The translations under genes and the position numbers were made by a program. A stretch of DNA of 64,000 bases, from contig MFKU01000010.1 of NCBI GenBank assembly GCA_001781095.1, positions 14,254 through 78,253 of the forward strand, written 5' to 3'. Numbering within the stretch: the first letter of the stretch is position 1; the number at the start of each line of letters is the position of its first letter. This DNA comes from Candidatus Kaiserbacteria bacterium RIFCSPHIGHO2_01_FULL_53_31. Lineage in GTDB: Bacteria > Patescibacteriota > Minisyncoccia > Phycocordibacterales > Phycocordibacteraceae. The notes under the pieces were generated by a model. The model was not told the DNA's origin. It made no database searches and saw only the letters and a list, made by a program, of their open reading frames with translations. This document shows positions 1-64,000 of this stretch, piece by piece.

Positions 1-517
1 AATTGTACGGCGACCCGAATGCGATAATATTCCCTTGCTTCAGGAATTCTTTCGTCGCACGGTAACCGCTTCTGCCGAAGTCGAGCGCGTGGTTGTTCGA
101 AAGACTGACCGCAGTGATTCCTATGTGCTGCAAAAAAGGTACGGCGGCAGGATTGAAGGTGAACTGTAATTTAGTATGATCAACCTGGGAGATCGAGGGG
201 TTCGTTGTTATCGTGCCTTCGAGATTTGCTACCGTCGCGTCCGCACTTGTGAACATACTCTCCACCTTTGTCGTGAGCGCATCATATCCAACGGCTTTCG
301 CGCGGACGGCTACCGACCGATCAAGCATGATGTCACCTAAAAAGAGAATCCGAACTGGGATGAGCGCCACCGCGCGCGGTTCATGTATATTCGACAATAC
401 CTGCAGTGTTGGAGCACTAACGATGTCAGGCTTGTACAAATATGTACCCGCGAGCGCGACAACGAAGATCGCGCTAACCGAAATCGGATGCAGCAACCGT
501 TTAAACAAAATACCCAT
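1..517 (-). CDS. CapA/PgsA-family (PGA_cap) metallophosphatase-like protein, partial (3' end outside window)
   Basis: Minus-strand translation from ATG at 517: MGILFKRLLHPISVSAIFVVALAG (TM) ...ILFLGDIMLDR...ANLEGTIT...VSLSNNHALDFG, motifs typical of the CapA family. Open to the window edge. Not in the ORF track because no stop lies in the window. Confidence 0.6.
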   Translation of the reverse strand, partial: MGILFKRLLHPISVSAIFVVALAGTYLYKPDIVSAPTLQVLSNIHEPRAVALIPVRILFLGDIMLDRSVAVRAKAVGYDALTTKVESMFTSADATVANLEGTITTNPSISQVDHTKLQFTFNPAAVPFLQHIGITAVSLSNNHALDFGRSGYRATKEFLKQGNIIAFGSPYN

Positions 518-595
518 ATCGGCACGATACCACGGCGAAGCATTGCTCACGTAAACGGATCATCTGGGCGGTACTGCACCGTTTGCTCGACGCAT

Positions 596-622
596 AAAGC
601 AGAAAACCTGCCGTAAGGCAGG
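596..622 (-). terminator. rho-independent terminator downstream of tRNA-Tyr
   Basis: On the minus strand: CCTGCC-TTAC-GGCAGG hairpin followed by TTTTCTGCTTTAT. Confidence 0.55.
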
Positions 623-636
623 ATTTCTCAACTTTG

Positions 637-720
637 TGCGCCGGGTTGGATTCGAACCAACGTAGCCCAATGGGCGACAGGTTTACAGCCTGTTGTAATT
701 GACCACTCTACCACCGACGC
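637..720 (-). tRNA. tRNA-Tyr (anticodon GUA), type II with long variable arm
   Basis: Manual cloverleaf: acceptor GCGTCGG/CCGGCGC (one G-U pair), discriminator A, D-arm GTAG..TTAC, anticodon stem ACAGG/CCTGT, loop CTGTAAA (GUA), variable arm GCCC-ATT-GGGC, T-arm GTTGG-TTCGAAT-CCAAC. No encoded CCA. Confidence 0.85.
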
Positions 721-747
721 GTGGCTCCACTATAGCGGATTTGAATG

Positions 748-2001
748 TTATTTCAAAACGAGAACGAGGACGCCCTGCTTGCCCTTGCGAATGAGGGCGT
801 GACCGCCCGGCAGGTCGCCCGGGAAGATTTTTTGATCTGGGTTCTCGATCGCGAAGTCGTTCAGGAAAATCCCCCTACCTTCGATGAGTCGTCGCACGTC
901 GCTCTTCGAGCTCGCGAGTCCCCCTTTTACCAATATTTCTGAAAGCGGGCTACCACCCTCGATGTCCTGCTTCGTGAGCTCAATTGACGGAGCTTCCGCG
1001 AGCGCGACAGTACGCGCCTCTGCCGAGAGTCCGCTAAATGGCGTACCGCCAAAGAGTGCGTCAGTTGCCGCGGCCACCTGCGCGGCCGCGGCTGGCCCAT
1101 GTACGATCTCAGTCACGAGGCGCGCAAGGGTCTCTTGCGCCTCGCGTTCGGCTGGAGCGGCCTTATGCTTGTCCATCAACACGGTGATCTCCTCGAGCGG
1201 GAGGAAAGTGTACACCTTCAGATATTTCTCGACGTCCTCGTCGGGCAGATTAATCCAGAATTGATAGAACTGAAATGGCGACGTCTTTTTCGTATCAAGC
1301 CACACGGCATTCCCCTCGCTCTTGCCAAACTTCTTCCCGGTTGAGTCAGTTACCAAAGGCACCGTAAACGCATACGCATCTTTACCGAGCTTTTTTCGAA
1401 TCAAATCCACGCCCGAGAGAATGTTTGTCCACTGGTCAGAAGCACCAACCTGCAAATCGCATCTATACTTCTCGTTCAGCGTCAAAAAATCAAGACCTTG
1501 AAGGAGTGCGTACGTAAATTCTGTATACGAAATGCTGTCGTCAGGATTCTCAAGGCGTTTCTTGATAATCTCGCGCTTGATCAAGTTGTTAACGGTGAAG
1601 TGCTTGCCCACGTCGCGAAGGAACGGGATCAATTTCACTTGTCCGAGCCAATCGGCATTGTCTACCATTTCAAATTTAGTCTCGCCAAGAACGCTCTTCA
1701 ATTGTGCCTTGAGCGCTCGTGTGTTTGCCGCAATAGTTTCTTCGTCGAGCATAGTTCGCTCACCTTTCTCCTTTGGGTCCCCGATCATTCCTGTCGCACC
1801 ACCCACAAGGAAAATAAGCTTATGGCCGACGGCACCAAGCCGCTTCATGAGCAAAATAGGAACCAAATGGCCAACGTGCATCGAATCGGCGGTCGGGTCG
1901 ACACCAACGTAGACGGTCCTGTTCTGCGATAGGATCTGCTCGACCGGTGCCGAGAAATCCTCAACCAATCCACGTGCCTTCAATTCTTCAGCAAGAGTCA
2001 T
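748..2001 (-). CDS. tyrS: tyrosyl-tRNA synthetase
   Basis: Class I HIGH motif (HVGH) and KMSKS-type KFGKS motif; C-terminal S4-like domain; 417 aa. Confidence 0.92.
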   Translation of the reverse strand: MTLAEELKARGLVEDFSAPVEQILSQNRTVYVGVDPTADSMHVGHLVPILLMKRLGAVGHKLIFLVGGATGMIGDPKEKGERTMLDEETIAANTRALKAQLKSVLGETKFEMVDNADWLGQVKLIPFLRDVGKHFTVNNLIKREIIKKRLENPDDSISYTEFTYALLQGLDFLTLNEKYRCDLQVGASDQWTNILSGVDLIRKKLGKDAYAFTVPLVTDSTGKKFGKSEGNAVWLDTKKTSPFQFYQFWINLPDEDVEKYLKVYTFLPLEEITVLMDKHKAAPAEREAQETLARLVTEIVHGPAAAAQVAAATDALFGGTPFSGLSAEARTVALAEAPSIELTKQDIEGGSPLSEILVKGGLASSKSDVRRLIEGRGIFLNDFAIENPDQKIFPGDLPGGHALIRKGKQGVLVLVLK

Positions 2002-2016
2002 AGAGAAACTATACCA

Positions 2017-3825
2017 CTACGAATTGCTCGCTATAAAGCCGCCGGCCTGGATTTCCCACAGCTTCTTATAAAGATTGCCCTCCTGAGCGATCAGCTCCGC
2101 GTGCGTGCCTGAGAGTATCGCATTGCCATTTTCCATAACAACGATGCGATCCATCTTCATGATTGTCGAGAGGCGATGCGCGATGACGATAACCGTTTTC
2201 CCTTCCATGAGTTTCGCGAGCGCATCTTGAATAAGCGCTTCTGATTCAGAGTCGAGGCTGGACGTCGCCTCGTCAAGCACCAAGATGGGAGCATTCTTCA
2301 AGATTGCGCGCGCGATAGCGATGCGCTGACGCTCGCCGCCAGAGAGCTTGACTCCGCGCTCACCGACATAAGTATTGTATCCGTCCTGCAGTGCCGAAAT
2401 GAATTCGTGGCAATGCGCACGCCTTGCCGCTTCGACGATTTCTTCTTCACTCGCGTCGCGTCTCCCATAGAGGATGTTGTCGCGCAGCGTCCGATGGAAG
2501 AGTATCGGTTCCTGGGGCACGAAGGCAATCGTCTCGTGCAAACTCTTTTGACTCACTTCACGAATATCCTGCCCGTCGATCATGACACTGCCCCCGCATG
2601 TGTCGTAGAGGCGCAGTAACAGCTTTGTGACCGTTGATTTCCCTGCTCCCGAGGGACCGACGAACGCGATTTTCTCGCCGCCCGAGATGTCCAGATTAAA
2701 TTGCCTGAGAATTGGGCGGTCCTCCGAGAAGTAGAACGCAACATCGTCGAAACGGATGGCACCCTCTTTGTATACGAGCGGACGCGCGGCCAGACTATCC
2801 TTAATGCCGTACGGCAGCTCCATAATATCGATCATTTCAGACGCATCGGCGAAAGAGTCATACAAGCGTCGTATCGTGTTGCCGATATTCCAAACCTGAT
2901 CAACAAGTCCGATAATGTAGATCTGAATGAGTACGAAATCACCCACGGTTACCACTCCTTGCCGCCAGAGCATGATTCCTATCCCGAGAAGACCGACCTC
3001 AATAATGATACCGAGACCCTGCTGTATCGCCTGAATCATGTTGTTTGCACTCCACGCGCGGGCCGTCGCCAGTCGCCACATATCGACGATCTCTGCAAAA
3101 GTTTTCTTCTCATACGATGCTGCTGCGAAAAGTGACACGGCCGAATGATTGCCGATGACGTCCGAGAGTGCCCCCGTCATCTTGCTGTCCTGCGCGACGC
3201 GTGCGACTCGAAGCGGATGGTGCCAGTTCGTCATCACGATCTGTAGCGCGATAAACACGACAACCCACACGAGCAGTGCGAGCCCGAGCCAATGGCTACG
3301 CGAATACAATACGGTGATGCTCCCGATCGAGAAAAGCAATGTCGGCAGAAAATTGAAGGCGACGCTATCGAACACCTGTTCGTACGACCGCGAGTATCGA
3401 GTTACCCGCCGCGTGAGCGTGCCTGCGAAGTTTGAGAGGAAGAAGTCGTGGCTGTGGCCGATCAAATTACTAAAGGCATTATTCGCCAAATCTGCCATGG
3501 CATGCACCTCAATATGATTAACAGAAACTAACAGTATTCTTCGAGCAATCCAATTAAATATCGCGAGACCCGCATACGTTGCGAGAATAACCAGCGATAC
3601 CTGTACCACATGGTCTGACGGAGTGCTCTTCGAGAGAACATCTATCAACTGCTTGAGATAGAGCGGAATGGTGATACTCACAAACTGCGTGCCGATGACG
3701 CCGATGATCACGAGCGCTAGGGCCCTCGGATAGCACAAAGATGCTGCGGTATACGCCCGCAGTACTGGCATGACGCGTGTTTGCTTCCTTTTTTCTTCAA
3801 ACGGCATAACCTGCCATGATAGCAC
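2017..3825 (-). CDS. ABC transporter, fused permease/ATPase (exporter type)
   Basis: N-terminal six-TM region; Walker A GPSGAGKST, signature LSGGERQRIAIARA, Walker B ILVLDEATS. Confidence 0.88.
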   Translation of the reverse strand: MLSWQVMPFEEKRKQTRVMPVLRAYTAASLCYPRALALVIIGVIGTQFVSITIPLYLKQLIDVLSKSTPSDHVVQVSLVILATYAGLAIFNWIARRILLVSVNHIEVHAMADLANNAFSNLIGHSHDFFLSNFAGTLTRRVTRYSRSYEQVFDSVAFNFLPTLLFSIGSITVLYSRSHWLGLALLVWVVVFIALQIVMTNWHHPLRVARVAQDSKMTGALSDVIGNHSAVSLFAAASYEKKTFAEIVDMWRLATARAWSANNMIQAIQQGLGIIIEVGLLGIGIMLWRQGVVTVGDFVLIQIYIIGLVDQVWNIGNTIRRLYDSFADASEMIDIMELPYGIKDSLAARPLVYKEGAIRFDDVAFYFSEDRPILRQFNLDISGGEKIAFVGPSGAGKSTVTKLLLRLYDTCGGSVMIDGQDIREVSQKSLHETIAFVPQEPILFHRTLRDNILYGRRDASEEEIVEAARRAHCHEFISALQDGYNTYVGERGVKLSGGERQRIAIARAILKNAPILVLDEATSSLDSESEALIQDALAKLMEGKTVIVIAHRLSTIMKMDRIVVMENGNAILSGTHAELIAQEGNLYKKLWEIQAGGFIASNS

Positions 3826-3837
3826 CGGATGAAGAAA

Positions 3838-4359
3838 TCACCGAGCGACGAAGAAAAGACCGATGGCGGGAGCGACGAACCACCAGAAGAAATATTCTTT
3901 GGGCAGGAAGAGCAGATCGATCGCAGGCGAGAACTGATAGATGGAGGAGACCGGAAAGACGTGATACGCGAGCGCAATGATAAAGGCCGCGCCGAGGAAC
4001 GCGAGTACGACGAGACCGAAAATTCCTATATACAGGAAGTCCGAGACGACCACGCGCCGCAGGATGATATAAAACGCGATGACAAGCGCGAGATACAGAC
4101 CTATATTTGCGAAAAGCGCGGTGACAGGAGGTTGCGTAGGCAGAAGCGACGTGTAGGGGAAAGCGACATAGAGCGCGTATGCGGCATAAAAAGCGAGCAA
4201 CACCGCGACGAACGGTCCGCGGCCGATGTACGATGCAAACAGGAGCAACACACCGAGCAAAATGAGGATGATGAGAAAATCACCTGCCATGCCCCACGCT
4301 GAAAGCGCGGTGTTTGTTGCAAGCGTACTCACCTCTGCGAGACTTGTGCTAGCGGGCAT
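3838..4359 (-). CDS. hypothetical polytopic membrane protein
   Basis: 173 aa, about five hydrophobic segments; no recognisable motif. Confidence 0.5.
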   Translation of the reverse strand: MPASTSLAEVSTLATNTALSAWGMAGDFLIILILLGVLLLFASYIGRGPFVAVLLAFYAAYALYVAFPYTSLLPTQPPVTALFANIGLYLALVIAFYIILRRVVVSDFLYIGIFGLVVLAFLGAAFIIALAYHVFPVSSIYQFSPAIDLLFLPKEYFFWWFVAPAIGLFFVAR

Positions 4360-4377
4360 GCCGTCAGTATAACAACT

Positions 4378-5493
4378 TTAAAGCCCTTCGCTCTTTAAGT
4401 CCTCAATTGCTTTGTGCGCCTTACTCGAGAGCTTATGCGGAAGCGCCGCTTCGAGACGGATGATAAGATCGCCCCTCGATTCCGCTCGGGGTGAACCACC
4501 AAGAGGAACGCCCTTGCCGCGTATGCGCAGTAATTCCTCCGCGCGTTTCATCGGAGGGATCTTAACCTCGAGTACCTTCCCTTCCAAAGTCTCAATCGGG
4601 ACCGTGGTGCCGAGGAGCGCATCGGTAAGCTTGACCGGCAGATCCATCATGAGATTTGATTCCTCACGACGGAAGACTGGATGCGGCTTCACGTGCACCT
4701 TCACATAGAGATCTCCAGCGATACCGCCTTTCACCGCCTCGCCCTGCTGCGGGAGACGAATCATCTCGCCGTTGTCTATACCAGCCGGAATGGAGATTTG
4801 AATTTCTTGTTCCTGGCGTCTCACACCGCGGCCTTTGCATCCCTCGCACTTCTCCTTCGGGATCCTGCCGCTGCCCTCGCAGACCGTGCAGGCACGAACG
4901 CTGGTGAATTGTCCAAGGAGCGAGTTGCGCGTCTCATGCACGCGACCGCTGCCCGAGCAGGTAGCGCAGGTCTCGAGATCGGTACCGCGCTTCGCGCCGT
5001 TCCCTCCGCACACTTCACAGACCGAGACCTTCGCGATGAGCACTTTGCGCGCGGTGCCAAACACCGCATCCTTAAATGAGATTTCGACATCGATGGAGAT
5101 ATCACGTCCTCGTGCTACGCCTCGAGGTGTACCCCCGCGAGAGCTGCTAAATATGTCGCCGAAAATATCTCCGAAATCGAATTCCATTCCGCCCTGACCG
5201 AATCCCTGCTGGAATTGGCTGAAATCGAATCCGCCGAATCCTTGTCCTGCTTGCCCCGAGTCTGTCGAGGAACCGTGCCCGCCGGCAAATGCCTGACCAT
5301 ACGTGTCATATTCGCGGCGCTTCTTATCGTCGCTCAAGACGGAATACGCCTCCGTAATCTCCTTAAACTTTGACTCGTCGGTACCGCCTTTGTCGGGATG
5401 GTACTTGTGCGCGAGCTTCCGAAACGCTTTCTTAATATCGTCCTGCGACGCTTTCTTATCGACCCCAAGTACTTTGTAGTAATCTTTTGTCAT
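4378..5493 (-). CDS. dnaJ: chaperone DnaJ
   Basis: J domain with HPD (KYHPDK), Gly-rich linker, four CxxCxGxG zinc-finger repeats. Confidence 0.93.
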
Positions 5494-5533
5494 ATGCGCT
5501 CTATAATACGCCGTCTTAGAATTGTATGCAAAA

Positions 5534-5564
5534 AGCGGCGATGGAGGCTCTCCTCCACCGCCGC
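5534..5564 (-). terminator. strong hairpin/terminator immediately after the small ORF stop
   Basis: AGCGGCGATGGAGG-CTCT-CCTCCACCGCCGCT (13/14 bp stem), followed on the minus strand by CTTTTTGC. Confidence 0.55.
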
Positions 5565-5795
5565 TCAGACCTTATAGCTCACGCCTAACTCAAGCATCCA
5601 GTTGCCCTGCTCGTCACATGGATCGATGCACAGTTCCTTGATCACATGCGTCACGGCACCGTTGCAATACGTTATCGTGAGTTCTCCCTTCTCCAGCTGT
5701 TCGCGTTTGAATTCAAGAAATGCCTCATAGTTTGTCCTTGGCACCTTCTCGCTAAAAACGAGAAATCCAGCGCACCATCCTTCGACCGTGTACAT
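5565..5795 (-). CDS. small Cys-containing hypothetical protein (76 aa) with its own SD
   Basis: ORF between dnaK and dnaJ. mRNA upstream reads GGAAGGGGGCACAAAA-ATG. Four Cys residues. No recognised family. Confidence 0.45.
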
Positions 5796-5889
5796 TTTTT
5801 GTGCCCCCTTCCTGCGGCATTCTACTCTTTGGCCAAGATGAGGTCAATCAAAACACCGCGCCCCTCTGGGGCGCGGTGTTTTGAACTAT

Positions 5890-7785
5890 TTAGGGCTTTT
5901 CTTTAAATTCTGCGTCAGTTGGCGCAGCCCCTTCTGGTGGCGGTGAATTGCCAGCATCTTTTTTATCCTCCGTAGCCTTGGCGGAGGAGGACATCATCGC
6001 TTCTCCAATTTTCGAGAGAGTTGTTGAAAGTGCTTCAGTGGCGCTCTTGATAGTTCCCGCGTCTTCGCTATTCTTCGCCGTCTTCAAAGCATCAATCTTG
6101 TCCTGCACTTCTTTCACCAATTCGACGCCGACTTTGTCTCCATTATCCTTGATCGCTTTCTCGGCAGCGTACATCGCTTGGTCAGCGATGTTGCGCACTT
6201 CGACGAGCTCTTTACGTTTCTCGTCGTCTGCGGCATGCGCCTGCGCGTCTGCCTGCATCTTCTCGATGTCGGCCTTCGAGAGGCCGGTGGAGCCCTCGAT
6301 GCGAATGCTCTGCTCCTTGCTTGTGGTCTTCTCCTTCGCCTTCACGGTGAGAATGCCGGACGCATCAACGTCGAAGGTCACTTCGACTTGTGGCATACCG
6401 CGCGGCGCGGGCGGGATACCGTCGAGCATAAATTTGCCGAGTGACTTATTGTCGGCGCTCATCGCGCGCTCGCCCTGCGTGATATGAATCTCCACTGACG
6501 GCTGATTGTCGGCTGCCGTCGAGAAGGTTTGCGAGCGACTAGTCGGGATCGCCGTGTTGCGCTCGACAAGCTTCGTCGCGACGCCGCCCATCGTCTCGAT
6601 GGCGAGCGAGAGCGGGATCACATCGACAAGTAAAATGTCCTTCACATCGCCTTGAAGGATGCCCGCTTGGATCGCTGCACCAATCGCGACTACTTCGTCC
6701 GGGTTCACCGTCATGTTTGGCTTCTTGCCAAAGAACTTTTCGACGGCTGCCTGGATGGCAGGCATGCGCGTCTGGCCGCCGACGAGAATCACTTCTTGAA
6801 TATCTTCCACCTTAAACGGTGACGCTTCCATAGCGCGCTTGCTGATCGCCATCGCACGATCGATAAATTCACTCGACAATTCTTCGAGCTTCGCGCGCGA
6901 CATCTTAATCAACAGGTGCCGGGGACCGGACGCATCACTAGTCAAGAATGGAATATTGATTTCGCTCTCCATAGCGCTCGAGAGCTCGATCTTCGCCTTC
7001 TCTGCCGCCTCGTCGAGACGCTGACGGGCGAGCGCATCGCCGAGCACGTCGATGCCGCTTTCCTTTTTGAATTCAGCCGCGAGCCAGCTGATGATCTTCT
7101 GGTCGATATCCTTCCCGCCCAGGTGCGCGTCGCCGTCGGTACTCTTCACCTCGATAACGTCATCGCCCACTTCAAGCACCGAGATGTCGAAGGTGCCTCC
7201 GCCAAAGTCGAACACGGCGATTTTCTCATCCTTTTTCTTGTTGAAACCGTACGCAAGCGCAGCAGCGGTCGGCTCGTTGATGATGCGCTTTACTTCAAGA
7301 CCCGCGATTTGCCCCGCGGCCTTTGTCGCGCTCCGCTGATCATCGTTAAAGTACGCGGGCACCGTAATCACCGCTTCGGTAATCTTCTCACCGAGCCGCG
7401 CTTCAGCATCGGCCTTTAACTTCCCGAGAATCATCGCAGAGAGCTCTTCGGGGCGGTACCATTTATCATTCATCTTGACCTCGATTCCTCCGTTGTCGGC
7501 CTTGCGCATTTCGAAGGGTACCGACGCTTTATCCTTCTGCACGGCAGACTCGTCGAAAGAATGTCCGATGAAACGCTTGATTTGGAAAATGGTATTCAAG
7601 GGGTTGGTCACCGACTGACGCTTAGCGAGCGTGCCGACGATGCGTTCGCCGTTCTTCCCCACCGCGACGATAGAGGGTGTGGTGCGCGCTCCCTCGGCGT
7701 TCTCGAGAACACGTGGCTCACCACCCTCGACGATCGCCATCGCGCAGTTCGTAGTGCCCAAATCAATACCAAGAATTTTTGCCAT
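5890..7785 (-). CDS. dnaK: chaperone DnaK (Hsp70)
   Basis: MAKILGIDLGTTNCAMAIVEGG..., full Hsp70 ATPase and substrate-binding domains; 631 aa. Confidence 0.95.
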   Translation of the reverse strand: MAKILGIDLGTTNCAMAIVEGGEPRVLENAEGARTTPSIVAVGKNGERIVGTLAKRQSVTNPLNTIFQIKRFIGHSFDESAVQKDKASVPFEMRKADNGGIEVKMNDKWYRPEELSAMILGKLKADAEARLGEKITEAVITVPAYFNDDQRSATKAAGQIAGLEVKRIINEPTAAALAYGFNKKKDEKIAVFDFGGGTFDISVLEVGDDVIEVKSTDGDAHLGGKDIDQKIISWLAAEFKKESGIDVLGDALARQRLDEAAEKAKIELSSAMESEINIPFLTSDASGPRHLLIKMSRAKLEELSSEFIDRAMAISKRAMEASPFKVEDIQEVILVGGQTRMPAIQAAVEKFFGKKPNMTVNPDEVVAIGAAIQAGILQGDVKDILLVDVIPLSLAIETMGGVATKLVERNTAIPTSRSQTFSTAADNQPSVEIHITQGERAMSADNKSLGKFMLDGIPPAPRGMPQVEVTFDVDASGILTVKAKEKTTSKEQSIRIEGSTGLSKADIEKMQADAQAHAADDEKRKELVEVRNIADQAMYAAEKAIKDNGDKVGVELVKEVQDKIDALKTAKNSEDAGTIKSATEALSTTLSKIGEAMMSSSAKATEDKKDAGNSPPPEGAAPTDAEFKEKP

Positions 7786-7834
7786 AATTAAATAGGTTAC
7801 GTAGTAATGATTCTACGGAAATGCAGGGAGGAGT

Positions 7835-7899
7835 GCAAGCAAAACAAAAGAGAGTTGAATTGGCCTAGCGGCCCGAGCGCTCTATTTTGTTTTGCTTGC
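7835..7899. repeat. 20-bp-arm inverted repeat in the grpE-dnaK spacer (candidate operator or RNA stem-loop)
   Basis: GCAAGCAAAACAAAAGAGAG ...33 nt... CTCTATTTTGTTTTGCTTGC (19/20 complementary). Not the canonical CIRCE spacing or sequence. Confidence 0.5.
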
Positions 7900-7907
7900 C
7901 GACGACC

Positions 7908-8450
7908 TTATCCGCCAAAATGTGCAACGCGGACTTTTGCCGGACGTATCACCGAGCCGTTAATGCACCAGCCTTTTTCAAGTACCGCTATGATTTTATT
8001 GTCGTTCTCTGAATCTTGAGTGGCGTCCTGCCCAAACGCTTCGTGCATCGCCGGGTCGAACTGCTCGCCCACCTTCCCCACCTCCTCGAGCCCGAGTGAC
8101 GCGAATGCACTCTCGATCTGCCGCGCGATTGCCGTAAATCCTTCTGGAATCTCTCCATGCTCTTTAGAACGCTCGAGCGCGTCAAACGCCGGTAAGAGAG
8201 TTCCAACAGCCTTCACCTTACCTCTCAATTCCGACGCTTTAGTGTCTCCCTCTATTCGCTTCAAGAGATTCACATAATCCGCCTTGGCCCGCTGCCAGCC
8301 GTCCATATATTCCTGTTTCTCCTTCCGACATGCGCTTAGCTCGTCACGCAATTTTGCGATCTTGTTTCCCTCGAGGGACTCGGGATCTTCGCATCCTTCG
8401 GGTGCCTCAGGATCCTCGACCTCGATTTTTACATAATCTTCCCCATCCAT
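7908..8450 (-). CDS. grpE: nucleotide exchange factor GrpE
   Basis: RAKADYVNLLKRIE and LLPAFDALERS motifs; operon position upstream of dnaK. Confidence 0.85.
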   Translation of the reverse strand: MDGEDYVKIEVEDPEAPEGCEDPESLEGNKIAKLRDELSACRKEKQEYMDGWQRAKADYVNLLKRIEGDTKASELRGKVKAVGTLLPAFDALERSKEHGEIPEGFTAIARQIESAFASLGLEEVGKVGEQFDPAMHEAFGQDATQDSENDNKIIAVLEKGWCINGSVIRPAKVRVAHFGG

Positions 8451-8489
8451 CTCTCCACTATGCCTGAAATTGCGATTTTTTTCAAATGT

Positions 8490-8531
8490 TCAATAAAGAT
8501 ATGCAAGAAATCGCCTAACGGCGATTTCTTG
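8490..8531 (-). terminator. rho-independent terminator after rpsI
   Basis: CAAGAAATCGCC-TAAC-GGCGATTTCTTG (12-bp stem), then CATATCTTTATTG on the minus strand. Confidence 0.6.
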
Positions 8532-8536
8532 TGAGA

Positions 8537-8932
8537 CTAACGTTTGCTCCATTGCTTGCGTTTACGCGCCTTCACGAGGCCCGGTTTCTTTCGTTCCTTG
8601 GCGCGCGGATCGCGCGTGAGGAAGTGCGCAGCCTTTAGCTTCGCACGAGTGCCCGGTTCAGCCTTGATAATCGCGCGAGAGATAGCGTGGCGAAGTGCAT
8701 CCGCTTGTGCCGCGATGCCGCCGCCTTCGACATGTGCGGCCACTGCGTAGTGCTCCGCGCTCTCGGCCATCGCGAGCGCCTCCTCGGCGACCTTCGCGCG
8801 TTCACTGGTCTTAAAATAATCTTTGACGCTCTTGCCGTTGACCATCACCGATGACTTCGACGCGGCAATCATCCGCACGCTCGCGGTAGCGGTCTTGCGG
8901 CGCCCGACTGCGGTAATAAATTTCGTTGCCAT
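8537..8932 (-). CDS. rpsI: 30S ribosomal protein S9
   Basis: C-terminal ...KARKRKQWSKR typical of uS9; 131 aa. Confidence 0.92.
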   Translation of the reverse strand: MATKFITAVGRRKTATASVRMIAASKSSVMVNGKSVKDYFKTSERAKVAEEALAMAESAEHYAVAAHVEGGGIAAQADALRHAISRAIIKAEPGTRAKLKAAHFLTRDPRAKERKKPGLVKARKRKQWSKR

Positions 8933-8935
8933 ATA

Positions 8936-9301
8936 TTATGCGTGCACTATTAAATTCTTCATGCGTGGCGTGCGAAGTTTGTTGCGTGGGATCATTCCAT
9001 CAACCGTCTTCTTCACGACCTCTTCTATTCCCTTCTTCGTGATCATCTCGTCCATGCGGATCGAGCGCTGACCGCCTGGATACCCCGTGTAGTGGAGATA
9101 CACCTTCCCCTCCGTCCGGCGTTTCGGGAGATGCAGTTTGCTCGCGTTCTCGATAACGACCTTCACCGGAAGCGCTTGATTCTTGACGAAGTGCACCGAA
9201 CGCTTCCCGAGAAGCGCGTGCGCCGCCTCGCTCGCCACGCGTCCAAGCGTACGATCAGTCGCATCGATGGTATGAGTTGTCGGTTTCATTAAAGTGCTCA
9301 T
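8936..9301 (-). CDS. rplM: 50S ribosomal protein L13
   Basis: MSTLMKPTTHTIDATDRTLGRVAS... is the uL13 N-terminus. The upstream part of the 247-aa ORF call is a non-coding extension. Confidence 0.88.
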   Translation of the reverse strand: MSTLMKPTTHTIDATDRTLGRVASEAAHALLGKRSVHFVKNQALPVKVVIENASKLHLPKRRTEGKVYLHYTGYPGGQRSIRMDEMITKKGIEEVVKKTVDGMIPRNKLRTPRMKNLIVHA

Positions 9302-9306
9302 AGTAT

Positions 9307-9660
9307 CTACACAAACGCGATATACGCAAGCTTGCGTGCATCGTTCGCGCCGCGCTTCGTGCGCTTCACCACGCGTGTGTACCCGCCCTTCCGATCGGCA
9401 TAGCGCGGACCGATCGTGCCAAAGAGTTTCTTCACCGAGGCCGTGTCGCCGAGCCGCATCTGCGTAAGCCGTCGGCTCGCGAGCGTGTTCTTCTTTGCGT
9501 AGGTCACTAACCGCTCGACGAACGGTCGCAACTCTTTCGCCTTCGCCTCGGTTGTCGAGATGCGCTCGTGCATGACGAGCGAGCGAGCGAGCGAACGCAA
9601 GAGCGCCCGGCGCTGATTCGCCGGCCGACCGAAGACTCTCGCTTTTTTGGTGTATGCCAT
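9307..9660 (-). CDS. rplQ: 50S ribosomal protein L17
   Basis: Internal start MAYTKKARVFGRPANQRRALLRSLA... is the bL17 N-terminus. Confidence 0.9.
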   Translation of the reverse strand: MAYTKKARVFGRPANQRRALLRSLARSLVMHERISTTEAKAKELRPFVERLVTYAKKNTLASRRLTQMRLGDTASVKKLFGTIGPRYADRKGGYTRVVKRTKRGANDARKLAYIAFV

Positions 9661-9682
9661 ACGTGTTCCAACAATCCAATGC

Positions 9683-10633
9683 TTAATCCATCTTGAGCAC
9701 AAGACCGAGGCCGGCGAGCGCCTTGGAGATCTCTTCAATCGCCTTGTCCCCGATGCCGTCAATCTCTTTCAGCGATGAGGCCGACTTGCGTGCGAGACCG
9801 GCTGCACTCTTGATGCCCGCGCCCTCGAGCGCTCCGATTACCCTCGCCGAGAGGCCGAGCTCCGTGACTTTCACCTTGGTCGCGCCAGCACCCGGTGCAT
9901 CGCTTTCTGCAGCAGGAGCAGCCGTCGGCACGCTTACAGGAGCACTCTCCTGGAAACCGATAATCGACTTCAGCTGGTGGATCATTATCTCTATTGATTG
10001 TTCGAGTGCCGTGCGCGGTGAAATCGTGTCGTTCGTCTCGATAAAAATGCGCAGGCGGTTGAAATCGGTCCGGTCCCCGACGCGCATATTTTCCACCTCA
10101 TAGTTCACGCGGCGAATCGGCGTAAAGGTCGCATCGAGCGCGATGGTGCCGATGTCGACCTTTTCCTTCGAGAGCACCTCGCGCGGCACATAGCCGAGGC
10201 CGCGATCGATCGTCGCCTCGAGTTCGAGCGAGGCTTTCCCCGAGAGGTCGGCGATGTGCTGATCAGGATTCTGTATTTCGACCTGGCTTGGAAGCTTGAA
10301 ATCTCTTGCCGTCACTTCATGCGTACCCTTGACCGAGAGCGCAATAGTCTGCGGATCGTCGCCGTGAAGAACGAAATGCACACGCTTCAAATTTAAAAGC
10401 ATCTCCATCACGGTCTCACGCATACCTTCAATGGTCGCGAATTCGTGGGGAACGCCCTCGATCTTCACCTGTGTTACTGCGGCGCCGGGAAGCGACGAGA
10501 GAATAATGCGGCGGAGCGAATTGCCCAGCGTGTGGCCGTAGCCCGGGTAGAGCGAATCAATCTCGTATACGCCTTGTACGCCTTCTTCTGAAACGATACG
10601 AGGCTTACTCGGAAGTGTGATGTGGTATTCCAT
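9683..10633 (-). CDS. rpoA: DNA-directed RNA polymerase subunit alpha
   Basis: N-terminal domain GHTLGNSLRRIILSS, C-terminal HhH domain; 316 aa. Confidence 0.93.
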   Translation of the reverse strand: MEYHITLPSKPRIVSEEGVQGVYEIDSLYPGYGHTLGNSLRRIILSSLPGAAVTQVKIEGVPHEFATIEGMRETVMEMLLNLKRVHFVLHGDDPQTIALSVKGTHEVTARDFKLPSQVEIQNPDQHIADLSGKASLELEATIDRGLGYVPREVLSKEKVDIGTIALDATFTPIRRVNYEVENMRVGDRTDFNRLRIFIETNDTISPRTALEQSIEIMIHQLKSIIGFQESAPVSVPTAAPAAESDAPGAGATKVKVTELGLSARVIGALEGAGIKSAAGLARKSASSLKEIDGIGDKAIEEISKALAGLGLVLKMD

Positions 10634-10660
10634 AACTCAATCGTAATTACCAATAATAAT

Positions 10661-11272
10661 CTAACGTGTGTAGAATGAGAGCACAGTCGTGAGGTCGCCC
10701 GCCGGATCCGCCGAAGCGGCCGTCGGTCGCGCAACTACCGAGCCCTCCATCGCCTTCGGATTCCACGAAAGCCACGAGGGAAGCGGCCGCTCCATAAAGC
10801 GCTCGCCGAAACCGACAAGGACCCCGTGCGATTTCGAACTTTCGCGCACGGCGATCTTCTCTCCCGGCGAAAGCGCGTGCGAAGGAACGCGGATCTTCTT
10901 GTCCCCGACGAGCACGTGGCCATGCGCAACCATCTGGCGTGCCGCACGGCGCGTCGGCGCCAGGCCCAATCGCCAAACTACGTTATCGAGACGCAGTTCC
11001 AGGAGCTCGTGCAAACGGTCCGCCGGCTTCGCGCTATGCGCGGCAAGCGCTTTGTTCACATACCCGCGAAACTGCTTTTCGGGCAGGCCGTAGGTCACGC
11101 GTACCTTCTGCTTCTCGAGCATCTGCTTGCCGTACTCACTTTGGCGGCCGCGGCCACGGCGTTTGTTCTTTGCACTGCGGTCAGCGGAGAGCGCGAACTT
11201 CTGCGTCTGCGCTTTCTCAAATACTGAAACGCCGAGGCGCTTCGCGATCTTATATCGTGGTCCGGTAATCAT
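10661..11272 (-). CDS. rpsD: 30S ribosomal protein S4
   Basis: MITGPRYKIAKRLG...; S4 domain; 203 aa. Confidence 0.92.
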   Translation of the reverse strand: MITGPRYKIAKRLGVSVFEKAQTQKFALSADRSAKNKRRGRGRQSEYGKQMLEKQKVRVTYGLPEKQFRGYVNKALAAHSAKPADRLHELLELRLDNVVWRLGLAPTRRAARQMVAHGHVLVGDKKIRVPSHALSPGEKIAVRESSKSHGVLVGFGERFMERPLPSWLSWNPKAMEGSVVARPTAASADPAGDLTTVLSFYTR

Positions 11273-11281
11273 AAATATATT

Positions 11282-11716
11282 TTACACGCGGCGCGGCTTC
11301 GGCGGGCGCGGCCCGTTATGCGGCACCGGCGTCGCGTCCTTGATGGAGCGAATCTGGATGCCCTTGCTCGAGAATGCACGTAAGACCGACTGGCGCCCCG
11401 CACCGACACCACGAATGACCACCGATGCCTCCTTGAGGCCGATCATCGTTCCCTTCTCGCCGAGGAACTCCCCGACCTTCGCCGCTGCGTAGGGTGTCGA
11501 CTTGCGCGCACCGCTGAAGCCGAGCGCACCAGCCGAGGATGAAATGATCGCATTTCCCTTCTCGTCCGTGAGAATGGCCTTCGTGTTATTGAACGTTGCT
11601 TCGATATGGAGAATACCCTTCTCGAGGTGACGTTTCGTAACTCTCGACATCGCGCGCTCCTTTCTTCCCGCGTCGAGGCCTTTTCCACTTTTCTTGATGA
11701 TTCGTTTCTTTCCCAT
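11282..11716 (-). CDS. rpsK: 30S ribosomal protein S11
   Basis: GILHIEATFNNT...AGALGFSG...TPYAA motifs. Confidence 0.92.
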   Translation of the reverse strand: MGKKRIIKKSGKGLDAGRKERAMSRVTKRHLEKGILHIEATFNNTKAILTDEKGNAIISSSAGALGFSGARKSTPYAAAKVGEFLGEKGTMIGLKEASVVIRGVGAGRQSVLRAFSSKGIQIRSIKDATPVPHNGPRPPKPRRV

Positions 11717-11718
11717 AA

Positions 11719-12099
11719 TTATGTCTTTTCGAGCGTACGTCGGCCTGAGGTCATCGTCTTGCGCACGTTGCCGCGGCGCGTGCGGGAATTCGTCTTTGTG
11801 CGCTGGCCACGGACAGGAAGCCCCCGCTCGTGGCGCGCACCGCGAGCCGACTTGATATCTTTGAGCCGCTTAATATTCTGACCTATCTCACGACGCAGTT
11901 CGCCCTCGATGACAAACGCTTCGGCGAGCGAGCGGATCTTCTGCTCCTGTTCGCTTGTAAGCTCCTTGCCTTTCTTAGTGAAATCAACCTTCGCTTGTAT
12001 CAGGATCTCTCGTGCACGCGTCGGGCCGATGCCGAAGATCTGCGGCAGCGCATACGCGAGCTGTTTATCATCAGGAATCGTGACACCGGCGATACGCAT
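11719..12099 (-). CDS. rpsM: 30S ribosomal protein S13
   Basis: MRIAGVTIPDDKQLAYALPQIFGIG... Confidence 0.92.
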   Translation of the reverse strand: MRIAGVTIPDDKQLAYALPQIFGIGPTRAREILIQAKVDFTKKGKELTSEQEQKIRSLAEAFVIEGELRREIGQNIKRLKDIKSARGARHERGLPVRGQRTKTNSRTRRGNVRKTMTSGRRTLEKT

Positions 12100-12108
12100 A
12101 TAAAATAA

Positions 12109-12225
12109 TTAACCCTGGCGCGCTTTGCGGCGCGGGTTTTTCTTATTGATACGGAAAAGACGTCCGCCACGGCGGACGAGCTGATCTCCCGGCTGCTGCT
12201 TTTTTATAGACGCACGTACTTTCAT
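12109..12225 (-). CDS. rpmJ: 50S ribosomal protein L36, zinc-independent (Cys-less) form
   Basis: Manual translation [38 protein letters not shown]. bL36 framework with all four Zn-ligand Cys replaced. Below the ORF-track length cutoff. Confidence 0.8.
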
Positions 12226-12303
12226 AAGATTTTGTTGTGAACGAAGTGAATTAGAAAATCTTATGCCCGCCGAAGCTTTAGCGTAGGTGGGCCATTTCCA
12301 TTA

Positions 12304-12573
12304 TTAAGTAAGCCTCCGAACAATTCTGGCGCGACCCCCGTAGGGATCGAGCACCATCTCAACCTGATCGCCCACCAGCACGCGAATACGGTGAAGGCGC
12401 ATTTTGCCCGCAAGGTAGGCGAGAACAAGTGCGCCTTCCTCCCCTGTGTCCCCTTTTGTCGAAGTCTCGGGTGACGGGCTCGCTGGCGGAACCAGACGAA
12501 CACGAAAAAGAGAATCAGGCAACACCTCTTCAACGGTGCCTACCGTCGTCTTAGTTTCCCCTCCTTCATTCAT
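12304..12573 (-). CDS. infA: translation initiation factor IF-1 with ~20-aa insertion
   Basis: [14 protein letters not shown] ... [23 protein letters not shown]...RIVRR. The S1-like IF-1 core is interrupted by [20 protein letters not shown]. Confidence 0.85.
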
Positions 12574-12622
12574 GCAGGTACCGTATCAATGTAGCAGGAG
12601 CCCCAAGAATCGTCAACATGCT

Positions 12623-13864
12623 TCAGGGATTCGTCACGACCACCCTGATAGCCGCCGGATCCTCAGGGAACGTCTGCTTCCAGAATGGCCGCAGAATGAT
12701 AATGGCGCGGCTTACCTCGGGGTAGCTGGTGAGGGCGACCTCAGCTGCAGAGCGCGTCTTCCCTGCAACCGCTGCCGCAATGCGGGCAGTATCAACGGTG
12801 TAAACGAGTGGTGCCGAGCCCGAAAGCGTAAACGAAAATGAGGTCGCCTCGGCGTCAGGCATGTGAGACGCAGGAGTGAGAGTGAGCGCGTCCGTTTTTG
12901 AAACAGTCAGAGGTTCGCCCTGATAACTCAGCCCCGGAACAGAAGACGCAATTGCCTTTCCGAGAGCGGTATTGGGGAAGACGACTGCAGTGACAATTCC
13001 CTTTTCCTTCACGTCAGCAGTTCCAGAATTAGCGGACGGCGCGAAGTCCAGTTCCTGGAATGTCGTCGTTGCAGCACCGGGAATGAGGAGATAGCCCGCA
13101 GGGATCTGACTCTGGAGGCTCTTCTCGAGATCAGCGGTCAGAGCGGTCTTCAGCGCTCGCCGCGTCTGCGCTTCAGTCGTGACGTCCACCACGGGTACAG
13201 ACCCCGATGCACCTCCCGTCATAGCCGTAGACGAACGAGCATAGACCTTATCGGCCTGTGGCGTGCTGGCAAACCCTGGAACCGTGAACGACGACGGTCC
13301 GACGTTATACGAGCCGCCCGCCTTATCGGCGAAAACCTTAGCCGTGACTTTACCCGGTACTGCGGTCGTCCCGGAGGGTACAGTCACCGCAGCATGAATG
13401 CGGAAGATGAGCCCCGCCGAGGTCGCGAAGCGCGTGTTCGTGATGAGCTGTTGCGATTTCGACTGTGTATTGTAGATCGTGACGGTCCCGGACGCCGACG
13501 ATGAAACAGTTTTCGTACCGCTCGCCTTCACACTCTGAGATGCAATCTTTTCAGCTGAAATCACTTTGAACGGCAGACCCCCTGCGCTTGAACTCGCCGT
13601 GAACGAGCTCTGGACGGACGCTGAGAGAGTATTCGGCATTACCTCAACGCTCGCATTCGAGAAATAAAAGAGCGCGCCAACGGATGCAGCAATAACGAGT
13701 ATTACAATAGTGATCGTGACGTACGGGAATCGAGGCTGTCGACCGGACGCCCGTTGCGATGCGGTATTAGTAGTAGGAGTCTGACTAAGTGGTTCCATCT
13801 CTCTCCTGCGCGAAGGCGGAATGATATCGTCAAATTTGTTCATGGAATAAAGTATACCCAGCAC
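12623..13864 (-). CDS. Ser/Thr/Ala-rich membrane-anchored surface protein, hypothetical
   Basis: N-terminal TM (VTITIVILVIAASVGALFYF) followed by ~370 aa of low-complexity S/T/A-rich sequence. Confidence 0.5.
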   Translation of the reverse strand: MLGILYSMNKFDDIIPPSRRREMEPLSQTPTTNTASQRASGRQPRFPYVTITIVILVIAASVGALFYFSNASVEVMPNTLSASVQSSFTASSSAGGLPFKVISAEKIASQSVKASGTKTVSSSASGTVTIYNTQSKSQQLITNTRFATSAGLIFRIHAAVTVPSGTTAVPGKVTAKVFADKAGGSYNVGPSSFTVPGFASTPQADKVYARSSTAMTGGASGSVPVVDVTTEAQTRRALKTALTADLEKSLQSQIPAGYLLIPGAATTTFQELDFAPSANSGTADVKEKGIVTAVVFPNTALGKAIASSVPGLSYQGEPLTVSKTDALTLTPASHMPDAEATSFSFTLSGSAPLVYTVDTARIAAAVAGKTRSAAEVALTSYPEVSRAIIILRPFWKQTFPEDPAAIRVVVTNP

Positions 13865-13953
13865 TAACCTGTTGGTAAATAGACGTTAGACTCATAGTCG
13901 GGATTTCGTAGTTACCGCCTGCATGAACATCTGTGACCGCGGTGTGCATTATG

Positions 13954-14994
13954 TCAGAGTGCTCGAATAGTATTTCGATACTGTATAGCCATGAGGAGGA
14001 GCGGGAGGTCGGGAGCAATAGTTGTCATCTGGCGAACGTAACTTGTGAGATGCGTCGCAAGGACAGGAATGATTTTCGGCGGGTTATCAGAAAGCCAAAA
14101 TGGTCTCGTGTCCATTGACTGCAGTACTTCCGTAAGAGCGGCAGCCTCTGAATCCCGTGTAAGCATGAAGATGGTTCGCGGCAGAGGATGTTCTTTGGCG
14201 ATTTCTCCAAGACCGCGCATGAGCTCTGCTGCGCCTGGTTTATCCCCCGAAGCGCGCGTCAATGCTTCGGAAACTGCAACGAGAAGCCCCTTACGTATGA
14301 GAGAGATCGTAACGAGTGGTCCCGACGCATCGACAATGATCGCGTCGCGCTCGTGCGGAAACGCGACGCGCATCGCCTGCGAGCGTACCGCACTGCCGGC
14401 CACGAGGAAAATGCGTTTGGTGTGATACAGCTTCTGCATGACCGAGAGAATGATACTGGAGACTTTTTCGGCAATAAGCGACGCAAGAATAATGATCGTC
14501 GCCTGACGCACACGTTTACCGTACGGATCGTGAACCTCGTATCCGTTCAGGATTGTGCCCAGTACGCTCATGTGGGAAATACTCTTCCCGGGGACTGCCG
14601 GGTTCATCTTGCGCAAAGTCTCGGCGACGATGCGTTTCGTAAATACGAACTCTTTCCTCTGCATAATGCGCTCGACGCGTATCTTCGTTTCCTGCCAGGG
14701 CGCATCGATCGACACAAGAACGGCATCAACACCGTTCGTACCTGTCGCGCGCACGAGCGCGGGAATACCATCGATAATCAGCGCTGTGCCGAGCAACTCG
14801 AGTGCGCGAAACATCGCGCGCTCGTGCGGTTCATTCTCTTGGATCTCGATAGGTAGACGTCGCGTATAGAGCAACACCGGCAACTCACTCTCGGAATATC
14901 GTGCGTACGCGCCCACGACTGAGCTCGCACCGATGTCGATGAGTGCCACAGACTCGCTCCGCCCGCCGCGGAAGAAATCTTTTAAAAGACCCAT
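13954..14994 (-). CDS. actin-like ASKHA ATPase (PilM/FtsA-like)
   Basis: N-terminal phosphate-1 motif VALIDIGASSV; ~350 aa as for PilM/FtsA; followed by a TM protein. Confidence 0.4.
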   Translation of the reverse strand: MGLLKDFFRGGRSESVALIDIGASSVVGAYARYSESELPVLLYTRRLPIEIQENEPHERAMFRALELLGTALIIDGIPALVRATGTNGVDAVLVSIDAPWQETKIRVERIMQRKEFVFTKRIVAETLRKMNPAVPGKSISHMSVLGTILNGYEVHDPYGKRVRQATIIILASLIAEKVSSIILSVMQKLYHTKRIFLVAGSAVRSQAMRVAFPHERDAIIVDASGPLVTISLIRKGLLVAVSEALTRASGDKPGAAELMRGLGEIAKEHPLPRTIFMLTRDSEAAALTEVLQSMDTRPFWLSDNPPKIIPVLATHLTSYVRQMTTIAPDLPLLLMAIQYRNTIRAL

Positions 14995-14998
14995 GTAT

Positions 14999-16840
14999 TT
15001 ATTCTATCACTGCTTTGATGCGCCGAACGCCACCAGACGATGCTTCTTCTTTTAATATCTTAAAGGTGCCGATGAGTTCGCTGGTATTCGAGATGTGCGG
15101 GCCGCCGCAGAATTCGATTGAGAACGCTTCCGAGAACTTCGGGTCGGCTTCGGTCGCATCCTTTGGTCCTATCGAGTACACGCTCACCTGCTCTGGATAG
15201 TTTGCGCCGAATTCGTGTTCAGCATTCAACCTTTCTGCTTCTTCTTTATTCATAACCGTGCGAATGACCGGTAATGCTTCTGCAATCTTCTCGTTTACAA
15301 TCTCTTCCACCTCAGCTTTCTGCTCTGGCATCATCTTGGTGCCGCACGAGAAGTCGATGCGCAGCCGCTCGCTCGTAATATTGCTTCCCCGCTGGTGGAC
15401 ATCGCTCCCGAGCACTTTTTGGAGTGCCTTTAAGAGCAAGTGATGCGCCGTATGATAGCGTATCGTCTGCTCTGCCTGATCGGCGAGGCCGCCCGTGAAT
15501 TTCTGTTCGGCACCCGCACGCGAGAGCGCCTGATGATCTTCCAGCTTCTTCTGAACTTCTTCCTTACTGATCAAAATTCCCTTCTCTTTCGCAATCTCTT
15601 CAGTAAGTTCAATTGGGAACCCGTAGGTGGTGAACAACATAAAGGCATCAATGTCCTTTCCCGACTTCTCGAGTTCGCGCATGCCATGCGTCAAAGTTTT
15701 TCGAAATTGCGCTTCTTCTTTTTCGAGTTCTTCGCGAATGGCAGATGCCGACTTCATAATAAATGAGTACGCGTCTGCATACGTCGCGCAATACGTCTCC
15801 GCGACCTTGCCAAGTACGGCGTCAGTGCTGCCAAGTTTATCCGCCTCGCGAATCGATCGACGAATCAGACGACGAAGTACATACCCTTGCTCAGTATTCG
15901 AGGGACGAATGCCGCTCGCTATCATAAAGGCCGCCGCGCGAATATGGTCCAGCACAATCCTGAAAGAACGAGTAGCATTTTGGTCGCCGTACATTTTCCC
16001 CGATCGATTTTCGAGCAATTCACGTGCCCCATCAAAGGTATCAATGAGGAAAATATCCGCGTTATCACGAGTCGCCGCTGTTAAGCGTTCGAGCCCGCCA
16101 CCAAAATCGACATTTCTGTTTGGTAACTCTTTGAAACTTCCATCTTCCTGTTTCGCGAACTGCATGAAGACAGAATTGCCGATCTCAATGAAGCGGCCGC
16201 AATCGCAATTTGGATGGCACGTCTTGCCATATTTCTCGTCGTGCGGAATATCGAAGTCATAAAAGATCTCAGAATCCGGACCTCCGATTTCCCCCGGCGG
16301 CATCTTGCTCGGTACCCCTGCCCTACTCCACCAATTCTTCTCGGCACCATACGAGTAGATATGGTCATCGGCGACACCAATTTCCTTCCAGATTTCCTTC
16401 GATTCTGAATCTGCTTCCATGCCGCTCGCCGCGTAGCCCGAAAACGTCGTTACGTACAGTCGCTCCGGATCAAGCCCGAGACTATCCTCTTTATTCGTAA
16501 GAAATTCATATATCCACGGCAGTTGCTCTGCCTTGAAATAATCTCCGAGCGACCAGTTACCAAGCATTTCGAAGAAGGTCGTGTGGCGGTTGTCACCCAC
16601 ATCCTCAATGTCTTCCGCTCGGAACGAGAGCTGAGAGTTAGCGAGCCGTGTGCCCGCCGGATGCGGCTGGCCCATAAGGAATGGAACCAAGGGCTGCATC
16701 CCGCTGCTTGTGAAGAGGGTCGTCGGATCGTTCTCGGGTACGATAGGTGCCGAGGGAATAATCACGTGTCCCCGTTTCGCGAAGAAATCCAGATACCGTT
16801 TCCGTACTTCCGCGACGGTCATATTGGGAAAAGATAACAC
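14999..16840 (-). CDS. alaS: alanyl-tRNA synthetase, short form lacking C-Ala domain
   Basis: Class II core (FTSSGMQPL, RHTTFFEMLGNWSLGDYFK) and editing domain HxxxH motifs (HTAHHLL); ends after the editing domain at 613 aa. Confidence 0.88.
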   Translation of the reverse strand: MLSFPNMTVAEVRKRYLDFFAKRGHVIIPSAPIVPENDPTTLFTSSGMQPLVPFLMGQPHPAGTRLANSQLSFRAEDIEDVGDNRHTTFFEMLGNWSLGDYFKAEQLPWIYEFLTNKEDSLGLDPERLYVTTFSGYAASGMEADSESKEIWKEIGVADDHIYSYGAEKNWWSRAGVPSKMPPGEIGGPDSEIFYDFDIPHDEKYGKTCHPNCDCGRFIEIGNSVFMQFAKQEDGSFKELPNRNVDFGGGLERLTAATRDNADIFLIDTFDGARELLENRSGKMYGDQNATRSFRIVLDHIRAAAFMIASGIRPSNTEQGYVLRRLIRRSIREADKLGSTDAVLGKVAETYCATYADAYSFIMKSASAIREELEKEEAQFRKTLTHGMRELEKSGKDIDAFMLFTTYGFPIELTEEIAKEKGILISKEEVQKKLEDHQALSRAGAEQKFTGGLADQAEQTIRYHTAHHLLLKALQKVLGSDVHQRGSNITSERLRIDFSCGTKMMPEQKAEVEEIVNEKIAEALPVIRTVMNKEEAERLNAEHEFGANYPEQVSVYSIGPKDATEADPKFSEAFSIEFCGGPHISNTSELIGTFKILKEEASSGGVRRIKAVIE

Positions 16841-18588
16841 TATTTCACCAGCCGTTCGAGCTCAGCGACATCGTTTTCGATACTCGAAAGCCCCTCAAGG
16901 AAGATTTCCTGCTTCTTCGTATCAAGGCCGCACGACTTGAATATGTCATACGGTGATTTGCTTTCTCCGGCAGAAAGAAAACCGTCGACTTTTTCAATAA
17001 ACTTCGGATCCTTCTTCACCTTCCCGTAGAGCGCCTTCGAAATAAGTTGTCCGTACGCATAGGAATAGACATAAAAGAATCGGCGAATATGGCTCCAATG
17101 CACGAAGAAATAGCCGTCCGAACGCTCGAGCTGTACTGCGGGCCCAAGATACGCGCACATATGCGTATTCATAAGATCGGCAATGCGCTCCTTCGGCACA
17201 TACCCTTCCTTACGAATCGCTTCGTGCAGTGATTGCTCAAAACGGAAACAAGCGATTTGCCGAAAGACGGTGGCAACGTTATCTTGCGCAGCATCGTGCA
17301 GAGCGATGATGCGCTCCTCGGCGGGAAGCATATCGATAATGCGATAGAGCGCCGCTGTTTCAAAAAAGGTACTCGCCGTTTCGGCCGTTGATATCGGATG
17401 GCCTTGATACAGCGGGCGCTGGTTCTTCGTGCGTTCGGCGTGAACAGCGTGTCCCATTTCATGTGCAAGCGTCTTTAATGACTCGAAATTATCGATGTGG
17501 TTTAGTAGTACGTACGTCGGGACCGTAACGCCCGAAGAGCAGAATGCGCCGCCCGATTTCCCTCTTTTCGGCGAAACATCTACTTGTCCATTTACAAGCA
17601 GCCGATCAAAAATATCCGCATACTGAGCACTCAATGAGCCAAACGTCTCGCGTACGATTTCAACTGCCTTTTCAAACGGCACTTTCGTCTTTATTTCGCC
17701 GACATGAGCAGCTCGGTCGGCATACGTGAGTATTTTCTCCTTTAGCAATTTACGCTTGACCTCATAGAAGCGGTGCGCGATAGGTGCGCTTCGCATGACG
17801 GCGTCAACCATCGCGAGAATGCTTTTCGGATCATTCTGATAGCCGCGAATCGTGGCTTCGAAGGGCGTCTTGAATCCGCGCAATTCGTCCTCGATTTTCT
17901 TCGTCGTATAGACTGCATTAATTTCGCTTTCAGCGACATCGCCCATACCCTCATAGATGTCACGAACGCTTCGATAGAGCTGTCGCCGCTTCACAGTTGA
18001 GAGTGTTTGGACCATGGCCTCGGCCTCAGGAAGCGGTAATGTTTTACCATCGTGTATGACCGTTTTCTTATTCAAGATATTCTCCGTTGCTTGGAGCCAT
18101 CGGCCAAAAGACACATCGCTTACGAGCGAGAGGATCTTTTCTTCCGGTTCCGAGAGGTCGTATTTTGCATTATCAAAAAGTTGCCGGAGCCAATACCCAT
18201 ATGGAGTGAGCACGGAAGCCTCGAGAAATTTCTTCTGCACGGCTTTCGAGACCTTGCCTAGCTTTAGTGTGAAGAAGAGAATCTTATTGCCACGTTTTGT
18301 GGCTCGCTCGTCGAGCTTCGCGCTCAGTGCTTCAGCCGCCTTGTCTTCGACGTCGAGCGACTTGCGGTAGGCTGTGTAGTAGCCGGCGCGGCTTGCTCTA
18401 AGCTCGATAAGCTTTTCATACTCGACAAGCGCCTTCGCGAGCGCGACGGGATTCTTTAGATAATCCTCTCGAGAACAATATTTTTTTACGAAGGCAGAAA
18501 TCGCTTTATCGGCTTGCTTCTGATCACGCTCGATTTGCGGGTCATCGAGGCTTTTATAGAGGAGCTCGAGGTCCCACGTTGTTTTCAT
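16840..18588 (-). CDS. pepF: oligoendopeptidase F (M3 family)
   Basis: HEMGHAVH zinc-binding HExxH; start taken at MKTTWDLELLYK to remove overlap with the downstream HD gene. Confidence 0.85.
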   Translation of the reverse strand: MKTTWDLELLYKSLDDPQIERDQKQADKAISAFVKKYCSREDYLKNPVALAKALVEYEKLIELRASRAGYYTAYRKSLDVEDKAAEALSAKLDERATKRGNKILFFTLKLGKVSKAVQKKFLEASVLTPYGYWLRQLFDNAKYDLSEPEEKILSLVSDVSFGRWLQATENILNKKTVIHDGKTLPLPEAEAMVQTLSTVKRRQLYRSVRDIYEGMGDVAESEINAVYTTKKIEDELRGFKTPFEATIRGYQNDPKSILAMVDAVMRSAPIAHRFYEVKRKLLKEKILTYADRAAHVGEIKTKVPFEKAVEIVRETFGSLSAQYADIFDRLLVNGQVDVSPKRGKSGGAFCSSGVTVPTYVLLNHIDNFESLKTLAHEMGHAVHAERTKNQRPLYQGHPISTAETASTFFETAALYRIIDMLPAEERIIALHDAAQDNVATVFRQIACFRFEQSLHEAIRKEGYVPKERIADLMNTHMCAYLGPAVQLERSDGYFFVHWSHIRRFFYVYSYAYGQLISKALYGKVKKDPKFIEKVDGFLSAGESKSPYDIFKSCGLDTKKQEIFLEGLSSIENDVAELERLVK

Positions 18589-18625
18589 GCCTTGTACAAT
18601 ATCAGTGTCGACTAGTAGCTGCAAA

Positions 18626-19201
18626 TTATTGCGTAGAAATTGCCTTTTCTTGCGCATGTACCTCGGCGAGACGCTTCGTGAGTCGGTGATCGGGAAGCCG
18701 CTCCTCCGCTATCTTCAGCACCTCGCCATGGAACCAGAGATACTCCTCGTTTGGTTGTCCCCAATGCTTCAAAAGTGATTCGCCTTCCTGTTCGTATTCC
18801 TCAAGTCTACTTTCGGTGTTATCTATTTTGTCGGCGATAGCAATCAACAGTGCGTCATCGCTCGCGCGTTCGACGAGCGCAATGTACTCGTTCTTTCGCT
18901 CATGCCACGATAACGTATGTTCATTTTTTTCTTTAATCTCGCTCACGGACTCGACAAGCACAGCGACGTCTTCGTTAAATACTTTCGCTATCTCCTCGCG
19001 CGTAGTGTCAGTGTCTTCGAGCGTGTCGTGCAAGAGCGCCGCCGTGACAACGTCATCGGACGCGCCGTCTTCAGCAACGAGAATTGCGACTGAAAACGGA
19101 TGGACAATATAGGGAAGCTTCCCACGAACGATGCGCATCTGGCCATGGTGCTTTCGCGCTGCGAATTGTATGGCCTTCTTAATTTGTGGAGTGTGATTCA
19201 T
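18626..19201 (-). CDS. HD-domain hydrolase of RelA/SpoT type (small alarmone hydrolase-like)
   Basis: HGQMRIVRGKLPYIVHP...LLHDTLEDT signature of the SpoT/Mesh1 HD domain; 191 aa with no synthetase domain. Confidence 0.7.
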   Translation of the reverse strand: MNHTPQIKKAIQFAARKHHGQMRIVRGKLPYIVHPFSVAILVAEDGASDDVVTAALLHDTLEDTDTTREEIAKVFNEDVAVLVESVSEIKEKNEHTLSWHERKNEYIALVERASDDALLIAIADKIDNTESRLEEYEQEGESLLKHWGQPNEEYLWFHGEVLKIAEERLPDHRLTKRLAEVHAQEKAISTQ

Positions 19202-19228
19202 AGAGCGATTGTAACACTCGAGAAATAT

Positions 19229-19903
19229 TTATAGCCAATCGATCGGAATTTCGCCGTGTTCAATTAAATATTCGTTGACTTTACTGAAGTGCTTGCAGCC
19301 GAAGAAGCCAGAAGCGGCAGAGAAGGGCGAGGGGTGTGTCGCTTCGAGCACGAGATGTTTGCTGCGGTCGATGTGCGCACCTTTCGCCTTCGCATAATTG
19401 CCCCACAGTATAAAAACGAGATTCTCGCGCTGTTCGGACAAGGCGCGTATAACTGCGTCAGTAAAAAGCTCCCAGCCGCGGCCCTGATGCGAGCCGGCGT
19501 TATGCGCACGCACGGTCAGTGTCGCGTTGAGTAACAGGACGCCCTGCTCCGCCCAACGGGTAAGATCCCCTTTCTTCGCCGAAGCTACGCAGGGCATGCC
19601 AGTATCGCTTTCGACTTCTTTGAAGATATTTTGTAATGACGGTGGAATCGTTACCCCTTCATCTACGGCGAAGGCAAGCCCGTTTGCCTGTCGTGGGCCG
19701 TGATACGGATCTTGTCCAAGGATCACGACCTTTACCTTTTCAAACGGACACAGATCGAACGCGCGGAAAATGTTCTTCGGTGCTGGATACACTGTTCCCT
19801 CTTTGTATTCCTTTTTAACAAACTCCGTAAGCTCTTCGAAGTATTTCTGCGAGAACTCATCTGCGAGATGCGCCTTCCAGCTCTGATTAATTTTCACTTC
19901 CAT
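19229..19903 (-). CDS. ung: uracil-DNA glycosylase, family 1
   Basis: GQDPYH water-activating motif and HPSPFS motif; start at MEVKINQSW (ATG). Confidence 0.9.
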   Translation of the reverse strand: MEVKINQSWKAHLADEFSQKYFEELTEFVKKEYKEGTVYPAPKNIFRAFDLCPFEKVKVVILGQDPYHGPRQANGLAFAVDEGVTIPPSLQNIFKEVESDTGMPCVASAKKGDLTRWAEQGVLLLNATLTVRAHNAGSHQGRGWELFTDAVIRALSEQRENLVFILWGNYAKAKGAHIDRSKHLVLEATHPSPFSAASGFFGCKHFSKVNEYLIEHGEIPIDWL

Positions 19904-19906
19904 ATA

Positions 19907-19924
19907 TTGATTCTGCAGAATCAA
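19907..19924. promoter_or_regulatory. perfect 18-bp palindrome abutting the ung start codon
   Basis: TTGATTCTG/CAGAATCAA, 4 nt upstream of the ung ATG. Confidence 0.35.
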
Positions 19925-19940
19925 GCCGCGCAATTGTCCA

Positions 19941-20726
19941 TTACGACGCGGCCTTCCTTACTTTTTTATGTGCGACGAGAAGTTGCTTACCAGCGTTTTC
20001 TCGATACGTGCAGTAGTCGCAGGGTCCTCCACCAAAGGCGGTACCCATCGGCGGGATTTCATCGCTCACGAGCATTTCTTTCATCGCGAGGATCGTCTGT
20101 TCAACCCAGGTATCACTGCCCGCGTACGGGATAAGCACGATATCGAACTCCAGTTTACCGTCAAAGGCCTTCGCGTCTGACTTGCCGTTTGCGTATACGA
20201 AATAACCCGTTGGCGAGACATTGAACCCATTTCTGCGGAAGAGCCATTGGTAAATCTCCATCTGCCGTTTGTAGGAATCGTAGAGATCATCTTCGGACGA
20301 CGGGCCTTCTTTTTTGCTCGTCGCTTTGTAGTCAACGATGATGAGTTCGCCTGCCGGATTGACCCAAACGTCGTCGATACCGCCGCGTATGAAGAGATTT
20401 GTCGGTTTGTGCAGATAGTTGATACCGCGACGCAGCGCATCGCGCCACCCGTCGAGACGATCGTCCGCCAGTGGCACTGCATCAACGTCATACTGTGACA
20501 TGAGAGGATGCGCCGTGCCATTTGCCCGATGCACATCGAACTCACGCTTAAAGAGTTCGTCAACCGCGTTGTTCAGCGTGAATGCGGGACCGGACGGTCG
20601 TTTGACCCCATAGCGCAGATCGAGAAACGCGCAGCGCGGGCATTCTGAAAAGAGATCGATCTTTGATCGACTTACTTTAAACGGTTCTTTTGAAGCAGGA
20701 TCAAACGCCATATGATTCAGCGGCAA
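19941..20726 (-). CDS. Cas4/RecB-like PD-(D/E)XK nuclease with 4-Cys Fe-S cluster
   Basis: N-terminal CPRC, motifs GIDDV ... IVDYK ... QMEIYQW, C-terminal CDYC; standalone, with no cas1/cas2 or repeat array nearby. Confidence 0.7.
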   Translation of the reverse strand: MPLNHMAFDPASKEPFKVSRSKIDLFSECPRCAFLDLRYGVKRPSGPAFTLNNAVDELFKREFDVHRANGTAHPLMSQYDVDAVPLADDRLDGWRDALRRGINYLHKPTNLFIRGGIDDVWVNPAGELIIVDYKATSKKEGPSSEDDLYDSYKRQMEIYQWLFRRNGFNVSPTGYFVYANGKSDAKAFDGKLEFDIVLIPYAGSDTWVEQTILAMKEMLVSDEIPPMGTAFGGGPCDYCTYRENAGKQLLVAHKKVRKAAS

Positions 20727-21585
20727 CGACGTCAGCAGTTACGTGTGGGAGAGCGAGCAGACCGTCGGCCTCGGCGAGCAGTTCACCCGTGCGCTCGCCC
20801 GAAAGATGTAATGCATCCAGCGTACGGCGATCACGTAAAACTTCATCGACTGCGATCGTGCCCTGCTCGATGAGAATGCGTTTCTCTGCGCGCGTGAGAC
20901 CGGTGAGCGCCGTCACGGGATACACGCTTGCACGGCTCATGCGCATGAAGAGACTATCTTGCATTGGATAGCCCCAGCCGAGGAGCTCAACACCGGCGCA
21001 TTCGGCGTACGCGATTGCTTCTGTTGTAAATTTTGTATTCGTGACGAGGAGGCCGCGATCGATTGGACAGGCGCGAGCAGTGGCATCACAATTGAAAATG
21101 TCGTCGAACCGGCTCTTCACATATAACGCAACTTTCAGATCTGTTTTGTAGCCGGGATCATTGTGATATTTGAGTTCGGCAGCGAGATGTACGCCCTGAT
21201 CCTTGTGCGATGCGTAGAAGTCGACCTCGTGCGAGACGCAATGTCCTTTTATTATCTTGCGCGTCTCGACCTGCCACCCGTCTGCACGATAGAGATGGGA
21301 GATGAAATCCTCAAACGGGTGCCCCGTGGGGCCAAGTTCGAAGAGCGCGCGGCGAAGCGCATATCGCGCGGCAATCGGTCGCGCTTCTCTGCGCAGCAGT
21401 GTGAACGCACGTGTGTACACCTCACGCGAAGAAGCTCCTTGCGTGACTGTATTGGAGATGGTTTCAGCGATTCGCTCTGCCGTATGCGCTCCTGCGCCGG
21501 CCCGCTTGAGTGACGAGACGAGCCGTATCGGGTCGAAAGTTTCTGTTGTTCCGTCGGCTTTGCGTATGGCAGGCAAAGGCGTCAT
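20701..21585 (-). CDS. ATP-cone domain fused to Mrr-like restriction-endonuclease domain, with C-terminal HhH-like tail
   Basis: N-terminal IRKADGTTETFDPIRLVSSLKRAG (ATP-cone pattern), then HLYRADGWQVE...DFYASH...LKVALYVKS...LLVTNTKFTTEA (Mrr_cat-like). Confidence 0.55.
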   Translation of the reverse strand: MTPLPAIRKADGTTETFDPIRLVSSLKRAGAGAHTAERIAETISNTVTQGASSREVYTRAFTLLRREARPIAARYALRRALFELGPTGHPFEDFISHLYRADGWQVETRKIIKGHCVSHEVDFYASHKDQGVHLAAELKYHNDPGYKTDLKVALYVKSRFDDIFNCDATARACPIDRGLLVTNTKFTTEAIAYAECAGVELLGWGYPMQDSLFMRMSRASVYPVTALTGLTRAEKRILIEQGTIAVDEVLRDRRTLDALHLSGERTGELLAEADGLLALPHVTADVVAAESYGV

Positions 21586-21995
21586 AGAACGGTCGTCGTC
21601 GCATCCATACCGTTCACGGTCGCTGTTATAGGGAGACCAGCTTGTCCGGTCACGGTCGTTGAGAAATCCAGAGACGTCGGCACCTGTAGACAGATGCCCT
21701 CGTCGACAGAAAGCGTAATCGCAACATGAATTCTCTCAGTACTGGACGCATCGCCGGTGAGTGTCGCATTCGAGCTAGCTCGACTGCAGACATTCGGCGC
21801 ATCAACAGAGCCAGTGATGGTATGCACGCCTTTCTTAAACGTGTCCCGAAGCGTGACGGTGGGTACCGTTGTCGCGGTGGCCGCTTGCTTGGCAACGCTC
21901 GCGCCGTCGCGCACGCTCGGAACCGAGATGATGAATCCGACGATCACAATGCTCGCAATAATAGCTGCAGCCGCCCAAAGACGCGTATGACTCAT
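21582..21995 (-). CDS. small membrane-anchored/secreted protein, hypothetical
   Basis: N-terminal TM (AAAAIIASIVIVGFIISV), Thr/Ser-rich; ATGA-type 4-nt overlaps with both neighbours. Confidence 0.45.
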   Translation of the reverse strand: MSHTRLWAAAAIIASIVIVGFIISVPSVRDGASVAKQAATATTVPTVTLRDTFKKGVHTITGSVDAPNVCSRASSNATLTGDASSTERIHVAITLSVDEGICLQVPTSLDFSTTVTGQAGLPITATVNGMDATTTVL

Positions 21996-22993
21996 GCGGC
22001 AATAATACCACCACCGATGAGATTGCCGCTATGGTAGAAAACCATCGATTGACCGGGCGCAGGGATCTCCGGCAATTCATCCGAAGAAACAAACACATTA
22101 TTCCTGATTTCGCCGCGAATATGGGGACCGCGGTAACGATACTGAGCTTCTATCGCGCCCTTAGGTCTTGCGAACCAGTTCTCATGAACAATCAGTATTT
22201 CTTTTTTTGTACGGATGCCTCCCGAAATGCGTTCTTTCCCCACCATCAGCTGATTCAGTGAAATATTCTTCGCATGGACAAACCATGGGCCGGGCTCTGT
22301 TGCCCCGACGAGCACGACACGCTCGCCAAGTGTATGCAATAAAACTCCGTTATGCGTGCCGACCATGCGACCACTCTGATCAATCGCTTCGCCCGGAGCC
22401 TCTCCGAATTCAGCTCGCAAGAATTCTTCAATAGAAATTGAACCCAAGAAGCACACTCCCTGGCTGTCTCGCTTTTCCGCAACCGGCAGTTTGAACGTAT
22501 GTGCGAGCGCACGTACCGTGTCTTTTTCGAAATCGCCAACGGGAAAAATCGTTTTCTCCAGAATGTCTTTTGGTACCGCCCAGAGGAAATAGCTCTGATC
22601 TTTCTCGCCCGAGCGGTAATGACCCATTGCGATAGCGTCGGCGCCGGCCGCCTTCGCGTACCGATAGAACGCGCCAAACTTCACTTCCCTGTTGCACATC
22701 ACATCGGGATTCGGCGTTCGACCGGCGCGGTATTCCGATAGCAAATAATCAATAACACCACTCTTGTACTCTGCGCTCGCGTCCAGTGTCCGGAAAGGGA
22801 TCTGGAGTCGCGCCGCTGTACGCATCGCGTCGCGGCGGTCCTCTGTCCATGTGCATGGCATCCCGGGCGGATACCAGCCCTTAATAAACACCCCCGTCAC
22901 CTGCGCTCCCGCCTCTCTCAACAGCGCAGCCGACACGGCCGAGTCCACGCCCCCCGAGAGTCCCGCAAACACATTCTTCCCTTTCACGTTCAT
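21992..22993 (-). CDS. mnmA: tRNA-specific 2-thiouridylase MnmA
   Basis: PP-loop SGGVDSAV; 333 aa. Confidence 0.9.
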   Translation of the reverse strand: MNVKGKNVFAGLSGGVDSAVSAALLREAGAQVTGVFIKGWYPPGMPCTWTEDRRDAMRTAARLQIPFRTLDASAEYKSGVIDYLLSEYRAGRTPNPDVMCNREVKFGAFYRYAKAAGADAIAMGHYRSGEKDQSYFLWAVPKDILEKTIFPVGDFEKDTVRALAHTFKLPVAEKRDSQGVCFLGSISIEEFLRAEFGEAPGEAIDQSGRMVGTHNGVLLHTLGERVVLVGATEPGPWFVHAKNISLNQLMVGKERISGGIRTKKEILIVHENWFARPKGAIEAQYRYRGPHIRGEIRNNVFVSSDELPEIPAPGQSMVFYHSGNLIGGGIIAA

Positions 22994-22995
22994 AT

Positions 22996-23937
22996 TTATT
23001 TCAAATACTTATTTCGATTGGCTTGATGGCCGGCGAAGGTCGTTGCGTAATGCATCAAGGTATCACTGCCAGTGAGGTAGTACAAATAATTAGTTTCTGC
23101 TGGATGCAATGCCGCGTTGATTGATTCGATGCCCGGGTTCGCGATGGGGCCGGGCGGCAATCCTTTGTGCGTGTAGGTGTTGTACGGCGAATTAACGCGG
23201 AGATCCGTAAGTGATGGTGAATACGTATCGCGCTCAAAAATATAACCGAAAACGGCATCGACTTGGAGCGGCATGCCCCTCTCGAGACGATTCCATAGAA
23301 TACCCGCCACCATGCGCTTGCTCTCTTCCGTGCGCGCTTCCTTCTCGATAAGCGACGCCATAATGACAATGTCAGAAAGTGGGCGATGCGACGCAGTAAT
23401 CTCTTCACTGATGAGTGCAGTGTTCATGTCGAAATTCGCGCGCATGACCGCAACGATAGCTGCCGCATCCGCAGATGGCGAGAAGAAATACGTGTCGGGG
23501 AACAAATACCCTTCATACTGTTTCGCCACCGTGAGGAATTCTTCCGCCGATATTCCGGGCAGGGCGGCTGCTACCTGCTTTGCCGTCTCGCGTACGGTTG
23601 TTCCCTCTTCAAAGGTGATGCGCGTGAGCGGCAACCCATAATCGGCCGCAAGCAATCGGCGGATGATTCTGAAGAGACTCTCGGGGGTATTGAAGCGGTA
23701 GGTCCCCGCATGCACTGCCCCGTCATATCCTGCGACGCGTAATATGATCCGAAGCGGCGTGGCGTAGGCGATGACGTCTGCACGCGCGAGTTTTTCGGCA
23801 ATGGCAGACGCGGACGATCCCTTTTCAATACTGACCGTGCCCGGGACGAAATCAGGCGGCAATGAAATAACGATGCTGCCACCCACTAATACGAGTGCAA
23901 CGCCAACAGCCGTCATCCGCCGCGTAAAGAATTCCAT
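22996..23937 (-). CDS. mltG: endolytic murein transglycosylase MltG (YceG family)
   Basis: N-terminal TM, YceG-like core GLPPGPIANPG...YLYYL; start taken at MEFFTRR. Confidence 0.8.
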   Translation of the reverse strand: MEFFTRRMTAVGVALVLVGGSIVISLPPDFVPGTVSIEKGSSASAIAEKLARADVIAYATPLRIILRVAGYDGAVHAGTYRFNTPESLFRIIRRLLAADYGLPLTRITFEEGTTVRETAKQVAAALPGISAEEFLTVAKQYEGYLFPDTYFFSPSADAAAIVAVMRANFDMNTALISEEITASHRPLSDIVIMASLIEKEARTEESKRMVAGILWNRLERGMPLQVDAVFGYIFERDTYSPSLTDLRVNSPYNTYTHKGLPPGPIANPGIESINAALHPAETNYLYYLTGSDTLMHYATTFAGHQANRNKYLK

Positions 23938-23944
23938 GCAATGG

Positions 23945-25291
23945 TTAGAGAGGCAGATTCGCCGGAGCTTCACTCGTGGCCGACTGAATGCGTTCGAGAC
24001 TCGGTGTCTCAACCGCACGCGACGGTATGTGGAAGATGGTCGCGAGTTCTTCGGTGCTCATCACCATTTCCTTGCCCACTGCCGGCTCATAGAAAAATTG
24101 GCGACGCCGATACGCGTCAATAATCCCGCGACGAAAATGATCTTTAAGCTTCGCGGCACCGATTTCCCAGGGATAATCGTCGAACTTTGCGAGCCAACCA
24201 GTGTGCTTCATGCCATTCCACCCCTCAGACGAGAATTGTTTAAAGAGGCCCGTCATGCCCGCGATGACGGTAACATCAAACTTCCCTTGCTCGACGATAT
24301 ATACCGCACGTGCGCCGACATCAAAAGCGAGTTTCGAAACGTTGCGCTCGATGGCGGCAATCTTTTCCGACTGGCCCTTCGTCGGGTTCGGGAATCCCGG
24401 GCGCTCTTCGCCGGTCACGGGATCGACGTACGGATCGCGAGTCTCCTTCCGAATGTTCGCAACAAGTTCTAACGCTTCATCCTTCCAGGTATAGGGCTTA
24501 CCCGCTTTATTAAGCTTGTTGTATTTCTCGCCCTTATGCATGCGGATGACGAGTTGGAGCCAGAGATATTCGCCCTTCCGCATCGATCCCATGAATTCGA
24601 CTAGGTTCGCGAGCGGGTCGACTTGTTCGGGCTCCTTCTGGACTTTATCGAGTCCATACTCGACATACGTTTTAATCGGTATTGGATCTTTCTCCGTGTA
24701 TTTGAAATCGCAGCCCCAGATACTCCACTCTTCGGGAGTCGCGGTCAGAAACCGTGTGTAATCCTGCGCTTCGACAATCTGCGTCCCCGGGTACTGCGCA
24801 TACATCTGTGCTTCGATGAGACGACGGAAGTTTGCCCGCGTCCAAATATAGAAATGCACCTGGCCCTCGAACGAAGCTATCTCAAGAGAGAACCACGGGC
24901 GCGTCGCGCCCTTCCAATATTTGATATACCACGTGCCCTCGCCGCCCCCGATATGCAGGCCAGAGAGAAACGCCTCCATGGCGAGCGGCGTCTTCACGAG
25001 ATTGCGTGGCGGTTTGATCTCGAGCAGGACATGCTTCTGTTTCGCGGTAAATTCTGAACGGCGGAAAATGACCCAGATTGTCCACGCGCTACCGATAATG
25101 AGCACCGGCAGCCAGAGGGGTGCGAGGAAGAGCGCCATCGAGAGAGCAAGCGAAACGACCTTCGGCATGAACACAGCCGCCATAAAGAGAAGTGCGAGAC
25201 CGAGAATAAAAAGAGGCCATGGCTGGAGCCGTACGCCGAATGTATCTTTCAGTTCGTCCGCTTTCTCATCAATTTTCGAAAACAACCCCAT
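23945..25291 (-). CDS. hypothetical membrane protein (two N-terminal TM segments, ~350-aa soluble domain)
   Basis: 448 aa; no motif recognised. Confidence 0.5.
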   Translation of the reverse strand: MGLFSKIDEKADELKDTFGVRLQPWPLFILGLALLFMAAVFMPKVVSLALSMALFLAPLWLPVLIIGSAWTIWVIFRRSEFTAKQKHVLLEIKPPRNLVKTPLAMEAFLSGLHIGGGEGTWYIKYWKGATRPWFSLEIASFEGQVHFYIWTRANFRRLIEAQMYAQYPGTQIVEAQDYTRFLTATPEEWSIWGCDFKYTEKDPIPIKTYVEYGLDKVQKEPEQVDPLANLVEFMGSMRKGEYLWLQLVIRMHKGEKYNKLNKAGKPYTWKDEALELVANIRKETRDPYVDPVTGEERPGFPNPTKGQSEKIAAIERNVSKLAFDVGARAVYIVEQGKFDVTVIAGMTGLFKQFSSEGWNGMKHTGWLAKFDDYPWEIGAAKLKDHFRRGIIDAYRRRQFFYEPAVGKEMVMSTEELATIFHIPSRAVETPSLERIQSATSEAPANLPL

Positions 25292-25426
25292 GGTTATGTC
25301 ATACAGTATACCCGAGCACTAACCGTAATCGAAGCGCTCGCGTGCACAACCAGTAATGATGCAACCATAGAAATAATCGGTTAGTGCTGGGTATACCAAC
25401 AAAAACGGCGCTGCCAGCGCCGTTTT

Positions 25427-26500
25427 CTACACAACCGAGTAGCGGCCGTCCTTCAGGCGCTTGAAATGTCGAGGGTCGTTCAGATTAACGAGAATGGTGT
25501 TGTCCTTGACGAAGCGCGCGCGTCGCACATGCTTGATGATCTCGTCTTTCTTCAACGGGCCATTCTTCTCGAGCACTTCGTGGATAACGTCGCGCACGAC
25601 GCCAGGAGTGTAGCCCCATTCGGTAAGTGCATAAAGGCCGCGGCCAACGAGTACAAAGCGAGGATCCTTGATGAGCTCGTTATGTGTCGTCGCGATGTGC
25701 GCCTTCTTAGAGAAGAGTGCGCTGATTGCCTTCGAGACTTCAGAGAAGTGCATCGGGGAGCCGTGGCGCTTGATAGCAAGATAGGCGTAGTCGCGGATGC
25801 CTTTTATGCGGATGGCCGGTGCAGTCGCGCGACCCCACTCGGCGAGCGGGTTGCTGCCGATGTGCTTGGAGAGCGTGAGCCAACGTTTCAGAACCTCCTC
25901 ATTCTTATACGCATCGTTGACTCCCTTGAGTTCGTCGAGGAAGCGATCAAGAAGCTCTCCCTCTGGGAACACATCGTCATCTTTGAGCGAGGAATAGAGC
26001 CTAGTGAGCGCCTCGTGGATCTTCTTTGCAGTCGCGGCGTCCACGTGCCAGCGCGCGAGGAACTCGTCAGTCTCACGTTCGCGAATAAATGCAGAGCCGA
26101 CGACGAGCAAGAAACGGAATCGGTTGCGCGTCTTGTCATCTTTCCCGAGCATGTTGAGAAGCGTATCTTCGGCCACGATGGCGCCAAGGGATTCGATGTA
26201 GCGCGCGAGCTCGCCAAACGCTGCGCCTGACTCCTTAAACACCTTGCTTCCGCGGATGGCAGAGAGTCCGGCGGCCTCAATCTGTCGAACGCGCTCGCGA
26301 GTAATATTCAAACGATCCCCGATGGCTTCAAGCGTCTCGCTCTTGGGGCTCGTGCCGAGGCCAAAACGCTGGATCAGCACCTTGCGCGAACGCTCGGACG
26401 CTGCGGCCAGGAGCCGCTTAACGAGGGCGGTGCTGTCGAACGAGAAAGAGGCGGTATTTGCGGCCTTTCCGTTCTTCTTTTTGTTAGTTATGACAGCCAT
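25427..26500 (-). CDS. sigma-70 region-4 HTH domain protein
   Basis: RFGLGTSPKSETLEAIGDRLNITRERVRQIEAAGLSAIR is a near-consensus sigma70_r4; the remaining ~250 aa are unassigned. Confidence 0.55.
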   Translation of the reverse strand: MAVITNKKKNGKAANTASFSFDSTALVKRLLAAASERSRKVLIQRFGLGTSPKSETLEAIGDRLNITRERVRQIEAAGLSAIRGSKVFKESGAAFGELARYIESLGAIVAEDTLLNMLGKDDKTRNRFRFLLVVGSAFIRERETDEFLARWHVDAATAKKIHEALTRLYSSLKDDDVFPEGELLDRFLDELKGVNDAYKNEEVLKRWLTLSKHIGSNPLAEWGRATAPAIRIKGIRDYAYLAIKRHGSPMHFSEVSKAISALFSKKAHIATTHNELIKDPRFVLVGRGLYALTEWGYTPGVVRDVIHEVLEKNGPLKKDEIIKHVRRARFVKDNTILVNLNDPRHFKRLKDGRYSVV

Positions 26501-26546
26501 GTGTTGTAATTTATAGCAAACAGCTAATAGAAAGTCAATGCAACCC

Positions 26547-29384
26547 CTACCGGACTACTAGATTGATAATTTCCCCCGCCACATACACGATCCGCGTTGG
26601 CTCTTTACCCCCGAGTGCCATCGCTACGGCAGCAATTTTACGGGCCGCGGACACGGCATCAGCCTCGGGCGCATCTGGTGCGAGTGTTATCGAGCCGCGG
26701 CGTTTGCCGTTGACCTGCACCACAACCTCGATTTTAGTCGATACAAGAAGCTTCTCATCAAATTCTGGCCAGAGAGCGGTATGTATTGACTCTGTGTTTC
26801 CAAGCACTTCCCAAAGTTCTTCGGTAACATGCGGCGCAAACGGTGCTAACAATCGAAGATATTTGCTCCATTGTTCTTCTCCGATTGCCCCCTCCTTTTC
26901 CACGGCATTCAAGAAGATCATCATCTGGCTAACCGCCGTATTAAACTTGAAAGCCTCAATATCACTGCCGACCTTACGGATAGTCTCGTGCAAAAGAGTC
27001 TCGAAGCCCTTAACTGGCTCTTTGCGTACACGCTCGCGTAGATTCCAAAGCCGCTCGATGAATCGCGCAGTGCCCGCGATGGAGCTTGTGCTCCAAGCAG
27101 TCGTATTCTCGAACGGGCCCATGAACATCTCGTACATGCGGAAAGCATCAGCGCCATATTCCTCTACGACGTCATCCGGATTAATGACATTGCCGAGGCG
27201 CTTGCTCATTTTGCGTCCATCCTCAGCAAGGATGAATCCAAGGAATTCGAGTCGTGCAAAAGGTTCTGACGTACTCACCACACCAATGTCATAGAGGAAT
27301 TTGTGCCAGAACCGTGCATAAATAAGGTGACGAACCGCGTGGTCACCTCCGACGTACACATCCACCGGCGCCCAATACTTCTCTTTTTTCGATGACACGA
27401 GTTGATGTGCCTCGTGTGGGTCCATAAAGCGCAAGTAATACCAGGATGAACCAGCCCACTGCGGCATTGTATTGGTCTCGCGCTTCGCTGACCCACCGCA
27501 CTTAGGACACTTTACATTTACCCAGGCATCTATCTCTGCGAGTGGTGACTCTCCCGTCCCGGTCGGTTCGTAGGATTCAACTTCAGGTAGTACCACGGGC
27601 AAGTCTTCATAGGGTACGGGCACGACACCATCTTTAGGGCAGTGGACCACTGGAATCGGTTCGCCCCAGTAGCGCTGACGCGAGAAAACCCAATCGCGGA
27701 GCTTGTATCGAGTCACCTTCTTCCCTCCTACGGCTGCAACAATCTCGTCTTTAGCCTTTTCACTCTCCTGTCCATTAAACTGGTCTGAATTAGTAAGTAT
27801 TCCAGGTTCTGTCCAGACAAAATCATTATTATCGAGCAGATTGCGAGTGAAATCTCCCTCAAAAACGGTGAAGAAATCTTTTAGCTCATCTCTTTTCTTC
27901 CAGACGACCTCATGTAATGCTGCTTCCTTTTCATCCACAAGATCTCTCTCTTCGTTTTCAAGTTCAAAAAAGACGTAATGGAAATGCGCCCATCGGTTCT
28001 GTTTCTTCACGCGGTGGTAGAAGAATGTATTTATCATGACCTCTGGACGCTCGATATGTTTGAGATTCTTGTACCCTGTTTCTTCCCTTATCTCACGCCG
28101 CGCCGTCTCGACGTGATCTTCGCCATCATCAATGCCGCCAGTCACGAGCCCATGCATGAGTACATTTTTCCAGCTGATACAGAGATACGAATCGTCTTTA
28201 GGGTTCCGAACAATTGCACAGACTGCTTCGCGCTTCACGATCTCTTCGTCAGGTCGCAGTCTGGCATCACTTTCCTCCACTGCAACAAACTTAGGCTCCA
28301 CGACATGACGTACGGGTAGATTAAATTTCTGCGCGAATTCGAAATCGCGTTCGTCGTGTGCCGGCACGGCCATAATGGCGCCCGTGCCGTATGAGCCAAG
28401 AACGTAGTCAGCAACGAAGACAGGAATCTCTTCTTTTGTTGCTGGATTGATCGCCGTAACACCTTCTAGTTTAACCCCTGTCTTCTCCTTCCCTTCTGAA
28501 CCACGTTCAATTTCAGTTTTAGAAAACGCTGCCGTAACATACTCGCTCACTTCATGTGCATTCGTGATGTGCCCGCTAGTAGAGAGTTTCTCAATGAGCG
28601 CGTGTTCGGGCGCAAGTACTAGATACGTTGCACCAAATATCGTATCCGGACGCGTCGTGAATACCGATACTGTCTCCTCCCCCACTGCGAAGTTAATTTC
28701 TGCACCCTCTGAACGTCCAATCCAGTTGCGCTGTGCTTCTTTAATATGCTCTGGCCAGTTAAGTTGATCTAGGTCTTTGAGCATCCGGTCAGCATAATCA
28801 GTGATCTTCAGCACCCACTGCGGTAACTTCTTTTTTATTACCGGCGTTCCACAACGTTCACAGACGTTTCCATCAAGGTCCTCATTAGCGAGTCCCGTCA
28901 TGCACGAAGGACACCAGTTGATCGGCTCATCTGATTGGAATGCGAGCCCGTGTTCGAGCATCTTGAGGAAGATCCATTGTGTCCAATGGTAGTAGCTTGG
29001 ATCGGTCGTATTGATCTCTCGCGACCAATCATAGTTAAAGCCAATCTTCTCGAGTTGCGCTTTGAACGTCGCAATGTTCTGCTCGACTGCCTTTCGCGGA
29101 TGCGTCTTGTTCTTCAAGGCGAAGTTCTCGGCAGGGAGACCGAAGGCATCCCATCCCATAGGGTGCAGTACCGAGAAGCCGCGCATCTTTGAGAATCTTG
29201 AATAGATGTCAGTTGCGATATACCCCTTTGGGTGACCAACATGAAGTCCCTCACCAGACGGGTACGGGAACATGTCGAGCACATACTTCTTCTCTTTCTT
29301 TGAATCCTCTTCTGTTTTGTATAGATCGAGCTTCGCCCATTTTTCTTGAGCTTTTTTCTCTATTTCTGAATGGTCGTACGCCAT
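26547..29384 (-). CDS. leuS: leucyl-tRNA synthetase with embedded Nudix hydrolase domain
   Basis: HVGH and KMSKR motifs, editing domain. After VPAHDERDFEFAQKFNLPV a ~120-aa insertion carries a canonical Nudix box GGIDDGEDHVETARREIREETGY; 945 aa. Confidence 0.9.
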   Translation of the reverse strand: MAYDHSEIEKKAQEKWAKLDLYKTEEDSKKEKKYVLDMFPYPSGEGLHVGHPKGYIATDIYSRFSKMRGFSVLHPMGWDAFGLPAENFALKNKTHPRKAVEQNIATFKAQLEKIGFNYDWSREINTTDPSYYHWTQWIFLKMLEHGLAFQSDEPINWCPSCMTGLANEDLDGNVCERCGTPVIKKKLPQWVLKITDYADRMLKDLDQLNWPEHIKEAQRNWIGRSEGAEINFAVGEETVSVFTTRPDTIFGATYLVLAPEHALIEKLSTSGHITNAHEVSEYVTAAFSKTEIERGSEGKEKTGVKLEGVTAINPATKEEIPVFVADYVLGSYGTGAIMAVPAHDERDFEFAQKFNLPVRHVVEPKFVAVEESDARLRPDEEIVKREAVCAIVRNPKDDSYLCISWKNVLMHGLVTGGIDDGEDHVETARREIREETGYKNLKHIERPEVMINTFFYHRVKKQNRWAHFHYVFFELENEERDLVDEKEAALHEVVWKKRDELKDFFTVFEGDFTRNLLDNNDFVWTEPGILTNSDQFNGQESEKAKDEIVAAVGGKKVTRYKLRDWVFSRQRYWGEPIPVVHCPKDGVVPVPYEDLPVVLPEVESYEPTGTGESPLAEIDAWVNVKCPKCGGSAKRETNTMPQWAGSSWYYLRFMDPHEAHQLVSSKKEKYWAPVDVYVGGDHAVRHLIYARFWHKFLYDIGVVSTSEPFARLEFLGFILAEDGRKMSKRLGNVINPDDVVEEYGADAFRMYEMFMGPFENTTAWSTSSIAGTARFIERLWNLRERVRKEPVKGFETLLHETIRKVGSDIEAFKFNTAVSQMMIFLNAVEKEGAIGEEQWSKYLRLLAPFAPHVTEELWEVLGNTESIHTALWPEFDEKLLVSTKIEVVVQVNGKRRGSITLAPDAPEADAVSAARKIAAVAMALGGKEPTRIVYVAGEIINLVVR

Positions 29385-29419
29385 GACTTAGTACAGAGTT
29401 CAACCTTGGAATTCAGAAT

Positions 29420-30370
29420 CTAGAGCTGGACCTTGCTAAGTGGTGGGTAGAAGCTAGGATCAATCGTGCGCTCAAAGCAATAGTTCCCAGTCGGGTGCTG
29501 CCAATTGTCTACACCCTTAATACCTGCTGGCCGTGGAACCATATCGCCAGCAACAGAAGACTGGGTGCCGCGACTTTGACTGTTGAAGTCCGCGCAAATC
29601 TTAAACGTTAACGAGCCAGTCGCTTCATATCCGTACGCTGCTTGAGTTTGAGGATCATTCGGTACGGGGCCATACATAAGAGGATTATTAAGATCTTCTA
29701 TATTTGCCGGCAAAGCTCGCTTGGCCTGATAATAACTCACGACTTGCGACTGGATATTTTGCAGATCGTTTACCTTTTGCGCGTCGAAGCGGGCGAGTCG
29801 CGCTTGTGCCGGCGTACCGACGATAAAGAATCCCGAGACGATCGCCGCCGCAAGGATACCAGCGACACCAATACTCACATATCGCTTACGCATCGGGAAC
29901 GCCATCCAGTACCCGCGCAGGTCAGCGATGAAGTGCATAAACACACCGGCTGCAACCAAGAAGATGACGAGAATCTTGAGCAGGAATGATGTTGTGAGCT
30001 CTTCGCCATTTAAGAAGGTTGTGAGAAGCGTGACCAAGTCACCAGCGATCGCGAGACCTGCGACAAAGAGTGTGAAGATGATTGCCCAGCGGCGCACCCA
30101 GATCTCGCCGCGCGAAGGATCGCGCGCGATGTCGCCTCGGATAACGCGCATGAGGGCGAGATATACTGGGAACAGAATAATGATTGATGCCATCTGGAAG
30201 CTTATACCGCTTTGATATGGATCGACGGGATAATAGGTGAGCGCGTTCGGAAACGTGTAGTCAATGTAACTAAAGAGAAGAAAGATGAACGCGATGATAC
30301 TCCAATAGAAGGCGATGATCGCACCCGCCCACAAGAAGAAATCTTTTGGTGTTGTGTGTGGTTTGTCCAT
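29420..30370 (-). CDS. hypothetical polytopic membrane protein with extracytoplasmic C-terminal domain
   Basis: About seven TM segments, then a ~130-aa Pro/Gln-rich domain. Confidence 0.5.
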   Translation of the reverse strand: MDKPHTTPKDFFLWAGAIIAFYWSIIAFIFLLFSYIDYTFPNALTYYPVDPYQSGISFQMASIIILFPVYLALMRVIRGDIARDPSRGEIWVRRWAIIFTLFVAGLAIAGDLVTLLTTFLNGEELTTSFLLKILVIFLVAAGVFMHFIADLRGYWMAFPMRKRYVSIGVAGILAAAIVSGFFIVGTPAQARLARFDAQKVNDLQNIQSQVVSYYQAKRALPANIEDLNNPLMYGPVPNDPQTQAAYGYEATGSLTFKICADFNSQSRGTQSSVAGDMVPRPAGIKGVDNWQHPTGNYCFERTIDPSFYPPLSKVQL

Positions 30371-30417
30371 AGGGCGAGATTATACCATGCAAACCAAGCC
30401 CTGAACATATAAAAATG

Positions 30418-30450
30418 AATCCCCGACGCGGCGTTGCCGCGTCGGGGATT
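30418..30450 (-). terminator. rho-independent terminator for the two-gene SD-led cassette
   Basis: AATCCCCGACGCGGC-GTTG-CCGCGTCGGGGATT, followed on the minus strand by TCATTTTTATATG. Confidence 0.6.
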
Positions 30451-30485
30451 TGTCCATCGTAGCTCGCAGAGCAGATGTTATCTCT

Positions 30486-30695
30486 TTATCGTTCTCCGCT
30501 GGTCAGACGGAAACCCGATGGCAAACTGCTTGCATGTTGAACGACGTGTGCCGCGCACCGGGGACACATCGGTGTCATGATTGGCAACGTATCGTGCGTC
30601 ACTCCGACTGCGCTCTCGTGGCTGAGTGGCGTACCACAACGACATGCCTTTAGGCGCGTTACCGCCTCAGTGACACTCTCACGTCCGATATTCAT
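30486..30695 (-). CDS. small Cys-rich (zinc-ribbon-like) hypothetical protein with SD
   Basis: CRCG...H...CPRC; mRNA upstream reads AAGGAAAGGAGCTGACTA-ATG. Confidence 0.45.
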   Translation of the reverse strand: MNIGRESVTEAVTRLKACRCGTPLSHESAVGVTHDTLPIMTPMCPRCAAHVVQHASSLPSGFRLTSGER

Positions 30696-30732
30696 AGTCA
30701 GCTCCTTTCCTTAGTTGCGATCAAGTGAAGTG

Positions 30733-31119
30733 TTATCGATGCGGATCGCCTCTTATCTCGTCCGTCACCTCTACGAGTTTCTGGAGGCGTACGCCGCTGA
30801 CGATAATGACTTCGTCAACCCCGAAACTGAAATTGGTAAGGAACGAAAGCGGAAATCCGTGATCGTTCCACCATCTTGCAGCTGCCGGATGGCTGTCTGC
30901 TAGGATTTTCAGGGCCTCTTTTTGAGGGACGATTACACACTCCCTTCTGTCCTTTCTCACTCGTCCCGATTCAAGACCAATCTCGGCACCCGTAATGTAG
31001 CCGGCCGTTGGATAGCATGGAAGCACCAGCCCTACCCACGCAGCGCGTATTTCTTCGGGGGCCTCTCCTCTTGGGATCTTAGTTACTTTCACTCGTCCTG
31101 TTGCTCCTGATGATTTCAT
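30733..31119 (-). CDS. hypothetical protein (128 aa) with strong SD
   Basis: Start placed at MKSSGATG because GAAAGGAG lies 6 nt upstream; the annotated longer ORF uses TTG. Confidence 0.5.
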   Translation of the reverse strand: MKSSGATGRVKVTKIPRGEAPEEIRAAWVGLVLPCYPTAGYITGAEIGLESGRVRKDRRECVIVPQKEALKILADSHPAAARWWNDHGFPLSFLTNFSFGVDEVIIVSGVRLQKLVEVTDEIRGDPHR

Positions 31120-31175
31120 CACAACTCCTTTCTCCGGTATCAAAATAAGCTTTCTGTGGAAACTGTCAACTTCAT

Positions 31176-32273
31176 TTATCCATGCAGGAATACGATAACG
31201 TCGCTGTCTTGGACGATATATTCTTTGCCTTCAGTGCGGACTTTGGCGGCTTCTCGCGCGGCGGCGTAGCCACCGAGCGCGAGAAGATCTTTTGCCGGCA
31301 CCACTTCAGCACGGATAAACTTCGTTAGGAAATCAGTGTGAATAGCGGCGCCCGCGACGGGCGCCGCGCTACCCCGCGTTATCGTCCACGCCCGCGTCTC
31401 GTCTGGGCCCGTCGTGAAGAATGAAATCAAGTCGAGTGTTCGATATGCTTCTGTAATAAGCGCAGCGAGACCGTCTTCTGGCACGCCCAATTCTTGACGA
31501 AATGTCGAACGATCTTCATCGGCAACATCATTCAATTCGCGTTCAGTCGCGGCGTCGAAGAACATATAGTGAGACCCGAGTGATTTGATGAGCTCATAGG
31601 CACGCTCAGCGCGCCCGTCAGCGAGCTCGTCGAGATTGTGCCCGCCGCTCTTCTTGTTAAGTGCATAGAGAATCGGCTTCATCGTGAGAAGGTTCAACGG
31701 CTGCACGCGCTTCTTCTCGTCGTCAGTGAGACCCGCATGGAACGCGAGCTTTCCGGCCGCGAACCCTTGCTCGAGCTTCGCGAGTGCTGCCTCCTCGGCG
31801 ACTGCGTCCTTCAGTCCCGCCTTTATATCCCGCACGAGCTTGTCGCGACGTTTACGCACCTGTTCTGAATCAGCGAGCACAAGCTCGAGATTAATCACCT
31901 CGATATCTTTATAGGGCTCAACATCTTGATCGACATGCAATATGTTCGGGTCGTCAAAGAATCGCACTACCTGCAAAATTGCATCCGTCTCGCGGATGTT
32001 CGCGAGGAACTGGTTCCCGAGCCCCTGCCCTTCTGCGGCACCCTTCACGAGCCCTGCGATATCGACAAACTCAATCGCCGCGGGAATTATTTTCTTGCTC
32101 TTCGACAGAGCGGCGAGCGCTTCCAATCGCGGGTCAGGCACACCCACGACACCGACCGCAGGGTCGATGGTGCAAAAGGGATAATTCTCACAGGGCACGG
32201 ACGCCTTGGTGAGCGCATTAAAAAGCGTGGACTTCCCGACGTTCGGCAGGCCTACGATCCCTATCTTCAACAT
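31176..32273 (-). CDS. ychF: ribosome-binding ATPase YchF (Obg-family GTPase)
   Basis: [19 protein letters not shown]1 motif; C-terminal TGS domain. Confidence 0.92.
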
Positions 32274-32428
32274 TAGTAGTATTTATAGCGTAGTTTCCAA
32301 AATACTCCAGAAATTGACACCGGGGCCGCGCTACGCGCGGCCTCGCTTCTGTTGAGATTCCGAGATGCACACGGTATAGTGCGAGCGGACTTGCTTCTAC
32401 TACTGCACAGAATGTCGGGGGAGGACGT

Positions 32429-32680
32429 ATGAAAATTGACAAGTCGTTGAGGGCTGCTATTAGGGAAATCGGTCGGAAAGAATTTCTCCGTTGCATTGTC
32501 GAGTTCGTGCGTGATGCTCGGTTCTGCCTTACGGCCACCGGTCTAGACGAGGAGACCATGCGTGCCGTGATTGAGGCAGAAGCACTGGGCGCTTTCGATG
32601 ACATTCGTATTCCTCAGATAGTAAAAAGGGCCCTACAAAAGCACCCGAATCAGCCTTGCCTCGACGAGTGCGAATCATGA
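32429..32680 (+). CDS. small hypothetical protein (83 aa) with SD
   Basis: GGGGGAGG 5 nt upstream of the ATG; followed by a terminator. Confidence 0.45.
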   Translation: MKIDKSLRAAIREIGRKEFLRCIVEFVRDARFCLTATGLDEETMRAVIEAEALGAFDDIRIPQIVKRALQKHPNQPCLDECES

Positions 32681-32693
32681 TAAGCACAAGAGA

Positions 32694-32730
32694 AGGCCGA
32701 CGCGCTCCGCGCGTCGGCCTAATCTTTTAT
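32694..32730 (+). terminator. rho-independent terminator
   Basis: AGGCCGACGCGC-TCC-GCGCGTCGGCCT, then AATCTTTTAT. Confidence 0.6.
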
Positions 32731-32910
32731 ACAGCATTGTATACAAATACTTTGTAATATGTAGAGACCGTATACGGCCTCATGGAGTGCCTCAGGGGTC
32801 AGGTATTGAAACGTCATAGGATTCTGAGAATATCCTGAACCTACGGAAGTCTCCGTCCCGCGATTCTTGGAAATCTAGAACGAGCGATAACCGAGACGTT
32901 CTGTGGAAGT

Positions 32911-32940
32911 GGAAACACCCTCAAGGGGTGTTTCCATTTT
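32911..32940 (+). terminator. second plus-strand terminator-like hairpin, ~180 nt downstream of the first
   Basis: GGAAACACCC-TCAA-GGGGTGTTTCC, then ATTTT. Confidence 0.45.
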
Positions 32941-32959
32941 AAACACAAACAAAAACCTC

Positions 32960-33712
32960 TTATTGCGCGATTGTCCACGTCGTTCCTCGTATCGGGAACT
33001 GCCCTTGTACTGCGGCGGCAGTCTCAATTGAGGTCACGTCAATCACAAGCTGCATCCCAATATACGAATCAACGACACGAGTTATGGTGGCCTTTATTGT
33101 GAAGAGGCGCATTTGTCCTGGAGCAAAGTATGCATCGGTGGGCGCAAGGGCTACTCCATTTTGAAAAGGAGTTGAACCTTCAGCGCCGCCGGCTGAGCTG
33201 CGCGAGCCGCCTCTATCGTCTACGGTAGAGAGCCCAATGACAGACTCAGTAGGCGAAGAACCGTTTTGTTCGACCCAAAAGCCTTTGAGTAACGCCCCTT
33301 CTCCCCCGACGTTCGTAATCTGTAGATAAGAAATGGGGACTGATTGACCCGCATGTGCGGTCCCTCCAGTGAGGAGCGGCACACTCGCAATTGCGAGCGT
33401 CGTCGTCCCTACCGCAGTACTCAGAGTGGTGGTGGCTTCGACTGGTGGCGGAGGGATTATTCTAGGAACTGGTTTCGGGACGACGATTGGTACCGTGACC
33501 GCTTTTTTATGGACGGGAGGAGATACCAGCGCAGGTACTGGAGCAAGTGGCGAGGATGTCGCGATTTCTACACTGACTTCCGGAGTTGACGTTGCGATCC
33601 TGGTCGGTTGTGCGTATCCGAAGAAAGAGATAATTGGAATAAAGATCACGAGAAATATCGCTCCAATGGCGTGAAGGGTTGTTGAGGCTAACGAAAATAA
33701 AGTTGTGATCAT
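32960..33712 (-). CDS. secreted/membrane-anchored hypothetical protein, Pro-rich linker
   Basis: N-terminal TM, PIVVPKPVPRIIPPPP linker, beta-rich C-terminal domain. Confidence 0.5.
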   Translation of the reverse strand: MITTLFSLASTTLHAIGAIFLVIFIPIISFFGYAQPTRIATSTPEVSVEIATSSPLAPVPALVSPPVHKKAVTVPIVVPKPVPRIIPPPPVEATTTLSTAVGTTTLAIASVPLLTGGTAHAGQSVPISYLQITNVGGEGALLKGFWVEQNGSSPTESVIGLSTVDDRGGSRSSAGGAEGSTPFQNGVALAPTDAYFAPGQMRLFTIKATITRVVDSYIGMQLVIDVTSIETAAAVQGQFPIRGTTWTIAQ

Positions 33713-33785
33713 TTTTAGTATAGCTTACATAGGAATAAGGACACCCGGCGAAGAGCGTCCCTATTCCACTCGCGTGACTCGATGC

Positions 33786-34037
33786 TTAAATGTGCTTGCC
33801 AACAATATTATTGTATTGGCTGGTGAGCAGAAGAACTCCACTGTGTTCATCGATGTTGAACGCGGTCGCGATTGCCGACATCCAGTCGTTCGCCGTGACG
33901 GTGCTGACCTCCATATTTTGAGTCACGTACGCATAGGTTGCAGCGTGAGCAAAGCTCGGAAGCGCCAGCGCGAAGACACTTGAAGCAGCGATACCTGCGA
34001 CGAGAAGAGATGCGGAAAAACGATTAAAAGTAGTCAT
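33786..34037 (-). CDS. small secreted hypothetical protein
   Basis: Signal peptide ending AHA-AT; 83 aa. Confidence 0.4.
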   Translation of the reverse strand: MTTFNRFSASLLVAGIAASSVFALALPSFAHAATYAYVTQNMEVSTVTANDWMSAIATAFNIDEHSGVLLLTSQYNNIVGKHI

Positions 34038-34143
34038 ACATTTGTAGTTAATTTGATTTGCAGAAAGAGCGCTAGTAGAAATAATGTCGACCTCACTGGA
34101 ACCTACTTACTATGCCGTACACGCGCGTCTTGCATTACAGGGA

Positions 34144-34500
34144 TCAACCTTCTTGGTTGTTCAATTTGACCGCAGCCTCAGACGTTGACACCGTCTTTCC
34201 CATCAAGAACAATTTGACAATGCCGATGGCAATCATCCAGTACACAAGCATCGCGAGAAGTGTCGTCCACTCAAAGACATTGTAGGCCACCTGCGAGACC
34301 TGAAATACGCTGAGAAATGGAGCGGCAAACGGATAGGTGATCCCATAGATGAAACTACTGAATCCGGCACCAGCATTTGCTCCAAAGAGCTTCAATGCAA
34401 GGCGGAATGCGAGCAGTACTTCTAGGAGACCGAGTATGTACCAGACAATTTGTGTACCCCGATAGAGAGGCTTCGTACTAGGAGAATTATATGAATCCAT
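34144..34500 (-). CDS. YggT-family membrane protein
   Basis: Two-TM repeat architecture and size typical of YggT/Ycf19. Confidence 0.4.
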   Translation of the reverse strand: MDSYNSPSTKPLYRGTQIVWYILGLLEVLLAFRLALKLFGANAGAGFSSFIYGITYPFAAPFLSVFQVSQVAYNVFEWTTLLAMLVYWMIAIGIVKLFLMGKTVSTSEAAVKLNNQEG

Positions 34501-34511
34501 AATATTTTTTA

Positions 34512-34643
34512 TTAACTCAGCAGTTGAATAATAACTATGATAAGAGCAATGACGAGTAACGTATGAATTACGTTCCCACCGAGGTGAAAGCTAAATCCAA
34601 GAAGCCACAGAATGACCAAGATGACGACAATTGTCCAAAGCAT
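34512..34643 (-). CDS. 43-aa two-TM small membrane protein
   Basis: Manual translation MLWTIVVILVILWLLGFSFHLGGNVIHTLLVIALIIVIIQLLS. Confidence 0.4.
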   Translation of the reverse strand: MLWTIVVILVILWLLGFSFHLGGNVIHTLLVIALIIVIIQLLS

Positions 34644-34722
34644 ACTGTGTGAATAATGGGTAAAAGAGGGTTCAGCTCTTATGTCTGGAGCCGTCCATCT
34701 ACGCGTTCGGTGACACTGTCTT

Positions 34723-35265
34723 TTATGAGTGCTTGTATAACTGCTTCAGCTTCGCGAGCCCCCGGTGCAGTTGCACTGCAATCGTATTCTTCGATTTGCC
34801 CGTGATAAGCGACATTTCTTTTAAGGAAAGATCTTGCACGTATCGCATACGCATGACAGTCTGATACTGCGGAGGCAAGCGAGCGATTAAGAGCAGAGCC
34901 GCCTTCCCATCGAATATATTTACTAGTTGCTCTCGAGAATCGACACTTGGTTCATACCCCTTTTCAAGAAGTGAATCCAAGGAAGCGTTTCTGCGCTTAC
35001 GATATTCGTCCACGATGAGATCATTCAGAACGTGGTAGAGGAAGGACTTCATCACGTCAATTTTCCCTTCTCTCACAAGATACTTCCAAGCTTTCATAAA
35101 CGTATCCTGAACTAAATCATCACTCATTGCGCGGTCGTGGAGTTTAAAAAATGCACGCGTAGAAAGTCCGCTCGAATAGGCGTGATGAGCTTCAGTTAGT
35201 ATGTCCTGCTGCTGTTTCTCCTTTTGAGGAGTCATATAAAGACATGCCGGGGCGAGCGACACCAC
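34723..35265 (-). CDS. ECF-type RNA polymerase sigma factor
   Basis: Region 2 (DLVQDTFMKAWKYL) and region 4 (LSLKEMSLITGKSKNTIAVQLHRGLAKLK). Confidence 0.8.
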   Translation of the reverse strand: MVSLAPACLYMTPQKEKQQQDILTEAHHAYSSGLSTRAFFKLHDRAMSDDLVQDTFMKAWKYLVREGKIDVMKSFLYHVLNDLIVDEYRKRRNASLDSLLEKGYEPSVDSREQLVNIFDGKAALLLIARLPPQYQTVMRMRYVQDLSLKEMSLITGKSKNTIAVQLHRGLAKLKQLYKHS

Positions 35266-35382
35266 ATTACAGAGGTATTACAGTCTTGACAGATTGAGGA
35301 GAAGTTACACACCGATAGTATAGCATATTGTGCAAACATCATCTTTCTGTAATAAGCGCCGCCTCCTCACGGCTCTAAGTAT

Positions 35383-35976
35383 ATGAACAAAAATAGTGGA
35401 GATAGGGTGAAGACGTTTGTCGCGATTCCCCCCGAATTTGTTGAGAGGGTGTGGGAAGAAAGTTGGACATATATCAAGACGGTAGTAGATATCGTGCGAG
35501 AACCAATCCTGATTCTCGATAAGGACCTGCGTGTCATGGCGGCTAATGATTGCTTTTATCAGACCTTTCAGGTGGAACGCAAGGATACTGAAGGGAAAAT
35601 TGTATACGACCTCGGGAACGGCCAATGGGATATCCCTGCCCTTCGGAAACTCCTTGAAGATATTTTGCCGAAGAACTCCTTTTTTAAGGGTTTTGAAGTA
35701 GAGCACAACTTCCCATTCATTGGTCGTAAGGTGATGATTTTAAATGCTCGCCAAATTCACTTTAAAGAAGACGCTGCCGCAAAACTCTTCCCGCCCACAA
35801 TTTTTCTCGCAATGGAAGATGTTACCGACATGATGGCCGTCGCCGAGACGCTTGCGGGACATGCTAAACAGTTTGAAGCAAAGCTCACGGAACGAACCCA
35901 ACGGCTCGAAGCGCAAATCAGTATATTATCAAGGGAATTGAATCTGCTTAAAGAGAAGACTTTACGTACTCACTAA
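35383..35976 (+). CDS. PAS-domain protein with C-terminal coiled coil
   Basis: REPILILDKDLRVMAANDCFYQTFQV...GKIVYDL PAS-like fold; no output domain. Confidence 0.5.
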   Translation: MNKNSGDRVKTFVAIPPEFVERVWEESWTYIKTVVDIVREPILILDKDLRVMAANDCFYQTFQVERKDTEGKIVYDLGNGQWDIPALRKLLEDILPKNSFFKGFEVEHNFPFIGRKVMILNARQIHFKEDAAAKLFPPTIFLAMEDVTDMMAVAETLAGHAKQFEAKLTERTQRLEAQISILSRELNLLKEKTLRTH

Positions 35977-36052
35977 AAACCCCGGCCGTATGGCTCCGGG
36001 GAAATCAAGGTCAAAGGTTGATAAAAAAGTCCGTCCGCAGAATTGCATAATC

Positions 36053-36080
36053 TTGTTATTTCCCAAATGAAAGCTATAGT
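36053..36080 (+). promoter_or_regulatory. candidate sigma70-type promoter for the small-ORF cassette
   Basis: TTGTTA-16 nt-TATAGT, about 45 nt upstream of the first SD. Confidence 0.3.
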
Positions 36081-36125
36081 ACACACGGATCCAGATCCCA
36101 TAGATTACGAGAAAGGAGGTTCGCG

Positions 36126-36380
36126 ATGAAGAGACCTATGCGACGCCGGCGAATGGCAAGAGGAGCTCTCAAGAAATATCTTGAAGGACGATTGACTCCG
36201 TACATTAACAGGATATGCAAGACCGTTGTCGAGAACGGAAAGGCTTCTACCCAGGCGACGCTGGCGGTCACACAGCTCGTGCACGATAGCATCGCTCAAA
36301 TCAGGGTCTATAGCATGGTGACCAAAGGGATGCGGCGCGCGACCCGCGAACAGAAGCGCCTGAAGGAAGCACTCCACTAA
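36126..36380 (+). CDS. small basic hypothetical protein (84 aa), SD-led
   Basis: AAAGGAGGT 6 nt upstream of the ATG. Confidence 0.5.
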   Translation: MKRPMRRRRMARGALKKYLEGRLTPYINRICKTVVENGKASTQATLAVTQLVHDSIAQIRVYSMVTKGMRRATREQKRLKEALH

Positions 36381-36404
36381 CAGAAGCGATAGAGGAGGTG
36401 TGGC

Positions 36405-36470
36405 ATGTGGCGATTACTCGTTGTGTTGCTTCTGGGAATATTGTGGCTTCTGCATGTCCCGGAAGCGTGA
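36405..36470 (+). CDS. 21-aa hydrophobic peptide, SD-led
   Basis: AGGAGGTG then ATG: MWRLLVVLLLGILWLLHVPEA. Confidence 0.3.
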   Translation: MWRLLVVLLLGILWLLHVPEA

Positions 36471-36604
36471 GCTATTCGCTCGGCAGGTGAACCCTGCCGA
36501 GCGAATTCTGTCATTGTTGTTGAAGCTTGCTATTTCACACGTGAAAGATATAGTGCTGAACGGACCGCGTTCACAAAAAACAGACCAGAACCGAGGAGGT
36601 GGTC

Positions 36605-36895
36605 ATGTGTGAGGAAATGGGCAACAAGAATAACGGGTACACGCGAGATCTCGCGACAGAGATCGCGCAGGATCTCGACATTCCCGTAGATAGCGTGCTG
36701 ACAGCGCTTGGACTGAAATACGATGTCGAGGATGTCATCATCAGACGGAATCTCGACCGAGCGACGACGAAAGAAAAGGTGCGAGCGCTGCACGAGAGTT
36801 GTCGGCGCGGTAGCGAGACCGAATCAGTCGCTATCCGCAGATTCGCCGATGTCGTCCTAAAACAAGAGGCCGCGCTTCGAGGCGCATGTCTCTGA
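36605..36895 (+). CDS. small hypothetical protein (96 aa), SD-led
   Basis: GAGGAGGTGG 5 nt upstream of ATG (MCEEMGNKNNGY...). Confidence 0.5.
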   Translation: MCEEMGNKNNGYTRDLATEIAQDLDIPVDSVLTALGLKYDVEDVIIRRNLDRATTKEKVRALHESCRRGSETESVAIRRFADVVLKQEAALRGACL

Positions 36896-36911
36896 AAGGA
36901 GGGTTAGGGGA

Positions 36912-37097
36912 ATGTACCAAACACACGAAGATACGAAACGGCGGATTCTCAGAGGCAAGCTAGCGCTTGCGCGTAGCGTCCGAAAGGCTGCGTATGAGGC
37001 AAGTTCGGGCATTATCTACAACCTCGAGGTCGAGCTACGGCTACTCGGAAACGGTCTGACGAGACCGCGTGCACGAAACAAACGGAAAACGGACTAG
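36912..37097 (+). CDS. small basic hypothetical protein (61 aa), SD-led
   Basis: AAAGGAGGG upstream of the ATG. Confidence 0.45.
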   Translation: MYQTHEDTKRRILRGKLALARSVRKAAYEASSGIIYNLEVELRLLGNGLTRPRARNKRKTD

Positions 37098-37154
37098 AAC
37101 CGGATCGGCGTTCGTATCACTGCGTACGCCGACCCTCACCATTTTATCGGCGGG

Positions 37155-37379
37155 GTGGTGTATGATCACATCTGGAGGAAAATTGCTATGATTCTGACAC
37201 GAACAGAGCGAAGACCATTCATCAAACCCAGCAATCGGTTCTCCCGGCGTCACCAGCTGCTCATTCTCAATCTGCCAAAGGTCCCACTCCAGGATCGTTT
37301 GCGCGCAGTAGGCATCGTAGTCTGGAACAAGCTTCGCGTTCGTTGGGACAGCCTCATGTGCGCGCTCGGTTGGAGTTGA
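37155..37379 (+). CDS. small hypothetical protein (74 aa)
   Basis: Last ORF before the cassette terminator; weaker SD (GGGGTGGTG). Confidence 0.35.
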   Translation: MVYDHIWRKIAMILTRTERRPFIKPSNRFSRRHQLLILNLPKVPLQDRLRAVGIVVWNKLRVRWDSLMCALGWS

Positions 37380-37395
37380 ACCGGTATAGGCTCAC

Positions 37396-37433
37396 GGAAG
37401 GCCCTCGGGACACCGTGGGCTTTCCTTTTTTGT
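37396..37433 (+). terminator. strong rho-independent terminator ending the small-ORF cassette
   Basis: GGAAGGCCC...GGGCTTTCC followed by TTTTTTGTT. Confidence 0.65.
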
Positions 37434-37580
37434 TGGCAACAATAATTATCCCCACCCAACTTGCGTCTTATCGGCATTTCTGTCATACTAATCTCACTCG
37501 CAGAGTATTAGAGCTTCGCAGCGTCCACAAGACCTCAAAGTGTTCAGTTTCGGCGAGGTTAATTAAGTTAAATCCAATTC

Positions 37581-37940
37581 ATGGACACAGCATCAGTACA
37601 GGGAAACAAGCTTTACGTAGGCGGTATTCCCTATCGCTCGACAGAAGACGATATGAAAAAGGCCTTTAGCGAGGCTGGTACAGTCGTTTCTGCGAGCATT
37701 ATTAGCGATCGTATGACCGGCCGCTCACGCGGTTTCGGCTTCGTCGAGATGGCCTCCGAAGCAGAGGCGCAAGCGGCGATCGATCGTTGGGACGGCAAGG
37801 AGATGGACGGGCGGACGCTCTCAGTATCCTTCGCTCGCCCGCAGGGTGATAGACCTCCTCGTCGCGAAGGCGGCTTTGGTGGTAGTGATCGCGGCGGCTA
37901 CGGCGGTGGCAACGGCGGATACGGTCGCGGCGGATATTAA
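37581..37940 (+). CDS. RRM-type RNA-binding protein with Gly/Arg-rich tail
   Basis: RNP2 LYVGGI, RNP1 RGFGFVEM, C-terminal GGYGGGNGGYGRGGY. Confidence 0.85.
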   Translation: MDTASVQGNKLYVGGIPYRSTEDDMKKAFSEAGTVVSASIISDRMTGRSRGFGFVEMASEAEAQAAIDRWDGKEMDGRTLSVSFARPQGDRPPRREGGFGGSDRGGYGGGNGGYGRGGY

Positions 37941-38011
37941 TCTCTCGTCGAGATAGCACAATGCTCGCTCCGAAAGGGGCGGGCGTTTTGCATATATGCT
38001 AGCGTCTGCAC

Positions 38012-38746
38012 ATGACTCGTGATGAGAAGTGGCTGCTCGATGAAAAATATCTCGGCAGAGAAACGCCGGAATATTTTGGGGACAAGAGGCGGCTCGCCAC
38101 GGGCGAGCCGCTCGCCTACGTCATCGGCTGGCAACCATTTCTAGGTCTTAAAATCTACCTCGACTCCCGTCCGCTCATCCCCCGCCCCGAGACCGAATGG
38201 TGGACTGAAGGACTTCTGAAGAAAATGTCGGGGAGTGAACGACCAACTGTGTTTCTTGATCTTTGCGCTGGTTCGGGCGCGATTGGGTGTGCTGTGTTGA
38301 AAAATATTCAGGACGCGCAGGTCTACTTCGGTGAGATTGACCCCGCACATGAGGCAACTATTTTTAAAAACATACGAGGAAATAATCTCGATGAGTCCCG
38401 CGCTCATTTCGGCATCGGCGATCTCTTTCAACCGTTGAAGGATTTGAGATTTGACGTTATAGCCGTCAATCCTCCCTATATCCCGATAAATCGCGAGCTG
38501 CCTGCGAGCGTAACTGACTACGAACCGGCGCGCGCGCTCTACGCCGGAACTGACGGACTAGATATCATCCGCAAAATTGCCACGGAACTTCGCGCCTATC
38601 TTACACGCGGTGGCACCGCATGGATTGAATGCGACAGCGCTCACGCTGAAGCCGCTCGCGCTCTGTTTCTGAAACAAGAATTCCGCGCCGTCATAAAGGA
38701 CGACCAGTTCGGCGTACCACGAGTCGTGGAAGTGAGTTACTCATGA
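38012..38746 (+). CDS. prmC: HemK/PrmC-family protein-(glutamine-N5) methyltransferase
   Basis: NPPY motif (VNPPYIP); SAM-binding fold. Confidence 0.7.
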   Translation: MTRDEKWLLDEKYLGRETPEYFGDKRRLATGEPLAYVIGWQPFLGLKIYLDSRPLIPRPETEWWTEGLLKKMSGSERPTVFLDLCAGSGAIGCAVLKNIQDAQVYFGEIDPAHEATIFKNIRGNNLDESRAHFGIGDLFQPLKDLRFDVIAVNPPYIPINRELPASVTDYEPARALYAGTDGLDIIRKIATELRAYLTRGGTAWIECDSAHAEAARALFLKQEFRAVIKDDQFGVPRVVEVSYS

Positions 38747-38758
38747 TAAAATCTCAGC

Positions 38759-39994
38759 ATGTCTGAACCGCTTTCAACTGAACCCTATAAAGGCGTCCGC
38801 GATTTTTATCCCACCGACTGGGCACGGCTTCAGACGATATTCACTCGCATTCGCGAGACGCTCGCCCTCTGGGGGTATGAGGAATACAACGCTTCCCCGC
38901 TCGAGCGCGCCGAGCTCTATGGGGCGAAGACTTCGGAGGAAATTGTAAGCGAGCAGACCTATACCTTTACCGATCGCGGCGACCGCCGTGTTACGCTCCG
39001 CCCGGAGATGACTCCGACCTTGGCCCGCATGGTCGCCGCGAAGCGCCGAGAGATGCCCTTCCCGCTTCGCTGGTTCTCGATTCCAAATATCTTCCGCTAT
39101 GAACGCCCTCAGAAGGGCCGCCTGCGCGAGCACTATCAGCTCAATGTCGACCTCGTCGGTATCGCGAGTAGTGAAGTAGATATCGAGATCGTCAAGATCG
39201 CTTCTGAAATAGTGCGGGCGTTCGGTGCGAAGGAGAGTGACTTCACCATTCGCGTTAATTCTCGTGCACTCCTCACCGCCGCCTGTACTGCCGCTCTGCT
39301 CGACGCCGATGCGACGCGCGCATACCTGCACCTGCTCGACAAGAAATCGAAGATGCCGGCCGAAGAATTCAATGCGGCGCGTGAGGCTATCACGACGACT
39401 GACCCGCTTCCACTCATCGATTCCACCGAGATAGAATCATTCGTCGCGACGCTTAAGGAACACGGAATCGGTAATGCCGTTTTCGATTCGACACTCACGC
39501 GCGGGTTCGATTACTACACGGGCGTCGTGTTCGAAATTTTTGATACTGATCCAGCGAATCCCCGCTCCATATTCGGAGGCGGTCGCTTCGACAAGCTGGT
39601 TGCCCTTTTCGGCGGCGATCCTATTCCCGCAGTCGGATTCGGCATGGGCGATGTGACGTTTGCTGATTTCCTCGAGACGCATGGGCTCACGCCGAGCGAA
39701 GCCGGCAAACGACCGCAGCTCTACATTGGTACTCCCAATTTAAGCAATATACCTGCTGCACAAGCATTCGCCGATATGCTGCGTGCGCAAGGCGTGCGAG
39801 TATTCGTCAATCTAAGCGAGCGCGCTCTCGGCGACCAGATTAAAGATGCCGTGAAGCGCAACATTCCACTCTTCATAGCCTATGGTGCTGACGAGGTCGC
39901 GAGTGGCACCGTAAAATTGAAAACACTCGCGATGAGCGAAGAAATTTCTATTCCGATGTCAGAACTCGCCTCGAAAATCCAAAGTAGCAATTGA
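38759..39994 (+). CDS. hisS: histidyl-tRNA synthetase
   Basis: KGVRDFYP, FRYERPQKGRLREHYQLNVDLVG; class II with anticodon-binding domain. Confidence 0.92.
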   Translation: MSEPLSTEPYKGVRDFYPTDWARLQTIFTRIRETLALWGYEEYNASPLERAELYGAKTSEEIVSEQTYTFTDRGDRRVTLRPEMTPTLARMVAAKRREMPFPLRWFSIPNIFRYERPQKGRLREHYQLNVDLVGIASSEVDIEIVKIASEIVRAFGAKESDFTIRVNSRALLTAACTAALLDADATRAYLHLLDKKSKMPAEEFNAAREAITTTDPLPLIDSTEIESFVATLKEHGIGNAVFDSTLTRGFDYYTGVVFEIFDTDPANPRSIFGGGRFDKLVALFGGDPIPAVGFGMGDVTFADFLETHGLTPSEAGKRPQLYIGTPNLSNIPAAQAFADMLRAQGVRVFVNLSERALGDQIKDAVKRNIPLFIAYGADEVASGTVKLKTLAMSEEISIPMSELASKIQSSN

Positions 39995-39996
39995 AC

Positions 39997-40578
39997 ATGC
40001 GTGCTATCACCTTCGACATCGAATCCATTTCAAACTCGTCCGTGCGGGGGCATGTCGATGTCAACGAGCAAGAGCTCACCGTCGTGGCAATTCACGATTC
40101 TCTCACCAACGAATATTCTTCGTATTTTAAAGAACAACTGCACCTCCTGTGGCCAACGCTTGAACGAGCCGACCTCTTGATTGGATTCAATTCCAACACA
40201 TTCGATATTCCGCTTCTGAATCGATATTACCCGGGTGACCTCACTCACTTCCCCTCACTCGACCTGCTCCTTGAGGTGCAGAAAGTTCTTGGTCGTCGCA
40301 TTCGGCTACAATCCCTCGCCGAAGCAACCCTCGGACGCGGGAAGAAGGGCGACGGGCTCAAGGCGGGCGAATGGTGGAAGGGGGGGGAAAGAGACAAGGT
40401 ACGCGAATATTGCATCGAAGACGTGCGCCTCACGCACGATCTCTACGACTACGCACTTAAACACGGAGTCCTCAAGTATAAAGATCTGCGCGATATTCGT
40501 GACATCAAGCTCGACACCTCCGGATGGGATACGGCGGCCGCGACATCCCCGACAATGACCCATGCCCTTCCCTTATGA
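39997..40578 (+). CDS. DEDDy-type 3'-5' exonuclease domain protein
   Basis: Exo I FDIES, Exo II FNSNTFDIP, Exo III YCIEDVRLTHDLY. Confidence 0.65.
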   Translation: MRAITFDIESISNSSVRGHVDVNEQELTVVAIHDSLTNEYSSYFKEQLHLLWPTLERADLLIGFNSNTFDIPLLNRYYPGDLTHFPSLDLLLEVQKVLGRRIRLQSLAEATLGRGKKGDGLKAGEWWKGGERDKVREYCIEDVRLTHDLYDYALKHGVLKYKDLRDIRDIKLDTSGWDTAAATSPTMTHALPL

Positions 40579-41249
40579 GATCGACTTACACCATTCCGGT
40601 CGCAATTGTACTCGGCGGCGTTATCGTTGCGGTAGCAGTCTATTTCTCCATTGCGCGTCCTTTCCCTAAAACCAGCTCCGGCACCGGTAATCCGGCGCTG
40701 GTGCGTCCGGTCGGTACGAGCGATCACATTCTCGGGAGCCCCACCGCGCCCGTGATGATTGTCGAATATTCTGACTTCGACTGCGACTATTGCAAAGGTT
40801 TCCACGCCGTACTGCACCAGATCATTGCGAACGAGGGTGCGCAGGGGCAAGTCGCGTGGGTGTTTCGTGAATTCCCGCTAACTGAAATTCATGCGAATGC
40901 GATGAAACATGCCGAAGCGGCCGAGTGCGTCGCGAAGGTTAGCGGCAATGATGCATTTTGGAAATTCGCGGATGTACTCTTCGCGAATCAGCCGGTTGAT
41001 CCCTCGCGCTACTGGGAGTTCGCAGCGAGAGCGGGCGTTTCGGGAGATGCATTCGCCACCTGCTTCGCGGAGGCTGCAACAAGAGTCGACATGCGCATCA
41101 CTGCCGATCGTCAGAATGCACTTGATACCGGTGCCATCGGCACCCCTTACTCCCTTATTCTCGTGCAAGGTAAAGTACCGATAGTTATTGACCAAGCGTT
41201 CTCCTACGACGACCTGAAGCTCCTCATCGATCAAACTCTCGGCAAATAA
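40575..41249 (+). CDS. DsbA-like thiol:disulfide oxidoreductase, membrane-anchored
   Basis: N-terminal TM, CDYC active site in a thioredoxin fold; ATGA overlap with the upstream gene. Confidence 0.7.
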   Translation: MRSTYTIPVAIVLGGVIVAVAVYFSIARPFPKTSSGTGNPALVRPVGTSDHILGSPTAPVMIVEYSDFDCDYCKGFHAVLHQIIANEGAQGQVAWVFREFPLTEIHANAMKHAEAAECVAKVSGNDAFWKFADVLFANQPVDPSRYWEFAARAGVSGDAFATCFAEAATRVDMRITADRQNALDTGAIGTPYSLILVQGKVPIVIDQAFSYDDLKLLIDQTLGK

Positions 41250-42095
41250 CTATTCTTCCACGAGACGCAAGCGATACATATTAAAAGAGTCCTCGCCTTC
41301 GAACATGTCAGAAGGGTTTGGCAGGAACACGCGACGGCTCGAGAGCTCCTTCGTGGCGTCATTCACGAGTCGGCGAAATACTTCAAACTCCTCCTTTACA
41401 TTTTCGTACTCAAGCACATAGCGTCGCATCTGTGACGAGCCATCAGCATTCCTCCTCTTCTTGCATTCATAGACAATGAACCGCCGAACCGGTCGGTCGA
41501 ACATCTCGCGCACGGTGTAATAGTTGAAAATAGCCTGCAGGATAAATAGCGGCTTCCCTGCGCCACTTTTACTAAACGCATCGACGAATTTGTGGTCCAC
41601 GATGTCGACCGCACTCGAGTCCCCGCGCGACTCCACTACTAAATCCGAAATAGCCTTTATTGGCAGCGCAAGCCCTTCAACCGATACGACTCCCGATATC
41701 TCGACACCCAACACCTTGTGCTTCGGAGCCCGCATTAAGTAAAAGCCGACAGCCTGCAAATAATCCTTCTCCATCGCTGCACGCTTCGTTTTCTTCGCTC
41801 TTACCGACTTCGCCTTGCCGAAATTGATTTCAAAATCCGCAACCGAACGCAGGTATTCAAGCCCGAGGCGTTTAGCCATCTCTTTATCCGCGCCACTATA
41901 GAAATGCTGGAGAGCGATGTGGCCGGCGCGCCCAATAATCCCAGCTGGTCCAGACGGCGTGTCGTAAATCTTCTCTACGTACCGCTTGTACCACGCTAAG
42001 GGATTTCTCAGAAACGCCATCAATGACGAATGGCTCCAATGCTCGATTGGAAGTTTTGACTTTCTCTTGCCATGCTTTCTTTTTGCGGTAGCCAT
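41250..42095 (-). CDS. RecB-family PD-(D/E)XK nuclease (no Fe-S cluster)
   Basis: ISDLVVES ... VDIVDHK ... QAIFNYY motifs. Confidence 0.55.
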   Translation of the reverse strand: MATAKRKHGKRKSKLPIEHWSHSSLMAFLRNPLAWYKRYVEKIYDTPSGPAGIIGRAGHIALQHFYSGADKEMAKRLGLEYLRSVADFEINFGKAKSVRAKKTKRAAMEKDYLQAVGFYLMRAPKHKVLGVEISGVVSVEGLALPIKAISDLVVESRGDSSAVDIVDHKFVDAFSKSGAGKPLFILQAIFNYYTVREMFDRPVRRFIVYECKKRRNADGSSQMRRYVLEYENVKEEFEVFRRLVNDATKELSSRRVFLPNPSDMFEGEDSFNMYRLRLVEE

Positions 42096-42205
42096 ACCGC
42101 TCTATTGTACGTGAAAACTAATACGGCTTCAGGTGGCTGGCTTTGTCGTGGACGACATTGTTTGATTATGAAGCACGAATTAGAAAACAAGAAGTACTGA
42201 GAAAG

Positions 42206-43414
<1,209 letters not shown>

Positions 43415-43444
43415 ATGGAATGCTATGTATTAGAAAAATGTGAA

Positions 43445-45139
43445 TTAAGTTCCGATGAAGGAGAGTCGAACTGATAGCGCCGCACACACCGCTTGTGCAC
43501 CGGCGACTGCGGCCGCATCTCCCGCGGCTTCTGCTCTGCGTAAATCCTCTACTGCTTTTTGATACGCCTCGCGGATAACCGCTGATTCAAAGGCGTGCAG
43601 AAGTTCGTCCGCCGCCGTCTCTAACGGGTCCTCGCCGCATGCTTGTTCCGCCTCAAATACGGCAGACTCGGGGAGGGTCTCGAGAGGAGGCACCTGAACT
43701 CCAGTAATTCGAGCGTACTCTGCTTCTATACGTCTGGCAAGGGGGGTATCGGGATAAGCGCAGAGTGCACCAAGGAGTTGCAGCTCGCGCGTCTCACGTG
43801 CAGAGGTGCGAGGTGTGAGGTTTGAAATGCGAGAAGACGTGCCATCATCCCTCATGCCTCGCACCTCATGCCTCGTATGTGAAAGCGTTTCGCGAACCGC
43901 TTCGGTCGAGAGTCCGAGCGAGCGAGCCGCAACCTGCAAGAAATGTTCGCGCTCCATCGGGCTCTTCATCGCGGCGATGAGAGGCAACACGACCGTCTCG
44001 GCCGTGCGCACCAATCGATGAGGATCAGCTTCTTTTTCAGAAAGTACCGAAAGAAAAAATTCGACAATGGGTTTCGCCGCTTTCACTCGTGCTGAAAAAT
44101 CATTGTGATCTTCAGAAATTAGATCTGCCGGATCTTTTCCTTGTGGGAGTCGTACCGCCTTGACTCGCAATCCTTCGCGAAGTGCGAGTTGCGCCGACTT
44201 CGCCGTCGCGGCGAGCCCCGCGGTATCGGCGTCGAGCACGAGCATCAAGTTCTCGCTGTAGCGCTTCATGAGCGCCACATGCTTCTCCGTGAGTGCCGTA
44301 CCAGAGAGTGCCACAGCATTCTCAAAGCCAGCTTGGTGCGCGTGGAGCACATCCATCTGACCCTCGACAAGGAGTGTGAATCCCCGCGTGCGAATCGCAT
44401 CCTTCGCTCGATCAAGTGCGAAAAGAATTTCAGACTTATGATAGAGCGCGGTCTCAGGACTATTTAAATATTTCGCTGGTTCGTCTGCCGACAAAGCTCT
44501 GCCAGTAAAGGCGACGACACGCCCGACAACATCACGTATCGGGAACATCAGCCGATTGCGAAAGCGATCATAATAGGTGCCCTTTTTCCCATCGGCCTCT
44601 TTAATTAATCCTGCAGCGAGCAATTCTTCAATAGTGAAATTCTCCGCCGTCATTGCTTCAAGCAATGCGCGCCACGCATCGGGCGCATAGCCAAGACCCC
44701 AGATCGTACGCGTATCATCCGCGAGTCCGCGACTCTTTGCATATGCCTTAGCAATACTCTCGGGAAAATTTCCCTCATACCACCTCGCCGCCCGTTGCAT
44801 TACCTCTCGCAGCCGTTCTTTCTTCGACGTCGCCTCGTCGCCCGCTTTACCCCGAGCGAAGTCGAGGAGCACTCCCGCCTTTTCTGCGAGAATCTTCAGT
44901 GCACCTTTAAAGTCAACCCCATCAATTTTCTGAACAAACGAAAATATGTCGCCGCCCTCGTCACAGCCGAAGCAATGCCACGACCCGCGCTCCACGCTCA
45001 CGTGGAAACTGGGCGTCTTCTCTTTATGAAAGGGGCACAATCCCATCATCGACTTCCCTGCCCGCACGAGCTTCACGTGCGGACTGACGATATCGATAAT
45101 CGAGAGACGGTCTTTAATCTCGGAAACAGAGTCAGTCAT
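43445..45139 (-). CDS. dnaG: DNA primase
   Basis: Zinc ribbon CPFHKEKTPSFHV...CFGC, TOPRIM domain. Confidence 0.92.
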   Translation of the reverse strand: MTDSVSEIKDRLSIIDIVSPHVKLVRAGKSMMGLCPFHKEKTPSFHVSVERGSWHCFGCDEGGDIFSFVQKIDGVDFKGALKILAEKAGVLLDFARGKAGDEATSKKERLREVMQRAARWYEGNFPESIAKAYAKSRGLADDTRTIWGLGYAPDAWRALLEAMTAENFTIEELLAAGLIKEADGKKGTYYDRFRNRLMFPIRDVVGRVVAFTGRALSADEPAKYLNSPETALYHKSEILFALDRAKDAIRTRGFTLLVEGQMDVLHAHQAGFENAVALSGTALTEKHVALMKRYSENLMLVLDADTAGLAATAKSAQLALREGLRVKAVRLPQGKDPADLISEDHNDFSARVKAAKPIVEFFLSVLSEKEADPHRLVRTAETVVLPLIAAMKSPMEREHFLQVAARSLGLSTEAVRETLSHTRHEVRGMRDDGTSSRISNLTPRTSARETRELQLLGALCAYPDTPLARRIEAEYARITGVQVPPLETLPESAVFEAEQACGEDPLETAADELLHAFESAVIREAYQKAVEDLRRAEAAGDAAAVAGAQAVCAALSVRLSFIGT

Positions 45140-45230
45140 GCAGCCAGTCTACCGCGCCGCAAAAGCATTTGACAACAGCCGTCCGTATGTTAATGTGCTT
45201 GCGGGGTTGAGATCCTAAAGGAGGTTACAT

Positions 45231-45413
45231 ATGATGAGTAGAAGAAAACGTTTTATGCTCGTTTCTGGCGCACTGCTTGTTGGTGCGACCATCGGCATCG
45301 CACTCGACACCGTGACTGGGACTGACACTAGTCAGTTGGGATGGAGGTGGCTTGTTCATGACCTCTATCTCATGACGTGGGGTTCTGTCATCATGGCTGT
45401 GGTTCTCCGGTAA
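45231..45413 (+). CDS. small membrane hypothetical protein (60 aa), SD-led
   Basis: AAAGGAGGT 7 nt upstream of the ATG; two hydrophobic segments. Confidence 0.4.
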   Translation: MMSRRKRFMLVSGALLVGATIGIALDTVTGTDTSQLGWRWLVHDLYLMTWGSVIMAVVLR

Positions 45414-45437
45414 CCGGGGCTCTATCAACGAAACAGC

Positions 45438-45473
45438 AGGGCGAGAGGCCAGCGGGTCCCTCGCCCTTTTCCT
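45438..45473 (+). terminator. terminator hairpin followed by a separate perfect 19-bp palindrome (45473-45491)
   Basis: GGGCGAGAGG...CCTCGCCC then TTTTCCTG; then GAGGATATC-TGA-GATATCCTC. Confidence 0.45.
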
Positions 45474-45520
45474 GAGGATATCTGATATCCTCAAATAACT
45501 CCGAGTTTCCGCGTTGTTTA

Positions 45521-45583
45521 CTTTTTGTAATGAATTGTTAGAGCGTCCGGCTTGGACGGAAGCTGTAGCTCGTGCGTTCGGCG
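45521..45583. repeat. degenerate duplicate of the rpoC 3' end (direct repeat, copy A)
   Basis: 24/24 identity to 46334-46357 (spanning stop plus 16 nt of 3' UTR), then ~80 percent identity for ~40 nt; reads ...AERTSYSFRPSRTL* against the true rpoC ...AERTSFNIRPSRTL*. Confidence 0.75.
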
Positions 45584-45597
45584 GGAATACCGTGGCA

Positions 45598-45993
45598 TTA
45601 TCGCTTCTTAGCGTTTCTGGAGTGTGACTTGAGCCAGGTAGCAATTACCGCGGCCTCAATCTTATCGGTTGTCACAGACAATACAAACGTCTCAACTGCC
45701 TTGTTCGTCGCGGTCAATACATGTCCATTTACAAAGAGAAACCGCGCGCACGCGGCAATACCCGTTCTCTTATTTCCATCCACAAATACGTGATAATTAA
45801 CGACGGCTTCGAGATAGACTGCCGCCTTTATAAATAGGTCGGGGTAGAGGTCTCGCCCGCCGAACGTAGCGCGCGGCTTGTTGGCGGCTGCAGCCAGGAG
45901 ATGCGGATCACGGACGCCATGGGAGCCGCCGGTCGCATCGATAACCTCAGAGTGGATAACGAGAATCGACTCTGCGGTAAGATACCGAATCAT
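45598..45993 (-). CDS. doc: Doc-family (Fic fold) toxin
   Basis: Fic/Doc motif HVFVDGNKRTG. Confidence 0.8.
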   Translation of the reverse strand: MIRYLTAESILVIHSEVIDATGGSHGVRDPHLLAAAANKPRATFGGRDLYPDLFIKAAVYLEAVVNYHVFVDGNKRTGIAACARFLFVNGHVLTATNKAVETFVLSVTTDKIEAAVIATWLKSHSRNAKKR

Positions 45994-46229
45994 TTTTTTG
46001 CAAGTGCTTCAAGCGCAGGACGATATCGTTTAATGAAACGACTCGTCCAGTCGAGCAGCTCAGTATCGATCATAGGCGCAGGATGCGACACTAAAAACCG
46101 TCGATGCTTTTCATCAATATCAAGCGCAAGCGGAGTCCCATGCCTGATGCCGAGAGCCTTTAGGGACCGCCTCGGAATCACAACAGCAATTGACGAACCG
46201 ACCTTAATTGCTTTTTGAAATGTTGCCAT
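45990..46229 (-). CDS. AbrB/MazE-fold antitoxin (Phd-equivalent)
   Basis: KVGSSIAVVIPRRSLKALGI swapped-hairpin signature; 4-nt overlap with doc. Confidence 0.65.
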   Translation of the reverse strand: MATFQKAIKVGSSIAVVIPRRSLKALGIRHGTPLALDIDEKHRRFLVSHPAPMIDTELLDWTSRFIKRYRPALEALAKK

Positions 46230-46349
46230 TTTCGTAAAGATTATTGATTATAACGCCATTATAATCGTTTGGACTGAGATGTCAACCGCTTCTTAATCTC
46301 CTGTACCGTATCCCGCTCCTGCGATGTTGATCTTTTTTGTAATGAATTG

Positions 46350-49300
46350 TTAGAGCGTTCTGCTTGGGCGGATGTTGAAGCTCGTGCGCTCTGCAGGGAT
46401 CGGCGCGGGGCGCTCGGCCTGAAGCTTCGCGATGTGTGCGAACTTTTTGCTTCCTGAGAATCCTGTGCCCGCAGGGATCAAGCGTCCGAGAATCACGTTC
46501 TCCTTGAGGCCGCGGAGACGATCCACACTGCCACGGAGCGCGGCATTGATGAGGATCTTCGTGGTCTGTTCGAACGAGGCGGCCGAGAGGAAGGATCGGC
46601 GAGAAAGCGCACTCTCCTTGATACCGAGCACAATCTCTTCGCTCTTCGGCGGCAGCTTGTTTGCTACATCCATTTCCTTCACCGCCTTTTCAAATTCCCA
46701 ATCCTCGACGACATCGCCGACTGAGTAGTCCGTGTCACCAGTGTTTGTAATCTTCACACGCGAGAACATCTGCTTCACCACCACTTCGAGGTGTTTGCGC
46801 GAGACGGACGCGCCCTGAAGCTCGTAGATCTTTGACGCTTCGGCGATGATATATTCCTGCACCACGGAGCGTCCCGCATACTCGAAGAGATCATCGAGAT
46901 CTGCCGAACCGTCGGTAAGGACCTGTCCCTTCACCACCGCATCACCCGCCCTCACCAAAGGCACACGTGGATACGGCGCGAGATATTCGTAGACTGAGCC
47001 GTCCTTCTTCCCTTGTCCGGCTGATGGTGCGACTACGACCACTTTCTCACGGCCTGCCTCTTTGATCTCGGTCACGAGACCATCGGATTTCGAGATAACT
47101 GCCGGATTTTTTGGTGAGCGTTTCTCAAAGACTTCTTCGACGCGCGGCAAACCGCTCGTGATATCGCCGCCGATCGACGCCACGCCGCCAGCATGGAAGG
47201 TGCGCATCGTGAGTTGCGTGCCCGGCTCGCCGATCGCTTGTGCGGCCACGGTGCCGACCGCTTCGCCCAAGTCGACAAGTTCTTGCGTCGTGAGGTCCAT
47301 ACCGTAACACGTCTGGCAGACGCCATACCTCGTCTCGCACGACATCGGTGAACGAGCAACGACCGATGACACCGACGCTGCGGCAGAAAGCGCCTCAGCA
47401 TCACCTGCCGAGAGGTATTGTCCGCGCTTGAAGAGCACCGTTCCATCGGCATCTTTTACATCATCTGCGAGCACGCGTCCGCGCAAGACTTCAGCGTAGT
47501 CGATCTGAATACCCGAGAAACTGGTACGATTGATATTCACGCCACGCTTCGTGCCGCAATCTTTTTCTGTCACGATAGAATCCTGCGCTACATCGAAGAG
47601 ACGGCGCGTGAGATATCCGGCCTTCGCGGTGCCAAGCGCCGTGTCGGTGAGGCCTTTGCGCGCGCCGTGTGTGGACATGAAGTATTCAATCGGGTTAAGG
47701 CCTTCAGAGAAGGAGGACGCGATCGGCACTTCGATAGTTTCTCCAGCGGTGTTCTGGATGAGACCTTTCATACCAGCCATCTGTGTCAAGTTGCCCATCG
47801 AGCCGCGAGCACCACTTCTCACCATGTCGGCGACCGAACCCATTGGATTCAACTCGAGAGCGACTTGCTCCTCGACTTCCTGCTTGGCGCCCTGCCAGAT
47901 CTCGATCGCCATGCGGCGTTTTTCCTCCGGCGCGAGAAGACCATTCTGGAAATCTTCTTCAATCTTCGCGACTTTAGCATTGGCCGCTGCGATGATGCGC
48001 GGCTTCTCCTTAGGCACAGCAACATCGTCGATAGCCCAGGAGACGCCGGATTTCGTTGCATACTCGAAACCGAATCGCTTGACCTTGTTCACAATATTCG
48101 GGACGGCATCGATGCCGTAGCGAAAGATGCAGTCATTCACGATGCGTGCGAGCACTTTCTTGGTAATCGTGTCGCCGATAAAAGGATAGTCAGACGGGAG
48201 TACGGTGTTGAAGAGCAGTTTCCCGACGGTCGTCTCGAAGACATGTCCCTCGAAGGCCGCGTACTTCTCCTTCCCCGCTACCGGCAGCACCTTGATCTTC
48301 GCCCGTCGGTCGATGGCCCCGTATTCGGACGCGAGAATAGCGGCATTCGGTGAGGCGAAATATTCGCCTTCGCCCTTTGCGCCATCCACCGCCTTGGTGA
48401 GCCAGTAGACGCCGAGAATAATATCGAGCGGCTTTCCGGTAAGCACGATGATGTCGCCCGAGCCCGGTTTCAAGATATTTTTATTTGCACTCATCACGTT
48501 CTTTGCTTCCCACTGCGCTTCTTCTGAGAGCGGAAGATGCACGGCCATCTGGTCGCCATCGAAGTCCGCGTTGAATGCGTTACAGACGAGCGGGTGCAGC
48601 TGGATAGCATCGCCCTCGATGAGCCGCGGGCGGAATGCTTGGATACCCTGGCGGTGAAGCGTTGGCGCGCGGTTTAGGAGCACGTATTTCCCCGCAATAG
48701 CCTCTTCGAGAATTTCCCACACTTCAGACACGCCGTCTTCGATGAGGCGTCCTGCACCGCGGATATTGAAGGCCAGTTCGCGTGAGAGGAGTCCCGCGAT
48801 GACGAACGGACGGAAGAGCTCGAGCGCCATGTGCTTCGGCAGACCGCATTCGTCGAGCTCGAGATCAGGACCGACGACGATCACCGATCGGCCCGAGTAG
48901 TCGACACGCTTACCGAGCAAGTTCTGGCGGAAGTAGCCCTGCTTCCCTTTCAGATAGTCAGCGAGCGACTTGAGCGGTCGGCGCTGCGCCGCCGTGAGCG
49001 CACCTCCCGAGGCGCTGCCCTTGCGAATAGAGTTGTCGAGGAGCGCATCCACCGCTTCCTGCAAAATGCGTTTCTCATTGCGCAGGATGACTTCCGGCGC
49101 GTGGATGTCGAGCAGCTTCTTAAGACGATTATTGCGATTGATGACGCGGCGATACAAGTCGTTCACGTCTGAGGTCGCGTGGCGGCCGCCTTCGAGTGCG
49201 ACCATCGGGCGGAGCGCCGGCGGGATGATCGGGATGCGCGTGAGGAAGAGCCATTCGGGTCGAATATGCGACGCGATAAGACCGGCGATGAGCGAGAGAC

Positions 49301-50069
49301 GCTTCGCGAGCTTTTCGCGCTCTGCGGCACCTGCCTTTTCATAGCGAGCAAGCAACGTCTTCTCGAGCTCCTTGATATCAAGCGCGCGGAAAATATCATA
49401 AATGGCCTCCGCGCCGATACGCGCTTCGAAGAGGCCTCCGTACTTGACCGAGTAGCGATGATACTCGAGCTCATCGAGCACCTTGCCGATGACGACGCCT
49501 TCGATCTCGGCCTTTGCGAGCGTCATCTTCACCTTCAGTGCATCGCGCTCCTTATCGCCAGTAATGGATTTGTACTTGGACTTGTATTCGCTCTCCAGTT
49601 CGGCGAGGAGACGTTTCTTCTCCTCCTCGGCAATTTTAGTAATGATATAGCCCGCGAAATAGATGACTTTCTCAACGTCCGCTGCTGAAGCACCAAGAAT
49701 AAGCGCCATGCGCGACGGCACACTGCGGAGGAACCAGATATGCGCGACGGGCGTACAGAGCTCGATATGCCCCATGCGCTCACGACGCACGATCGAGCGC
49801 GTTATCTCGACACCGCATTTATCGCAGACGATCCCTTTATAGCGGATACCTTTGTACTTGCCGCAGTAACATTCGTAGTCCTTCTCGGGGCCGAATATCT
49901 TTTCGTCGAAGAGCCCGTGTTTCTCGGAGCGTTGCGTGCGGTAATTGATGGTCTCCGGCTTGGTGACCTCGCCGCTCGACCACGCGAGAATGCGTTCCGG
50001 CGATGCGAGCGCGAGACGCAGACCATTCCAGGTGTCTCGTAGCGGAAGTTTTCGGGGAGTGAATGCCAT
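46350..50069 (-). CDS. rpoC: DNA-directed RNA polymerase subunit beta'
   Basis: Zn-binding CxxC, NADFDGD catalytic motif; 1239 aa. Confidence 0.95.
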   Translation of the reverse strand: MAFTPRKLPLRDTWNGLRLALASPERILAWSSGEVTKPETINYRTQRSEKHGLFDEKIFGPEKDYECYCGKYKGIRYKGIVCDKCGVEITRSIVRRERMGHIELCTPVAHIWFLRSVPSRMALILGASAADVEKVIYFAGYIITKIAEEEKKRLLAELESEYKSKYKSITGDKERDALKVKMTLAKAEIEGVVIGKVLDELEYHRYSVKYGGLFEARIGAEAIYDIFRALDIKELEKTLLARYEKAGAAEREKLAKRLSLIAGLIASHIRPEWLFLTRIPIIPPALRPMVALEGGRHATSDVNDLYRRVINRNNRLKKLLDIHAPEVILRNEKRILQEAVDALLDNSIRKGSASGGALTAAQRRPLKSLADYLKGKQGYFRQNLLGKRVDYSGRSVIVVGPDLELDECGLPKHMALELFRPFVIAGLLSRELAFNIRGAGRLIEDGVSEVWEILEEAIAGKYVLLNRAPTLHRQGIQAFRPRLIEGDAIQLHPLVCNAFNADFDGDQMAVHLPLSEEAQWEAKNVMSANKNILKPGSGDIIVLTGKPLDIILGVYWLTKAVDGAKGEGEYFASPNAAILASEYGAIDRRAKIKVLPVAGKEKYAAFEGHVFETTVGKLLFNTVLPSDYPFIGDTITKKVLARIVNDCIFRYGIDAVPNIVNKVKRFGFEYATKSGVSWAIDDVAVPKEKPRIIAAANAKVAKIEEDFQNGLLAPEEKRRMAIEIWQGAKQEVEEQVALELNPMGSVADMVRSGARGSMGNLTQMAGMKGLIQNTAGETIEVPIASSFSEGLNPIEYFMSTHGARKGLTDTALGTAKAGYLTRRLFDVAQDSIVTEKDCGTKRGVNINRTSFSGIQIDYAEVLRGRVLADDVKDADGTVLFKRGQYLSAGDAEALSAAASVSSVVARSPMSCETRYGVCQTCYGMDLTTQELVDLGEAVGTVAAQAIGEPGTQLTMRTFHAGGVASIGGDITSGLPRVEEVFEKRSPKNPAVISKSDGLVTEIKEAGREKVVVVAPSAGQGKKDGSVYEYLAPYPRVPLVRAGDAVVKGQVLTDGSADLDDLFEYAGRSVVQEYIIAEASKIYELQGASVSRKHLEVVVKQMFSRVKITNTGDTDYSVGDVVEDWEFEKAVKEMDVANKLPPKSEEIVLGIKESALSRRSFLSAASFEQTTKILINAALRGSVDRLRGLKENVILGRLIPAGTGFSGSKKFAHIAKLQAERPAPIPAERTSFNIRPSRTL

Positions 50070-50113
50070 AAATAATTAAGAGGTTACAGATGGTAGGTTT
50101 TAATAAATTGCAA

Positions 50114-53100
50114 TCACTCCTCCGGCGCGGGCGGAAGATTCAGAGGTTCGACGTCAAGTCCGAGACCGCGGATCTGATTAGTAAGGACCGAGAATGATGC
50201 TGGTGTGCCGGTATGCAATATCGCTTCGCCGCGAACAATCGCGTCGAAGGCCGCTGAACGACCCTGGATATCATCCGACTTGATTGTAAGCATCTCGCGC
50301 AGCGTGTATGCAGCGCCATAGCCGAGGAGCGCCCAGACCTCCATTTCGCCAAAGCGCTGGCCGCCGTTCTGCGCCTTGCCGCCCAAAGGTTGCTGCGTAA
50401 TGAGACTGTAGGGACCGATCGAACGCATGTGGATTTTGTCCTCCACCATGTGATGGAGCTTGAGGATATACATGTAGCCGACGGCGATAGTCTGCGCGAA
50501 TGGCTCGCCGCTGCAACCATCGTAGAGCTGCATCTTTCCTGAACGCGAGAAGCCGGCGGTCTCGAGCTCGTCGCGTATTTCGTCAGCGGTCGCGCCGGCA
50601 AACGGAGGGACGACTGCCTGATACCCGAGTGTGTTCGCGGCGAGTCCGAGGTGCAATTCAAGAATTTGTCCGAGGTTCATACGGCTCGGCACGCCGAGTG
50701 GCGTGAGAATAATATCGACCGGATTGCCGTCTTTGTCATACGGCATGTCTTCGACCGGCAGTACGCGGCTGATGACACCCTTGTTGCCATGACGTCCCGC
50801 AAGTTTATCGCCGACGGATACATTGCGTACTTGCGCGACAGTGATGACGATTTTCTTGATGATGCCGCTCTCGAGCTGATCGCCTTTCTCACGCGAAAAT
50901 ACCCTCACGCCGATGATGCGTCCACGCTTCCCGCCTTCCATGCGCAGCGAGGTGTCCTTCACATCCTTTGCCTTATCGCCGAAAATGCTGCGTAAGAGAC
51001 GCTCTTCAGGCGTGAGCTGCGTCTCGCCCTTTGGCGTCACTTTGCCGACGAGAATATCCCCCGAGCGCACTTCGGCACCGATGCGAATAACGCCCTCTTC
51101 GTCGAGGTTCTTCAATCGCAGTTCGCCCACGTTCGGGATGTCATGTGTCGTTGTCTCCGGGCCAAGCTTCGTGTCTCGCACGACGCACTCGAAGTCTTCA
51201 GTGTGCACCGTGGTGAATTTCGCTTCCTCAACGAGACGTTCGGAAATGATGATGGCGTCTTCGTAGTTCGCCCCGTTCCAACTCATAAACGCCACACGCA
51301 CGTTCTGGCCGAGCGCGAGTTGACCCTGATCGGTCGATGAGTTATCCGCAAGCACATCACCTTTCTTCACTTTGTCGCCCATGCGGACAGACGGCCGTTG
51401 GAGGAACGCCGAGTTCTGATTGGTCTGTGTGAGTCCCTGGAGGCGATACTCCCGCTTCTTTCCCTCTTTGTTGGTTACGATAATCTTGCGCGCATCAACA
51501 TAGGTGACATCGCCCGATTCAAGAGCGAGCACGAGGCGGCCCGTGCTGCGCGCAGCATGCGTCTCGATACCTGTTGAAACGACAGGCGCCTCTGGGATGA
51601 GGACCGGCGTCGCCTGCTTTTGCATGTTCGAACCCATGAGCGCGCGGTTCGCGTCGTCGTGGTCGACGAAAGGAATCATCGAGGTCGCGATGGAGAACAT
51701 TTGATACGTGGAAGCGTCCATTAAGGTCACCGCGTCGCGCGGTACGATAATGGGATCTCCCTTGTGACGGGCCTCGACCGATTCAAGCGAGATACGGTCA
51801 TGCTCGTCGATCTTCGTGGCGCCATGCGCGATCATCTCGAGCTCTTCATCGAGCGCGTTCAAATACACAATCTCATCAGTGACTTTCCCTTTATGCACGC
51901 GAACATACGGCGTTTCAATAACACCGAAGTCATTGGTTCGTGCATGCGTTGCGAGACGGAGAATAAGACCAATGTTCTGACCTTCAGGAGTGTGGATTGG
52001 ACAAAGGCGGCCGTAGTGCGAAGGATGCACGTCGCGCACTTCGAAGCCTGCTCGCTCGCGGGTGAGCCCGCCGGGACCGAGCGCGGAGAGGGTGCGCATG
52101 TTCTCGAGCTCTGCGAGAATGTTCTGTTGATCCATAAATTGCGAGAGCTGGTTCGCCGTGAAGAACTCATGCACCGATGCCTGGAACGGACGAGGGTTCA
52201 CAAGTGCGAGCGGTAGAGTCGTCTCGCTCTCGATGGTCGACATGCGGTCCTGAATATTGCGTTTCATGCGACTCATGCCGACACGCATGCGCGCCTGCAA
52301 TAGTTCGCCGACAAAACGGACGCGGCGAAAACCGAGATGATCGATATCGTCCGGGCGTGCGTTCGGATCAGTATTCAACTTTGTAATTTCTGAAATGATT
52401 CGCACGAAATCCGCAAGCGTGAGTGTGCGCTTATCGAGCGTCTTCTCGGTTACCGGGAGGCCGAAACGCGCATTCAAGCGGTGGCGACCCACTTTCCCGA
52501 GATCGTAGCGCTCTGCCCCGAAGAGCGACTGTACGAAGTTCTTCGCGTTCTCAGACGTGACGAGGTCTCCGTCCCGCATGCGGCGATGGATCTCGATATA
52601 GGCCTCCTCGACTGAGGTGGCCTCATTGTGCTCGAGTGTCGCCTGCATCGCCGCGAGCGCGAGTGGCTCATTCACAAAATGCTTCAACGTTTCCTTCCCT
52701 ACTCCGCCGCCAAAAACCGTGAGGAGCTCCGTGATCGGGAACTTGCGCTTCCGGTCAATCTTCACGAAGATCGCGCCGTCCGCTTCTGAATCTATCTCTA
52801 TCCAGACACCGCGCAGTGGAATAATCTTCGCACCGAAAAAAGGTTTCCCCCGAATGAGTTCAGAGACGAAGAACGCGCCAAACGAGCGTGCGAGTTGCGG
52901 GACGATAGCACGCTCCACGCCAGAGACGATGAACGAACCATGCGGCGTCATAATAGGCATGTCCGCGAGAAAAAGTTCCTGCGACTTCTCGGATCCCAAT
53001 GTCTTGTTGACGAGCTTCACAGTCGCCTTGATTGGCGCCTCGTAAGTGCGCATGTTCTCACGTGCAAATTCCTCGTCATACTTCGGTTCGCCTATTTCAA

Positions 53101-53290
53101 AACTTTCAAACTGCAGTTCAAACTTCTTCCCCGAATAGTCGGCGATCGGTGAAAATTCCTTAAAGAGCTCGGTGAGGCCGTTCGTGAGAAGCCAGTCGAA
53201 TGACCCACGCTGGTGCCCGACGAGATCTGGGAACGGCACGTGCGGCGCTCGATATGCACCGAAGGTCTTCTGGGGGAGGTTCTTACGCAT
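50114..53290 (-). CDS. rpoB: DNA-directed RNA polymerase subunit beta
   Basis: Start taken at MRKNLPQKTF; conserved rpoB blocks throughout. Confidence 0.95.
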   Translation of the reverse strand: MRKNLPQKTFGAYRAPHVPFPDLVGHQRGSFDWLLTNGLTELFKEFSPIADYSGKKFELQFESFEIGEPKYDEEFARENMRTYEAPIKATVKLVNKTLGSEKSQELFLADMPIMTPHGSFIVSGVERAIVPQLARSFGAFFVSELIRGKPFFGAKIIPLRGVWIEIDSEADGAIFVKIDRKRKFPITELLTVFGGGVGKETLKHFVNEPLALAAMQATLEHNEATSVEEAYIEIHRRMRDGDLVTSENAKNFVQSLFGAERYDLGKVGRHRLNARFGLPVTEKTLDKRTLTLADFVRIISEITKLNTDPNARPDDIDHLGFRRVRFVGELLQARMRVGMSRMKRNIQDRMSTIESETTLPLALVNPRPFQASVHEFFTANQLSQFMDQQNILAELENMRTLSALGPGGLTRERAGFEVRDVHPSHYGRLCPIHTPEGQNIGLILRLATHARTNDFGVIETPYVRVHKGKVTDEIVYLNALDEELEMIAHGATKIDEHDRISLESVEARHKGDPIIVPRDAVTLMDASTYQMFSIATSMIPFVDHDDANRALMGSNMQKQATPVLIPEAPVVSTGIETHAARSTGRLVLALESGDVTYVDARKIIVTNKEGKKREYRLQGLTQTNQNSAFLQRPSVRMGDKVKKGDVLADNSSTDQGQLALGQNVRVAFMSWNGANYEDAIIISERLVEEAKFTTVHTEDFECVVRDTKLGPETTTHDIPNVGELRLKNLDEEGVIRIGAEVRSGDILVGKVTPKGETQLTPEERLLRSIFGDKAKDVKDTSLRMEGGKRGRIIGVRVFSREKGDQLESGIIKKIVITVAQVRNVSVGDKLAGRHGNKGVISRVLPVEDMPYDKDGNPVDIILTPLGVPSRMNLGQILELHLGLAANTLGYQAVVPPFAGATADEIRDELETAGFSRSGKMQLYDGCSGEPFAQTIAVGYMYILKLHHMVEDKIHMRSIGPYSLITQQPLGGKAQNGGQRFGEMEVWALLGYGAAYTLREMLTIKSDDIQGRSAAFDAIVRGEAILHTGTPASFSVLTNQIRGLGLDVEPLNLPPAPEE

Positions 53291-53603
53291 GTGATTGGGG
53301 TGAATTAATAGAAGTTTGAACGTATACAAACAGAAGCACACAAACAAAAGCGCGCTCTCGCTTTGCGTTTCTTCTGTGCCCGTATGAATCTGGCGCCCCG
53401 CCCTCCGCTACTCACCCGTATCTCAATTTCTAATGTATCAGCCCCCGTATTTTTGTGCAAGTGGGTGTGGGGATAAAGAGAAAGGCGGCCTGTTGTTCAG
53501 GTCGCCCGGGCCGGGGGTCTCTGGAAGCCTAAGCTTCTTTGTAGGCGTGCCGCAAACGCCTCGTTGTTCGGCCCGAAAGCCTACACCACCCGATAGCTAT
53601 AAT

Positions 53604-54257
53604 TTATTTCTTGCTACGCCAGTTGTCAATGTTTGCGTGATGGCCGGTTTGAAGAACTTTCGGGACCCGATAATTCTTCTTTTTGTATGAAATGGTTTCG
53701 GGGCGGGTGTAGACCGCCGAGGAGGCGATGCGACGCTCCTCGACGGACGCATCCTTGCCGAGCACGCCCGGGAGACGGCGCGTGACTGCATCCACGATCG
53801 CGAGTGCAGGTATCTCGCCGCCGGTGTATACAGCCTCGCCAACTGCAAATTCCTTTACGGTTGCAAGTGTTTTTAGAATCTTCTTCGCGCGTTCATCAAT
53901 GCCTTCATAGCGACCGCAGACGAGCACTACATCATCATACTTAGTGAGTTTGTCGGCATCTTTATTCGTGAACTGCTTCCCGCTTGGGCTGAACCAAACA
54001 ATGACCGTAAGGCGTTGCCTTACGGTTTTGCCCAAGGCTGCCTGAACAGCCTTAACTATAGGCAGCGCTGACATCACCATCCCTGGCCCCCCGCCATACG
54101 GGCGCTCGTCCACCTTGCCCCATTTGTTGTCGACAAAATCGCGTGGGTTCTGATACTTCACTACCATCTTCTTCTCTTTCCGCGCGCGCCCGATGATCGA
54201 TGCATTTAAATAAGCATCGCAGGCTTCTGGAAACAGTGTGATGAGATGAAATTTCAC
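53604..54257 (-). CDS. trmD: tRNA (guanine37-N1)-methyltransferase
   Basis: SPOUT fold; PYGGGPGMVM motif. Confidence 0.9.
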   Translation of the reverse strand: MKFHLITLFPEACDAYLNASIIGRARKEKKMVVKYQNPRDFVDNKWGKVDERPYGGGPGMVMSALPIVKAVQAALGKTVRQRLTVIVWFSPSGKQFTNKDADKLTKYDDVVLVCGRYEGIDERAKKILKTLATVKEFAVGEAVYTGGEIPALAIVDAVTRRLPGVLGKDASVEERRIASSAVYTRPETISYKKKNYRVPKVLQTGHHANIDNWRSKK

Positions 54258-54259
54258 TT

Positions 54260-54559
54260 TTACAACTCCTCAACAACTTGGTCGACGGTTTTTGATTCGG
54301 TATCGCGTTTGCCACCGACGGGCTCATTGATTTTTAGATTTACCCGTGCATTCCCTTTCATACCAACCACGCGAAGCAGAATGCGCAATGCCTCGGCGGT
54401 CTTGCCGCTCTTGCCGATAATCTTACCCATGTCATCGGGGTGCACGGTGAGAGTGAGGAGTACTCCCATTTGATCAATGGTGCGCGTTGTTTCTACAGAT
54501 TCCGGATGATCGACAAGCGCTTTAACTGCGTATTCGAGAAATGTTTGGTCTGGTTCCAT
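54260..54559 (-). CDS. khpA: KH-domain RNA-binding protein (KhpA/YlqC)
   Basis: GKIIGKSGKTAEALR KH GxxG loop; position rpsP-khpA-trmD. Confidence 0.8.
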   Translation of the reverse strand: MEPDQTFLEYAVKALVDHPESVETTRTIDQMGVLLTLTVHPDDMGKIIGKSGKTAEALRILLRVVGMKGNARVNLKINEPVGGKRDTESKTVDQVVEEL

Positions 54560-54594
54560 AGGGATATGTTAGCTATTCCGCCAAAGGCGGCAGG

Positions 54595-55119
54595 TTAGGT
54601 GGCAGGAGTTTCTTCTGTAGCCGGAGTTCCCTCGACAGGAACTTCTTCGGCTGGCGTTTCCGCTGGGGCTTCTTCGGCTGCTGGCTCTGCTTCTGCCACT
54701 ACCTCTGCCTCAGTCGGCATGGGAGATACCTCATCTGCTGCGGGAGCCGCTAGTGCAGTTTCGCTTTCGGTCTTTACTGCCTCGGCCTCTGCGGCAGTTT
54801 TCTTTTCTGCTTCAGCCGCTGCCGCAACCGCCTCCTCATCTACTTGCGGCGTTTTCTTCGGAAGGACATTCACCTTTTTACCGGTGAGTACGCCTTTATT
54901 AATCAAGAGATTGCGAATAGAATCAGTCGGTTGAGCACCCTTAGCGATCCATTCCTTCACTTTTGCCTCGTTCAAAGTGAGCGCCTTACTGCGAGGATTA
55001 TACGTGCCAAGCTGTTCGACTATATTGCCGGTCTTAGCAGCACGCTCCTTTTCCAAAACGGCAATGCGAAATGCCGGATCATTGGTCCGGCCGATGCGCT
55101 GAAATCGAATCATCAACAT
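54595..55119 (-). CDS. rpsP: 30S ribosomal protein S16 with Ala/Glu/Pro-rich C-terminal extension
   Basis: MLMIRFQRIGRTNDPAFRIAVLEK... bS16 core (~85 aa) plus a ~90-aa acidic low-complexity tail. Confidence 0.88.
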   Translation of the reverse strand: MLMIRFQRIGRTNDPAFRIAVLEKERAAKTGNIVEQLGTYNPRSKALTLNEAKVKEWIAKGAQPTDSIRNLLINKGVLTGKKVNVLPKKTPQVDEEAVAAAAEAEKKTAAEAEAVKTESETALAAPAADEVSPMPTEAEVVAEAEPAAEEAPAETPAEEVPVEGTPATEETPAT

Positions 55120-55167
55120 GAGTGCGACTATAGCAGAAGGACGCAGATATTGCTAGAGTAGAGCTAA

Positions 55168-57120
55168 ATGGCTGGTTCTGAACTCTATGAAGGCCCGATA
55201 GCGATGACCCGCAAGGGTTTCGGCTTTTTTTCGATTGGCGAAGATAAAGAGGATCTCCTTATACCGCCTGAATCAACAAACCATGCCCTCTCGGGCGATA
55301 TCGTAAAGGTGACCCCCGCGGGAACATATCGCGACCCAATGGGAAAAATGCCGCCGCGAGAGGCTGGCACAGTAGTCGAGATCGTCTCGCGCGCCCGCGA
55401 GTCCTTCGTCGGTACACTCGTCCCATCTGAGGAACGGCCCGGAATCATTCTCCTCCAGCCTGACTACAAGCGGATGCATGTGCCACTCGAAGTGAGAGAT
55501 GCCCAAGATGCTCCTCTAGGCTATAAAGTCCTCGTTGAAATGAAGGGTTGGGACGACGATATTGCCTACCCATGGGGTGTCGTCACCGAGAAGATCGGCG
55601 AGGCTGGCGTGCATGAGACCGAGATGCGCGCGCTTGTCCTCGGCCAAGGATTCTCGAGTGACTTCCCTCCCGGTGTGATGAGTGACGCACACGACCTCGA
55701 GTTGAATGGCCGAACCCAAATCAAAGAAGAAGTTGCCAAAGGAACGCGTAGAGATTTCCGCGCTATCCCGACCTGCACCATCGACCCTTTTGATGCAAAA
55801 GATTTTGACGATGCACTCTCGGTGCGAAAGCTCGACGATGGGAATAGCGAAATTGGCGTGCATATCGCCGACGTCTCATTCTTCGTGAAGCCAAGCACAA
55901 ACCTCGACAAAGAGGCCTATGCCCGAGCAACAAGTGTGTACCTCGTCGACCGCACGGTGCCGATGCTCCCTGAGATTCTTTCAAATGACCTCTGTTCACT
56001 AAAGCAGGGTGAGGATCGCCTCTCCGTCTCTGCAGTTTTTACACTCGACAAAGACGCCAACATTGTGGACACGTGGTTTGGCGAGACTGTGATTCACTCT
56101 GCGAAGCGCTTTGTCTATGAAGAAGCTCAGGATGTCCTCGATAACGGCGAAGGGACGCTGCATGAAGAGCTCGCGCTCATGCTCGATCTATCGAAGAAGA
56201 TTCGCACCCGTCGTCAGGCGAAGGGTGCGATCGAATTCGACACCGTCGAAGTTAAGGTCGAGCTCGACCAAACCGGTAAGCCGATCGCGATTCGCTTGAA
56301 GGAGCGCAAAGCGACTAATCTCATGATCGAGGACTTCATGCTTCTCGCGAACGAGGCCGTGGCGAAGCATCTCTCAGATCTCACGAGTAATGGCGGCCCT
56401 CACTTCGCTTCGCTTTACCGCATCCACGATGAGCCAGACGCCGACCGGATCGAGAATCTAGCGAACCTTCTTAGGATTATGGGTTATCAACTTAAGACAA
56501 AAGCTGGAAAAGTCTCGGGCGCTGAATTAAATAAACTGCTCGATGCGGTGAAAGGCAAACCTGAAGAGTACCTCGTAAAGACAGCTACGCTTCGCTCGAT
56601 GAGTAAGGCAGTGTACGCGACACAGAACATCGGTCATTTCGGTCTCGCCTTTGATTTTTATACTCATTTCACTTCCCCGATCCGGCGCTACCCTGACCTC
56701 ATCATCCATCGCCTCATCAAAGCGCACGCCGGCGGCGACCTGATCACACCTACAGAAATGCAGGAGTTCGACAAACTCGCACTGCACGCATCAGAGCGCG
56801 AGGTGGCGGCATCCGACGCCGAGCGCGACTCAGTCAAGATGAAGCAGGTAGAATTTCTCTCGACAAAAATTGGCGAGACCTTTGACGCCGTTATCTCGGG
56901 TGTGACCGAGCGCGGTCTCTATGTCGAGGAGCAAACAACCCACGCTGACGGGATGATCATGATCCGTAATGTCGGTGATGACTATTTTGAATTTGACGAA
57001 AAGCATTACCGCCTCGTCGGCCGCCGCACGCACAAAGCCTTCCAACTTGGCGATCCTATCCGCGTCAAATTGATGGCCGCCCGCATCCCCGAAAAAGAAT
57101 TGGATTTTGTTCCCGCCTAA
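55168..57120 (+). CDS. rnr: ribonuclease R
   Basis: Cold-shock domains, RNB catalytic domain (IDPFDAKDFDDALS, HFGLAFDFYTHFTSPIRRYPD), S1 domain. Confidence 0.9.
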   Translation: MAGSELYEGPIAMTRKGFGFFSIGEDKEDLLIPPESTNHALSGDIVKVTPAGTYRDPMGKMPPREAGTVVEIVSRARESFVGTLVPSEERPGIILLQPDYKRMHVPLEVRDAQDAPLGYKVLVEMKGWDDDIAYPWGVVTEKIGEAGVHETEMRALVLGQGFSSDFPPGVMSDAHDLELNGRTQIKEEVAKGTRRDFRAIPTCTIDPFDAKDFDDALSVRKLDDGNSEIGVHIADVSFFVKPSTNLDKEAYARATSVYLVDRTVPMLPEILSNDLCSLKQGEDRLSVSAVFTLDKDANIVDTWFGETVIHSAKRFVYEEAQDVLDNGEGTLHEELALMLDLSKKIRTRRQAKGAIEFDTVEVKVELDQTGKPIAIRLKERKATNLMIEDFMLLANEAVAKHLSDLTSNGGPHFASLYRIHDEPDADRIENLANLLRIMGYQLKTKAGKVSGAELNKLLDAVKGKPEEYLVKTATLRSMSKAVYATQNIGHFGLAFDFYTHFTSPIRRYPDLIIHRLIKAHAGGDLITPTEMQEFDKLALHASEREVAASDAERDSVKMKQVEFLSTKIGETFDAVISGVTERGLYVEEQTTHADGMIMIRNVGDDYFEFDEKHYRLVGRRTHKAFQLGDPIRVKLMAARIPEKELDFVPA

Positions 57121-57191
57121 GTTAGGCGACACATCAATATTTCTATCCAGTCCATACTATATAGCGTACTACAAGTAAAACAACCACCGGG

Positions 57192-57220
57192 AAAGTTAGG
57201 ACATCGGATGTCCTAACTTT
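57192..57220. repeat. REP-like palindromic hairpin (left)
   Basis: AAAGTTAGGACATCGGATGTCCTAACTTT; overlaps the transposase stop codon. Confidence 0.7.
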
Positions 57221-57863
57221 TGTATTCCAGATAGTCGCTTTCTTGAGCAAGGCTTGGGTCATGAATAACTTCAACGATTGTCCGCTCATACTCTGACCGC
57301 GTCCCGAGCATTGGATTAAGCACATCGGTCCTAATAATTGACGGGAAATTTCGCACGCCCAAATAATCGAGATGACTGCTCCAGCGATAGTCGAGTAATG
57401 CTTCGAGAGCCTTTTTAGTATTTCTAACCTCGCCCGCGCGCCATTCTGGATGCACATAATCGAGAGGATTGAGATGTATATAAAATGGAATATAGAGAAA
57501 ATGCGCATCACGTTTTATTTGCACCTTGCGATATTTACCCTGCCAGAGAGCACCCGAGCGTTTATGCCGATTATTGAAATATTTTGTATAGCCCATATTA
57601 ATCTTTTGCATAAACAGAGAAATCCCATTCTCGATACGTTCTGTAACGAGCAGATGATAGTGATTCTTCATTAAGCAATACGAATGGATATCGACGAGTT
57701 GTTCACGAGCATGATCTTCGCGCCGCTCATTCAGAATGTAATTCGGCGTCGTGTTGCGATCATTTAAGGCATACAGGTTGTGAATGAAGCGGAGACGGTC
57801 GTGCTTGTCTGTAACGATATCTCGTTTCTCCACCCCACGCCCAATAAGGTGCCAGAATTCCAT
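57213..57863 (-). CDS. Y1 HUH transposase (REP-associated tyrosine transposase / IS200-like)
   Basis: HUH motif NHYHLLV; catalytic tyrosine region GYTKYFN; 216 aa. Confidence 0.7.
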   Translation of the reverse strand: MEFWHLIGRGVEKRDIVTDKHDRLRFIHNLYALNDRNTTPNYILNERREDHAREQLVDIHSYCLMKNHYHLLVTERIENGISLFMQKINMGYTKYFNNRHKRSGALWQGKYRKVQIKRDAHFLYIPFYIHLNPLDYVHPEWRAGEVRNTKKALEALLDYRWSSHLDYLGVRNFPSIIRTDVLNPMLGTRSEYERTIVEVIHDPSLAQESDYLEYKS

Positions 57864-57878
57864 TGCGTCATTATAGCT

Positions 57879-57908
57879 AAAGTTAGGACATCCGATGTCC
57901 TAACTTGT
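57879..57908. repeat. REP-like palindromic hairpin (right, inverted relative to left)
   Basis: AAAGTTAGGACATCCGATGTCCTAACTT; exact reverse complement of the left hairpin, 16 nt upstream of the transposase start. Confidence 0.7.
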
Positions 57909-57978
57909 GCATAATTCATGAGCTGGACAATCCTATCGAGGTCAGACTTACTGTTGCTTGCATCACTGAAAAAGAAAT

Positions 57979-58021
57979 GGATTTTATTCCTGCATAAAAT
58001 TAGAACACCGGAGGTCCAACT
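57979..58021. repeat. degenerate duplicate of the rnr 3' end plus a degenerate REP copy
   Basis: GAAAAAGAAATGGATTTTATTCCTGCATAA reads KEMDFIPA* against rnr KELDFVPA* (26/30 nt); followed by AATTAGAACACCGGAGGTCCAACTTT. Confidence 0.6.
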
Positions 58022-58351
58022 TTACTTTTGCAGTTTTCTTATGAGCATAATCATTTTCTGAATTACCCAAGATAGTCCCCCTGTAGCGCAGGTTACGAAT
58101 ATGAGCATCAACCATTGTATGGAACTAATTGTTTTAATTTCTGATCGGATTGTTCCATTACGCAACGTGTAGGTACAGAGCGTGCCATGCGGCCAAATCG
58201 ACAATTCCATTTTTGCACATCCGCCTTCCTCAAAAAATGAAGATCCGCTATATAGGCAGCGATGCTCCGATATCGGCGTAGCTAATCCCCAAAACATCGC
58301 GAGACCTACGATAAATGCTAACCCACTAATAATTAGACTTAAGCGTGTCAT
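58022..58351 (-). CDS. hypothetical membrane protein (109 aa), low-GC
   Basis: Two TM segments; AT-rich codon usage unlike its neighbours. Confidence 0.4.
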   Translation of the reverse strand: MTRLSLIISGLAFIVGLAMFWGLATPISEHRCLYSGSSFFEEGGCAKMELSIWPHGTLCTYTLRNGTIRSEIKTISSIQWLMLIFVTCATGGLSWVIQKMIMLIRKLQK

Positions 58352-58403
58352 CCGTTGAACATTGTGATGTTCATATTAATTAACTTCAGAGCGACCGTTT
58401 AAG

Positions 58404-60650
58404 TTACTTCGCAACAGCGACCGCTTCGTCGAACTTTACACTTAGGAGTTTTGAGACGCCATCCCCACCCATAGTGACGCCATAGAGGATCCCGGCGCGG
58501 CTCATAGTCTCGCGATTGTGCGTGATCACGATAAGCTGCGACTTCTTCGCGAGGTTTCCGATCATGTCGCCGTAGCGACGGCTGTTCGCTTCATCGAGCG
58601 AAGCATCGGTCTCGTCGAGGATGAGGAACGGTGGTGGGTTCACCTGACTCATGGCAAAGATGAGCGCAATGCTGGTAAGCGCTCGCTCGCCGCCCGAGAG
58701 CTGCATCAGGGAGCGCACCTTCTTCCGAGGAAGATTCACTGAGATTTCAATGCCGGCCTTACCCTTCGTAGCATTGGCGGAGAAGGGGTCGCTTGATTCT
58801 TCCAACTCTTCAGATTCGTCCAATTCCTCAACTTCGGGCTCTTCCAAAGTCAAACGTGCATTGCCACCGCCGAACATAAGCGCGAAATATTCGTTAAATG
58901 ATTCATTTACTTTCGAGAGACCCTCAGTGAAATGTTTAGCGAGTTCAGTATCCAAATCTTGAATGAGTGCACCCAAGCTCTCGGCCGATTTCGCGAGGTC
59001 GTCGAGCTCCCGCGCGAGAAATGTCTCACGCTCCGACACCTCTTTGTGCTCGTGACGGATCTCTTCGCCCGCACCGCCAGCTTCTTCGAGGCGAATCTTG
59101 ATTCGCTCAAGTTGCCGCGCGCGATCTTCCTGGCCGCTATGCTCGTCCTCAGATATCGACCCACGCGGTTCGTACGAGATCCCTTGAGTACCGACGAGCG
59201 CTACCACTTCCGCCTTATCGGTATCTAGCCGCCCCGTCAACAGTTTCAATTCGCGCTCGCGCGCATCCGCGTGCGTTACCTCACTTTCTTCATGCGCTTT
59301 CGTCTGGGCAAATTCGAGAATGTGCCGACGCAACTCCCTACCCGTCTCGTCGTATGCCGTAAGTTCTTCCCTCGCACGCAGGAGCGCAAGTTTCGCTTCT
59401 TCAAGATTCTTGGAGAGCATAGTTTCTTTTTCTCCTAATTTCTTCTGCTCTTCTTCGAGCGCATACACCGACTGCTCCTCATCGGTGAGCCGATCATCGC
59501 CGACGATAAACCTGTCGACGAATGCTTTTATCGTCGTATGTAACGACTTCAGCGCTGACAAAATGGCGTCCGATGTACTCGTCTGCCGGACTTGCCGTTC
59601 TGCTTCTTCAGCGAGCGCGACGAGCTCTTCTCGAGAGATGCGCGCATAGGGATCGGTGCCGATCTTCGTGCTGCGCTCCTTCGCCGCCGCCAACGCTCCC
59701 TCGATTCTCCCGAGCTCGCGTGCGAGCGCGCCCCGCTCGCTCGATAGGCGATCCGCCGTCGCCTCTGCCTTACGCACTACCTCGAGACGCTTAGCGCCCT
59801 CCGCATCGGTCGTGGCACGCTCCTCAATCGCCGAGAGCTCGGCACTTGCGGCGGCGAGCCGTCCCGTGGCCAAACGTTTCTCTTCGGCGACCTTCACCTT
59901 CTCTTCCGCTATGCGCGTGTCCTCGATCGAGAAGTACATCTGCGCGAGCGTTATAAGTTTCTTCCGTAAACTGTCGGCGCGTTCAAGCTTCTCAACTTGT
60001 CGCTCGAGGAAACGCAGATGCGGCGCGAGTTCGCGTCGAAGTGAATTCACCTGTGCGATGTTCACTTCAGTCTTCTCAAGCTTCCGTTGTGCTTCAGTCT
60101 TTTTGAATTCATAGACCTTGAGCCCGAGCGCGTCTTCGAGCATCGTACGTCGCTCGCGCGCATTCGCCAGAAGAATCCTATCAGCTTCACCCTGCGAGAT
60201 GATGTGGTGGCTCGTCTCGCCGATGTTGGCACCCGCCAGCAGTTCTTCGATATCGCGCAAGCGGACCTTCGACCCATTGATCGAGTACTCGCTCGTCCCA
60301 TCACGGTGTACTACACGCTCAATCACCACTTCATCAAAATCGATATTGAACGTGCGCTTCCCATCCGTTCCGCCATCCGCCAGCCGGCGGATTGGATTAT
60401 CAAAAACAATCGCGACCGCAGCGCGATTCGAACGAGGCACGGAATGCGACCCGTTGAAAATAAGATCTTCAGCGCGTTTGCCGCGCATGCTCTTCATCGA
60501 CTGCTCGCCGAGCGCAAATCGGAAGGCCTCGGCAACATTACTCTTGCCCGACCCGTTCGGCCCCACAATCGCCGTCGTGGCCGATGAGAAATCAAGTACG
60601 GTCTTCCGTACAAAAGATTTAAACCCGACGATCTCCAGTCGCTTCAACAT
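58404..60650 (-). CDS. smc: chromosome partition protein SMC, minimal 748-aa form without recognisable hinge
   Basis: Canonical SMC N-terminus (RLEIVGFKSF...GPNGSGKSN...DLIFNGS) and C-terminus (LSGGERALTSIALIFA...LILDETDASLD...ITHNRETM). Conserved rnc-smc synteny. Only ~450 aa of coiled coil between the heads. Confidence 0.8.
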   Translation of the reverse strand: MLKRLEIVGFKSFVRKTVLDFSSATTAIVGPNGSGKSNVAEAFRFALGEQSMKSMRGKRAEDLIFNGSHSVPRSNRAAVAIVFDNPIRRLADGGTDGKRTFNIDFDEVVIERVVHRDGTSEYSINGSKVRLRDIEELLAGANIGETSHHIISQGEADRILLANARERRTMLEDALGLKVYEFKKTEAQRKLEKTEVNIAQVNSLRRELAPHLRFLERQVEKLERADSLRKKLITLAQMYFSIEDTRIAEEKVKVAEEKRLATGRLAAASAELSAIEERATTDAEGAKRLEVVRKAEATADRLSSERGALARELGRIEGALAAAKERSTKIGTDPYARISREELVALAEEAERQVRQTSTSDAILSALKSLHTTIKAFVDRFIVGDDRLTDEEQSVYALEEEQKKLGEKETMLSKNLEEAKLALLRAREELTAYDETGRELRRHILEFAQTKAHEESEVTHADARERELKLLTGRLDTDKAEVVALVGTQGISYEPRGSISEDEHSGQEDRARQLERIKIRLEEAGGAGEEIRHEHKEVSERETFLARELDDLAKSAESLGALIQDLDTELAKHFTEGLSKVNESFNEYFALMFGGGNARLTLEEPEVEELDESEELEESSDPFSANATKGKAGIEISVNLPRKKVRSLMQLSGGERALTSIALIFAMSQVNPPPFLILDETDASLDEANSRRYGDMIGNLAKKSQLIVITHNRETMSRAGILYGVTMGGDGVSKLLSVKFDEAVAVAK

Positions 60651-60708
60651 TGCTCTCTATTGTATCAAACAAAACTGTGCTAAAAGAGTATTCAGAAGGA
60701 GGGTAAGT

Positions 60709-60903
60709 ATGCGTCTTGAATCGAATAGGAAGCGCCCGCGACTGGCTCCCGTTTTCTTCCTGGCTGCTGTCGCGGGGGCAACGTGGTTAATCTTCACAAC
60801 TCCCGAAACGAATGCTCGTCAAAAGAGCCCTGCACGTTTCGAGTCACTCGGGCCGGTTTCAGAGCAACGACCCAATCGCCACGAGTGTTCTCCGGTTCCA
60901 TAA
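60709..60903 (+). CDS. small secreted/membrane peptide (64 aa), SD-led
   Basis: AAGGAGGG 5 nt upstream of ATG: MRLESNRKRPRLAPVFFLAAVAGATWLIF...; followed by a terminator. Confidence 0.4.
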   Translation: MRLESNRKRPRLAPVFFLAAVAGATWLIFTTPETNARQKSPARFESLGPVSEQRPNRHECSPVP

Positions 60904-60924
60904 TGTGTCCCCTGCAAAAGATCA

Positions 60925-60966
60925 CGGGCGCGACATCCTTCGAGGATGCCGCGCCCGGTTTTGTAA
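60925..60966 (+). terminator. rho-independent terminator
   Basis: CGGGCGCGACATCC-TTCGA-GGATGCCGCGCCCG then GTTTTGTAAT. Confidence 0.6.
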
Positions 60967-61016
60967 TAAACGAAATGATTTAGCACCGCTACCCACTTGG
61001 GGGTTTCGCCGCCAAG

Positions 61017-61709
61017 TTACTCCCAGTGCATCGATGCCAAACCGGCCTGAGCGGCGGCCTGTTCTGCCTCCTGCTTACTCTGCCCTTCGCCGTGGGCGAT
61101 TTCTTCGGAGCCGATAAAGACACCAATAGTGAAGCGCTTGTCGTGATCGGGGCCGACTTCGCCGAGTGTTTTATAATTCGGTGTCACCCCACGCTTCTCC
61201 TGAGCGAGTTCCTGGAAATGGCTCTTAGCGTCTTGGTACGCACGCTTCGCGATGACGTCATCGATTTTTCCGTACAGATTCGCGGCAATAAATTTCTCTG
61301 CGCTCTCGTAGCCCAAGTCAAGATAGATTGCACCAATAATCGCTTCAAAGGTGTCTGCGAGTATCACGTCGCGTGCGCGGCCAGTATCGCGCGCTTCACC
61401 CTTTGACAGCAATAAAAAATCATTGACCCCGAGCTTCTGCGCACTCCCGGCGAGCGAGACGGTATTCACAAGCGCAGCACGAAAATTCGTCAATTCCCCT
61501 TCGGGCTTGGTGGGAAATTTCTTGAAAAGGAAATCGGTAACGGCGAGCTCCAGCACCGCGTCTCCGAGGAACTCGAGACGTTCATTATGATTCCCTGCAT
61601 AGTCTCGATGTTCATTCAGGTATGAACGATGCGTGAACGCCTCGATAAGGAGGTCGAGCTTATTGAAAGACAAACCGATACGGCTCGCGAAGCTGGAGAA
61701 ATCAGGCAT
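61017..61709 (-). CDS. rnc: ribonuclease III
   Basis: ERLEFLGDAVLELAV signature; C-terminal dsRBD. Confidence 0.92.
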   Translation of the reverse strand: MPDFSSFASRIGLSFNKLDLLIEAFTHRSYLNEHRDYAGNHNERLEFLGDAVLELAVTDFLFKKFPTKPEGELTNFRAALVNTVSLAGSAQKLGVNDFLLLSKGEARDTGRARDVILADTFEAIIGAIYLDLGYESAEKFIAANLYGKIDDVIAKRAYQDAKSHFQELAQEKRGVTPNYKTLGEVGPDHDKRFTIGVFIGSEEIAHGEGQSKQEAEQAAAQAGLASMHWE

Positions 61710-61768
61710 GCAACGTAGTGGTAACCATTAGGGTATAGCGCGTTTAGAGAAAATGTACAAACTGGCGA

Positions 61769-62695
61769 CTAAATCCTCGTGGCCTGTGGCTGACTAGCCT
61801 TGGTGGCGCTCGCGTGATCGAGAAGCTTCTGGACAGCCGATGTCACGATGGGGAGCATGTCATCATAGAAATTGAGATCAATGATGTCCTGCAGACGGAA
61901 CCATTTTGCATCGTCGAGCCCACCGCTCTTCTTGAGCACGAGCGGCTCGAAGTCGCATGCCGCGAGGAAGAACCATACGTGCTTGCACACTCTCCCCTTC
62001 TCCGGATGTGAAGCGACATACTCATTCTCGCCGATCTGACTCTCGATTTTCCCATCGAGACCGAGCTCTTCTTTCAGCACACGCGCCACCCCGACCTCGG
62101 GCGATGGATCCTTATCGATATGTCCTTTCGAGAGTGTCCAGTGACCGAACACGTCGTGCACGAGCGCGAGATAGTATTGCCCGTCGTGCTTGGCATACGC
62201 GATAGCTCCCGCCATTTTCTCGAGCGGCAGTTCTTCACGCTTTACTTTCTTTTTGCCTTGTTCGTCCTTGCCTGGTTCGCCGAGCTCCTTATAGACGGCA
62301 CCGAGGACACCATTCACGAACCTGCCTGAAGAATCGCCACCAAAGGTCTTGGCGAGTTCGATTGCCTCATTGATCGCAACCTTCGCTGGCACTTGTGCGC
62401 GATCGGCGAACAATAATTCAAAGAGTCCGAGGCGCAGGATATTGCGATCGATGGGCGCGATGCGCTCGAGTGGCCAGTCAGGGGCGGCCTTCGCAATAAC
62501 TAAATCAAGATCCTCGCGCTTCGCGAGCACGCCTGAAAGGAGATTTTGTATAAATGGCTGATCGATGTCATCACCACCGAACTCAGCGACATTGCGCGCG
62601 AGAATCGCCGATGCTTCCTTCTCTGATGCGTGTGTCGTATCCCACTCGAAAAGTGTTTGAAGAACAACGGAACGCGCTAAGTGACGATTCGCCAT
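61769..62695 (-). CDS. nusB: NusB antitermination factor fused to a C-terminal Nudix-like domain
   Basis: N-terminal NusB (ARSVVLQTLFEWD ... AINEAIELAKTFGGDSSGRFVNGVLG). C-terminal ~140 aa has a Nudix fold with a degenerate box GHIDKDPSPEVGVARVLKEELGL; start taken at MANRHL. Confidence 0.75.
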   Translation of the reverse strand: MANRHLARSVVLQTLFEWDTTHASEKEASAILARNVAEFGGDDIDQPFIQNLLSGVLAKREDLDLVIAKAAPDWPLERIAPIDRNILRLGLFELLFADRAQVPAKVAINEAIELAKTFGGDSSGRFVNGVLGAVYKELGEPGKDEQGKKKVKREELPLEKMAGAIAYAKHDGQYYLALVHDVFGHWTLSKGHIDKDPSPEVGVARVLKEELGLDGKIESQIGENEYVASHPEKGRVCKHVWFFLAACDFEPLVLKKSGGLDDAKWFRLQDIIDLNFYDDMLPIVTSAVQKLLDHASATKASQPQATRI

Positions 62696-62771
62696 GGAAA
62701 GATCTATGTGCCTAGTATAGCAAATCGAACGCTTGCACAAGCGTCAATTGTGCAAAAACGTTTCCTTGTGC

Positions 62772-63122
62772 CTACGCGCCTCCACCGAAGCCGCTACGCG
62801 CCTTCGGTCGGCCGCCGATACCAACTATTTTCCCAAGGATACCCTTTGAACTCTTCGCCTCTGCATTCGCGTGTTCGTGTGCGTGGTCGTGACCGTGTTC
62901 GCCTATCGGTTCAGCCTTCGTGACCTTCTTGGAAACTGTCGCACCTTTTGCTTTAACTATAAAAATTTGCTTGCCGCGATACATGCCGGTCGACTCGTCG
63001 ACACGATGTGGGAGGCGGAGATTCCCGCTTTCCTTATCAACGACGGATTTCGTCGCCGAGAGCGCGTGGTGCGACCGGCGGTTGCCAGTGTGACCTCGGG
63101 TATGACGCATGCGTACTGACAT
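62772..63122 (-). CDS. rpmF: 50S ribosomal protein L32 with His-rich C-terminal extension
   Basis: MSVRMRHTRGHTGNRRSHHALSA...SGNLRLPHRV..YRGKQI is bL32; extension EPIGEHGHDHAHEHANAEAK. Confidence 0.75.
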   Translation of the reverse strand: MSVRMRHTRGHTGNRRSHHALSATKSVVDKESGNLRLPHRVDESTGMYRGKQIFIVKAKGATVSKKVTKAEPIGEHGHDHAHEHANAEAKSSKGILGKIVGIGGRPKARSGFGGGA

Positions 63123-63150
63123 GCGTGGCACTCTAGCACATGCGTAGGAT

Positions 63151-63190
63151 AAATACAAAAAGGGGTCGTAGCGCGTTCGCTACGACCCCC
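63151..63190 (-). terminator. rho-independent terminator upstream of rpmF
   Basis: GGGGTCGTAGCG-CGTT-CGCTACGACCCC then TTTTTGTATTT on the minus strand. Confidence 0.55.
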
Positions 63191-63206
63191 ACCTGGCGGC
63201 TACTGT

Positions 63207-63425
63207 CTATCGGCCACTGACGCGTCTCTGCTGATTGCAACACTGAGAGACGTGAGAACTCACGTACTTTCCCTGCACCCAACAGTAGAGCACGTCATAC
63301 GGCTTTGTCTCTACGTGTGCGCCTGCTCCCGTACAAACTGCACAGAGCGGATACCCAGCCAGTGCGAGCTCCGGCCGATATTTCGCCACAAACGGAATTT
63401 CTGCTGCGGCCCCCTGCTGCTGCAT
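63207..63425 (-). CDS. small Cys-containing hypothetical protein (possibly a YceD/DUF177 remnant)
   Basis: Position upstream of rpmF, where DUF177 usually sits; sequence match is weak. Confidence 0.25.
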   Translation of the reverse strand: MQQQGAAAEIPFVAKYRPELALAGYPLCAVCTGAGAHVETKPYDVLYCWVQGKYVSSHVSQCCNQQRRVSGR

Positions 63426-63515
63426 TCCAACAACCTCCGTTGCGTTGCGCTCGAGTCACCCCGAGACCCCCGTTTTGAAACACCTTGTTTCAACCGTCCG
63501 CTAAGATTTATACCA

Positions 63516-64000
63516 CTAATTACGTGAACTCTCAATGTGCAAAAAAGAACGCCGGTGAATAGCTGAGGGGCCATGGAGTTTGAGTGCTTCATAATGTGCA
63601 CGCGTACCATAGCCTTTGTGTTTCTCGAGACCATAGGCCGGATACTGCTTCGCAAGTTTGGTCATAAGCCGATCCCTCGTTACCTTCGCGGCAATCGAGG
63701 CGAGAGAAATGATCGGTACTAAATCGTCCCCGTTGATGATCGTCTTTTGTTTATATTCTGGCGGAGCTTTGAGTGATCCGTCGAGCACTATCTCGACGAG
63801 AGCTGCATCCGGCGCGAGCGCATTCACGCCGCGGTTGAGTGCCTCGCGTACTGCATGACTGATTCCCCGCTCATCAATAATAGCCGCGCTCGAGAACTCG
63901 ACCACAAATCGCGCGTCGCCTCCGGCGACGCGCGATTCAAGCATTCCAAAAATCTTTTCGCGCTTTTTCTCACTCAGTTTCTTTGAATCCTTCACGCCCG
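63516..64000 (-). CDS. rnhB: ribonuclease HII, partial (5' end outside window)
   Basis: KDSKKLSEKKREKIF, ISLASIAAK and HKGYGT motifs; reading frame open to the window edge, so the catalytic N-terminus is missing. Confidence 0.8.
   Translation of the reverse strand, partial: GVKDSKKLSEKKREKIFGMLESRVAGGDARFVVEFSSAAIIDERGISHAVREALNRGVNALAPDAALVEIVLDGSLKAPPEYKQKTIINGDDLVPIISLASIAAKVTRDRLMTKLAKQYPAYGLEKHKGYGTRAHYEALKLHGPSAIHRRSFLHIESSRN

Follow-up and report, generated by a model that had tools for sequence, protein, structure and literature searches.

A cassette of ~1.4 kb in an uncultured groundwater bacterium, Candidatus Kaiserbacteria, consists of two back-to-back mini-operons of tiny protein genes on the plus strand. 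Its signals are present and statistically exceptional. The reading we favour, to which we give somewhat less than an even chance, is that the cassette is a genuine accessory module confined to this species and built of two sigma-70-type units in the same direction. As to its regulation, it is probably a lineage-restricted, co-regulated small-protein module under repressor control. The first unit would comprise promoter P1, a 45-nt leader, ORF84, ORF21 and a strong hairpin, and the second promoter P2, a 50-nt leader, ORF96, ORF61, possibly ORF63, and a terminator. All positions refer to the window, the 64-kb stretch of DNA that was analysed (Table 1). The preliminary description had listed five plus-strand ORFs, which we recovered at 84, 21, 96, 61 and 74 aa, and had regarded them as a small-protein gene set without described function; this also holds, and we find the set in one species only. 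The single head-to-tail run that it proposed is instead divided into two units by P2 and the hairpin behind ORF21.

Table 1 Features of the two-unit cassette in the order of their positions
Feature	Position	Strand	Signal or support
P1, promoter/operator element (predicted) CTTGTTATTTCCCAAATGAAAGCTATAGT	36052..36080	+	consensus scan; degenerate 29-mer match
Unit 1 leader, 45 nt	36081..36125	+	SD AAAGGAGGT at 36112-36120; sequence
ORF84, 84 aa	36126..36380	+	gene callers in all assemblies
ORF21, hydrophobic peptide MWRLLVVLLLGILWLLHVPEA	36405..36470	+	SD GAGGAGGTG at 36392-36400
Perfect 14-bp inverted repeat, 5-nt loop	36474..36506	+	3 nt past ORF21 stop codon
P2, second promoter/operator copy (predicted) CTTGCTATTTCACACGTGAAAGATATAGT	36526..36554	+	consensus and 29-mer scans
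Unit 2 leader, 50 nt	36555..36604	+	SD GAGGAGGTGG at 36593-36602; sequence
ORF96, 96 aa	36605..36895	+	distant relatives; codon-position GC
ORF61, 61 aa	36912..37097	+	called on 23+ contigs
Two adjoining hairpins past ORF61 stop codon, without U-tract	37102..37160	+	
ORF63 (candidate)	37188..37379	+	ATG 37188, GGAGG 37174; 74-aa version from GTG 37155
Unit 2 intrinsic terminator (predicted)	37396..37431	+	hairpin 37396-37425, T6 37426-37431

Two transcription units and their signals

The promoter-like site claimed in the preliminary description was found as TTGTTA-16-TATAGT at 36053-36080. P1 thus contains a -35 box (TTGTTA), a 16-nt spacer with the inverted repeat TTTC-N6-GAAA, and a -10 box (TATAGT). 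P2 is identical to P1 at 24 of 29 bases, and its spacer carries the palindrome TTTCAC-AC-GTGAAA. A degenerate 29-mer pattern matches P1 and P2 only within the 64 kb, with 0 matches expected. The identity extends to bases of the spacer, and RNA polymerase has no need of those bases. We propose, from these two sites, that the inverted repeat between the -35 and -10 boxes would serve as an operator, and that one DNA-binding protein encoded in the cassette would repress both units together. The best candidate for such a repressor would be ORF96, through its helix-turn-helix-like N-terminus. A promoter matrix trained on the host was so noisy that it gave no useful ranking of P1 and P2. The candidate regulon motif common to the two sites is TATTTCNCANNTGAAAGNTATAGT.

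Within the units the intergenic gaps are short (24 and 16 nt), which we count in favour of the operon reading. The hairpin behind ORF21 has a folding energy of -30.1 kcal/mol (z -5.3; none of 200 shuffled sequences was as stable) and is followed by a broken U-rich tract, and it is a putative terminator or attenuator of unit 1. In unit 2, the leader contains a 5′ stem-loop (TGAACG-GACCG-CGTTCA), the two adjoining hairpins past ORF61 fold with -26.6 kcal/mol (z -2.6), and the terminator, a GC hairpin followed by six T residues as previously claimed, has a centroid energy of -23.4 kcal/mol. No structured RNA is supported in 37098-37433 (z about -1). Rfam covariance models gave no match at E<=1 within 35000-38500 and, over the whole window, only a tRNA, the single one of the window, at 636-720.

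Shine-Dalgarno sites and coding potential

Four GGAGG cores, at 36115, 36394, 36595 and 36898, precede the ATG codons of ORF84, ORF21, ORF96 and ORF61 by 6, 6, 5 and 9 nt. The consensus Shine-Dalgarno (SD) sites of four ORFs had been noted correctly, but the spacing of 5-6 nt given for all of them had not. The SD of ORF61, AAAGGAGGG at 36895-36903, overlaps the stop codon of ORF96. A GGAGG at 37174 also precedes, by 9 nt, an internal ATG (37188) of the fifth ORF, from which a 63-aa protein (ORF63) would be read; all five ORFs are therefore SD-led. Sites that combine GGAGG, ATG and an ORF of at least 20 aa occur five times in the cassette, whereas 5000 dinucleotide shuffles yielded 0.10 on average and never more than 3. 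When the 64 kb were scanned, every 1.4-kb segment with at least three such sites overlapped the cassette, and in 1.22 Mb of related Kaiserbacteria there was no 1.4-kb segment with more than two distinct ones.

This arrangement contrasts with the translation style of the host. Among the 56 genes of the window, 24 are leaderless-like and three have a strong SD. In relatives, a -10 box lies 4-12 nt before the start codon of HisRS in all 71 of 71 species and of PrmC in 41 of 43 cases, with essentially no SD. By these patterns, leaderless initiation prevails among the genes of the host and its relatives, and few of them carry an SD. The idea that the host never uses an SD was ruled out, since GGAGG/AGGAG is ~1.45-fold enriched before ATG-ORFs in relatives. 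A few conserved genes in relatives also keep an SD, and SD sites appear to be rare but functional in the clade. The anti-SD motif has been found in only 48% of Parcubacteria 16S rRNAs (Tsurumaki et al. 2022, PMC9297842). The cassette genes lie behind leaders of 45-50 nt or inside operons and would thus depend on SD-led initiation, which may account for their run of near-perfect SD sites.

Candidate Phyla Radiation (CPR) bacteria have many unannotated small proteins and an unusual translation apparatus. The cassette is of interest in this setting, as five near-perfect SDs, two promoters whose -35 boxes are good, and terminators of the classic type stand against the leaderless housekeeping genes of the clade. 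If its genes are expressed, SD-led initiation would persist for a particular class of accessory genes with leaders, and the cassette would supply a promoter/operator, leaders, SDs and terminators for expression studies in an uncultured lineage. If it is silent or functionless, it would be just another orphan gene cluster.

Under a host codon model, the annotated frames of ORF84, ORF96, ORF61 and ORF63 are the best plus-strand frames, and those of ORF84 and ORF61 rank best of all six. The antisense frame scores equal or higher for ORF96 and ORF63, and in the latter case it scores higher. ORF21 ranks third of six and is not long enough to be tested by homology or codon use. We note that the codon scores of the cassette ORFs lie between in-frame and off-frame values of the host, which we count against our favoured reading. 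Codon-position GC of ORF96 and ORF61 agrees with the host, and the three values for ORF96 are 0.64/0.41/0.61 (host, 0.60/0.41/0.60). ORF63 has G at codon position 1 with a frequency of 0.19, compared with 0.37 in host genes. It was called by a gene caller in one assembly only, a promoter-like ATCACA-16-TATGAT overlaps its start, and the folding of its region is unremarkable (z -1.0). ORF63 is the weakest gene candidate of the cassette, and this stretch may instead encode a small RNA or represent a 3′ UTR.

A rival reading is that the block is mostly non-coding or coding only in part, with ORF96 as the sole real gene, the other frames arising by chance within leaders, UTRs or a small RNA, and the GGAGG motifs having another role. 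In its favour, homologues are missing for four of the five ORFs, the codon scores are intermediate, the basic and Arg-rich translations are typical for spurious frames, antisense ORFs of 70-90 aa exist in the same block, and support for ORF63 is weak. However, translation is favoured by the five GGAGG motifs (0.1 expected), each placed 5-9 nt ahead of the ATG that opens the longest available frame, by the operon-like spacing of these sites, by their uniqueness in comparison with the 1.22 Mb of relatives, by the rank of the annotated frames on the plus strand, and by the pLDDT of 80 for a single-sequence AlphaFold2 (AF2) model of ORF84. We consider a mostly non-coding block unlikely.

The small proteins and the family of ORF96

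ORF84 is very basic (pI 11.5, net charge +16), and AF2 predicts a two-helix hairpin with helices 8-36 and 42-83. ORF61 is basic as well (pI 10.9, net charge +9), as is ORF63 (pI 12.0). ORF21 is strongly hydrophobic (GRAVY 1.72) and is absent from the records of gene callers. ORF84 and ORF61, both helical, could act as nucleic-acid-binding effectors, and ORF21 could be a membrane peptide. Among 5.8 billion proteins, both ORF84 and ORF96 matched only themselves. ORF61 had no homologues in 80 related loci, viral contigs or further searches. The lack of homologues anywhere for ORF84, ORF61, ORF63 and ORF21 also counts against our favoured reading. There is no paralogy among the small proteins of the cassette, nor between p83sd and the ORF96 family.

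The earlier statement that no ORF resembles a known family holds for curated libraries and fails for ORF96, which has distant relatives. No ORF, the antisense ones included, had a match below E 0.01 in scans of Pfam, PHROGs, NCBIfam and PADLOC, and ORF61, ORF63 and ORF84 had no matches in these libraries or the PDB. Sequence and profile searches of the PDB returned nothing or only insignificant matches. Foldseek against the PDB, with AF2 models of pLDDT 76 and 80, gave no match below E 0.5, ORF84 included. For ORF96, a phmmer search of 1.84 billion representatives found the distant relative P0003 (E 7.9e-5). A profile search added P0004, P0005 and P0006, which have an ORF96-like architecture, and recovered ORF96 itself at E 5e-33. 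BLASTP gave 38% identity for ORF96 over the repeat described below.

ORF96 is mildly acidic (pI 5.4) and predicted to be all-helical, and its AF2 model from the five-sequence alignment has five helices and a pLDDT of 76. Its N-terminus carries a helix-turn-helix-like motif, LATEIAQDLDIPVDSVLTALG, and its C-terminus a single copy of a ~35-aa repeat, ATTKEKVRALHESCRRGSETESVAIRRF. The corresponding elements of the family are the N-terminal motif I-x-x-M-A-x-x-x-x-I-P-V-x-x-I-x-x-A-L-G and the repeat ASTIEEVRxAYxxAxxGSExExxAIxKL in 1-3 copies. ORF96 thus has the family architecture, in which one or more ~35-aa repeats ('TxEEVRxxY...GSE...AI') come after an N-terminal HTH-like motif. Six residues (I22, A30, L31, E53, S66 and A72) are invariant in all five sequences. 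P0003 comes from a Nanoarchaeota MAG and P0005 from a CPR-like genome. By these alignments, ORF96 belongs to a real, sparse and unnamed small-protein family of CPR and DPANN organisms, which offers a first anchor for a small-protein family common to ultra-small bacteria and archaea. Only P0003 touches Pfam (TMP_N at 27.4 bits, cut-off 27), and a metagenome scan with the family alignment gave no matches. The helix-turn-helix of ORF96 is putative and follows from a sequence pattern. Foldseek, PDB profile and Pfam searches found nothing significant for it, and the poverty of its putative recognition helix in basic residues counts against this assignment.

Distribution, origin and comparison with known systems

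No homologue of any cassette ORF was found in the 80 related Kaiserbacteria loci, and no sampled relative has an orthologous region. The cassette is located at a synteny breakpoint upstream of the conserved RRM-PrmC-HisRS block; the RRM-PrmC-HisRS-Exo-DsbA-RpoD synteny beside it is kept in relatives, and the whole YchF-to-RRM interval is species-specific. Population variants (n=12) are at least 99.7% identical. Inside the cassette they carry only two SNPs, of which one is synonymous and the other gives R78H, and there is also a P25Q variant. The metagenome contig L097 (Ga0209518_1104882; 1 kb) matches the window exactly from 35734 into ORF84 and diverges by 30% just upstream. This mosaic suggests that the segment moves between lineages by recombination.

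The cassette had been described as richer in AT than its surroundings and as seemingly acquired, with a phage or plasmid as one possible source. Neither claim is borne out. Its GC content is 0.532, compared with a mean of 0.533 for the 64-kb window, and its tetranucleotide distance falls at the 50th percentile. A foreign composition was therefore ruled out, and the host-like composition gives no support for recent import from a distant donor. What is AT-rich and deviates in composition is the adjoining stretch at 33.6-36.0 kb. In viral contigs, no match was found to ORF84, ORF61 or the ORF96 family, nor to the operator pattern, and phage and plasmid BLAST searches returned only a 34-nt chance match. 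The cassette has no flanking direct repeats, and its neighbours are ECF sigma, PAS, YGGT-like and RRM genes. The suggestion of a bacteriocin fares no better, as neither a leader-type precursor nor a transporter or immunity gene turned up and Pfam and NCBIfam detected no bacteriocin or RiPP domain in the cassette or its neighbours.

In our view the cassette is improbable as the remnant of a mobile element or as its cargo, for example a phage early region or an acr-aca-type anti-defence operon. A -35 promoter, a leader, a strong SD and a U-tract terminator differ from the leaderless, extended -10 style of the host, and the orphan proteins, the duplicated promoter/operator, the synteny breakpoint and the mosaic contig would all agree with such an origin. 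However, viral or plasmid matches are lacking at the protein, DNA and operator levels, there is no integrase, att-like repeat or tRNA nearby, no defence system adjoins the cassette, and its GC and tetranucleotide use are exactly those of the host.

We likewise doubt that the cassette is a toxin-antitoxin or addiction module, either of type II, with acidic ORF96 as a DNA-binding antitoxin that would repress its own palindromic promoter and basic ORF61 as toxin, or with ORF21 as a type I-like membrane toxin, or both. The acidic-then-basic pair lies 16 nt apart behind a palindrome-bearing promoter, the short hydrophobic ORF21 has a strong hairpin directly 3′ of it, a variable region houses the strain-specific module, and a Fic/Doc gene elsewhere in the window indicates that such modules occur in this genome. 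On the other hand, no toxin or antitoxin family was found in Pfam, NCBIfam, PADLOC or PHROGs, ORF61 is a helical protein unlike known type II toxin folds, and the relatives of ORF96 stand alone elsewhere, without a small basic partner. There is also no convincing antisense promoter opposite ORF21: a consensus scan found no sigma-70-like minus-strand promoter there, and a host-trained -10 scan placed minus-strand sites only at 36969-36924 and 36117-36072.

A broader proposal, which we regard as quite unlikely, is a self-regulated and horizontally exchangeable effector module (addiction or anti-defence, with ORF96 as repressor) that relies on SDs in an otherwise leaderless Parcubacteria lineage. 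If this were true, Kaiserbacteria ribosomes would keep a working anti-SD for leadered accessory small-protein genes, and the cassette would be a natural probe of anti-SD loss in uL1-lacking Parcubacteria. Very unlikely is a native regulatory output of the adjoining ECF sigma/PAS genes, with the cassette co-transcribed with the PAS gene or controlled by it within a lineage-specific signalling island at 32.3-37.6 kb. In favour of this reading, the PAS gene (35383-35976) ends in a plus-strand hairpin without a U-tract, so that read-through into P1 is possible, the YchF-to-RRM interval is wholly species-specific, the breakpoint of L097 falls within the PAS gene, whose 3′ half thus travels with the cassette, and PAS mRNA 35848-35864 is complementary at 16 of 17 nt to the end of ORF21 (36452-36468). 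Against it, this complementarity is near chance level by our own estimate (p ~0.05), the cassette is served by promoters of its own, none of which was recognised as an ECF-type motif, and the ECF/PAS block differs in composition (GC 0.45 vs 0.53).

The accessory module that we favour shares features with several known systems. In acr-aca operons, orphan small effectors are under a helix-turn-helix repressor that binds promoter inverted repeats. The cassette resembles these anti-CRISPR/Aca-type operons in its orphan small proteins, strong promoter and inverted repeats suited to an operon-encoded repressor; it differs in the absence of a mobile-element context, a viral match and an adjoining defence system, and in that its helix-turn-helix is putative. 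With integron gene-cassette arrays it shares small same-strand ORFs arranged head to tail and a strong hairpin after one of them, but it has a single hairpin and no integrase, and its ORFs are under their own promoters. No R''/R' core sites were seen on reading the cassette sequence, and repeat, tRNA and direct-repeat searches gave no support to integron attC, att-site or tRNA-target ideas.

Type II operons are similar in having adjacent small acidic and basic genes, a palindrome suited to autorepression and a strain-specific site. ORF96 and ORF61 are predicted to be two small co-transcribed genes, given their 16-nt gap and the SD that overlaps the stop codon. In contrast to such operons, the cassette shows no toxin or antitoxin family or fold (in Pfam, NCBIfam, PADLOC, PHROGs and the PDB, ORF61, ORF63 and ORF84 match no type II toxin superfamily, including RelE/ParE, MazF, PIN, Doc and HipA), and ORF61 is helical and shorter than typical toxins. 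ORF21, within the range of hydrophobic type I toxin peptides (<60 aa), is comparable to Ibs, TisB, Ldr and Fst-like toxins in its 21-aa hydrophobic sequence, strong SD and adjoining stable RNA hairpin. It differs from them as the second gene of an operon that is not separately controlled, with no antisense RNA gene evident, and it has no family match. A likeness by sequence links ORF96 to its unnamed family. Identity to the family members is only about 30%, and ORF96 opens a small operon behind a duplicated promoter, whereas the other members are encoded by solitary genes in unrelated contexts. Even so, ORF96 shares with them the N-terminal motif, one copy of the repeat, the small size and the all-helical prediction, and P0005 is SD-led, as ORF96 is.

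Layout of the small-ORF cassette

All five small plus-strand ORFs named in the preliminary description are present in the cassette (36040-37433) as described, and so is the strong terminator, a hairpin followed by T6. The perfect Shine-Dalgarno (SD) sites placed there 5-6 nt from the ATG were confirmed in their GGAGG cores, but not in the spacing of the fourth. The fifth ORF, 74 aa long when started at GTG 37155 as in the earlier reading, also contains an ATG at 37188, 9 nt past a fifth GGAGG, and its SD-led form is therefore 63 aa (ORF63; ORF names give lengths in aa). Sites were counted as GGAGG, 4-10 nt, ATG and an ORF of 20 aa or more; the cassette's plus strand has five and its minus strand none, and 5000 dinucleotide shuffles of it averaged 0.10, the highest count being 3. 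All 1.4-kb frames of the 64-kb window with at least three such sites overlap the cassette. The SD run is statistically striking and a real feature.

The promoter-like site reported at the front is also present (P1), but the cassette is not a single bounded run, as a twin promoter (P2) and an internal hairpin divide it into two units. Unit 1 consists of P1, a 45-nt leader, ORF84, a 24-nt gap, ORF21 and the hairpin. Unit 2 consists of P2, a 50-nt leader with a 5' stem-loop, ORF96, a 16-nt gap where the ORF61 SD overlaps the ORF96 stop codon, ORF61, two hairpins, the uncertain ORF63 and the terminator. The 29-mers of P1 (CTTGTTATTTCCCAAATGAAAGCTATAGT) and P2 (CTTGCTATTTCACACGTGAAAGATATAGT) agree at 24 of 29 positions, and their consensus is found nowhere else in the window with up to 3 mismatches. 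The common bases include most of the promoter spacer, which is not read by RNA polymerase and which contains an inverted repeat (TTTC-N6-GAAA in P1, TTTCAC-AC-GTGAAA in P2). Outside both hexamers ~14 of 17 positions match, for which we estimate a chance of roughly 1e-5 to 1e-4.

Features of the cassette and its neighbours (window coordinates)
Feature	Position	Strand	Remarks
ECF-type sigma factor	34723-35265	minus	left neighbour
PAS-domain protein with coiled-coil tail	35383-35976	plus	left neighbour
P1 core	36053-36080	plus	TTGTTA-16-TATAGT
GGAGG core	36115	plus	6 nt before ORF84 ATG, within AAAGGAGGT
GGAGG core	36394	plus	6 nt before ORF21 ATG, within GAGGAGGTG
Perfect 14-bp hairpin between units	36474-36506		3 nt past ORF21 stop codon; dG -30.1 kcal/mol, z -5.3
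P2 core	36527-36554	plus	TTGCTA-16-TATAGT
GGAGG core	36595	plus	5 nt before ORF96 ATG, within GAGGAGGTGG
GGAGG core	36898	plus	9 nt before ORF61 ATG, within AAAGGAGGG
Terminator hairpin	37396-37425
RRM RNA-binding protein	37581-37940		right neighbour; beyond it PrmC, HisRS, exonuclease, DsbA-like protein

Coding evidence for the five ORFs

ORF96 (host protein A2678_02025) is a gene, and it is very probably translated. Its codon-position GC (0.64/0.41/0.61) matches that of the host (0.60/0.41/0.60). The earlier statement that no ORF resembles a known family does not apply to ORF96, for which HMMER, run exhaustively against 1.84 billion representatives, gave one distant match, P0003 (E 7.9e-5), and a profile search three further relatives. 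ORF96 and all relatives share an N-terminal helix-turn-helix-like motif (...MSKETDIGVSAIKNALGI, ...MARKTNIDVGLIKKALSV and ...MSAEEGIPVEDIRYALGV in relatives, ...IAQDLDIPVDSVLTALGL in ORF96) and a ~35-aa repeat, ASTIEEVRxAYxxAxxGSExExxAIxKL, present one to three times. The AlphaFold2 (AF2) model of ORF96 from a 5-sequence alignment has five helices (pLDDT 76), and the protein is mildly acidic (pI 5.4). The other family members, from CPR-like genomes and a Nanoarchaeota MAG, are encoded by genes that stand alone. With P0003 (Nanoarchaeota MAG) and P0005, the repeat family is common to an archaeon and CPR-like bacteria, and the P0003 repeats pass the Pfam TMP_N (tape measure N-terminal) threshold by a narrow margin.

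For ORF84 (A2678_02020), ORF61, ORF63 and ORF21, the statement holds, as no search that we ran found homologues. Their support as genes is intrinsic only, starting with SD sites and operon-like spacing. A 3-periodic Markov model trained on the host adds that, of the plus-strand frames, the annotated one scores best for ORF84, ORF61 and ORF63, with the codon-complementary antisense frame as sole competitor. Absolute codon scores of the cassette ORFs lie between in-frame and off-frame host values, and a nearby bona fide DUF5670 mini-gene is similarly intermediate. ORF84, whose single-sequence AF2 model is a two-helix hairpin (pLDDT 80), is probably translated; ORF61 is slightly less secure, translation still being favoured; for ORF21, which is purely hydrophobic, the call is nearly even, leaning against. 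ORF63 is the weakest candidate, with a G frequency of 0.19 at codon position 1, a higher-scoring antisense frame and a call from only one assembly's gene caller; its translation is doubtful. ORF84, ORF61 and ORF63 are all very basic (pI 11.5, 10.9 and 12.0).

Initiation style of the host lineage

The host, Candidatus Kaiserbacteria bacterium RIFCSPHIGHO2_01_FULL_53_3x, is a CPR/Parcubacteria MAG from an aquifer. Among 56 conventional genes of the window, 24 were flagged with a leaderless layout (a TAnnnT box whose end lies 4-12 nt upstream of the start codon) and only 3 have a 5-mer SD. We compared 80 loci (1.22 Mb) of other Kaiserbacteria species, anchored on HisRS (61-76% identical). A -10 box precedes HisRS in 71/71 loci and PrmC in 41/43, and an SD-like 4-mer or SD is found in 1/71 and 0/43, respectively. 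The extended -10 in Kaiserbacteria reads TGnTAnnnT or GCTATAnT and stops 4-12 nt short of the start codon; in the window and these loci, such genes have no conserved -35 and SDs are nearly absent. Judged by these sequences, Kaiserbacteria genes are overwhelmingly leaderless.

GGAGG-ATG-ORF sites occur in the relatives at 0.125 per 1.4 kb, essentially chance, and no 1.4-kb window of the 1.22 Mb has more than two distinct sites of this kind. Zero SD use in the clade is ruled out, since GGAGG and AGGAG are ~1.45-fold enriched before ATG-ORFs over control pentamers and two conserved gene families keep the SD across species. The placement of Kaiserbacteria relative to the group lacking uL1 is said to be covered by Brown and colleagues in 2015. 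Published work likewise marks this part of the tree as unusual: just 48% of Parcubacteria had a detected anti-SD motif, whose loss overlaps with the group lacking uL1 (Tsurumaki et al. 2022, PMC9297842). On the simplest interpretation, genes of this lineage that carry a leader or lie inside an operon need an SD, and the cassette is the densest case of this.

Other SD-led ORFs occur in the window. A2678_01990 (32429-32680, plus strand, 83 aa), a second stand-alone orphan at the other end of the species-specific island, has its own promoter (TTGAGA-17-TATAGT), a ~45-nt leader with a start (TATAGTGCGAGCGGAC) similar to that of the P2 leader (TATAGTGCTGAACGGAC), and its own hairpin terminator (32688-32726). 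Five small intergenic ORFs of 60-128 aa with strong SDs (45231-45413 and 60709-60903, plus; 63207-63425, 30486-30695 and 30733-31119, minus) have no Pfam match; the 60-aa one, next to a Fic/Doc gene (45598-45993), is predicted to be a membrane protein. Since the SD-site total outside the cassette is near chance, some of these may be spurious.

Origin, neighbourhood and proposed regulation

The phage or plasmid origin first proposed gained no support, as protein and DNA searches matched neither, and no integrase, tRNA or att repeat lies near the cassette; nor did we find evidence for a bacteriocin origin. The block is not AT-richer, as had been claimed (GC 0.532 vs 0.533 for the window), and it ranks at the 50th percentile for tetranucleotide distance from the window; its composition is native. 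The compositional outlier is instead 33600-36000 (GC ~0.45, deviant tetranucleotide use), with the ECF sigma factor, the DUF5670 mini-protein, a YGGT-like membrane protein and the PAS gene. The part of the window with the strongest compositional deviation includes an IS200-like Y1 transposase domain protein (57213-57863, minus). A 945-aa class I aminoacyl-tRNA synthetase (26547-29384, minus) has an internal precomputed NUDIX match.

Relatives keep the order RRM-PrmC-HisRS-Exo-DsbA-(PD-(D/E)XK)-RpoD. Left of RRM nothing is conserved and neighbours differ by species; YchF and RRM are 1.5 kb apart in one relative and 5.3 kb here, and the 32.3-37.6 kb interval is therefore species-specific. The cassette ORFs, the PAS gene and other island genes are absent from the 80 loci. 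The PrmC-HisRS gap (13 nt here, 0.8-2.9 kb in many relatives) and the likewise variable RRM-PrmC spacing look like further insertion hot spots in the conserved block. An SD-less RRM leader (~37530-37580, GTGTTCAGTTTCGGCGAGGTTAATTAGTTAAATCC...), conserved in many species, may be an autoregulatory 5' UTR, and the Gly-rich RRM tail is hypervariable in a population contig (L004).

In the same population, over 20 metagenome contigs carry exact copies of ORF84 and ORF96, with at least 99.7% identity over the cassette. A metagenome scan for the operator pattern gave Ga0209518_1104882 (1003 nt), a mosaic that is 30% divergent, mostly synonymously, up to 35733 and then identical. Against 35461-35733, inside the PAS gene, 82/273 positions differ, mostly at third codon positions; from 35734 to its end at 36336, spanning P1, the SD and 70 ORF84 codons, none do. 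The variant PAS protein is known from no other contig. This sharp switch indicates probable recombination between lineages ~30% apart. Similar divergent ends in YchF and the RRM tail of contigs L009 and L004 could be contig-end effects. No divergent cassette allele was found in the protein databases searched, so the cassette is either absent from other lineages or identical there. These patterns are suggestive of an accessory segment that spread recently through homologous recombination in its flanking DNA.

Directly after the PAS stop codon, a hairpin (35980-36001) has a T-run on the minus strand only (GGGGTTTTT), and opposite P1 (36072-36117) the minus strand has a host-like extended -10 (TGTGTACTAT). 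Together they could produce a ~90-nt divergent transcript, and, given this arrangement, transcription of the PAS gene may also run on into the cassette. On the same strand, 16/17 nt in the PAS gene's 3' part (35848-35864) are complementary to the last ORF21 codons (36452-36468) (chance ~0.05 for a region of this size, by our estimate).

We propose, with confidence a little short of even, that the cassette is a co-regulated two-unit module under a cassette-encoded repressor. Both units would be transcribed from sigma-70-type promoters and translated by SD-dependent initiation, and a cassette-encoded protein, for which ORF96 is the best candidate, would bind the shared inverted repeat and repress both. 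The cassette could otherwise be linked to its PAS and ECF neighbours, or be anti-defence-like or toxin-antitoxin-like, but family membership supported 0/3 of these readings. The cassette is, as the preliminary description had thought possible, an undescribed cluster of orphan small-protein genes, and what lends it interest is the contrast with its leaderless, SD-poor host.

Follow-up and report, generated by a model that had tools for sequence, protein, structure and literature searches.

The window analyzed here, a stretch of 64 kb from a Kaiserbacteria genome, contains on its reverse strand the genes rpoC and dnaG, with a Doc toxin-antitoxin cassette between them and pieces of the ends of both genes repeated around it. 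The features of the locus, with coordinates in the window, are the following:

43445..45175, reverse strand: dnaG primase (43445-45139) and its promoter TTGTCA-18-TAGACT (45146-45175), the conserved right flank of the apparent hotspot
45231..45413, forward strand: 60-aa hydrophobic ORF, part of the "long-type" native spacer (from the ORF list and relatives)
45438..45494, reverse strand: likely terminator, a pair of strong hairpins with a U-rich tract behind them (-38.5 kcal/mol, z=-2.4)
45522..45588, reverse strand: repeat copy A, the displaced rpoC tail remnant IPAERTSYSFRPSRTL (45541-45588) with its stop (45538-40) and 15-16 nt downstream
45589..45597, reverse strand: 9-nt filler TGCCACGGT that separates the doc stop from the rpoC tail remnant and forms the insert's right-hand junction
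45598..45993, reverse strand: Doc (Fic-fold) toxin, 131 aa, motif HVFVDGNKR (PF02661, E=6e-16; TIGR01550, 53.7 bits)
45990..46229, reverse strand: putative antitoxin, 79 aa, AbrB/MazE-fold "doc_partner" type (PF04014 and TIGR02609, both below cut-off)
46258..46285, reverse strand: cassette promoter TTGACA-16-TATAAT (12/12 match to consensus)
46283..46315, reverse strand: dnaG 5' remnant RDTVQEIKKRL, lacking a start codon (frame translation; profile search)
46334..46400, reverse strand: repeat copy B, the last 16 rpoC codons (46353-46400) with the stop (46350-52) and 15-16 nt downstream
46350..50069, reverse strand: rpoC (RNA polymerase beta'), a 1239-aa ORF (Pfam RNA_pol_Rpb1_1-5 on the identical gene)

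Copies A and B form a gapless direct repeat of 67 nt (45522-45588 and 46334-46400) with 85% identity, 812 nt apart, which reaches ~80 nt once one small indel is allowed. Its local alignment score is 48, versus ~10 +/- 1.3 in shuffled sequences, and in the whole window only one other family of direct repeats reaches 28 nt within 6 kb. Both copies contain an identical core of 25 nt (45522-45546 and 46334-46358), which spans the final ~7 nt of rpoC, its TAA stop codon, and 15-16 nt beyond, whereas the 48-nt coding arm is conserved at 38 of its 48 positions (79%). Given this arm divergence, the probability of 25 identical bases, calculated from the repeat alignment, is ~0.003. The core is present exactly twice in the window, even when 3 mismatches are tolerated (0 expected). 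The contrast between identical core and diverged arms is a real, non-random pattern. A preliminary description of the locus had reported the repeat at the rpoC end, an identity of ~80% in its coding part, and copy B as the functional rpoC terminus; all of this agrees with our measurements, with slightly shifted bounds, and copy B is the true end of the 1239-aa ORF. The complete identity of the core over the stop codon was likewise reproduced, but its length is 25 nt, not 24.

Copy A translates as IPAERTSYSFRPSRTL followed by a stop, and it is recognized by a profile of RpoC tails (hmmsearch, E=0.0017). One could suspect that the repeat has a function, for instance as a terminator or regulatory sequence used again behind the cassette, or else that it is an artefact of assembly. 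The sequence past the stop does belong to a conserved rpoC terminator family (GTATAAAAAGTAAAACGGCGCRGG), and assemblers broke or N-padded at the repeat in some contigs. However, the 48 repeated bases are in-frame rpoC coding tail, for which no regulatory role is conceivable, and an intact hairpin is kept in neither copy. Moreover, >20 independent metagenome contigs of the species, from several studies, show a cassette and repeat structure that is the same base for base, which rules out an assembly artefact. The agreement of multiple assemblies and the coding arm thus largely refute both readings, which we consider extremely improbable.

The cassette between the repeat copies is a minimal Doc toxin-antitoxin unit of 688 nt (~0.7 kb), whose end was set by comparison with relatives. 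Doc, at 53.7 bits, passes the TIGR01550 cut-off of 38.65 bits, and its translation contains the catalytic motif HxFxDGNKR (HxFx(D/N)(A/G)NKR in the Doc family). The antitoxin gene overlaps doc by ATGA, and its product scores below cut-off with both PF04014 (21.8 bits; cut-off 24.7) and TIGR02609 doc_partner (28.4 bits; cut-off 55.9). Its alignment to TIGR02609 spans the full length, and the pairing of Doc with a small upstream antitoxin is kept in relatives. The genes of the Doc/MazE-like pair first described between the repeats are confirmed, the antitoxin with these sub-cut-off scores. At the cassette promoter, whose -35 box adjoins the dnaG remnant, lies an operator-like element (GATTATAATGGCGTTATAAT) that is conserved and common to homologous cassettes at other loci. 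These homologs have 68-71% nucleotide identity and the same promoter, and are placed tightly between genes. We found no flanking repeats around the closest of them, and no Doc relatives in viral contigs.

The cassette shares with known Doc/Phd type II modules a Doc with the Fic motif and a small overlapping upstream gene for a putative antitoxin. As predicted from its sequence, it may also share an operator-like element over the -10 box, as in autoregulation, and a role in guarding the carrier segment from deletion would be plausible. The putative antitoxin is of the AbrB/MazE-fold "doc_partner" type and not Phd. Chromosomal toxin-antitoxin cassettes stabilize dispensable DNA, as in superintegrons; unlike superintegron cassettes, the one at rpoC has no attC site and belongs to no integron.

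The dnaG 5' remnant to the left of the cassette was detected with a profile of 68 DnaG N-termini (hmmsearch, E=0.005). It is unlike the dnaG start of its own genome (MTDSVSEIKDRL) and resembles the DnaG of other species, and by this comparison it is evidently not derived from the resident dnaG. It marks a truncated "compact" rpoC-dnaG junction, and its position implies that the duplicated unit is this junction, not the rpoC tail alone. The preliminary description was therefore correct in recognizing a repeat of the last ~16 rpoC codons, but it overlooked the dnaG remnant and with it the duplication of the whole junction. In the order of transcription, the locus consists of rpoC with tail B, stop/core, and dnaG 5' remnant; then promoter, antitoxin, and doc; then rpoC tail remnant A, stop/core, terminator, small ORF, and dnaG. 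The left junction copy is cut off a few codons into dnaG, and the right copy begins 16 codons ahead of the rpoC stop. At the left joint, dnaG codon 12 and the -35 box may overlap in a TTG, which would hint at microhomology.

The hairpins at 45438..45494 are likely the terminator for both rpoC and the cassette; no comparable terminator-like structure follows copy B (z=-1.0 versus z=-2.4). Transcription of rpoC probably continues across the cassette as far as the terminator past copy A, in addition to transcription from the cassette's own promoter. The same gap in many relatives contains small membrane ORFs comparable to the 60-aa ORF.

Copies A and B differ mainly at synonymous sites (pS=0.59, pN=0.08). 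The corresponding values for remnant and functional copy are pS 0.41 and pN 0.09 in the related locus L015, and pS 0.34 and pN 0.05 for the dnaG duplicate of L021; a pooled test against the null hypothesis that one copy decays neutrally gave P=1e-4. The predominance of synonymous differences indicates that the remnants were once functional gene ends of a different lineage, and that one of the two repeat copies came from there. A donor RpoC tail ending in RPSRTL was not found among GTDB representatives or in a protein search with the RpoC C-terminus, in which short fragments were listed. In a second metagenome scan with the RpoC C-terminus conserved motifs dominated, and the best match was 87% identical.

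The gap between rpoC and dnaG, compared in 70 related species of Kaiserbacteria, measures anywhere from 5 to 2788 nt, and its cargo is varied, with HicAB, ParE, PaaX-like, IS200-like, and GNAT genes (six cargo types counted). The layout of dnaG remnant, cargo, and rpoC remnant recurs with a PaaX-like gene (L015), HicAB (L009), a ParE pair (L024), and miscellaneous ORFs (L031), and toxin-antitoxin modules occupy three of the five two-remnant loci. Remnants were detected by profile also in L015, L021, and L024, and analogous ones are present in L009 and L031. They end at +2, +12, +21, or about +36-48 into dnaG, and at -33, -44, or -48 from the rpoC stop. Since the cargo-bearing loci are scattered in the tree among compact ones, they point to independent events. 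Sequence comparison makes the rpoC-dnaG interval look like a recurrent insertion hotspot for acquired cargo. The cassette had been proposed to be an acquired insert, to be checked against the rpoC 3' flank of relatives; these show both empty sites and other cargo at the position, which supports the proposal, and the uniform repeat lacking cargo variation that would have spoken against it was not found.

Bacterial chromosomes have insertion hotspots between conserved core genes. The rpoC-dnaG interval resembles them in holding different small accessory genes, or none, across related species; it differs in its tiny scale (0.6-2.8 kb, one to three genes) and in scars that are visible within the very ends of the two genes beside it.

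An insert bounded by direct repeats whose core is identical and whose arms have diverged is compatible with site-specific integration, as first proposed for this locus. The cassette would then be the integrase-less remnant of a site-specific element, or would have been mobilized in trans in the manner of a CIME; the core would be the crossover site, and an attP arm mimicking the rpoC tail would have restored the gene. The elements e14 and phage 21 integrate in icd (PMC13626634, citing Hill et al. 1989). ICESt1/ICESt3 are inserted in fda, and att-flanked CIMEs and microCIMEs without integrase are well documented in the 3' ends of the protein-coding genes rpmG, rpsI, fda, and rplL (PMC7563491). 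A protein-coding target as such is not novel, then, even under a site-specific reading (e14 in icd, PMC13626634; CIMEs, PMC7563491). In these systems, as at rpoC, a direct repeat duplicates the 3' end of the gene, and the displaced C-terminal pseudogene carries mostly silent changes; the arm differences at rpoC are mostly synonymous, as for e14/icd (PMC13626634). CIMEs, too, may be devoid of an integrase, and a recombinase acting in trans is possible, the inspected part of the genome being 64 kb.

Nevertheless, several observations argue against this reading. The absence of an integrase with the cassette, already reported in the preliminary description, extends from the interval between the repeats to the 33 window ORFs scanned with Pfam, to the rpoC-dnaG locus in 80 species, and to the cargo of the 17 species with gaps >600 nt. 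Unlike e14, ICEs, and CIMEs, the rpoC locus has no integrase-bearing relative in those 80 species, and no core is common to its occurrences. Its duplication takes in the 5' end of the downstream gene, and a dnaG remnant left of the cassette is unexpected for an att site specific to rpoC. The cargo-flanking repeats at the locus consist of local sequence, namely rpoC tail, rpoC terminator, or dnaG start; those of L006, L009, L015, L024, L031, L059, L063, and L064 are unrelated in sequence, lie at different positions, vary in extent, in some cases duplicate dnaG, and have no core in common. The related Doc cassettes without flanking repeats also speak against it. By inspection, we saw no dif/Xer-like or palindromic recombinase sites and no obvious dyad symmetry in the core. 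A second use of the core, which had been suggested as a search, did not appear: the 25-nt core is absent elsewhere in the window and from the rpoC-dnaG loci of other species, and a 22-mer from it had no match in metagenome and viral collections, the former evidently not containing the source species. The dnaG remnant, the varying repeats, the lack of an integrase in 80 species, and a core seen nowhere else leave the original claim of integrase-type integration unsupported, and we regard it, with its CIME-like version, as unlikely. The locus is a warning that an att-like core with diverged arms duplicating a gene end is not sufficient proof of site-specific integration.

The repeat may instead have preceded the cassette. 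The rpoC-dnaG junction would have been duplicated in tandem in situ by slippage or unequal exchange, producing a dead joint of dnaG' to 'rpoC; the cassette would have landed there later by illegitimate recombination, and allelic replacement or conversion would have shaped the divergence and the core. Formally, the architecture equals a tandem junction duplication with the cargo exactly at the novel joint, the only spot where an insertion damages neither gene. Comparable remnant lengths from species to species agree with small duplications by slippage, and in L021 a stretch of 246 nt from the dnaG 5' end is simply repeated in tandem, the duplication enclosing no cargo. However, this sequence of events requires at least three steps per lineage, and no species was seen in which the two remnants abut without cargo. 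The large excess of pS over pN and the foreign-looking dnaG remnant are unexpected from decay in place. Moreover, a "compact" unit on the left contrasts with a "long" one on the right, which has a small ORF, so neither is a simple copy of the other. We consider this origin improbable.

We favor, with about even confidence, an insertion of a relative's DNA that was driven by homology and independent of an integrase, either by one crossover within the core or by homology-facilitated illegitimate recombination. The locus would thus be a scar of the host's homologous or illegitimate recombination, rather than the work of a dedicated integrase. This explanation builds on what the loci display, namely how they are put together, remnants that once functioned in a foreign lineage, and the same arrangement found again around different cargo. 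A core identical over 25 nt, set among arms that have pS=0.59, agrees with a crossover or a tract of conversion. Two points weigh against homology-driven insertion: pS much above pN could also result from later allelic replacement of the functional copy, and the starts of the rpoC remnants, at -33 to -48 in the different species, lie closer together than fully independent random joins would lead one to expect.

With donor DNA from a related Kaiserbacterium, two routes can be envisaged. In the first, a Campbell-type single crossover would occur in the core with a circular or circularized molecule of ~0.8 kb, containing the cassette and ~150 nt of the relative's rpoC-dnaG junction; its weakness is that the circle must already carry the junction fragment. 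In the second, one or two events of homology-facilitated illegitimate recombination would be anchored in rpoC or dnaG; two events would be needed for both remnants, and the identical core would call for something beyond this route. rpoC and dnaG stay intact because each keeps one complete end copy. Recombination from repeat to repeat would give a circle with the joint tail A / core / AGATCAACATCGC...dnaG remnant, and an empty site with tail B / core / GTAAACAACGCGG. Exact-protein look-ups of Doc and DnaG for such an empty site or circle in the source species gave occupied sites only, and all contigs found for this species carry the cassette; three candidate empty-site variants (L082, L083, and L098) were explained as assembly gaps or errors. 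As no empty site, circle junction, or donor was found, we infer the recombination route from the anatomy alone. Since recombination between the repeats would delete the cassette and release the toxin, the Doc module may persist through addiction.

The nearest known processes are homology-facilitated illegitimate recombination and the insertion-duplication of natural transformation. T6SS effector-immunity arrays and Rhs/CDI "orphan" arrays contain gene 3' ends that have been displaced, which is attributed to homology-facilitated illegitimate recombination (PMC5361080, citing de Vries & Wackernagel 2002, Prudhomme et al. 2002, and Meier & Wackernagel 2003). The parallels with T6SS/Rhs arrays include a conserved flanking gene as homology anchor, the insertion of new cargo with no dedicated recombinase, and an old gene end pushed downstream as a remnant that has diverged like an ortholog; such arrays can accumulate, as in L031. 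The rpoC locus differs in that both rpoC and dnaG, essential housekeeping genes, act as anchors and have left remnants beside the cargo, in that the cargo is an addiction module instead of an effector/immunity pair, and in its host, a member of the CPR; its mechanism is inferred.

The CPR/Patescibacteria have tiny genomes with few recognizable mobile elements, and their acquisition of accessory genes is poorly understood. The rpoC-dnaG interval provides a concrete, recurrent case, in which cargo of one to three genes, often a toxin-antitoxin module, is captured between essential genes, with scars that point to recombination with the DNA of related lineages and not to integrases. If this is true, conserved gene junctions could serve as homology "landing pads," and addiction modules could lock insertions between direct repeats. 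A bolder scenario, which we find quite doubtful, is that Kaiserbacteria, and perhaps the CPR generally, exchange integrase-free "homing" minicassettes. These circles of ~0.8-2 kb, with small cargo and a 125-400-nt copy of the rpoC-dnaG junction, would be made by repeat-to-repeat recombination at occupied sites and taken up by relatives, whose own RecA would insert them again through a short stretch of identity and so restore the layout with two remnants. Toxin-antitoxin modules, which penalize reversal, would be overrepresented among the cargo, and the essential-gene junction would act as a universal attachment site requiring no recombinase.

IS200-like Y1 transposases are the cargo of the interval in four species and are present also elsewhere in the window. 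We rejected them as the cause because this family is not known to make long target duplications. The ~40-nt "direct repeats" around the PaaX-like genes are palindromes carried by the PaaX-like cassette and not duplications of the target.

The Doc-antitoxin pair downstream of rpoC is indeed bounded by a direct repeat of the rpoC end, as the preliminary description had it, and this arrangement is best seen as the scar of recombination at an rpoC-dnaG hotspot where insertion recurs, with a putative addiction cassette inside. The repeat has an alignment score of 48, versus ~10 for shuffled sequence, and the 64-kb window has just one other direct repeat of such size. Its identical run of 25 nt (the core) comprises the final 7 nt of rpoC, the TAA stop, and the next 15 nt, and weaker similarity, with one indel, extends ~20 nt beyond the repeat. 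The organism is a Candidatus Kaiserbacteria bacterium (e.g., GCA_001781835.1), and the same structure recurs base for base in over 20 of its contigs, drawn from several assemblies; we consider it very improbable that it represents a functional duplication or an artefact. The elements of the locus are as follows:

46350-50069, minus strand: rpoC, 1239 aa, C-terminal end ...IPAERTSFNIRPSRTL*
45522-45588 and 46334-46400: gapless direct repeat, 67 nt, 85% identical, spacing 812 nt
46285-46258, minus strand: perfect sigma-70 promoter, downstream of rpoC and upstream of the antitoxin
45990-46229, minus strand: antitoxin, 79 aa
45598-45993, minus strand: Doc toxin, 131 aa
9 nt beyond doc, minus strand: displaced rpoC end (copy A), translating as IPAERTSYSFRPSRTL*
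43445-45139: dnaG, real copy, 380 nt past copy A

Some public assemblies of the species differ here. L083 has an 11-nt gap near the rpoC end (~5300) and L082 contains additional sequence (about 5393-5427) ~215 nt before the rpoC stop, each with a predicted 1258-aa read-through RpoC, and L098 has N runs (about 470 and 820) exactly on the repeat core and within doc. We rejected these as biological variants, since they resemble artefacts of assembly in or around the repeat.

We confidently assign the predicted toxin to the Doc family, given its matches to PF02661 and TIGR01550 (over cut-off) and its motif HVFVDGNKR. The antitoxin scores below the cut-offs of the MazE/AbrB and "doc_partner" models that it matches, and its pairing with Doc is conserved in relatives. 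Homologous MazE-like/Doc pairs (68-71% nucleotide identity; Doc proteins at most 75% identical) are found at unrelated loci in other CPR genomes, wedged between genes, and a search for flanking repeats around them found none; the repeat thus belongs to the rpoC-dnaG site and not to the cassette family. The homologous cassettes have a promoter/operator in common, TTGAC-17-GATTATAATGGCGTTATAAT, and do not extend past the doc stop codon, which places the cassette bounds at 45598-46285 (688 nt). At two such loci (L099, 4700-4765; L105, 4600-4662), the -35 box lies within the last codons of the glycosyltransferase gene that precedes the cassette, and 4-8 nt separate the doc stop from the following gene, with no spare sequence around the cassette. 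In the window, the doc stop codon and the displaced rpoC tail remnant share a reading frame (45538-45600, TAA-TGC-CAC-GGT-ATT...), probably a coincidence of 1-in-3 chance.

The preliminary description, sound in its observation of the locus, overlooked a dnaG remnant, and there is more structure in the locus than it suggested. Found 35 nt past the rpoC stop and adjoined by the -35 box of the cassette, CGGGATACGGTACAGGAGATTAAGAAGCGGTTG (46315-46283) translates as RDTVQEIKKRL, which judged by sequence is the conserved DnaG primase N-terminus, M-x-(R/K/T)-DTV-x-EIK-x-RL (E=0.005 with a profile of 68 DnaG N-termini, hmmsearch in a small search space). It differs from the genome's own DnaG start, MTDSVSEIKDRL. 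Between copy A and the real dnaG lie a terminator of two hairpins and a 60-aa hydrophobic ORF on the opposite strand. The layout is rpoC, tail B, stop/core, dnaG' remnant, toxin-antitoxin cassette, 'rpoC tail A, stop/core, terminator, small ORF, dnaG. With a dnaG remnant to the left of the cassette and an rpoC tail to its right, the duplicated unit is the rpoC-dnaG junction, its left copy compact, as in species with 5-40 nt from rpoC to the dnaG start, and its right copy long.

We compared the rpoC 3' region of 80 other species. The rpoC-then-dnaG order is conserved in the fetched species, and the gap, measurable in 70, ranges from 5 to 2788 nt (<=40 nt in 17 species, 41-120 nt in 11, 121-600 nt in 25, and >600 nt in 17). 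Large gaps contain small membrane ORFs and cargo genes, with no integrase among the latter across the 80-species set, and cargo is often surrounded by direct repeats of local sequence. The rpoC terminator motif, GTATAAAAAGTAAAACGGCGCRGG, is conserved and frequently found on both sides of cargo; both window copies retain a decayed 5' half of it.

Contents of the rpoC-dnaG gap in related species (by locus)
Cargo, IS200-like Y1 transposase: L004, L006, L017, L063
Cargo, PaaX_M/Cas2-like gene: L015, L021, L027
Cargo, HicAB: L009
Cargo, ParE toxin-antitoxin pair: L024
Cargo, GNAT acetyltransferase: L064
Flanking repeat, rpoC tail: L015; L009 weakly
Flanking repeat, rpoC terminator: L009, L059, L063, L064
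Flanking repeat, post-stop/terminator region: L006, L004, L031
Flanking repeat, dnaG promoter or start: L009, L015, L024, L031
Terminator motif: L002, L003, L013, L035, L037, L039, L044, L046, L063, L065, and others

The window architecture (dnaG remnant, cargo, second unit) recurs in four of these loci, the second unit beginning with an rpoC-tail remnant in L015 and L009 and with the rpoC terminator in L024 and L031. Remnant end points vary (+2, +12, +21, and ~+36-48 into dnaG; -33, -44, and -48 from the rpoC stop). Cargo-bearing loci are scattered among compact ones in a tree from RpoC and DnaG, which points to independent events.

Site-specific integration, as first proposed, would liken the cassette to a CIME (an att-flanked integrative element without integrase; PMC7563491) or to e14 in icd (PMC13626634). 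The repeat does contain a core, but no recombinase was found in the 64 kb of genome inspected, no core is common to the repeats of different species at this locus, and neither the dnaG remnant nor the heterogeneous repeats of other species are predicted by such integration. It is thus not supported, and we regard it as unlikely.

Tails A and B differ by seven synonymous and three non-synonymous changes (pS 0.59, pN 0.08, the divergence at the respective sites); the L015 remnant gives pS 0.41 and pN 0.09, and the L021 dnaG duplicate pS 0.34 and pN 0.05. These sequences are short and the statistics singly modest; the pooled non-synonymous deficit has P=1e-4 under a null in which one copy is constrained and the other decays neutrally. 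The remnants have no frameshifts or internal stops. Synonymous bias and intact frames indicate that they diverged mostly as functional gene ends, hence in another lineage. The bias disfavors duplication of the junction in situ, the copy later serving as a landing pad, an origin that we find unlikely. The core is identical although synonymous sites beside it are 59% diverged (with the overall arm divergence of 10/48, a run of 25 identical nt would still have a chance of ~0.003), and an identical core amid diverged arms is consistent with a crossover or a conversion tract. Both tails end in RPSRTL, otherwise not found, which suggests a close, unsampled relative as the partner lineage.

From the anatomy of the locus and the species comparison, we consider it about evenly probable that homology-driven, integrase-independent recombination with relatives' DNA made the scar. 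By one route, a circular molecule with the cargo and a junction fragment would recombine through a single crossover in the identical core, which would account for the core and the two remnants by a single event and presupposes such a circle. By another, homology-facilitated illegitimate recombination would be anchored in rpoC or dnaG, two events being needed for both remnants. Displaced gene ends in T6SS and Rhs loci are a known outcome of this process (PMC5361080); the rpoC-dnaG site resembles those loci in this respect and is a variant of known phenomena. Searches for a same-species empty site or circle, and for a donor, found none. Toxin-antitoxin modules are present in three of the five two-remnant loci; since repeat-to-repeat deletion would remove the antitoxin gene, addiction is a reasonable, if putative, explanation for their frequency among surviving inserts.

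In L021 (7639-8138), the first 246 nt of dnaG and its upstream region are tandemly duplicated (90% identical), the upstream copy still an intact 76-aa ORF, with no cargo-type gene within. This is expected from a donor fragment ending inside dnaG and joined just upstream of the recipient dnaG, and is what left-anchored homology-facilitated illegitimate recombination predicts. L031 (7485-9082) holds a multi-unit array in which the dnaG promoter, ATG, and a 9-nt remnant are followed by rpoC terminator copies (two full, one partial) alternating with small ORFs, and its sister species L004 (4500-6151) has two terminator copies around the Y1 transposase; these layouts suggest successive insertions. 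As a bidirectional-terminator-like motif, GTATAAAAAGTAAAACGGCGCRGG...CCYGCGCCGTTTT lies 24-190 nt past the rpoC stop in many Kaiserbacteria and, within the ~12-kb loci, is confined to the rpoC-dnaG gap. Many species have, in the gap, small hydrophobic ORFs of 56-104 aa that run opposite to rpoC and dnaG (window 45231-45413, plus strand; L009 6976-7290 and 8241-8489; L024 6347-6562; L044 2178-2450; L015 7826-7996), with no family match and no obvious similarity to one another.

Elsewhere in the window, adjacent small ORF pairs at 36400-36895 (70 and 98 aa) and 37041-37486 (78 and 70 aa) have a toxin-antitoxin-like arrangement; a Pfam scan of three of the four (36599-36895, 37041-37253, and 37250-37486; the other is 36400-36612) gave no match. 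In related species, PaaX_M/Cas2-like genes (~195 aa) have a ~40-nt imperfect palindrome on each side (e.g., GGTATCCACACTATGTACCGGTCGGCACATAAGAGTGGATAG), differing among paralogues and spaced 620-685 nt apart, with units at at least two loci per genome; each may represent either a single-gene cassette that is mobile or a regulator flanked by paired operators. These units are:

L015: 7019-7699, 11534-12221
L021: 6953-7612, 11632-12326
L027: 2347-3010
L024: 10164-10858
L019: 10089-10782
L032: 10570-11261
L038: 10670-11392

The window also carries, at 57213-57863 on the minus strand, an IS200-like Y1 transposase gene (PF01797, E=4.5e-9) of the type found as gap cargo in L004, L006, L017, and L063. 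It is flanked by palindromic REP-like 34-nt repeats (57192-57225 and 57879-57912, with a weaker third copy at 57996-58029), and the whole (57192-58029) looks like a RAYT/REP-type unit.

Follow-up and report, generated by a model that had tools for sequence, protein, structure and literature searches.

A class-2 RAYT-type Y1 HUH gene between two cognate palindromes: a probable REPtron-like unit at the smc/rnr junction in Patescibacteria

Between the convergent genes rnr and smc, a gene for a Y1 HUH endonuclease of the RAYT class is enclosed by two copies of one palindrome. It is probable that this arrangement is a REPtron-like unit, namely, a vertically inherited class-2 RAYT-type Y1 gene with two cognate palindromes, which would have reached this site by an old recombinational arrival. 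A RAYT/REP configuration had been proposed in the initial annotation and was confirmed inasmuch as the gene lies between two cognate palindromes that co-vary with the protein and occur as lone copies elsewhere in related genomes. All positions refer to the window, i.e. the whole stretch of 64,000 nucleotides that was analysed.

The Y1 HUH protein

The Y1 gene (57213-57863, minus strand) starts with ATG and encodes 216 amino acids. The initial annotation had called it a HuH transposase of this length with the motif NHYHLLV and had suggested an HMM search; the motif is present and the protein matched Y1_Tnp (PF01797) in a Pfam profile search with 36.9 bits at a cut-off of 23. A second Pfam domain, including a C-terminal HTH/DnaA_C-like one, was not detected in the protein. 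The best NCBIfam model was REP_Tyr_transpos (E 8e-12), and the cut-off of the RAYT equivalog NF047646 was missed with about 45.3 bits vs 80. The motifs NHYH, WQG, YIHLNP and RWSS were found, and H68-Y69-H70, W107-Q108, Y128-IHL-N132-P133 and R160-W-S-S163 were invariant in 19 homologues with identities of 59-86%. As 66 columns of this alignment are invariant, the gene is, by this measure, under strong purifying selection. The HUH motif and a single tyrosine (Y128) on the C-terminal helix, which are features of the superfamily, are both present and catalysis is predicted.

With YIHLNP invariant in the 19 homologues, the protein carries the signature Y---NP of class-2 TnpAY1 enzymes, and its set of NHYH, WQ, YIHLNP and SS matches Table 1 of PMC6006769 in a comparison by eye, for which a formal assignment would need the authors' HMMs. 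The HUH, WQ and Y---NP motifs were in register with those of E. coli RayT in an alignment with 19% identity over 80 columns (hhalign E 0.06). The structure model was of moderate quality (pLDDT 62.6) and poor near the catalytic helix. With this predicted model as query, the top Foldseek structures were 2a6m, 2vjv, 2xqc and 4er8 (E 1e-4 to 1e-3), and all matches with E <= 0.001 as well as nearly all of the top 30 were Y1 transposases of IS608, ISDra2, IS200 or Sulfolobus or the E. coli RAYT 4er8; the modelled fold is thus predicted to be of the TnpA type. Searches of PDB sequences with the protein and with the 19-sequence profile gave no match even at E = 10, so that homology to solved structures is drawn from the fold search only. 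Overall, the assignment as a Y1 HUH enzyme is supported by profile, motifs and fold.

The 64-kb window contains one Y1 copy and no tnpB ORF. Among the fetched contigs, one Y1 locus per genome was seen in relatives; some of these loci lie in other contexts (L070, L169), and empty sites exist. A metagenome protein scan gave Y1 relatives of 30-60% identity among the matches listed, and no relative above 33% identity was found in the plasmid and phage collections. A TATAAT hexamer (57870-57875, minus strand) is located 6 nt before the Y1 ATG and 3 nt after the upstream palindrome, and a -10-like hexamer occurs at the matching place in L012, L047 and L166. There is no Shine-Dalgarno sequence before the gene, and the hexamer may mark a leaderless promoter with which the palindrome overlaps. 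A consensus promoter/terminator scan flagged neither the palindromes nor the TATAAT, the latter because of a missing -35 match, and the terminator and promoter roles discussed here are therefore putative.

The palindromes at the locus and in related genomes

PAL1 (57192-57220) lies downstream of the Y1 gene, between convergent rnr and Y1; the stop codon of Y1 (TAG, 57213-57215) falls within it, and T-runs follow it on both strands. PAL2 (57879-57906), likewise intact, lies upstream. The palindrome has a length of 27-29 nt and the form AAGTTAGGACAYC-N-GRTGTCCTAACTT; a 5' GT[AG]G foot is absent and the element reads AAGTTAGGAC...GTCCTAACTT with invariant AA/TT flanks. Both copies fold into a hairpin of 13 bp with a 3-nt loop (DNA dG -11.7 kcal/mol; z -5.4 and -7.9, respectively), and the window holds two occurrences of the 23-mer core vs 0.00 expected from 100 shuffles. 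The only Rfam match within 56900-58500 was at chance level (IS009, 19.9 bits vs a gathering score of 117). The two palindromes had been described as exact reverse complements of each other. Their 28-nt arms are indeed 100% complementary, but the inversion rests on a single central base (G vs C), since either copy taken alone is already almost a perfect palindrome. The relative orientation of the flanking copies varies by lineage, inverted in some and direct in others (L012, L047, L086, L104, L113 and L124), which counts against the REPtron reading; a meaning of the inverted orientation was rejected.

Two decayed copies accompany the intact ones. The degenerate third REP of the initial annotation (57996-58024) directly follows the stop codon of a second, pseudo rnr end; it shares 68% identity with the reference copy and has lost the ability to fold (dG 0). 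The half-REP noted after the rnr stop was also found: CGCCTAAGTTAGGCG at 57114-57128, the right half of another palindrome, abuts the rnr stop, with AAGTTAGG at 57119-57126 overlapping the stop codon, and forms a small hairpin (-5.4 kcal/mol). In L012 the corresponding palindrome is intact and adjoins the rnr stop; compared to this locus, the window is shorter by ~200 nt at this point. Judged from this comparison, the half copy is what survives of a full palindrome and the window has lost ~200 nt. These two intact and two decayed copies, all at the locus, are the only ones in ~68 kb of the source genome. REPs had been expected to be numerous, which found no support: no further copy was found outside the locus in these ~68 kb, and the genomes of relatives showed only 3-5 exact copies each, on different contigs.

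The same palindrome was found on both sides of the Y1 gene in 11 out of 11 loci with at least 59% Y1 identity, while ten loci with 35-49% identity have a different palindrome, again identical on both sides. The palindrome thus co-varies with the Y1 protein, relatives down to about 40% identity having their own cognate palindrome. Within the stem, double-sided changes occurred in 8 of 14 pairs and 98.9% of the cells were paired, which none of 500 shuffles reached; this covariation is no proof of a hairpin, because a double-stranded operator for a dimer shows dyad symmetry too. A pattern scan of contigs from genomes other than the source genome gave 53 loci, of which 43 are in Patescibacteria; the other ten (Variovorax, Pseudonocardia and others) were discarded as unrelated.

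Most dispersed palindrome loci have no Y1 gene within 8 kb, and some are doublets of ~60 nt that resemble REP pairs. Lone copies abut TAA or supply TAG at gene ends, and others are located in frame inside leuS, recG, tsaD and argS. The leuS of the window is devoid of a palindrome insert, and presence or absence differs between lineages. On both strands, TAA or TAG closes two frames of the palindrome and the third is open (KVRTSDVLT), so that copies are tolerated and survive directly at gene ends or in frame in protein loops; this layout explains how a repeat family can persist in genomes with almost no intergenic DNA. Besides supplying stop codons, copies at gene ends probably act as bidirectional terminators. 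A palindrome confined to this locus together with a failed HMM search had been named as speaking against the RAYT/REP reading; instead, lone copies occur in related genomes and the protein exceeds the Pfam cut-off.

The steps of hairpin recognition and cleavage can be drawn from the known mechanism of IS608, ISDra2 and E. coli RAYT. By analogy, a dimeric enzyme would recognise the hairpin that the palindrome forms in single-stranded DNA, e.g. at the replication fork, and would cut and rejoin next to the hairpin via the tyrosine of YIHLNP. Occasional cutting and rejoining of this kind may seed new lone palindrome copies.

Age and origin of the locus

The convergent neighbours are rnr (RNase R, 650 aa; 55168-57120, plus strand), with 370 bits for Pfam RNB and with OB and CSD domains, and smc (748 aa; 58404-60650, minus strand). 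The interval forms a low-GC island (57100-58400). An assembly artefact was ruled out by ~20 independently assembled contigs of the same species in which the whole arrangement is identical. The order smc-Y1-rnr was observed in L011-15, L020, L031, L047 and L166-168, and ten lineages with 67-86% identical Y1 proteins keep the gene between smc and rnr. Core-gene identity among the lineages that share the locus is about 60-86%. Four close relatives (L162-L165) have empty sites, and no cassette-free allele was found among contigs carrying an identical rnr. The initial annotation had described an insertion right after the rnr stop and had recommended a comparison of this region in relatives. This comparison argues against a recent event, given that the same gene, palindrome and rnr-end copy are present in lineages with 60-80% core identity and that the cassette is conserved in ten lineages. 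By synteny, the locus is probably an old, inherited fixture between rnr and smc and not a fresh insertion. A rough rnr tree places filled sites among empty ones; it is weak and too star-like to separate one gain with losses from repeated gains.

The duplication of the rnr C-terminus noted previously is real and longer than assumed, comprising 75 nt and not 30. The functional 3' end (57046-57120, plus strand; 25 codons and stop) is repeated as a pseudo-end (LDNPIEVRLTVACITEKEMDFIPA and stop) at 57923-57997 on the same strand, at 72% identity; both the reading frame and the stop codon are preserved. The pair differs by 5 synonymous and 10 non-synonymous changes, mostly GC -> AT. The pseudo-end is positionally homologous to the pseudo-ends of L012, L015, L047, L166 and L167 and to the true rnr end of the empty-site relative L162, in which a hairpin terminator and a small ORF follow the real rnr end; in filled loci, both follow the pseudo-end. 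It had been taken for a decayed duplicate beyond the element. However, it holds the ancestral position and, as it still adjoins the ancestral terminator, is a relic of the ancestral rnr end. Next to it, in a variable slot between smc and the pseudo-end, lies a 109-aa ORF (58022-58351, minus strand) with N- and C-terminal hydrophobic segments, which is missing from public annotations. With eight distant homologues and invariant C32, E42, W53, P54, G56, C59, Y61 and G66 it looks like a real gene. The suggestion that this membrane gene may be cargo is at odds with its position outside the palindrome-bounded cassette, beyond the pseudo-end.

The boundary of the rnr-end copy is at about -71 to -78 in the window, L011/12, L015, L047 and L166; in four lineages it is separated from the PAL2 foot by 16-18 nt (~7 nt in L166). 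The copy is shorter in L167 (46 nt), L020 has a duplicated smc end of 44 nt, and no duplication was found in L031 and L168. In L047, smc-end and rnr-end copies are both present and collinear; an smc-end copy was looked for in the window, L012 and L015 and none was found. As one relative has a duplicated smc end as well, ~0.5 kb of the convergent junction was, on this comparison, duplicated around the cassette. Differences between true and copied ends are biased towards synonymous ones (33:12, with the rnr pair of the window left out), and in some lineages the identity of a pseudo-end to the true end of its own locus is 81-97%. To account at once for a boundary shared by several lineages and for each pseudo-end being closest to its own true end, gene conversion or repeated events would be needed. 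At ~60 distant Y1 loci, no direct repeats of neighbouring genes were found and only the palindromes themselves repeat. One of these loci, L160, has a 117-nt repeat.

The end of rpoC is also duplicated, as previously stated (45522-45588 vs 46334-46400; 67 nt, 85% identity). These copies bracket a Doc/antitoxin cassette that contains neither a Y1 gene nor a palindrome. The idea that the transposase has a targeting preference for gene termini, shared by both sites, is not supported by this, and the duplications would reflect recombinational integration instead of Y1 targeting. A site-specific integrative element with the gene 3' end as att was rejected as well: Y1 is the only gene of the cassette, no integrase is present in it, and the repeats are 72% identical and not identical att cores.

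In the REPtron-like unit that we favour, the Y1 gene would no longer behave as an insertion sequence and would stay at the convergent smc/rnr junction clade-wide. The cassette probably arrived in a single old recombinational event that left ~0.5 kb of the junction, comprising the smc end, the small ORF, the terminator and the rnr end, in duplicate on both sides of a block of 17 nt, PAL2, Y1 and PAL1, and the window would retain only the decayed rnr part. The source of the duplication was most likely integrated foreign DNA with homologous gene ends and not Y1 chemistry, and the integration route may have been a single crossover of the Campbell type, with a circle as donor, or illegitimate recombination facilitated by homology.

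A rival reading, close to the insertion described in the initial annotation, is an autonomous insertion sequence of the IS200/IS605 type that recently transposed to the rnr 3' end. This would agree with the Y1_Tnp domain, the low-GC island, a hairpin at each end, relatives with empty sites and homologues of 59-69% identity in other contexts (L070, L169), but seems hardly credible: the 64 kb contain a single copy and no tnpB, Y---NP replaces the Y---Q of IS200 transposases, one and the same palindrome forms both end hairpins in place of a distinct left and a distinct right end, lineages with 60-80% core identity share the occupied site and the locus is fixed in all population samples. Moreover, IS200/IS605-type chemistry is not known to yield target duplications, let alone ones of 75-500 nt. 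It is also very unlikely that the palindromes are host regulatory elements only, one acting as terminator in both directions, for rnr and for Y1, and the other as operator over the Y1 promoter, without mobility and with a palindrome-independent function of Y1. In-frame lone copies in leuS, recG, tsaD and argS that vary by lineage, lone copies far from any Y1 gene, doublets like REP pairs and the family-wide covariation of protein and palindrome are hard to reconcile with purely regulatory elements, even if the T-runs on both strands of PAL1 between convergent genes, the -10-like box abutting PAL2, the low copy number and a dyad symmetry suited to a dimeric double-strand binder would fit them.

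A dedicated and still active integration at gene termini, either site-specific or Y1-catalysed, with conserved gene ends as attachment sites, could make the duplications of the rnr, smc and rpoC ends. We assign a low probability to it. The boundary shared by five lineages, its distance of 16-18 nt from the PAL2 foot, which is near the 19 nt reported for the left-end cleavage site of IS608, pseudo-ends close to their own true ends with mostly synonymous differences, interspersed filled and empty sites and two such duplications within one 64-kb window are in its favour. They are opposed by the rpoC case without Y1 or palindrome, the missing integrase, the differing boundaries (L167, L020) and lineages without duplication (L031, L168), the decayed state of the window copy (72%, AT-biased changes), the lack of a cassette-free allele among contigs with identical rnr, and the weakness of the star-like tree. 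It is possible, if rather doubtful, that small accessory cassettes in these ultra-compact genomes spread by recombination at conserved 3' ends of essential genes, which would serve as attachment sites; the examples here would be the RAYT unit at smc/rnr and the Doc/antitoxin pair at rpoC. Such a cassette would travel as a circle or taken-up fragment carrying a gene-end copy, and a single crossover or homology-facilitated illegitimate recombination would produce a functional and a displaced end, the latter having diverged as coding sequence in another lineage; later precise loss through the repeats would be possible. Such a route would account for the bias towards synonymous differences, for the duplication of both ends in collinear order in L047, for the two junction copies holding unrelated intergenic sequence and for the mixture of filled and empty sites.

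The genomes of Patescibacteria are among the smallest and most streamlined of bacteria and contain very few repeats, and a RAYT-class gene is kept in them under strong purifying selection, with identities of 59-88% and invariant catalytic motifs. This argues that the pair of enzyme and palindrome is useful or very hard to lose. One gene and a handful of hairpins would be a minimal system for working out the host function of RAYTs. That two unrelated cassettes are both bracketed by long duplications of essential-gene ends points to a general route for accepting new DNA by which convergent essential genes would stay undamaged.

Comparison with known systems

The locus resembles REPtrons (E. coli rayT/yafM, 4ER8; Pseudomonas RAYT/REPIN) in the single Y1 HUH gene per genome region between cognate palindromes, in further copies, single or in pairs, that lie mainly after genes and at times within them, and in protein/repeat covariation, largely vertical inheritance and the class-2 Y---NP. 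REPs have been reported in tRNA synthetase and repair genes (PMC3733652). Unlike in REPtrons, the palindrome is a near-perfect stem of 13-14 bp without the GT[AG]G foot, there is a handful of copies per genome vs hundreds, the flanking copies vary in relative orientation, and the protein has only 19% identity to E. coli RayT and misses the NCBIfam RAYT cut-off. The host also differs, being a Patescibacteria (CPR) lineage; no mention of such hosts was found in the RAYT/REP literature searched.

With TIRYT/TIRtron (TnpAY1 subclass 2.1, Bertels group 1), the protein shares NH[YF]H, W[EQ], Y[IV]HLNP and a proximal SS (by eye, Table 1 of PMC6006769), a length of >200 aa, low copy number and flanking inverted repeats that can be self-complementary. 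In contrast, their C-terminal HTH (Bac_DnaA_C/HTH_23/HTH_28-like) was undetected here by Pfam and the flanking repeat does not fit their TIR consensus GGGGWSAS. By its published description, subclass 2.1 has no REP association; the flanking repeat here, by contrast, is a dispersed hairpin family.

IS200/IS605 elements (IS608, ISDra2) provide the best structural matches and have hairpins at both ends, and HUH and Tyr chemistry would be expected by analogy; the cassette boundary 16-18 nt 5' of the hairpin foot is similar to the IS608 left end. Membership in this family was rejected, since multiple copies and tnpB were not found in the 64 kb and distinct end hairpins and Y---Q are lacking; the locus has Y---NP, identical palindromes at both ends and conserved synteny. 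Finally, Rickettsia palindromic elements (RPEs) and intragenic REPs are comparable as short palindromes in frame in essential genes of a reduced genome. The unit described here differs from RPEs in its length of 27-29 nt (doublets ~60 nt) vs 100-150 nt and in its link to a cognate Y1 gene.

The Y1 gene and its flanking palindromes

Y1, a 216-aa HUH tyrosine transposase-like protein, is encoded between smc and rnr at 57213-57863 on the minus strand (ORF for MEFWHL...NHYHLLV...YIHLNPL...YRWSS...LEYKS). A 100% identical protein is found in the MAG Candidatus Kaiserbacteria bacterium RIFCSPLOWO2_12_FULL_52_8 (Patescibacteria), and a contig with this protein matches the window at 100% identity across 16.8 kb. 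The Pfam model Y1_Tnp was matched with 36.9 bits (cut-off 23), and the top NCBIfam model was REP_Tyr_transpos with 45.3 bits (E 8e-12), which is below its equivalog cut-off of 80. A protein search yielded 1,498 homologues at E ≤ 0.001. The best 120 of these showed 58-88% identity and nearly all had 210-230 aa; the few source-named entries among them were Patescibacteria MAGs. In plasmid and phage collections, relatives were observed only at ≤33% identity. An alignment of 19 homologues with 59-86% identity revealed 66 invariant columns, including H68, Y69, H70, W107, Q108, Y128, N132, P133 and R160-W-S-S163.

No PDB chain matched the Y1 protein by sequence. Its AlphaFold model (pLDDT 62.6) was good at residues 1-115 and poor near the Tyr helix. 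All Foldseek matches of this model at E ≤ 0.001 were the Y1 transposases IS608, ISDra2, IS200 and that of Sulfolobus or the E. coli RAYT 4ER8, which also made up nearly all of the top 30. The hhalign match to E. coli RayT (from NC_000913.3) was weak with E 0.06 and 19% identity, and had HUH, WQ and Y---NP in register. The latter is the defining motif of class 2, the RAYT class (Quentin et al., PMC6006769). Y1 resembles subclass 2.1 (TIRYT) in carrying the motif set given for it, namely, NHYH, WQ, YIHLNP and SS, but differs from it in that this subclass has an HTH tail and lacks REPs (PMC6006769), both of which are unlike the Y1 locus.

The gene is enclosed by two hairpin palindromes (pattern AAGTTAGGACAYCNRRTGTCCTAACTT), PAL1 downstream at 57192-57220, which holds the Y1 stop codon TAG, and PAL2 upstream at 57879-57906. 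They are mutually 100% complementary over 28 nt, and their core occurs in the window at these two places only (chance expectation 0.00). Each is predicted to form a 13-bp/3-nt hairpin with a dG of -11.7 kcal/mol (z -5.4 and -7.9). A TATAAT is positioned 3 nt past the PAL2 end and 6 nt ahead of the Y1 ATG. A third copy at 57996-58024 has 68% identity and has lost its folding. The half-REP at the rnr stop codon, which is overlapped by AAGTTAGG, is the remnant of a further palindrome, whose intact counterpart abuts the rnr stop in the related locus L012; the window has lost ~200 nt there. The GC content is ~0.42 in 57100-58400 and ~0.54 on both sides. As the layout was unchanged in ~20 contigs assembled independently, an assembly artefact is ruled out. 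Two Logan short-read contigs of the window species (L080, L081) stop at the PAL1 end or at most ~2 nt beyond, which suggests that assemblers break at the palindrome.

A palindrome family associated with Y1

Y1 loci of relatives were gathered via exact-protein look-ups and a metagenome scan. In 11 of 11 loci at ≥59% Y1 identity, the gene had the same palindrome on either side. Ten loci at 35-49% identity carried another palindrome, yet again matching on both sides (CCTGTGGATAACCGACTTGCGAAGTCGGTTATCCACAGG in L086, TGATTGAAGTYSRACTTCAATCA in L100 and TTTATAGGTTTCCGAAACCTATAAA in L104). Thirteen TAGGAC-type variants had double-sided changes in 8 of 14 stem pairs and retained pairing in 98.9% of cells (0 of 500 shuffles), a count for which the gene-flanking copies had been chosen by a perfect-hairpin finder. 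The dyad symmetry would also fit a double-stranded site. These comparisons argue that the palindrome is the partner of the Y1 protein; it is also a dispersed family.

A scan with the pattern GTTAGGACANNNNNTGTCCTAAC in one genome per species gave 53 loci, 43 of them in Patescibacteria. Single genomes contained three to five copies on separate contigs. Most loci were lone copies that had no Y1 gene within 8 kb; doublets, with a second, degenerate hairpin ~10 nt off, also occurred. The AA/TT flanks were nearly invariant and the central base occurred in both orientations at about equal frequency. The pattern also matched a conserved palindrome GGGTTAGGACA(N5)TGTCCTAACCC in Variovorax (L029, L044, L045, L051), apparently one orthologous site in four genomes and unrelated to the Patescibacteria family. 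The initial annotation had expected REPs to be numerous; numerous copies were not seen in the ~68 kb of the source genome covered, which contain none beyond the Y1 locus.

Lone copies fell into two classes. Those of the first are located right behind a TAA or supply the TAG stop of a gene; examples are Y1 itself and the rnr of L031. Those of the second lie in frame within essential genes and are read as ...VRTSDVLT..., namely, in leuS of six genomes (L023, L042, L060, L061, L062, L065), recG of two (L019, L063), tsaD (L066) and argS (L059). Both placements follow from the palindrome's frames, two of which are closed by TAA and TAG while the third is open, on either strand. In other Patescibacteria, the in-frame inserts are often doublets, in which GTSDV or GHPMS comes after VRTSDVLT. 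The leuS gene of the window (26547-29384, minus strand) has no palindrome insert at the position used in the relatives. For classical REPs, intragenic copies are known in tRNA synthetase and repair genes (PMC3733652).

Age and mode of the insertion

Y1 homologues at 86, 76, 72, 71, 71, 69, 68 and 67% identity were all situated at the smc/rnr junction, convergent with rnr. Such filled sites (L011-14, L166, L015, L047, L031, L167, L020, L168) carried the same palindrome or a variant by one to two bases. Homologues in other contexts adjoin rpsB/tsf (L070, 69%) and secA (L169, 59%). Empty sites were found in four relatives with 77-81% rnr identity to the window: in L164, the smc and rnr stops are separated by 2 nt; in L162, the rnr stop is followed by a GC hairpin terminator, a small ORF and smc; in L163, there is a gap of 421 nt; and in L165, a gdh gene intervenes. 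Because of these empty sites, the Y1 cassette is an insertion, though an old and patchily distributed one. For the insertion after the rnr stop that was originally described, a recent date was not borne out, since the site is occupied across lineages with 60-86% core-gene identity. The rnr tree was star-like and too weak for counting gains versus losses.

The 109-aa ORF109 (58022-58351, minus strand) is absent from public gene calls. Eight distant homologues (E 2e-8 to 2e-4), comparable to it in size, share with it hydrophobic N- and C-termini and invariant C32, E42, W53, P54, G56, C59, Y61 and G66. ORF109 probably represents a genuine gene for a small membrane or exported protein. It had been considered possible cargo of the element; however, it is located past the non-functional rnr end (pseudo-end), in a slot where L012 (5471-5776), L015 (~5556-5810), L047 (5472-5753) and the empty L162 (~5490-5750) hold a different conserved small ORF, and is therefore no cargo of the Y1 cassette. 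This other family, on the minus strand and with the motif M..RPKF..GQ..F...R.W...W.Y.G..F, had no Pfam match. The adjacent SMC of the window (58404-60650, minus strand) has just 748 aa and those of the relatives 734-761 aa, compared to a usual length of ~1,180 aa.

The Y1 gene, the palindromes and the duplicated rnr end described at the outset were all confirmed, the latter as 75 nt (57046-57120 and 57923-57997) with 72% identity, in frame and with the stop kept. In several lineages, such a copy lies on the rnr strand between PAL2 and the smc-side sequence. Its identity to the lineage's own functional (true) end is 97% in L011/12 (~67-79 nt), 83% in L015 (~70 nt), 81% in L047 (78 nt), 86% in L166 (59 nt) and 89% in L167 (46 nt). 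Everywhere but in L167, it starts at about -71 to -78 (CTCGGCGAYCC). The distance to the PAL2 foot is 16-18 nt in the window, L012, L015 and L047, and ~7 nt in L166. A GC-rich hairpin terminator and a small ORF come after the copy in L012, L047 and L166. The hairpin of L012 and L047, CGCGGCAAGG..., is also found behind the true rnr end of L162, while the hairpin in L166 is different. The pseudo-end thus occupies the ancestral position, and the functional rnr end, beside a palindrome, came with or was made by the insertion.

L047 additionally has an smc-end copy (84 nt, 86%) that begins right at PAL1. Because it runs collinear with the rnr copy, both sides of [17 nt-PAL2-Y1-PAL1] carry ~0.5 kb of convergent-junction sequence; the central portions of the two junction copies are unrelated. 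In L020, 44 nt of the smc copy are retained, and L031 and L168 have neither an rnr-end nor an smc-end copy. The ratio of synonymous to non-synonymous differences between true and copied ends was 9:2 for L047 smc, 3:0 for L020 smc, 8:2 for L047 rnr, 4:1 for L011 rnr, 6:3 for the window rpoC and 3:4 for L015 rnr, in total 33:12 without the window rnr pair. As the differences are mainly synonymous, the copies were largely coding while they diverged. In the simplest account, they would be alleles of separate lineages united by recombination. The window rnr pair (5:10, mostly GC to AT) is an old relic in decay. In L160, a distant Y1 locus (32% identity), a 117-nt direct repeat flanks the gene (~2806-2922 and 4036-4152).

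A preference of the transposase for gene termini had been proposed from the rnr and rpoC duplications. The rpoC repeat (45522-45588 and 46334-46400; 67 nt, 85%) spans the last 17 codons and 16 nt past the stop and encloses a cassette of 745 nt (45589-46333) with genes for a Fic/Doc toxin (PF02661, 45598-45993) and a MazE/AbrB-like antitoxin (45990-46229), both on the minus strand. The non-functional rpoC copy is the one adjoining the ancestral downstream hairpin. As neither Y1 nor the palindrome is present in this cassette, the loci have the mode of integration in common and not the transposase, and terminus-targeting by the latter was not substantiated. By their established mechanism, IS200/IS605-type enzymes are not known to make target duplications. 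Repeats of 67-500 nt would be compatible with a circular copy integrating by a single crossover, or with illegitimate recombination facilitated by homology. In genomes whose convergent essential genes may lie as close as 2 nt, only insertions duplicating the gene ends would persist.

Relation to known RAYT systems

Taken together, the locus is probably REPtron-like, a domesticated RAYT-class gene that comes with its cognate hairpins and has become fixed between smc and rnr in a clade of Patescibacteria. In the rnr-end copy, the ancestral terminus survives, displaced when the cassette integrated by recombination long ago. The RAYT/REP literature examined does not mention Patescibacteria, and Patescibacteria and IS200 jointly led to unrelated work only. 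Compared to known RAYT systems, the locus differs in its host phylum, which is new, its non-canonical palindrome and its very low copy number, as well as in the stop-codon/open-frame design of the palindrome, which suits a genome without intergenic space.
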